Assembly (NCBI GenBank): GCA_977030845.1
Contig: OZ365115.1
Coordinates: forward strand, 10,478,001-10,542,000
Length of the DNA stretch: 64,000 nucleotides
Source of the DNA: Fimbriosthenelais zetlandica
Taxonomy: Eukaryota
Reading direction: 5' to 3'
Part shown: in pieces, positions 1-64,000 of the stretch
How positions within the stretch are numbered: the first letter of the stretch is position 1
Layout: every line of letters starts with the position of its first letter
The notes under the pieces: model-generated
What the model was told of the DNA's origin: nothing
What the model saw: the letters and a program-made list of their open reading frames with translations, nothing else
The model's database searches: none
Translations under genes and position numbers: made by a program

Positions 1-378
1 ACGACATACTAACATGTTTGCGTGATAGGGCCAGGTCAGGGATTGTACATTGGGCAATGATTGTAGGTCAATAGTTGCTGATGCAGCACGTAAGTCCTTA
101 GAACCTCCCATAGCTGTTCAGAACATAAACTTCATACGTGTGTGTATACATGCTTCTACTTCATAGCTACAAATATACACATACCTTTAATGCTAATTCA
201 TTCGTCAAAAATATATTCTATGCGACTGATCTCAGTTTGTGTACACTAATCTTTCAAGATCTTTCAATGTGAGCAAGTCCAGTGTCGTATTTATTCCATT
301 CATTTGGTCATCAGCCAACATTCAACTGGAATTCTCCCGTACAGAGTATTACTTGATTTGTTCTTACACTTCTGAAAC

Positions 379-818
379 TTAATTCTGTCCTTGGTGTGGC
401 TGTTCCTGCCGCTGTTCTCCATTTGGCTGTTCCTGTTGGATGTTTAAATTATTGTTTTTAGAGTCCTGATCTACTTGTTGAGGTACATGTACCTGTTCAA
501 CTACTTGCTGTGGTACTTCCGGATGTTGTGGTACTTCCGGATGTTGTGGTACTTCTTGTTGTTGCTCCACAGGTTGTTGTGCATTCTCCACAATTTGGTG
601 AACATTTTTCACAAGTTGTTGTACATTCTCCACATGACTGGGAACTGGTTCACGTGCTGGTGGTTGCACCTCTTGTTGCTGTTGTTGTTGATCTTGTTGC
701 TGTTGGGGAATATCTACTTGTTGTTGGTTCATTTGGACAACTTGCTCTTGTTGGTGGTCCGCCGCTACTGGCACTGGTTGTTCTACTTGCTCTTGTTGAT
801 ACTGTTGTTGTTGCTCCC
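379..818 (-). CDS. NUCB2: Nucleobindin terminal exon B, Q/E/V/P-rich tail (146 codons including stop)
   Basis: Acceptor ttttaattctaaatAG at 820-819. Phase 1 start (GG GAG CAA), in frame with ORF 379..774, TAA at 381-379. AATAAA lies at 295-290 on the minus strand. Confidence 0.75.
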
Positions 819-3800
819 CTATTTAGAATTAAAAAAGCCATACTTGAGTACCATCCAAAACATCAATTTCGACATCAAAACTATGTGAGTGGCTATGAAA
901 GCGTTTGTTTTCAAGATGCTATGCAATTGTGATTTCTCAAGCGCGAATTTATGATTACAGAATTAATTTGCCTATATACATGCTAGTACTATTGGTTATT
1001 TTGTGTTGTCATCTGTAAGATAAACTTAAATACCTAGTGTAAGGTGCATGACAGTGGTGGACCCTTAGAACTTATTTCAATAAAACAAAGGATCTAGAAA
1101 CTTAAAATCTACAAAATAAAGTATACAGACAATCATTTTGCAAATCAAATACTCTTTATATAATTTGCAAATGAATGCTAACCCCTGGAAATGAATTCAG
1201 AGAGATATATGAAAAGGACAAATATAACTGGAAAATATAACTGGAAAATAATGTGCATCCAAGTTCCTAGTGTAACGTTAATGAAACACGTGTCCCTGAA
1301 ACCGAGTCTTGGGCATGTTTTTCAAAACTCTTCCTTTCCAATGCTTACAGGTAAATTATAGATTAATCGTCTATAAAATTTAGTTAAATGTACTCAACAA
1401 TTTTGTTAGAGGATGGGAACTGAAACACTTACAAAAAGTATGAACCAAATTAGTCTTCAGGGAAACTTTGCAATTTGAACAATTTGAGAAGGTGTAAATT
1501 CCTAACCTGAATACACACAACAATTATTATTTTAATTCAAATATTTTGTAGAAATTAGAACAATAGCCTAAACGTGTCCATATGATACCTCAAATACTTC
1601 TTATTCAGTAATTGAAACACCATGCAAATTTACCAAATCATTTCTTCTTTTCTTGTCTTCTGTCTTAAGCATGGTGGCCTTGGTTTCCAGTGGCGGGTGA
1701 ATCAGGATGGGCAGCTTTATTAGGGGACTGAGTGCCACCCGTACCAACAGCCACAGGTGCCTGAGGTTGTGCCTGTTGTTGCATCTGTTGCTGTTCCCCA
1801 ACAGAGTTTGTCTGGACTTGTTGTGGCTGTTGTTGTTTAATGTCATTAACATTTGGCTTATTCATAACTGGATCCACATTAGGTTGATTCTGCCCTGTGT
1901 GCACTTGGCCATGCATCTGTTGTTGCTGGGCATGTGGCACTGGCTGTTGCTGTTGTTGCACCTGCTGTTGCATCTGCTGTACCTGTCCTTGGTCCTGACG
2001 TTGTTGCCTCATTCCAGCATGGGGGTGTACGAAGCCAGGACCACCTGCTTGCTGTTGTTGCTGAGGCACTTGGTATACAGGCTGCTGTTGGTACTGTAGG
2101 TTCTGATTAGGCTGTTGGAACTGTGGCTGTTGGTGTTGGTATGGTGGTTGTTGAGGGTGCTGTTGATATTGGGGCTGCTGGAACTGTGGCTGTGGTGGTT
2201 GCTGTTGGTAGGGTGGTTGACCCTGGTATTGCTTGGGTCTATGCATCATGGCTGGATGGACTCCTCCTATATAGTTGGTATATATTACATCGTATAAAAC
2301 CAACATAGGTACCAGCGTGTATCAATATTTATACTGTGATAATAGTGCTGACAAGGAACTACATATTTCTGTCAACATCTGCAAATGGTGTAACATTCTG
2401 AGGTAAATTCTCACAAGGTCGAAATATATCTTGTCCTAGGAGAACAAAATAGTTCAAACAGTTGATTCCAGTAATTAATGATTAATAATTCCAGTAAAAT
2501 TATCTGATCTGAGTTAGAGATATGCCCATTTGCAAATGTTTAAAGATGGACACAGAAAGGATGCATGCGGTTATTTGGGCATGCAGGTCTATCTATAAAT
2601 GTGGAATCTATAGGAGAGGTGGAACAAAATGTTAAAATGTTATCAAATATACGCAGCATAAATTCAGTATTGACATTTGACTTAAAGCCTTTCGGACTGG
2701 ACACACACTAGATACATTTTGGACAGCAATTAACATTTATTGACAATTCATTGGATTAGTATCTTAGACTAGAAGCGAAACAATCAAACAGTCAACCCAT
2801 TATTGGGGTTTATGCCTTGGTCAATGCAATCGTCCCTGGTTCATTGCGTCTTATCGCGAAAATATTATAAAATGCCCAATAACAGAATCAATACGTAGCT
2901 GCTAAACATATTATGTCAAACACAAAATTGTAATCAGCCTTTCTGTTTTGAAACAATAAACACTTTGGCCCAATGTAAATGCATAGAAAACAATTGAATG
3001 GATGTCAGTCTTGTAAAGAAATGAGTAATGTGTAAACTAAAAGAAAGTGTCTTTCAATCCGAAAATGAACGATAACCCAAAATGTGAGGTAAAAAAGTTA
3101 TACAAGCGGGATAAAATGCACCAACCACCACTACTACTAGGTAAATATGGGTAGGAAAACAATAATAAACAATTGGGCACCATCGATAATAACACAAAAA
3201 TCGTTAACTATAGCATGACTATTACCTATATCATCAAGTTATATTACTTCCAAAAGTACATACATGTACTGATAAAATTTTTATTGAAACGTGCATACCA
3301 ATTAGAAATAGTTATACTTCTGTAGGTTGGTAAGTGACTTTACTGTTCAACAATTCGAAAACATGATTAGAAACTTAACCAATTGTTAGCTCCACTTACC
3401 TTGAGCCTAGTTAAAAAAGACAGAAAGATTGAACAGTTTAGAAATGTTATTCCTGCAAGGAATACATGCACTAAATCATGCATGGCAACACCAGAAATGA
3501 ACAAAGATGAAAAGAAATAGTTTAAACTCTTGCTTAATCATCAAGCTCTCATGTGAAACATTATTATTGAGTGTGAGCATAGAATTATCGCTTGTTGAGA
3601 GGCATAAATAAGGTGATTAACATTACGAAATACATTATCTATAAAATATTCACGCAGCAATTATTTCTGATTAGAATTTCATGAAGAGAACAAAGGAAAC
3701 TCAGTTGCAAAAATTTGAAGTACAATTAAAGCAAAAAAAGTAAGATATTCGGATAGGTACAAGACATTCAAGAAATAACATTCAGTTCTACACTACAATA

Positions 3801-6800
3801 TATAGCAAAAGAATCTAATACTGAAGCATAGAAGGTTAAGTTTGTGTAAGCTGTGATAGGTCCATATGTACATACTGCCCAGGCTGGTTGAGATATAAAG
3901 GATATGGTAATATATACCTGAATAGGTTGTGGTACGTTTGGAGGTTGGTTACCACCATCCACGGGCGGGATATAAGAGGGTTGGGGCACCTGGTGGCATG
4001 CAGAAAATTTACAATTTAACCTTCCGTGCAACTAGTTACAACAGATTTCTGCTGGAAAGAATAGCTCGATTAAATAATATTTTTCAGAAAACAATGAGGG
4101 TGGGTAGGCTGAATTCTGAGTCAAACGTGGATGAAAACGGATCATCTCAAAAATCCAAAAGGCATTCCTTCAACGTCTGGTTTTGGGTTATTTTTTGAAT
4201 GCTTACTTTAGGCTTTCCATTTTTTTTCTTGTGAATTCTCCCCCTTTTCTTGAACCTTTTCTTCATGCCCTGCATCCCATTTTTGAGAAAAAGATACATC
4301 ATATTTCCGCTACATTGGACGTAACAATCTACTAAGCACAGACAACATAATAGACTTTCTGGCAAGAACTACAGCCAACATAATAGCCAATTGGCAAATA
4401 GAATTAACACGTACTGCGTTACAATATTTAACGGGTTATATTAATATTTGAAAATCTTTCCTTCTCATTGAAAAGAAATATTCTTTTGAGTTAAGAAAGG
4501 CAGAGCTTTATACGTTGTGCGGGATTCTACATGACAAAGCGAGTCAAGACAACTTTTCCCCGACACCCGATCTTTACGTACCCATGCACTAGTTGGGTGG
4601 GAATCAGTCGATCAGGAGTTTAGAGTAAAATGAAGAGTACTCACGTTTATTTCTCCAGGCTGAGCGTGTTCATATTCATAATTCTGTCGCCTCCTCTCTT
4701 CATAATCCCTCTCAAATTGTGCTAACTCCTCGTCTGTGAATAACTCCTGTTCATCCAAGCCCTGAGGACAAAAGTTTTAAAGATATTTTAAATATTTCTT
4801 GACAAAATATCTTAGTGTGAAGGGCCGCAGAATTTCATAAAACTTGGAATCAAAGTGTGTCATTTTCAGAATTCTCCAAAATCTAGATTGTGGTATAGTT
4901 TTGATGGGTTGAGGAATAACACAAACACGTACCTTCCAGCCTTCGTCCTTCTCAAATTCATCACTCTTGGTGCTATCCATGAACTCCTGGAGGGAGATGT
5001 ATGAATCACCATTCTTGTCCACCTCCTTCATCACATGCTCCCTCATACGGTTCATCTCCTCATACCTCTCCATCATATCGTCCTCAGGTGCATTAGGGTC
5101 ATATACTTTATCCAGCTAAAACAAGCCAAATGAACTTTGTTTAAATGTCCAATAATAGTAATGACCATAACTTGGCCATATATATTAACAAACTCGGTTG
5201 GGTATTCACAGCCAGCTATCTCATTAACCGCTGAAATATCTTCTATACAAATACATTTAAATAAAATTAAAACAGATTAACAATCACCCAGGGACAGACA
5301 TACCTCTTTTTGGAATAACGCTTCTACTTCTACGGGGTCCAATACGCCATCTCCATTGGTATCTAAACGAGAGGGAATAAAATTATCTTCATGAGTAAAG
5401 CTATTGCAAATCAGGAGAACAAGTCGAACAGAAGGGTACAATTCATTTACCATGAAGACTGAAGAAAGTCTTGGGATCAAAATCATCCTTGTCAAGGCCG
5501 TCAGTTTCTTCCCACACTTCTTCCAGTTGGTCCTTGCTACCCTGAAAACATGAAAATGCCAGATGTAGAATACATTAAAAAAAATAGAAAGTTAAAGGTA
5601 GATTTGACAGAATATAGAATTATTTGATTAAGCTAATTGGTGGGGGCGGGATGTGAAATGGTTACTAACAGGGTGGTGCAGTTTTGGGTGGTCCTTGTGT
5701 TTTTGTTTTTCTTCCTCCCACTTGTGCTCTGCTTCCTTCCTGTGGGGCTCGTCCATTCCTGCCATTTGTTGCTTGTGTAGAACCTCCTTCTCCAACTCAT
5801 AGCGCTTAAACTCCTGCTTCCTCTGTACATCTATCTTCTCCAGGTCATCTGACGCCTGTGGGATATCATAGAAAGATTGCAACATTCATGTACAGAAATG
5901 GAAGTAAGATCTTTCTTTGAGGAAATAATCATTAATCCACAAACAGGAATGAGTAGATAGTCATGGAAGAGTTACCTGTTTTAAAAGTTTTGATAAATCA
6001 TCTACTTCGAAAGTATGAGGGTTGGAATGATCGAGATGCGCCACGAGACGATTGGCATCAGGGATATCTTTTAAAGGAATTCCTGTAAAGAAAGGATAAA
6101 AAAAATCTAACAAACTGTTGCTATAATTAATTGCATAACATTTTTTGGCGAGAAAATCGTCAAAATGAACAACAAAAACTTATGTTTCAAATACAATAGC
6201 TTAAATGGAAATAGTAATTTTCTATTAAGATACAGGAAACATAATTGTATAATGTGCACAATAGGCAGCATTAAAGTGCTATGATCTTACTGTGGTAGAG
6301 CAACAACATGCCAAAAATCTTCTTTGGCAAAAGCAAGCACATGGAATTCTTCAAACAGGATTAAGACAGTAAATTCACACCATAGTGAGGAAATGTGATC
6401 AAAATATGAATACATGGGGAGTAGACGGATTCTAATTTTAAGGTTATGCAATTGCTGAATGTTATATCTAGATGCAAAATTTCTATAAGTGATTAAGTGC
6501 AATGGGTATACTTTAGTCATTGTTTTTGGCAGTCTGGTTTTACTTAGATATCACAATTGTAGTGAGATCTATTAACTCAAGTGAACATGCAGAAATGTTC
6601 TAAATTTTAAGCGAAGTACTTGTCACACGAACTCAGATTATAAAGGCAGTAATCATCTTAAATTTTAAATACTCTATCACCTCAGGAATCAAAAATACAA
6701 ACGCAAACAAAGACAAAGAAAATAGACAGAGGAGATAACACCGTCCAATTACTGAAGCAGAATTATTAACGAAAAAAGATCCCACTTCGATGCCTTAGTA

Positions 6801-9800
6801 ACAAAGGGTAAATTATAATATTTACAATATTCATTCATCCAAATAGTCACCCATCTATGCTGGCATGTATTAATATACCTCATCCCAATATATATCTCAT
6901 TTATAAGATGCTCACGTATAATAGTGCTCATTTTTGCATCTCAGTCAACAGCTTGCAGTATTGAATGCATTCTTACACGTAATTATAGTATTCACTATGA
7001 AAGCATATCAGACATCACTAACACAATAGTGGTAAATCCCAACCTTTTCTCCATGCCTTTTTTGAGGGATCCTTCACGGCTGCCATGGAAAATGAAAACA
7101 ATTCAAATGGAACATGCCGATATACAAAAGTATTACAGGTCACCCAACTCCATTTACAATATCACGTATAATTGGAGATCACTTTCATTATAAAATGACC
7201 TGACAACTGATTTTGCTAACAAAATATGGCAAACTCAGATATGTTTTTGTGTTAAGTGATAGGTTCCAGTCTGTAAATGGGTCAGATTTGCTGGGGGTGG
7301 GGAAACAATGGGTTTCGTCACTGTAATCTGATTAGAGATGATAAGAGATCTCAGCTTCTCAGATTCCTCTGTACCCATGGGGCGTTAAAAGTCTGATCTA
7401 GTGAGAGGTTCCCCTGGTTTTAACTTGCAGTTCAAAAAGGCCTAAAACCAAGGGATAAATGTGTTAAGTATATCAATAATGGAGACACACTCACTCCAAT
7501 AAAATTATAAACTCGAAACATGCTATTAGTAATATTCAGACATATTTCAGTCTCTTTTGAGTCATGTAACACAAAAACGAAAGAGAAATATATTTTGAAA
7601 ATACAATTTGTTACAGTCCATTACGCAGATGGCTTCAGTAGATAGAAAAGTGAAAAAAAATCAGGAGGAGGAACAAAATTCCTGTAGGAAATATCAAAGC
7701 CAAAAATTTATCTGGATTCACGATGCTTAAACTTGGAAAACAATATTACTCCGTACCAAGATTGGATCCAGAATTCCAAACAGATTCAGTATGGAAATTA
7801 ATATTTAGTGAATTAGGTGCTTATATACAAAATTAAGCACCCTTTCATCCTAAAACGCCGAGCAGAAATCTACAGGAGCAACGTGGTTAAAGCTAAATGG
7901 GTGGGGGATATTACTACCTTCATTATGCGACCCATCTGCGTCTGAGAAAATAAATCATGGAAGGAAATGAAAATAATCTACGTAAAAAATATCTAACTGA
8001 AAATGAAGTTCAGGAAAATTTGAAAAGATTTCATTTTCATATTTGGGTTTTCCTGTTGACTGAAGATTGAAGGGGAGAGGGAAACCAACCTTTAAATTCC
8101 TGTATAATTTCTTCTAAATGATGCCCCATTTATCAATGAAAGTGGTGATTTATATTATGATAGAATCTTATTGTTCTCTGTTTTTTACTGTTACAAGATG
8201 TTGGGCTAAATTGCTATAAGTTGGAAAATTGTGTGTATGTTTTATTTAAAAGCCTAATGGTTTTTATAATCACCTTGTTGTCTCTTCATATTGATCCGCT
8301 GGATCTGACGGAGACGATCCAGTTCCTGCCTCTTTAACTCATCCAGTTTGGTTCGAATATTATGCGAGACTAGCTCTAGATGACGAGCAATATCACCACT
8401 CTGAAAACAAAATACACTCCTATTATTTTCTCGGCAGACATTAATTCCATTGGCAGAGATTAGAGGGCAGGGTTTCAATGAATTAATTTCCATGGAGTAC
8501 CAAACGAGAAATTGGAAAGCGAAGATTGATTTCATGCAAGTATTTTGGATCATATGGAAGGGAGAACACTAACCTAAACTCAAAACACAATAGGATTCAT
8601 ACATGAGATGATATATTTTCAGAGCAACGCATGTATATATTTCTCATGAGAACTTTCATTGAATTAAACCTTGAATTAAAATGGATCTTGCATCGCATCG
8701 CTCGGAATGAAAATACATTGTAATTAACTTAAAGTTTCTGATTTTTTTTTTAGTAACCACTTTCTTTTTCTAAGAAAATCAGAGTGCACAAGTATAAATT
8801 TGTTCAAGAATGGATTCATCGTAATGCGGTGCAAATATTGTATGTGTTGCGTACCACAATGTTGCAGGAAGATTGATGCATGTGTCTATGAAAAGGATGC
8901 CAACATAGATCCTATCTCAACTCAGTTTGAGTTATTCTAGAGATTTATACCAAGAGTGTTTCTGTTCCAATATTAGTCTGTTTTCTACAAGATCTCAACG
9001 CATATAGAAAGTAATATAAGAAAGTAAGAATCATGATAGAAAGTGCAATTATTCAGTACTACAGCTTCATGCCCTATTCCCCTTATAGACAGAACATAAC
9101 TCAAACAACATGCAATGTAATAGACAGGGTAATTTGAGGTTGAAGAAAGATTTCAACATGGAACATTCATATGAATTACATACAGTGGATACAGCTTTTA
9201 TTTCACGAAGTCATAAGTGCTCATTCATTACCAGATCAATTCATTTTTAGCTCATTTATATTTTGCTACGTATTGAATTAGACCAAACTTTCTATCTATG
9301 CCGAAATCTTATGATGAAACAAAACGGGTCTTAAGTAAAGGGCCTGAAAAACCAATCAATTAATCAATAACAAATATTTGAACCGATTTAAACTAAAATA
9401 TGTAATACTTTTCCATATGAGGCTAAAGCCTAAAACATATAACTCCAAACATAATAAAATAGAAATGAAAGGTCAAGCTTTCTTCGGGAGCTTCTAAATT
9501 TACCAACATCTTCATCTATGTACTCTTTCATCTATTGGCGATGAAAAGAATGCACACCATTTCCGAGTACCAGTACTTACTTTTTCCTGTAAAGTCTGAA
9601 GACACGAACATTCCATTAAAACTTAGCTTCACAGTAAGAAATACAGATATCAATCAACTTCACAGGGATTATTGATGGAGAGAAAAGATAAAATAAACAC
9701 AATTTAATGTCTAAATCACATAGGGATTCCAATATGGAGGTAGAGACTAACATACTTGGTTATAGACATACAAAGTTGCAGGCAAAGGACAATAGGAAAC

Positions 9801-10758
9801 CTAACAATCAGGATATGGGATACCGAGAAGCTACCAATAATAAATTGTATATTACATAGACCAGTTTCAATGTCAGACACATAAGAGACAATGAAGAGGA
9901 AGGAACACAAGATGAATACAAGATGAAATGTGATGTAACGGTCTCTATAACAAAGACACGTCATTCTTAACTGGCTAAACTCTAGAACATAATGAAATTA
10001 AGGGGGAAATCCCAAAAGAGCAAAATAAATTGAATGAGATCACTAGCTGGGAATGTATTCCAACAAAATTTCCTTCCCGAAGAGAAATTACTTGAGAAAA
10101 CATCCTTCGCTTCCTGTTATTATTATTATTTAAAATAAACTTCATAATGCTTAGCATTCGTAATATCGTATATCAAAGTAGGATGTTTTTCTAGATATGA
10201 AATTCTAATAAGACTATATATGTGATATTTCTGAAATAGGACACCTGGGTATAAATCTTGACTAAATAAAACATTCAATCCTCGTCACTGATAGTGTCCA
10301 CCAATCCACAAAATAAATATTGAAAACAAACAGTGTCTGGAGTGAGTCAAATCCTCAGTTACTATGGCAACCAGTAATCCCACCTCCAAGTAAGTAATAT
10401 CCAGTCGAGACTTACCTTTATATCTGTGATATTTGACTCTTCAAGTTTTTTCTTAAATTCCTCATCTGTCTCAAGGATGGTCACTACTTCTTTGAGATAC
10501 CGCTCATATTCCAGACCAAAATTCTGTCAAAAAGTAGAATTATTATATAATTACAAAGTGTATAATAGGGGTTCAATATTTTTTAGGAAAATCTGAGAAA
10601 AAATATCAAAAGCTAAAATGACTGAGAAGACTTACTATATCTTCAGAGGCTTCCACTTGAGGATCATCTTTCTTTTCTTCTTTTTTCACCTTTACTGGGG
10701 GACAGACAATACTGCTAATGACGACCGCCAATACGGCCATTAACAAAACCCACTTCAT
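379..10758 (-). CDS. NUCB2: Nucleobindin (NUCB1/NUCB2 family, Golgi/secreted EF-hand Ca2+-binding protein), spliced; 593 aa with terminal exon A or 539 aa with terminal exon B
   Basis: Exons, all GT-AG with matching phases: 10758-10636 ([19 protein letters not shown] signal peptide), 10523-10416 ([27 protein letters not shown]), 8400-8274 ([16 protein letters not shown]), 6082-5976 ([15 protein letters not shown]), 5855-5670, 5541-5451 ([27 protein letters not shown]), 5362-5304 (EF-hand [12 protein letters not shown]), 5115-4933 (EF-hand [12 protein letters not shown]), 4761-4645, 3989-3918, 3406-3400, then 2266-1665 or 818-379. The motifs match nucleobindin as I know the family. Invertebrates usually have one NUCB1/2 co-orthologue, so the symbol is approximate. 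Confidence 0.95.
509..555. repeat. 18-bp coding tandem repeat, ~2.6 copies (PQHPEV)
   Basis: TGTGGTACTTCCGGATGT at 509-526 and 527-544, partial copy at 545-555. Confidence 0.9.
1665..2266 (-). CDS. NUCB2: Nucleobindin terminal exon A, Q/P/H/Y/G-rich low-complexity tail (~200 aa, 70 Gln counted)
   Basis: Acceptor aactatatAG at 2268-2267 (a NAGNAG alternative lies 3 nt further). Phase 1, open to TAA at 1667-1665. ATTAAA variant at 1536-1531. Confidence 0.8.
3400..3406 (-). CDS. NUCB2: 7-nt microexon GCTCAAG (A-Q-G), phase 0 to phase 1
   Basis: Minus strand reads tctttctgtcttttttaacTAG|GCTCAAG|GTAAGT: strong pyrimidine tract and perfect donor. It supplies exactly the phase change needed between the upstream phase-0 exons and both Q-rich exons. 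Confidence 0.8.
3918..3989 (-). CDS. NUCB2: 72-nt symmetric (0/0) exon [24 protein letters not shown]
   Basis: ttttctgcatgccacCAG| acceptor and CAG|GTATAT donor; open frame with Pro/Gln composition like the tail. Confidence 0.7.
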
Positions 10759-11209
10759 GATGAAATCTGCAAAAGAAATAATTAACGTTACATAATCATG
10801 CATGTCACTATAATCAAATAATGACTAAATTATAAATTTTAATAATTAGCCTAAATCTATGCCTATGGAGCTTTTGTATTGATGTCTATATTCTTTGATT
10901 AAAAAATCGTTATAATATATACCATTATATCTACTATTTATATTACATCTACTATTTATATTACAATTTAATCACTGACAGCAAGTGATGTGGCACTGCA
11001 ATGCCAATGCCATTGATGACTGAGAATGAGTGAGACTGAACACAGTCACACTCAGTAGGCCTAGTGAAAGAGGGATGGTCTGGACCATCCCATTCCCACT
11101 CTACCCGGCATCAGCTGTTTTCTACGCAGCCACTTAAAATAAAATGTTGTGGGCCTCAATATGTAATCTTTAACTACATTCGATTAATACTGCACGGAAA
11201 TTTACCTAC

Positions 11210-11627
11210 CTTATGTCCCCGATCGCTTTTATTCCAGAGAAAGCTGTCATACAAGTCTCCCTTCACGGGCACCTGCGATGGGTATACGTGTGCGTGGCCT
11301 ATTTCACTTGTGTCGCGAGCTCTGATTGGCCAAATTTCTAGCGACCAAAATATCTATTTACATTGTTATGTCATTACAGAATCTTAAATACAGATCTGGT
11401 AAGTCACAAAAATCTCATGAACTATTGGACAAAAGACAATTTTGTTATCTCCAAAGTATTTTATCCATGGAAAATGAAAATGGTTTTGTTGACGTGGTGA
11501 AATTGACCAATGCAAATGCAGGACACATCCCGCATGATAGCCCGGCCCACTTTGGGCAACAACAAACATGGCGGCGCCCTAGGTTCGCCATCGTCAAAGT
11601 TTTCGACGAGGAAATGTATTTAAAATG
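11210..11627. promoter_or_regulatory. Bidirectional promoter and divergent non-coding first exons of NUCB (-) and PIK3C2A (+)
   Basis: Minus-strand donor AAG|GTAGGT at 11210/11209 pairs with the acceptor before the NUCB ATG exon (10767). Plus-strand donor ATG|GTAAGT at 11627/11628 pairs with the acceptor at 12317. Between them: TCGCGA palindrome 11313-11318, CCAAT boxes 11324-11329 (reverse) and 11507-11511, YY1-type AAACATGGCGGC 11564-11575 and reverse CGCCAT 11586-11591. Confidence 0.7.
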
Positions 11628-12377
11628 GTAAGTTATTCAGTTTTCTACCAGGTTTTGATATCATAATTAGCCTCCCAGTGAGCTACAGGACATTTTAAAT
11701 ATTGCTTTTGTTGCTAATGGGCTTGACTAAAGGGGATAAATCAGTGATGTTGTTTGACAGCTCCAGAAACATTCGTCCTGGGAGGTGGAGTTTTTTTGTG
11801 ATGGGATGGAGATACCAAAAGGCGGCGTTTCCTGTTCAGTGTGATCAATACAGTGAGGATATTTGGGTGACCCGTTCGCAGAAGCATTAATTTCGTATAA
11901 ATTTTGCCAAATGTGTTTGGTAAAGCCGTATGTCCCAGCCCTAGGCACATGAGGTTCCTCCTCCACTGTTCAGTATTGGCACTGGCACTAGTAATATTGT
12001 CACTGTGTATTGCCTATAGTATTGGCCTCCAGGAATTTAGGTCTATTTATCTATCATTTAAGGCCTACCAGGCTTCTTTCCAGGTGATCATACCATACCT
12101 TTGACTTTGTTTAATAGTGTATCCATGATGTAGGCTTCCAAAGACAATTTGTCTGTAACCTCCCTCATACCAACACAGGTCTGTTATTGTTAAGTCCCAG
12201 ACCAGCCCTAGATATACACTGACAACTCATGACAGATGTTAGTGTAGGCATGTTTAGCCCTGAATGATCATCTTTAAGTTAACCCTGATTAAAGCTAATC
12301 TTGTTTAATATCCACAGGTCATGGAGAGTTAATCAGATTACCCAGTGATCAGTGAAGGCTCACATCAAGGATCAACC

Positions 12378-57721
<45,344 letters not shown>

Positions 57722-60700
57722 ACTGATATACAGCCTGCAATGGTATGCTACACCTCCGTGTCATTCTAGGATCCCACTTTTACTATAATCTTACTCCACT
57801 TTGTACTCTATGAGTAATATAAGGAGGCAAAGTACTATAGTCCATTATTTCTTACGCCCGGAACTAGTCTGTATAGAACAATATGAGGCCTGTCAACGAG
57901 GGATGACTGGATGGTCATTATCACCCTGATTGTCACCTACATTATGATGTACTATAGGAGATACTATGATCCTGAAAGTCATGGATGGTATACACAGAAA
58001 GCGCTTATCAATTGTGTATATCAATTGTGTTTTGAATGAAGGTAGAGAACAAAGGATCCATAACTTGGACAGCTCTGGGAAAGGGTTAAATTCCTGCCAA
58101 ACATTTTCATATTTTTATAAATTCAGACATAAAATGTATTCTGAAGATAAGCATAAAGATAAAGCTCAGTAGGCGCTTCAAACTTTTCAGTGATGTTAAG
58201 GTTTAGACATAAGTTGAGCAGAATGACGGTATGGTAGGCTTGGTTGGTTTGCATACACTTGGTGCTGATTCTGGCCTACGTCAGTCAGAAATACTGGACA
58301 AATTTATTGGATCCTTGCTTGGTCTTATTATCTGCATTATTATCAGATAGTCTGTGATGCTATTATATCAATTTTCCTCCTAAAGGGAACAAAAAGAAAG
58401 AAAAAATAACGCATTATTTTACATTCTAGAAAGCCTAGCGTCGTTTTCATATCCTTTTCATATATGAGGTAGTGATTTTTTCTTTGGGAGAAAAAGTAGA
58501 TAACTTTGCTCCAGCTGCATGCAATGCTAGATGGTCGAGGTAGGAGTAGAATTTATACTATGATACTATATGATTTGAAACGGCTGATAGAGGTAGAAAA
58601 TGTGAATATTAGGATACCAGATACATGTACATGTCAAACTGTCAGAATATGGCATTATTGTACCTGCTGAATATATGTCCACAGACCACCATTAAAAATA
58701 TTAGATTTATATTATTTTTTAATAGAACTTAAATATTTCCGTTACTGCAGTTAATGGTAGATGACATGAATGTTATATTTATAGCAAATACAATTAAATG
58801 TGAATTAAATCTCTCATCAAATTTATTGTACCTATTTGATGTACACTTGTTTGTTAAACAATATTTTTTCAATTAAATGTTAATTATTTTTTATTATTTG
58901 ATAGGCCGAACTGTGATTTCGCAAAGTCAAAACTAGTTGAAGCAAATAAGAAACTTTTTCATGGCAGACTAGAAGTTTGTTATTATTTCAATTTGTTGTC
59001 ATTAATGTTTGTGGACGTTGTAGAGTGATTTCATGTGTCAGTTACCGTGTATAATTATATAAAAAGGTATGTGTAGAACTTGAGTGTCGATATGGTAATT
59101 GAGCAATTGAATTATTGCTAGGGACAGCCTGATTCATGAAGTCGCCAAAGGCTATCTTAATTTTGTGTGCCACTGGTGCATTCGATCAAGAATGCTTATA
59201 TTCCATAGAAATATATGGGTATAAATTTTGAGGGGTAAATTATCATTTATGTAAATCAGTTGTATATTATCTTGGGTGTAAAAATGTTGCTCGAAAAAAC
59301 GGGGGAAACTCAAATGCCAAACAATTCTACCACTGGTTGTATAGTGCATGAAAATGATAGACCCATCAGTCCTAAGCGTGCCAATTATATGTTGATGATC
59401 CTCTTGCTCTCAAATTGATAGTGATATGGCAGTTCAGGTGATTTAGTCAAGTGCGGTACTGATAGCACTCAATATCGTGGTAACATATAGATGTGGTCTA
59501 CCCTTCATGTCTGATGATATCAACGTGTCTTGTATTGGGTCCATGCTTGTGTCCACCCATCCATTCAATGTCTGTTAGTGTTGTTTTTATACTTGCAAGA
59601 AGTACTTTAATTTACCAAATGCTGCTACTATGATAATTTAATATAAACCGTCCTTATATTGGACTCGTGAACAGAAAAGTGGAAAACTGATCAGCCTTCT
59701 TTCGTAATTCAAATACTATTCAAGTACAAAGTGCATGTACAAATACAAAAGCTGTTGGTGGCATATTTTTATATGATGTCCTTCATTTCTTGCATTGCCG
59801 CTAATGCTACACATTTTCATTTTCAGTTGTAACTTTTGTGTCTTGCCTTGCCCCGTTTTCTTGCATTTTAAACAATACTATTTCAACACATTTATACATG
59901 CAATTTCTAGTTCATTTAATAATGTTTCCTTCAGATTGTATGTTGTAATTTCTATAACATCGAAATCCAGTGACGTTGCCTTCATGATCTTGTAATTCAT
60001 TGCCTACATTGACATGTGTTCTTGTGTAGCATAGGATTTATTCAACCATAGATTATTAAATATGATATCAATCTATATGATATAATATTATGATAAAAAT
60101 TATGATAACAAATCTCCTCTTAGATTTGCATTGGAACATTATTCATATTCAAAATGTCCTCTTGCTCATGAGTTGGAAGAGAATTATTCTGTGAATTATA
60201 CAGGATTTTGGTCGCGTGCAATGTTATATCGAAAACAAGGTGTTTTACAGCTGAATCCCCATACTTATTTTCACAATTTGTACAGATCATTGCCAATTTA
60301 CTGCATTTACTGTGAACTAATTGACCCACATTAGTTTCGTATTATCTTTAATATTATAATTAATATGTAAATCAGGATTTTCGCTTGCACAATGTCAGAC
60401 CATTCCACTTTTTATCTTATCTTTCGAATTATGTCCATTCTTTTGGAGTTATTGCAGATTTACAATTCAATTTGGGGCACGTTTCCAAGCAGTTTTCTTT
60501 CACACCACTTATGAAGATAATTCATAATACGGCGGATTACTAGATGTGGAAATATGGCCTGTTGAACAGAACACTTGCCACTTGCTGCCTGTAAGACCAA
60601 CTGTAATTATATCTATCAGTCACCCATTTCATTTCTAGACCACCCAAGAACATTCCTAAAATTCTAGGGTTATGGTTATAACAATTTAATATCCGTTATA

Positions 60701-61575
60701 TATTTAATATATTTCACCTCCGCTTTCCTATTCATTTACCTTGTTACTAAATTACGTATACACGATTTAGGGTCTTTGTAATATTATTCCAATCATTGCT
60801 TAAACTAAAGCTGAATGGATGACATTTGAGATTAAATTTATATATAAATGAAAGCTACTGTACACTTCCAGAGGCATAATTTGCATTTTGTTTCCAGTCA
60901 GTTTGACCTCAGCAGGCTTTTTATATTGTCATTTTCTTTTTATTTATTATATGTCCTTTTCATTTTCCCCTCTCAAGATTTTAGCGTTTCCTAATTGCTG
61001 TAGTAGACGACTATATGAATTTAATGCACTTTAAATCGTTTATATCTGTTTTATTTATTCAGATCTCAGTGTGTTTATGTAGATTTCTGTACATCGAGTC
61101 TCGGTAATTATAATTGAGAAACTGTTTCCGATACTTTACGTCAGCCAACGCTCCTGTCTTTTCTTAACCCCTCTAATGATTATATTCATTATATTGACTT
61201 ATAATTCCAGAATTTTTTTGTATTTTGTCACAATCACTAACCTGTAACTTTATTTGCCTTACTACACAGATTCATATTATTCCAAGGTATAAATTATATC
61301 ATTTAGGTTGAACTTAACTACTTTAATATTAAGTGTCCTTTGCACCTATAGTACCAGCATGCATGGCACTTTCAAATGTTATAACCAAACATTTACGATT
61401 ATGAATTATTGTCGGCCAACTTTTGGTAATCATGTTGCAACCCTGGTTCAGATTAATGTCAATGAGAAAATTATATTCATGATGGAACTAAATCGCTATG
61501 CCAACTTGTTAACCACATAGTATGCTTCCAGTATCGATCATTAAATGAATGCAGAAAAAAACCTGTCTTGAGCTG

Positions 61576-63874
61576 TTATTGCTCATCTGCGACCCAGGAT
61601 GGGCGCCGACACATCGTGCCCATTCCGTCGCCGGCTGAGAGTACCGGCCGCCAGGTGCCCGTGGCTAGGTCTAGGTCGATACCACGGACATTGTCCCTCA
61701 TGTCCACATCCTCACCAGCTGGGAAGTTCTTATATTGGAAGAAGTCATAGCTAGCGTCCCACCGCCAATCTAGTAAATAACAAGACGTATATATGTTAAT
61801 AATAAGTATCTTTTGGGGTGCAATTTTTCACTTCCATTTGGATGATCAGGGGTCAGTGTTCTGCTGGCAGTGTGTTAGTGACAGTGTACTGGGGGTATTC
61901 TGTTGGCGGTGTACTGGGGACAGTGTTCTGTTGGCAGTGCACAGTTCAAATGCCTTGACATTTAATTGGAGTGATTGCAGTCTAATTTTTATGCTTTTAC
62001 CAGCTAGAAACCTATGTCTAGAAACTATTATCGTAAGATCTTATGACACTGCTAATGGTGATAGTTAAATAAGTGTTTGAATGTCTCCCCAGCCAAGGTA
62101 TTGACAACCATGATGGGCAAAAACGTTATGTGTAATTATTTGTAAGCATATATACATAATATTATATTATATTATATTATATAATATTATCACTAAAATT
62201 TATTAACAAATTAACTTACCAGGATCGTGATTAGTGTCAAAATTAGCCAGTAACCTGACTATACTGACAGGTTGGCTCCAGGAGTTTTCTCTTGCCAATT
62301 CCACAAGAAACTCGTTCACATCTGGGCTCTGGATTTCTACAGATTCTGCCCACATACCAATTTCGTAACAGCCCTTCACATAATAGGTGTTTGGGTCCAC
62401 ATAGTAACAGTAATCTCCATAGCCAATCCAATCATCAGAACAATTAAACCGCTGGGCTTTTTCATATTTATCTACAAATGGTGAGACAGCTCTTTACATC
62501 TGACTTACATTAATGTATAAGGCTAAGACGTGGCATTTCTCCTGTATCGATCTCATGATCGATTAAAAAATAATGATATTCAATTCAGTCCTACGATTAT
62601 CATTAGAGTAATTTTACTTTAAGGATTATCATTCAAGCTATATATGCCTACATACTTACAGGCGGGAGCCTTGCATATGAATGTTTCGACTTCACCATAG
62701 CCGATATTACATGCTACATCACTCCAGTTCCCATTACTATCCATTATCACACATCCTAAGTCCTTGTGTGAAAGAGAATACTCAATTTGTGAAGAAACTC
62801 CAACTTTGGCCCAGACTTACATGTTTATACTCATGAGACACTTAAATTGTTTTGCCGCCATCTTGGATTCCATGATCTTTGAAACTAGTTAGGCTAAAAT
62901 CGTAATTCAAATATATTGTTTAGGAACCGGTATGCAAAAGCTTGAAACTTATATACCTTATCATTGCCAGGGCTTCCATATGCCCAGTTGCTGTATGTCA
63001 AAGAGTCTCCATTAGGCCACACGTATTCCAAACCTGAAGGTGTAGACATGCTCTGACGATCATTTCATATTTAGGCTACTTCATATATATATAATTAAGG
63101 AAGGTATGTGTAATAAGAGGTTGGTGGGGACTCAGTTTACAGAAATTAAAAGAAAGGTCCATTCAGGCCTATAATTGTTCTTCATTCCTCTGACTTTCCC
63201 CTTTGAAAATCTAAGAATATTAAGGAAGTTGTTTTAACATATTGATAATCTTACTTCTTTGATTGAGGAATGCTCCAATCCATGTTCTGTAGTTGCCAGT
63301 CATCATGCGTTTTATTAGGTTATTCTCTTCCTCATCGTAGATTGTGACCAGAGTACTGTTGATGCCTACACCCCTACAGTAAGCTTCAGCTTCCCGGCTG
63401 CTCCTTAACCTGCCCCCAACATACATCCTACCATAGCAGTTATCACCGAACATTACCCAGTCAGGCTGGCATCGACCTTAATGAGAGAAAAAAGTTACAA
63501 AAAAGGGGATAATTGGAACTAATAAAATACCCATCCAGAACCAGCTTGAATTTGAAGTTGGTATTTGTCACTCAAATAACTAGGGCCGACCCCTCCATTT
63601 CTACAATACTGGATCTACCCCTGCGACATATCGTACACCTTACAAAAAGGTTAGAATCTGATATGAGCTGACTCGATACAAGAAAAATCAGATGGTTGAG
63701 TCATCATAGGGTTTCTTTCGATCCAAATGGAAATAAAGTAGTTTACGGTTTTCTGGTGTCGACCTGTTCAGGTATACTCGTTCAAACAAACTGTTTTCAG
63801 CATTGTCTGCTGCGATGTAGCAGGTGTACTCTCCAAAATCAGACCAGTCCACACCACTTATCCTCAACATAGAT
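61576..63874 (-). CDS. 3' part of an Ig-like + tandem C-type lectin domain protein (CREP-like architecture); 5' end outside window
   Basis: Exons 63874-63747 (LRISGVDWSDFGEYTC, Ig E/F strands), 63476-63255 (CQPDWVMFGDNCY...TWIGA), 63033-62957 (YVWPNGDSLTYSNWA), 62762-62660 (GCVIMDSNGNWSDVAC...FICK), 62471-62220 (CSDDWIGYGDYCYY), 61769-61576 (ends TAA). All GT-AG and phase-consistent; no transmembrane segment before the stop. Confidence 0.85.
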
Positions 63875-64000
63875 CTAAAGGTGTAATAAAATGATTACAT
63901 CGAGCTAAAATATTCAAAAGAGAGATGCAATAATTATTTTGCTATTGCATTATAGGATTTTGTTAATTTACTTCTATCCCGAATACTTTAGGCAAAAGAA

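What the first reader, a model, noticed from the sequence alone, without database searches (positions are those of the whole stretch)
3400..3406. 7-nt microexon acting as a potential frame switch for the polyQ tail
Seen: upstream exons end in phase 0 while both Q-rich exons start in phase 1. A 7-nt exon GCTCAAG, with a strong pyrimidine tract and GTAAGT donor, bridges the gap exactly. If it is skipped, exon A reads EESIQP* and exon B reads [11 protein letters not shown], giving a ~397-402 aa protein close to the vertebrate nucleobindin length with no Q tail. Inference: because the stops fall in last exons, these forms may escape junction-dependent NMD, so one tiny exon could toggle the whole low-complexity domain on or off. 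Annotation pipelines usually miss such exons.
Basis: partly seen in the sequence, partly recalled or inferred. Interest (0 to 1): 0.72.

Follow-up and report, generated by a model that had tools for sequence, protein, structure and literature searches.

The report
Seven-base exon keeps nucleobindin tail in frame
A 7-base exon with textbook splice signals is very probably real and needed to keep the glutamine-rich tail of an invertebrate nucleobindin gene in frame, but no RNA data could be reached, and nothing suggests it works as an on/off switch.

Summary
On the minus strand lies a single-copy nucleobindin (NUCB) gene. I rebuilt ten upstream exons; the last three end in phase 0. Both glutamine-rich exons (A 2266-1665, B 818-379) are open only if one base is carried in.

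The site ttttttaacTAG|GCTCAAG|GTAAGT at 3406-3400 supplies that base. It gives 593 aa (A) or 539 aa (B).

The site is unlikely to be chance:
- It is the only site of its quality in 246 kb-strands of this genome.
- It ranks first of 96 possible bridging exons.
- It lies in unique sequence.
- The first usable AGs of both tail exons need the phase it supplies.
- The nearest relative's mRNA reads from the proline-rich piece into the Q tail in one frame.

I put about 0.8 on a real exon, most likely always included. Its splice sites are stronger than its neighbours', its length is not a multiple of three, and it lacks the UGC motif of regulated microexons.

The switch idea is untested, about 0.1. 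No RNA run was listed, so no junction read was seen. Mytilus, Haliotis and a third relative have an unsplit phase-0 tail exon, so the microexon is lineage-specific.

This is an ordinary kind of feature, mainly of annotation value.

The parts
3400..3406 (-). Candidate 7-nt microexon GCTCAAG. It encodes Ala-Gln plus the first base of a Gly codon and shifts phase 0 to phase 1.
   Evidence: Ranks first of 96 open bridging exons. Only site of its quality in 246 kb-strands.
3407..3426 (-). 3' splice site of the upstream intron: pyrimidine tract tttctgtcttttttaac (14/17 Y) followed by TAG.
   Evidence: Stronger than most verified acceptors of the same gene.
3394..3399 (-). 5' splice site GTAAGT. With the exon end it reads AAG|GTAAGT, 9/9 consensus.
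   Evidence: Equals the best donor of the gene (exon 2, AAG|GTAAGT, 9/9).
3918..3989 (-). 72-nt exon [24 protein letters not shown], phase 0 to phase 0.
   Evidence: Aligns with ...EVN-IPAQ...PPEVPQPVQ of transcript P0285 and EVH-VPIDPSAAPP of P0314.
4645..4761 (-). Exon [39 protein letters not shown]. It ends in phase 0 at an intron position shared with Mytilus and Haliotis.
4933..10758 (-). Conserved NUCB core. Exons 10758-10636, 10523-10416, 8400-8274, 6082-5976, 5855-5670, 5541-5451, 5362-5304 and 5115-4933 carry the signal peptide, the NUCB1_N-like region and the EF-hands.
   Evidence: 65% identity to P0285 over the core.
1665..2266 (-). Q-rich exon A. It is open for 199 codons only when entered with one carried base. 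Stop TAA at 1667-1665, ATTAAA at 1536.
379..818 (-). Q-rich exon B. It is open for 145 codons when entered with one carried base. An in-frame stop lies just upstream at 825-823. Stop TAA at 381-379, AATAAA at 295.
   Evidence: Tail similarity to P0285.

Best explanation
The 7 bases at 3406-3400 are a genuine internal exon of a single-copy nucleobindin gene.

Intron 1 (3917-3407, 511 nt) and intron 2 (3399-2267 to tail A, or on to 819 for tail B) are removed separately. This leaves GCTCAAG between the 72-nt proline-rich exon and the glutamine-rich tail exon. The exon adds Ala-Gln and one base. That moves the reading frame from phase 0 to phase 1, the only phase in which both tail exons are open.

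Its splice signals are at consensus and stronger than those it competes with, so I expect it in essentially all mature mRNAs. That makes it a constitutive, frame-keeping microexon.

Shown: the anatomy, the phases, the rarity of such a site and its rank among alternatives. Inferred: that it is actually spliced in, and that inclusion is constitutive.
For: - The gene model and phases were rebuilt and reproduce 593/539 aa with the exon and 397/402 aa without it.
- The site is unique at its stringency in 246 kb-strands of this genome.
- It ranks first of 55 bridging exons in the 3917-2267 intron and first of 96 between 4644 and 2267. The runners-up have donors of at most 6/9.
- The first four AGs of exon A (2266, 2263, 2260, 2251) and the first viable AG of exon B (818) all need one carried base.
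- Alternative phase-1 donors score at most 5/9.
- The region is unique in the 447-Mb genome, so it is not a repeat artefact.
- The nearest relative's transcript P0285 reads PPEVPQPVQ-HQQQQDIPQQQQ in one frame, so the P-rich piece and the Q tail are continuous in an mRNA.
- Q-rich tails are general in protostome NUCBs.
- Literature: microexons of 15 nt or less are often missed, and missing ones that are not multiples of three gives frameshifted, truncated models. Constitutive microexons have stronger splice sites (PMC8831610).
Against: - No RNA evidence: the look-up of sequencing runs listed no run, so read laying could not be used.
- Junction patterns were not found in the metagenome collection.
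- The exon is absent from three other genomes examined (Mytilus L009, Haliotis L008, metagenomic relative L010). There the tail is one terminal exon in phase 0. Conservation therefore gives no support, and the origin of two introns 7 nt apart is unexplained.
- Phase-0 acceptors do exist inside the tails: 813 GAG|C in B, and 2231 and 2222 in A.
- The thresholds for the chance estimate were chosen after seeing the site.
Confidence: 0.7

Rival explanations
1. The microexon is real but alternatively spliced. Skipping it yields tail-less 397/402-aa nucleobindins with a function of their own.
For: - Skipping gives short, clean stops within 7-12 codons.
- A 396-aa NUCB without a Q tail exists as a transcript-derived protein in a relative, P0314.
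- Seven-base exons are intrinsically hard for the spliceosome to recognise (PMC8831610).
Against: - The exon's own sites are stronger than the sites that would pair if it were skipped.
- Its length is not a multiple of three, whereas regulated animal microexons are usually in frame (PMC8831610).
- No UGC lies between the pyrimidine tract and the AG, a motif present in 74-79% of SRRM3/4-dependent microexons. Strong core signals give regulator-independent inclusion (10.1101/2024.09.17.613571).
- P0314's short end is a different sequence, not a frameshifted tail.
- No expression data.
Confidence: 0.1
2. There is no microexon. The phase-0 donor at 3918 (or 4645) joins phase-0 acceptors inside the tail exons directly: 813 in B, 2231 or 2222 in A. 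The 7-mer is then a chance splice-site look-alike.
For: - Such acceptors exist. Position 813 lies only 5 nt after the first AG and would read PQPIQ|QQQQYQQ, close to P0285's PQPVQ-HQQQQ.
- In Mytilus, Haliotis and L010 the tail is entered in phase 0.
Against: - 813 is a GAG acceptor just behind a TAG.
- 2231 and 2222 are the sixth and seventh AGs after the tract and have poor pyrimidine content (0.53 and 0.41).
- A perfect-consensus 7-nt exon of the right length class is expected fewer than 0.01 times by chance.
Confidence: 0.12
3. The frame is bridged by another element: a weaker exon, a non-canonical splice site or an alternative donor. One example is 4641 (GTGA|GTACTC), which adds 4 nt.
For: 96 open candidates of the right length class exist between 4644 and 2267. 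The 4641 donor would give the right phase.
Against: All score far below the candidate. Their donors are 3-6 of 9 and none has a comparable acceptor.
Confidence: 0.05

Closest known systems
Constitutively spliced small microexons (<=15 nt) that annotations miss, as catalogued in plants (PMC8831610)
   Same: Tiny internal coding exon with strong splice signals and a length not a multiple of three. Omitting it gives a frameshifted, truncated model with a long false 3' UTR.
   Different: That catalogue is for plants and rests on junction reads and deep conservation. Here the host is an invertebrate animal, there are no reads, and three other genomes lack the exon.
SRRM3/4 (eMIC)-dependent neural microexon programme of bilaterians (PMC8797185; 10.1101/2024.09.17.613571)
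   Same: Very short exon in an animal gene.
   Different: Those exons are mostly multiples of three, have weak core 3' splice sites and usually carry a UGC between the branch point and the AG. This one is 7 nt, has consensus sites and has no such UGC.
Nucleobindin / CALNUC genes of protostomes with Q-rich C-terminal tails (for example Mizuhopecten P0264, Mytilus P0277, Haliotis P0332)
   Same: Signal peptide, NUCB1_N region, EF-hand pair and leucine-zipper-like segment ending in HAQPG, followed by a Q/P-rich tail. The phase-0 intron after HAQPG is shared.
   Different: In those genomes the tail is one terminal exon in phase 0. Here it is split into 72 nt + 7 nt + a tail exon, with two alternative Q-rich tail exons.
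Recursive splice sites / recursive exons (AG|GTAAGT ratchet points)
   Same: A strong acceptor closely followed by a consensus GTAAGT inside an intron.
   Different: Seven bases lie between them. After the first splice the junction would read CAG|GCTCAA, which is not a donor, so the exon cannot be removed recursively (read from the sequence).

Membership tests
Nucleobindin (NUCB/CALNUC) gene | EF-hand pair and NUCB1-like N-terminal region | tested here: met
   On the single 48-aa exon tested, Pfam EF-hand_1 scored E 1.1e-5, just under its cut-off (25.1 vs 25.4 bits), and NUCB1_N matched weakly. The exon hits 119 proteins at E<=1e-10, among them named nucleobindins. The core is 52-65% identical to named or transcript NUCBs.
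Nucleobindin (NUCB/CALNUC) gene | N-terminal signal peptide and full-length collinearity with NUCB proteins | tested here: met
   The model begins [22 protein letters not shown] and aligns over residues 1-589 with scallop P0264.
Constitutive frame-keeping microexon | Canonical AG...GT flanks with strong acceptor and donor | tested here: met
   Pyrimidine tract 14/17, TAG|G, AAG|GTAAGT 9/9.
Constitutive frame-keeping microexon | Needed to keep the downstream ORF open | tested here: met
   With it the protein is 593 or 539 aa. Without it, stops follow after 6 or 11 codons.
Constitutive frame-keeping microexon | Junction-spanning RNA reads, high inclusion | not testable with these tools
   No run was listed, so read laying was unusable.
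Constitutive frame-keeping microexon | Conservation of the exon in related genomes | tested here: not met
   Mytilus, Haliotis and relative L010 have an unsplit phase-0 tail exon. No close relative's genome was reachable, so this speaks only to deep conservation.
SRRM3/4-regulated (eMIC) microexon | Length a multiple of three, preserving the frame on skipping | tested here: not met
   7 nt. Skipping shifts the frame.
SRRM3/4-regulated (eMIC) microexon | UGC motif between branch point / pyrimidine tract and AG | tested here: not met
   The only TGC in the 60 nt upstream lies about 50 nt from the AG. Motif definition from 10.1101/2024.09.17.613571.
SRRM3/4-regulated (eMIC) microexon | Tissue-restricted inclusion | not testable with these tools
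   No RNA data.
Recursive splice site | Acceptor directly abutting a donor, so that a 5' splice site is regenerated after the first step | tested here: not met
   Seven bases intervene, and the regenerated junction would be CAG|GCTCAA.

The most novel reading that the evidence does not exclude
The 7-nt exon is a regulated frame switch. Tissue- or stage-specific skipping would turn a long nucleobindin with a prion-like glutamine-rich tail into a compact, vertebrate-sized protein. Combined with the choice between two tail exons, one tiny exon would then control a whole low-complexity domain.
Probability: 0.1. Interest if true: 0.6.

Novelty: new member of a known kind. Interest (0 to 1): 0.3.

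Why it matters
If real, the exon decides whether gene models of this nucleobindin carry their 140-200-residue glutamine-rich tail. A pipeline that misses it will report a truncated 397/402-aa protein with a false long 3' UTR.

It is also a clean example of a lineage-specific, frame-shifting microexon. It lies inside what is a single terminal exon in Mytilus, Haliotis and a third relative, which makes it useful for studying how tiny exons arise.

The kind of feature is well known, so the value is mainly for annotation and as an example.

Tried and rejected
- RNA evidence: the look-up of sequencing runs failed four times as busy. It then listed no run for 300-5100 (rna) or for 1600-2266 (any), so read laying could not be used.
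- Spliced-junction patterns: none was found in metagenome contigs, either for the 3918 end followed by 0-30 nt and the exon A start, or for the 3' end of the 72-nt exon alone.
- Protein search with exon A's translation: no hit. The other two searches returned only distant NUCBs, at most 65% identical in the core, and neither the window's own protein nor a close relative's.
- Retrocopy or paralogue in the own genome that would preserve the spliced junction: none. The gene is single-copy.
- Repeat origin of the site: rejected, because the 221-nt surround and the whole 1651-nt interval are unique in the genome.
- Rfam families in 1-12000: none. No relevant repeats or hairpins around the exon.
- Conservation: the TARA and Logan contigs for P0001 and P0007 are too short. 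L010, Mytilus and Haliotis have a different, unsplit tail.
- Exon A as a cassette: I considered splicing from a donor at 1745 (TTG|GTACGG) to B. It is in frame (522 nt) but scores only 5/9, so I left it open.

Full report
**What is there**

The window's first 11 kb carry a nucleobindin (NUCB/CALNUC) gene on the minus strand. I rebuilt it exon by exon from the sequence and checked the model by translation.
- The exons are 10758-10636, 10523-10416, 8400-8274, 6082-5976, 5855-5670, 5541-5451, 5362-5304, 5115-4933, 4761-4645 and 3989-3918.
- All have AG/GT borders and together give one open frame. It runs from [13 protein letters not shown]... through the EF-hand region (Pfam EF-hand and NUCB1_N matches on the exon tested) to ...[32 protein letters not shown].
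- The core is 65% identical to a transcript-derived marine NUCB (P0285) and 52-57% identical to bivalve NUCBs.
- The gene is single-copy in a 447-Mb, 79-contig genome.

**Checking the observation**

- The last three upstream exons all begin and end in phase 0.
- Two long glutamine-rich open frames follow: A (2266-1665, 199 codons) and B (818-379, 145 codons). Each is open only when one base is carried in from upstream.
- At 3406-3400 the minus strand reads tttctgtcttttttaacTAG|GCTCAAG|GTAAGT.
- Including these seven bases gives ...[24 protein letters not shown]... (593 aa) with A, and ...[18 protein letters not shown]... (539 aa) with B.
- Leaving them out gives EESIQP* (397 aa) and [11 protein letters not shown] (402 aa).

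**Is it more than chance?**

I scanned the window plus 59 kb from elsewhere in the same genome, both strands (246 kb-strands). The criteria were a pyrimidine tract of at least 0.7, YAG, an exon of up to 10 nt, and GTAAGT.
- The only hit is this site. That puts the chance expectation at no more than 0.007 per 1651-nt intron, before the one-in-three length-class requirement. The thresholds were set after seeing the site, so I read this as p of roughly 0.01, not as an exact value.
- I then listed every open AG...GT exon of length 1 mod 3 between the secure donor at 4645 and exon A. There are 96 of them. The 7-mer ranks first by a wide margin: donor 9/9 and tract 0.82, against at most 6/9 for the rest.
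- Its donor equals the best donor of the gene, and its acceptor beats most of the verified ones.
- The surrounding 221 nt and the whole 1651-nt interval are unique in the genome, so the motif is not carried by a repeat.

**Do the tails really need phase 1?**

- For exon A, the first four AGs after the tract (2266, 2263, 2260, 2251) all need one carried base. The first phase-0 acceptors are the sixth and seventh AGs (2231 AAG, 2222 CAG) and have poor pyrimidine content.
- For exon B, the frame has a stop at 825-823. The first viable AG is therefore 818, which needs one carried base. A GAG five bases further on (813) would be phase 0.
- Alternative donors that would give phase 1 are weak, at 3-5 of 9.
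- Both tails thus share the phase that the microexon delivers.

**Are the tails coding?**

- Q/P-rich C-terminal tails are general in protostome NUCBs.
- In the nearest relative's transcript (P0285, contig L019), PPEVPQPVQ runs straight into HQQQQDIPQQQQ... in one frame. This aligns with the window's [17 protein letters not shown]...DIPQQQQ of tail B.
- The proline-rich 72-nt exon and a Q tail therefore belong to one reading frame in a real mRNA of a relative. In this genome they can only be joined by a one-base shift.

**What could not be shown**

- No public run was listed for this DNA, either as RNA or as any kind (after four busy failures). No junction read was seen.
- Junction patterns were absent from the metagenome collection.
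- The protein searches returned neither the window's own protein nor a close relative's.
- Conservation gives no support at depth. In Mytilus galloprovincialis (L009), Haliotis asinina (L008) and a metagenomic relative (L010), the intron after the HAQPG-type exon is phase 0. The whole tail is a single terminal exon entered in phase 0.
- The split 72 nt + 7 nt + tail is therefore lineage-specific. How two introns came to lie seven bases apart is unexplained.

**Mechanism**

The most likely reading is a constitutive, frame-keeping microexon. The two flanking introns, 511 nt and 1133 nt to tail A (longer to B), would each be recognised on their own. This is my inference, from general knowledge that short introns favour intron definition.

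The strong acceptor and the perfect U1-complementary donor outcompete the pairing that skipping would need, which is a 7/9 donor with an acceptor of tract 0.47 or 0.65.

The literature fits this reading:
- Microexons of 15 nt or less are often missed by annotation.
- When their length is not a multiple of three, the result is a truncated, frameshifted model.
- Constitutive microexons have stronger splice sites, and regulated animal microexons are usually in frame (PMC8831610).
- SRRM3/4-dependent microexons mostly carry a UGC between the branch point and the AG. Strengthening the core signals makes inclusion independent of the regulator (10.1101/2024.09.17.613571).
- Here no UGC lies within about 50 nt of the AG.

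**The switch idea**

The switch reading is logically sound but unsupported.
- The claim that the short forms escape NMD rests on the vertebrate exon-junction rule. From general knowledge, many invertebrates sense long 3' UTRs instead.
- If exon A were spliced on to B, the stop in A would lie upstream of a junction. A weak in-frame donor exists at 1745, which would make A a 522-nt exon.
- A 396-aa tail-less NUCB exists in one relative (P0314). Its ending is a different sequence, not a frameshifted tail.

**Verdict**

- About 0.8 that the exon is real: roughly 0.7 constitutive and 0.1 regulated switch.
- About 0.12 that the tails are entered directly at weak phase-0 acceptors.
- About 0.05 for some other bridge.

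The kind of feature is known, so this is a new member of a known kind. Its value lies mainly in annotation and in showing a recently arisen microexon. I tested only the phases, acceptors and poly(A) signals of those exons.

Noticed in passing
window 1745 (minus strand), exon A 2266-1745: A weak donor TTG|GTACGG (5/9) lies inside exon A. It would make A a 522-nt (3n) cassette that joins exon B in frame (...[16 protein letters not shown]...). A and B may therefore not be strictly alternative terminal exons.
   Followed up: partly
window 1721, 1536, 295, 191 (minus strand): Poly(A) signals. An AATAAA at 1721 lies about 50 nt upstream of exon A's stop codon. The first signal after that stop is ATTAAA at 1536. 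Exon B has AATAAA at 295, about 85 nt after its stop.
   Followed up: partly
L009 19213-19341 and from 19622 (Mytilus); L008 about 27913-27985 and from 28244 (Haliotis): In both molluscs the NUCB tail is one terminal exon entered in phase 0, directly after the HAQPG exon. The intron position is shared with the window's 4645 donor.
   Followed up: yes
P0314 (Logan transcript, 396 aa): A relative's NUCB ends ...HAQPGEVH-VPIDPSAAPPKPADHLNPEKHAPEVQKMEHVESKDHH with no Q-rich tail. This is either a tail-less species or a short isoform.
   Followed up: no
L019 (P0285 transcript), last ~30 codons: The Q-rich tail of the nearest relative ends in an unrelated stretch, MRYLTYHWMQSHKLPPLHSQSPRVIFRH. This could be a different terminal exon or an assembly or frame problem in that contig.
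   Followed up: no
window 12345-14093 (+): A 582-aa Ser/Pro-rich open frame lies in a GC-rich block (GC 0.50 against about 0.37 around it), head-to-head with NUCB. It is the start of the neighbouring gene that another first-stage note calls PIK3C2A.
   Followed up: no
window 3456 region (minus strand): A second acceptor-like site, ccttgcAG|GAATAA, lies 50 nt upstream of the microexon acceptor. An exon starting there would meet a stop at once (GAA TAA), so it cannot serve the coding frame.
   Followed up: partly
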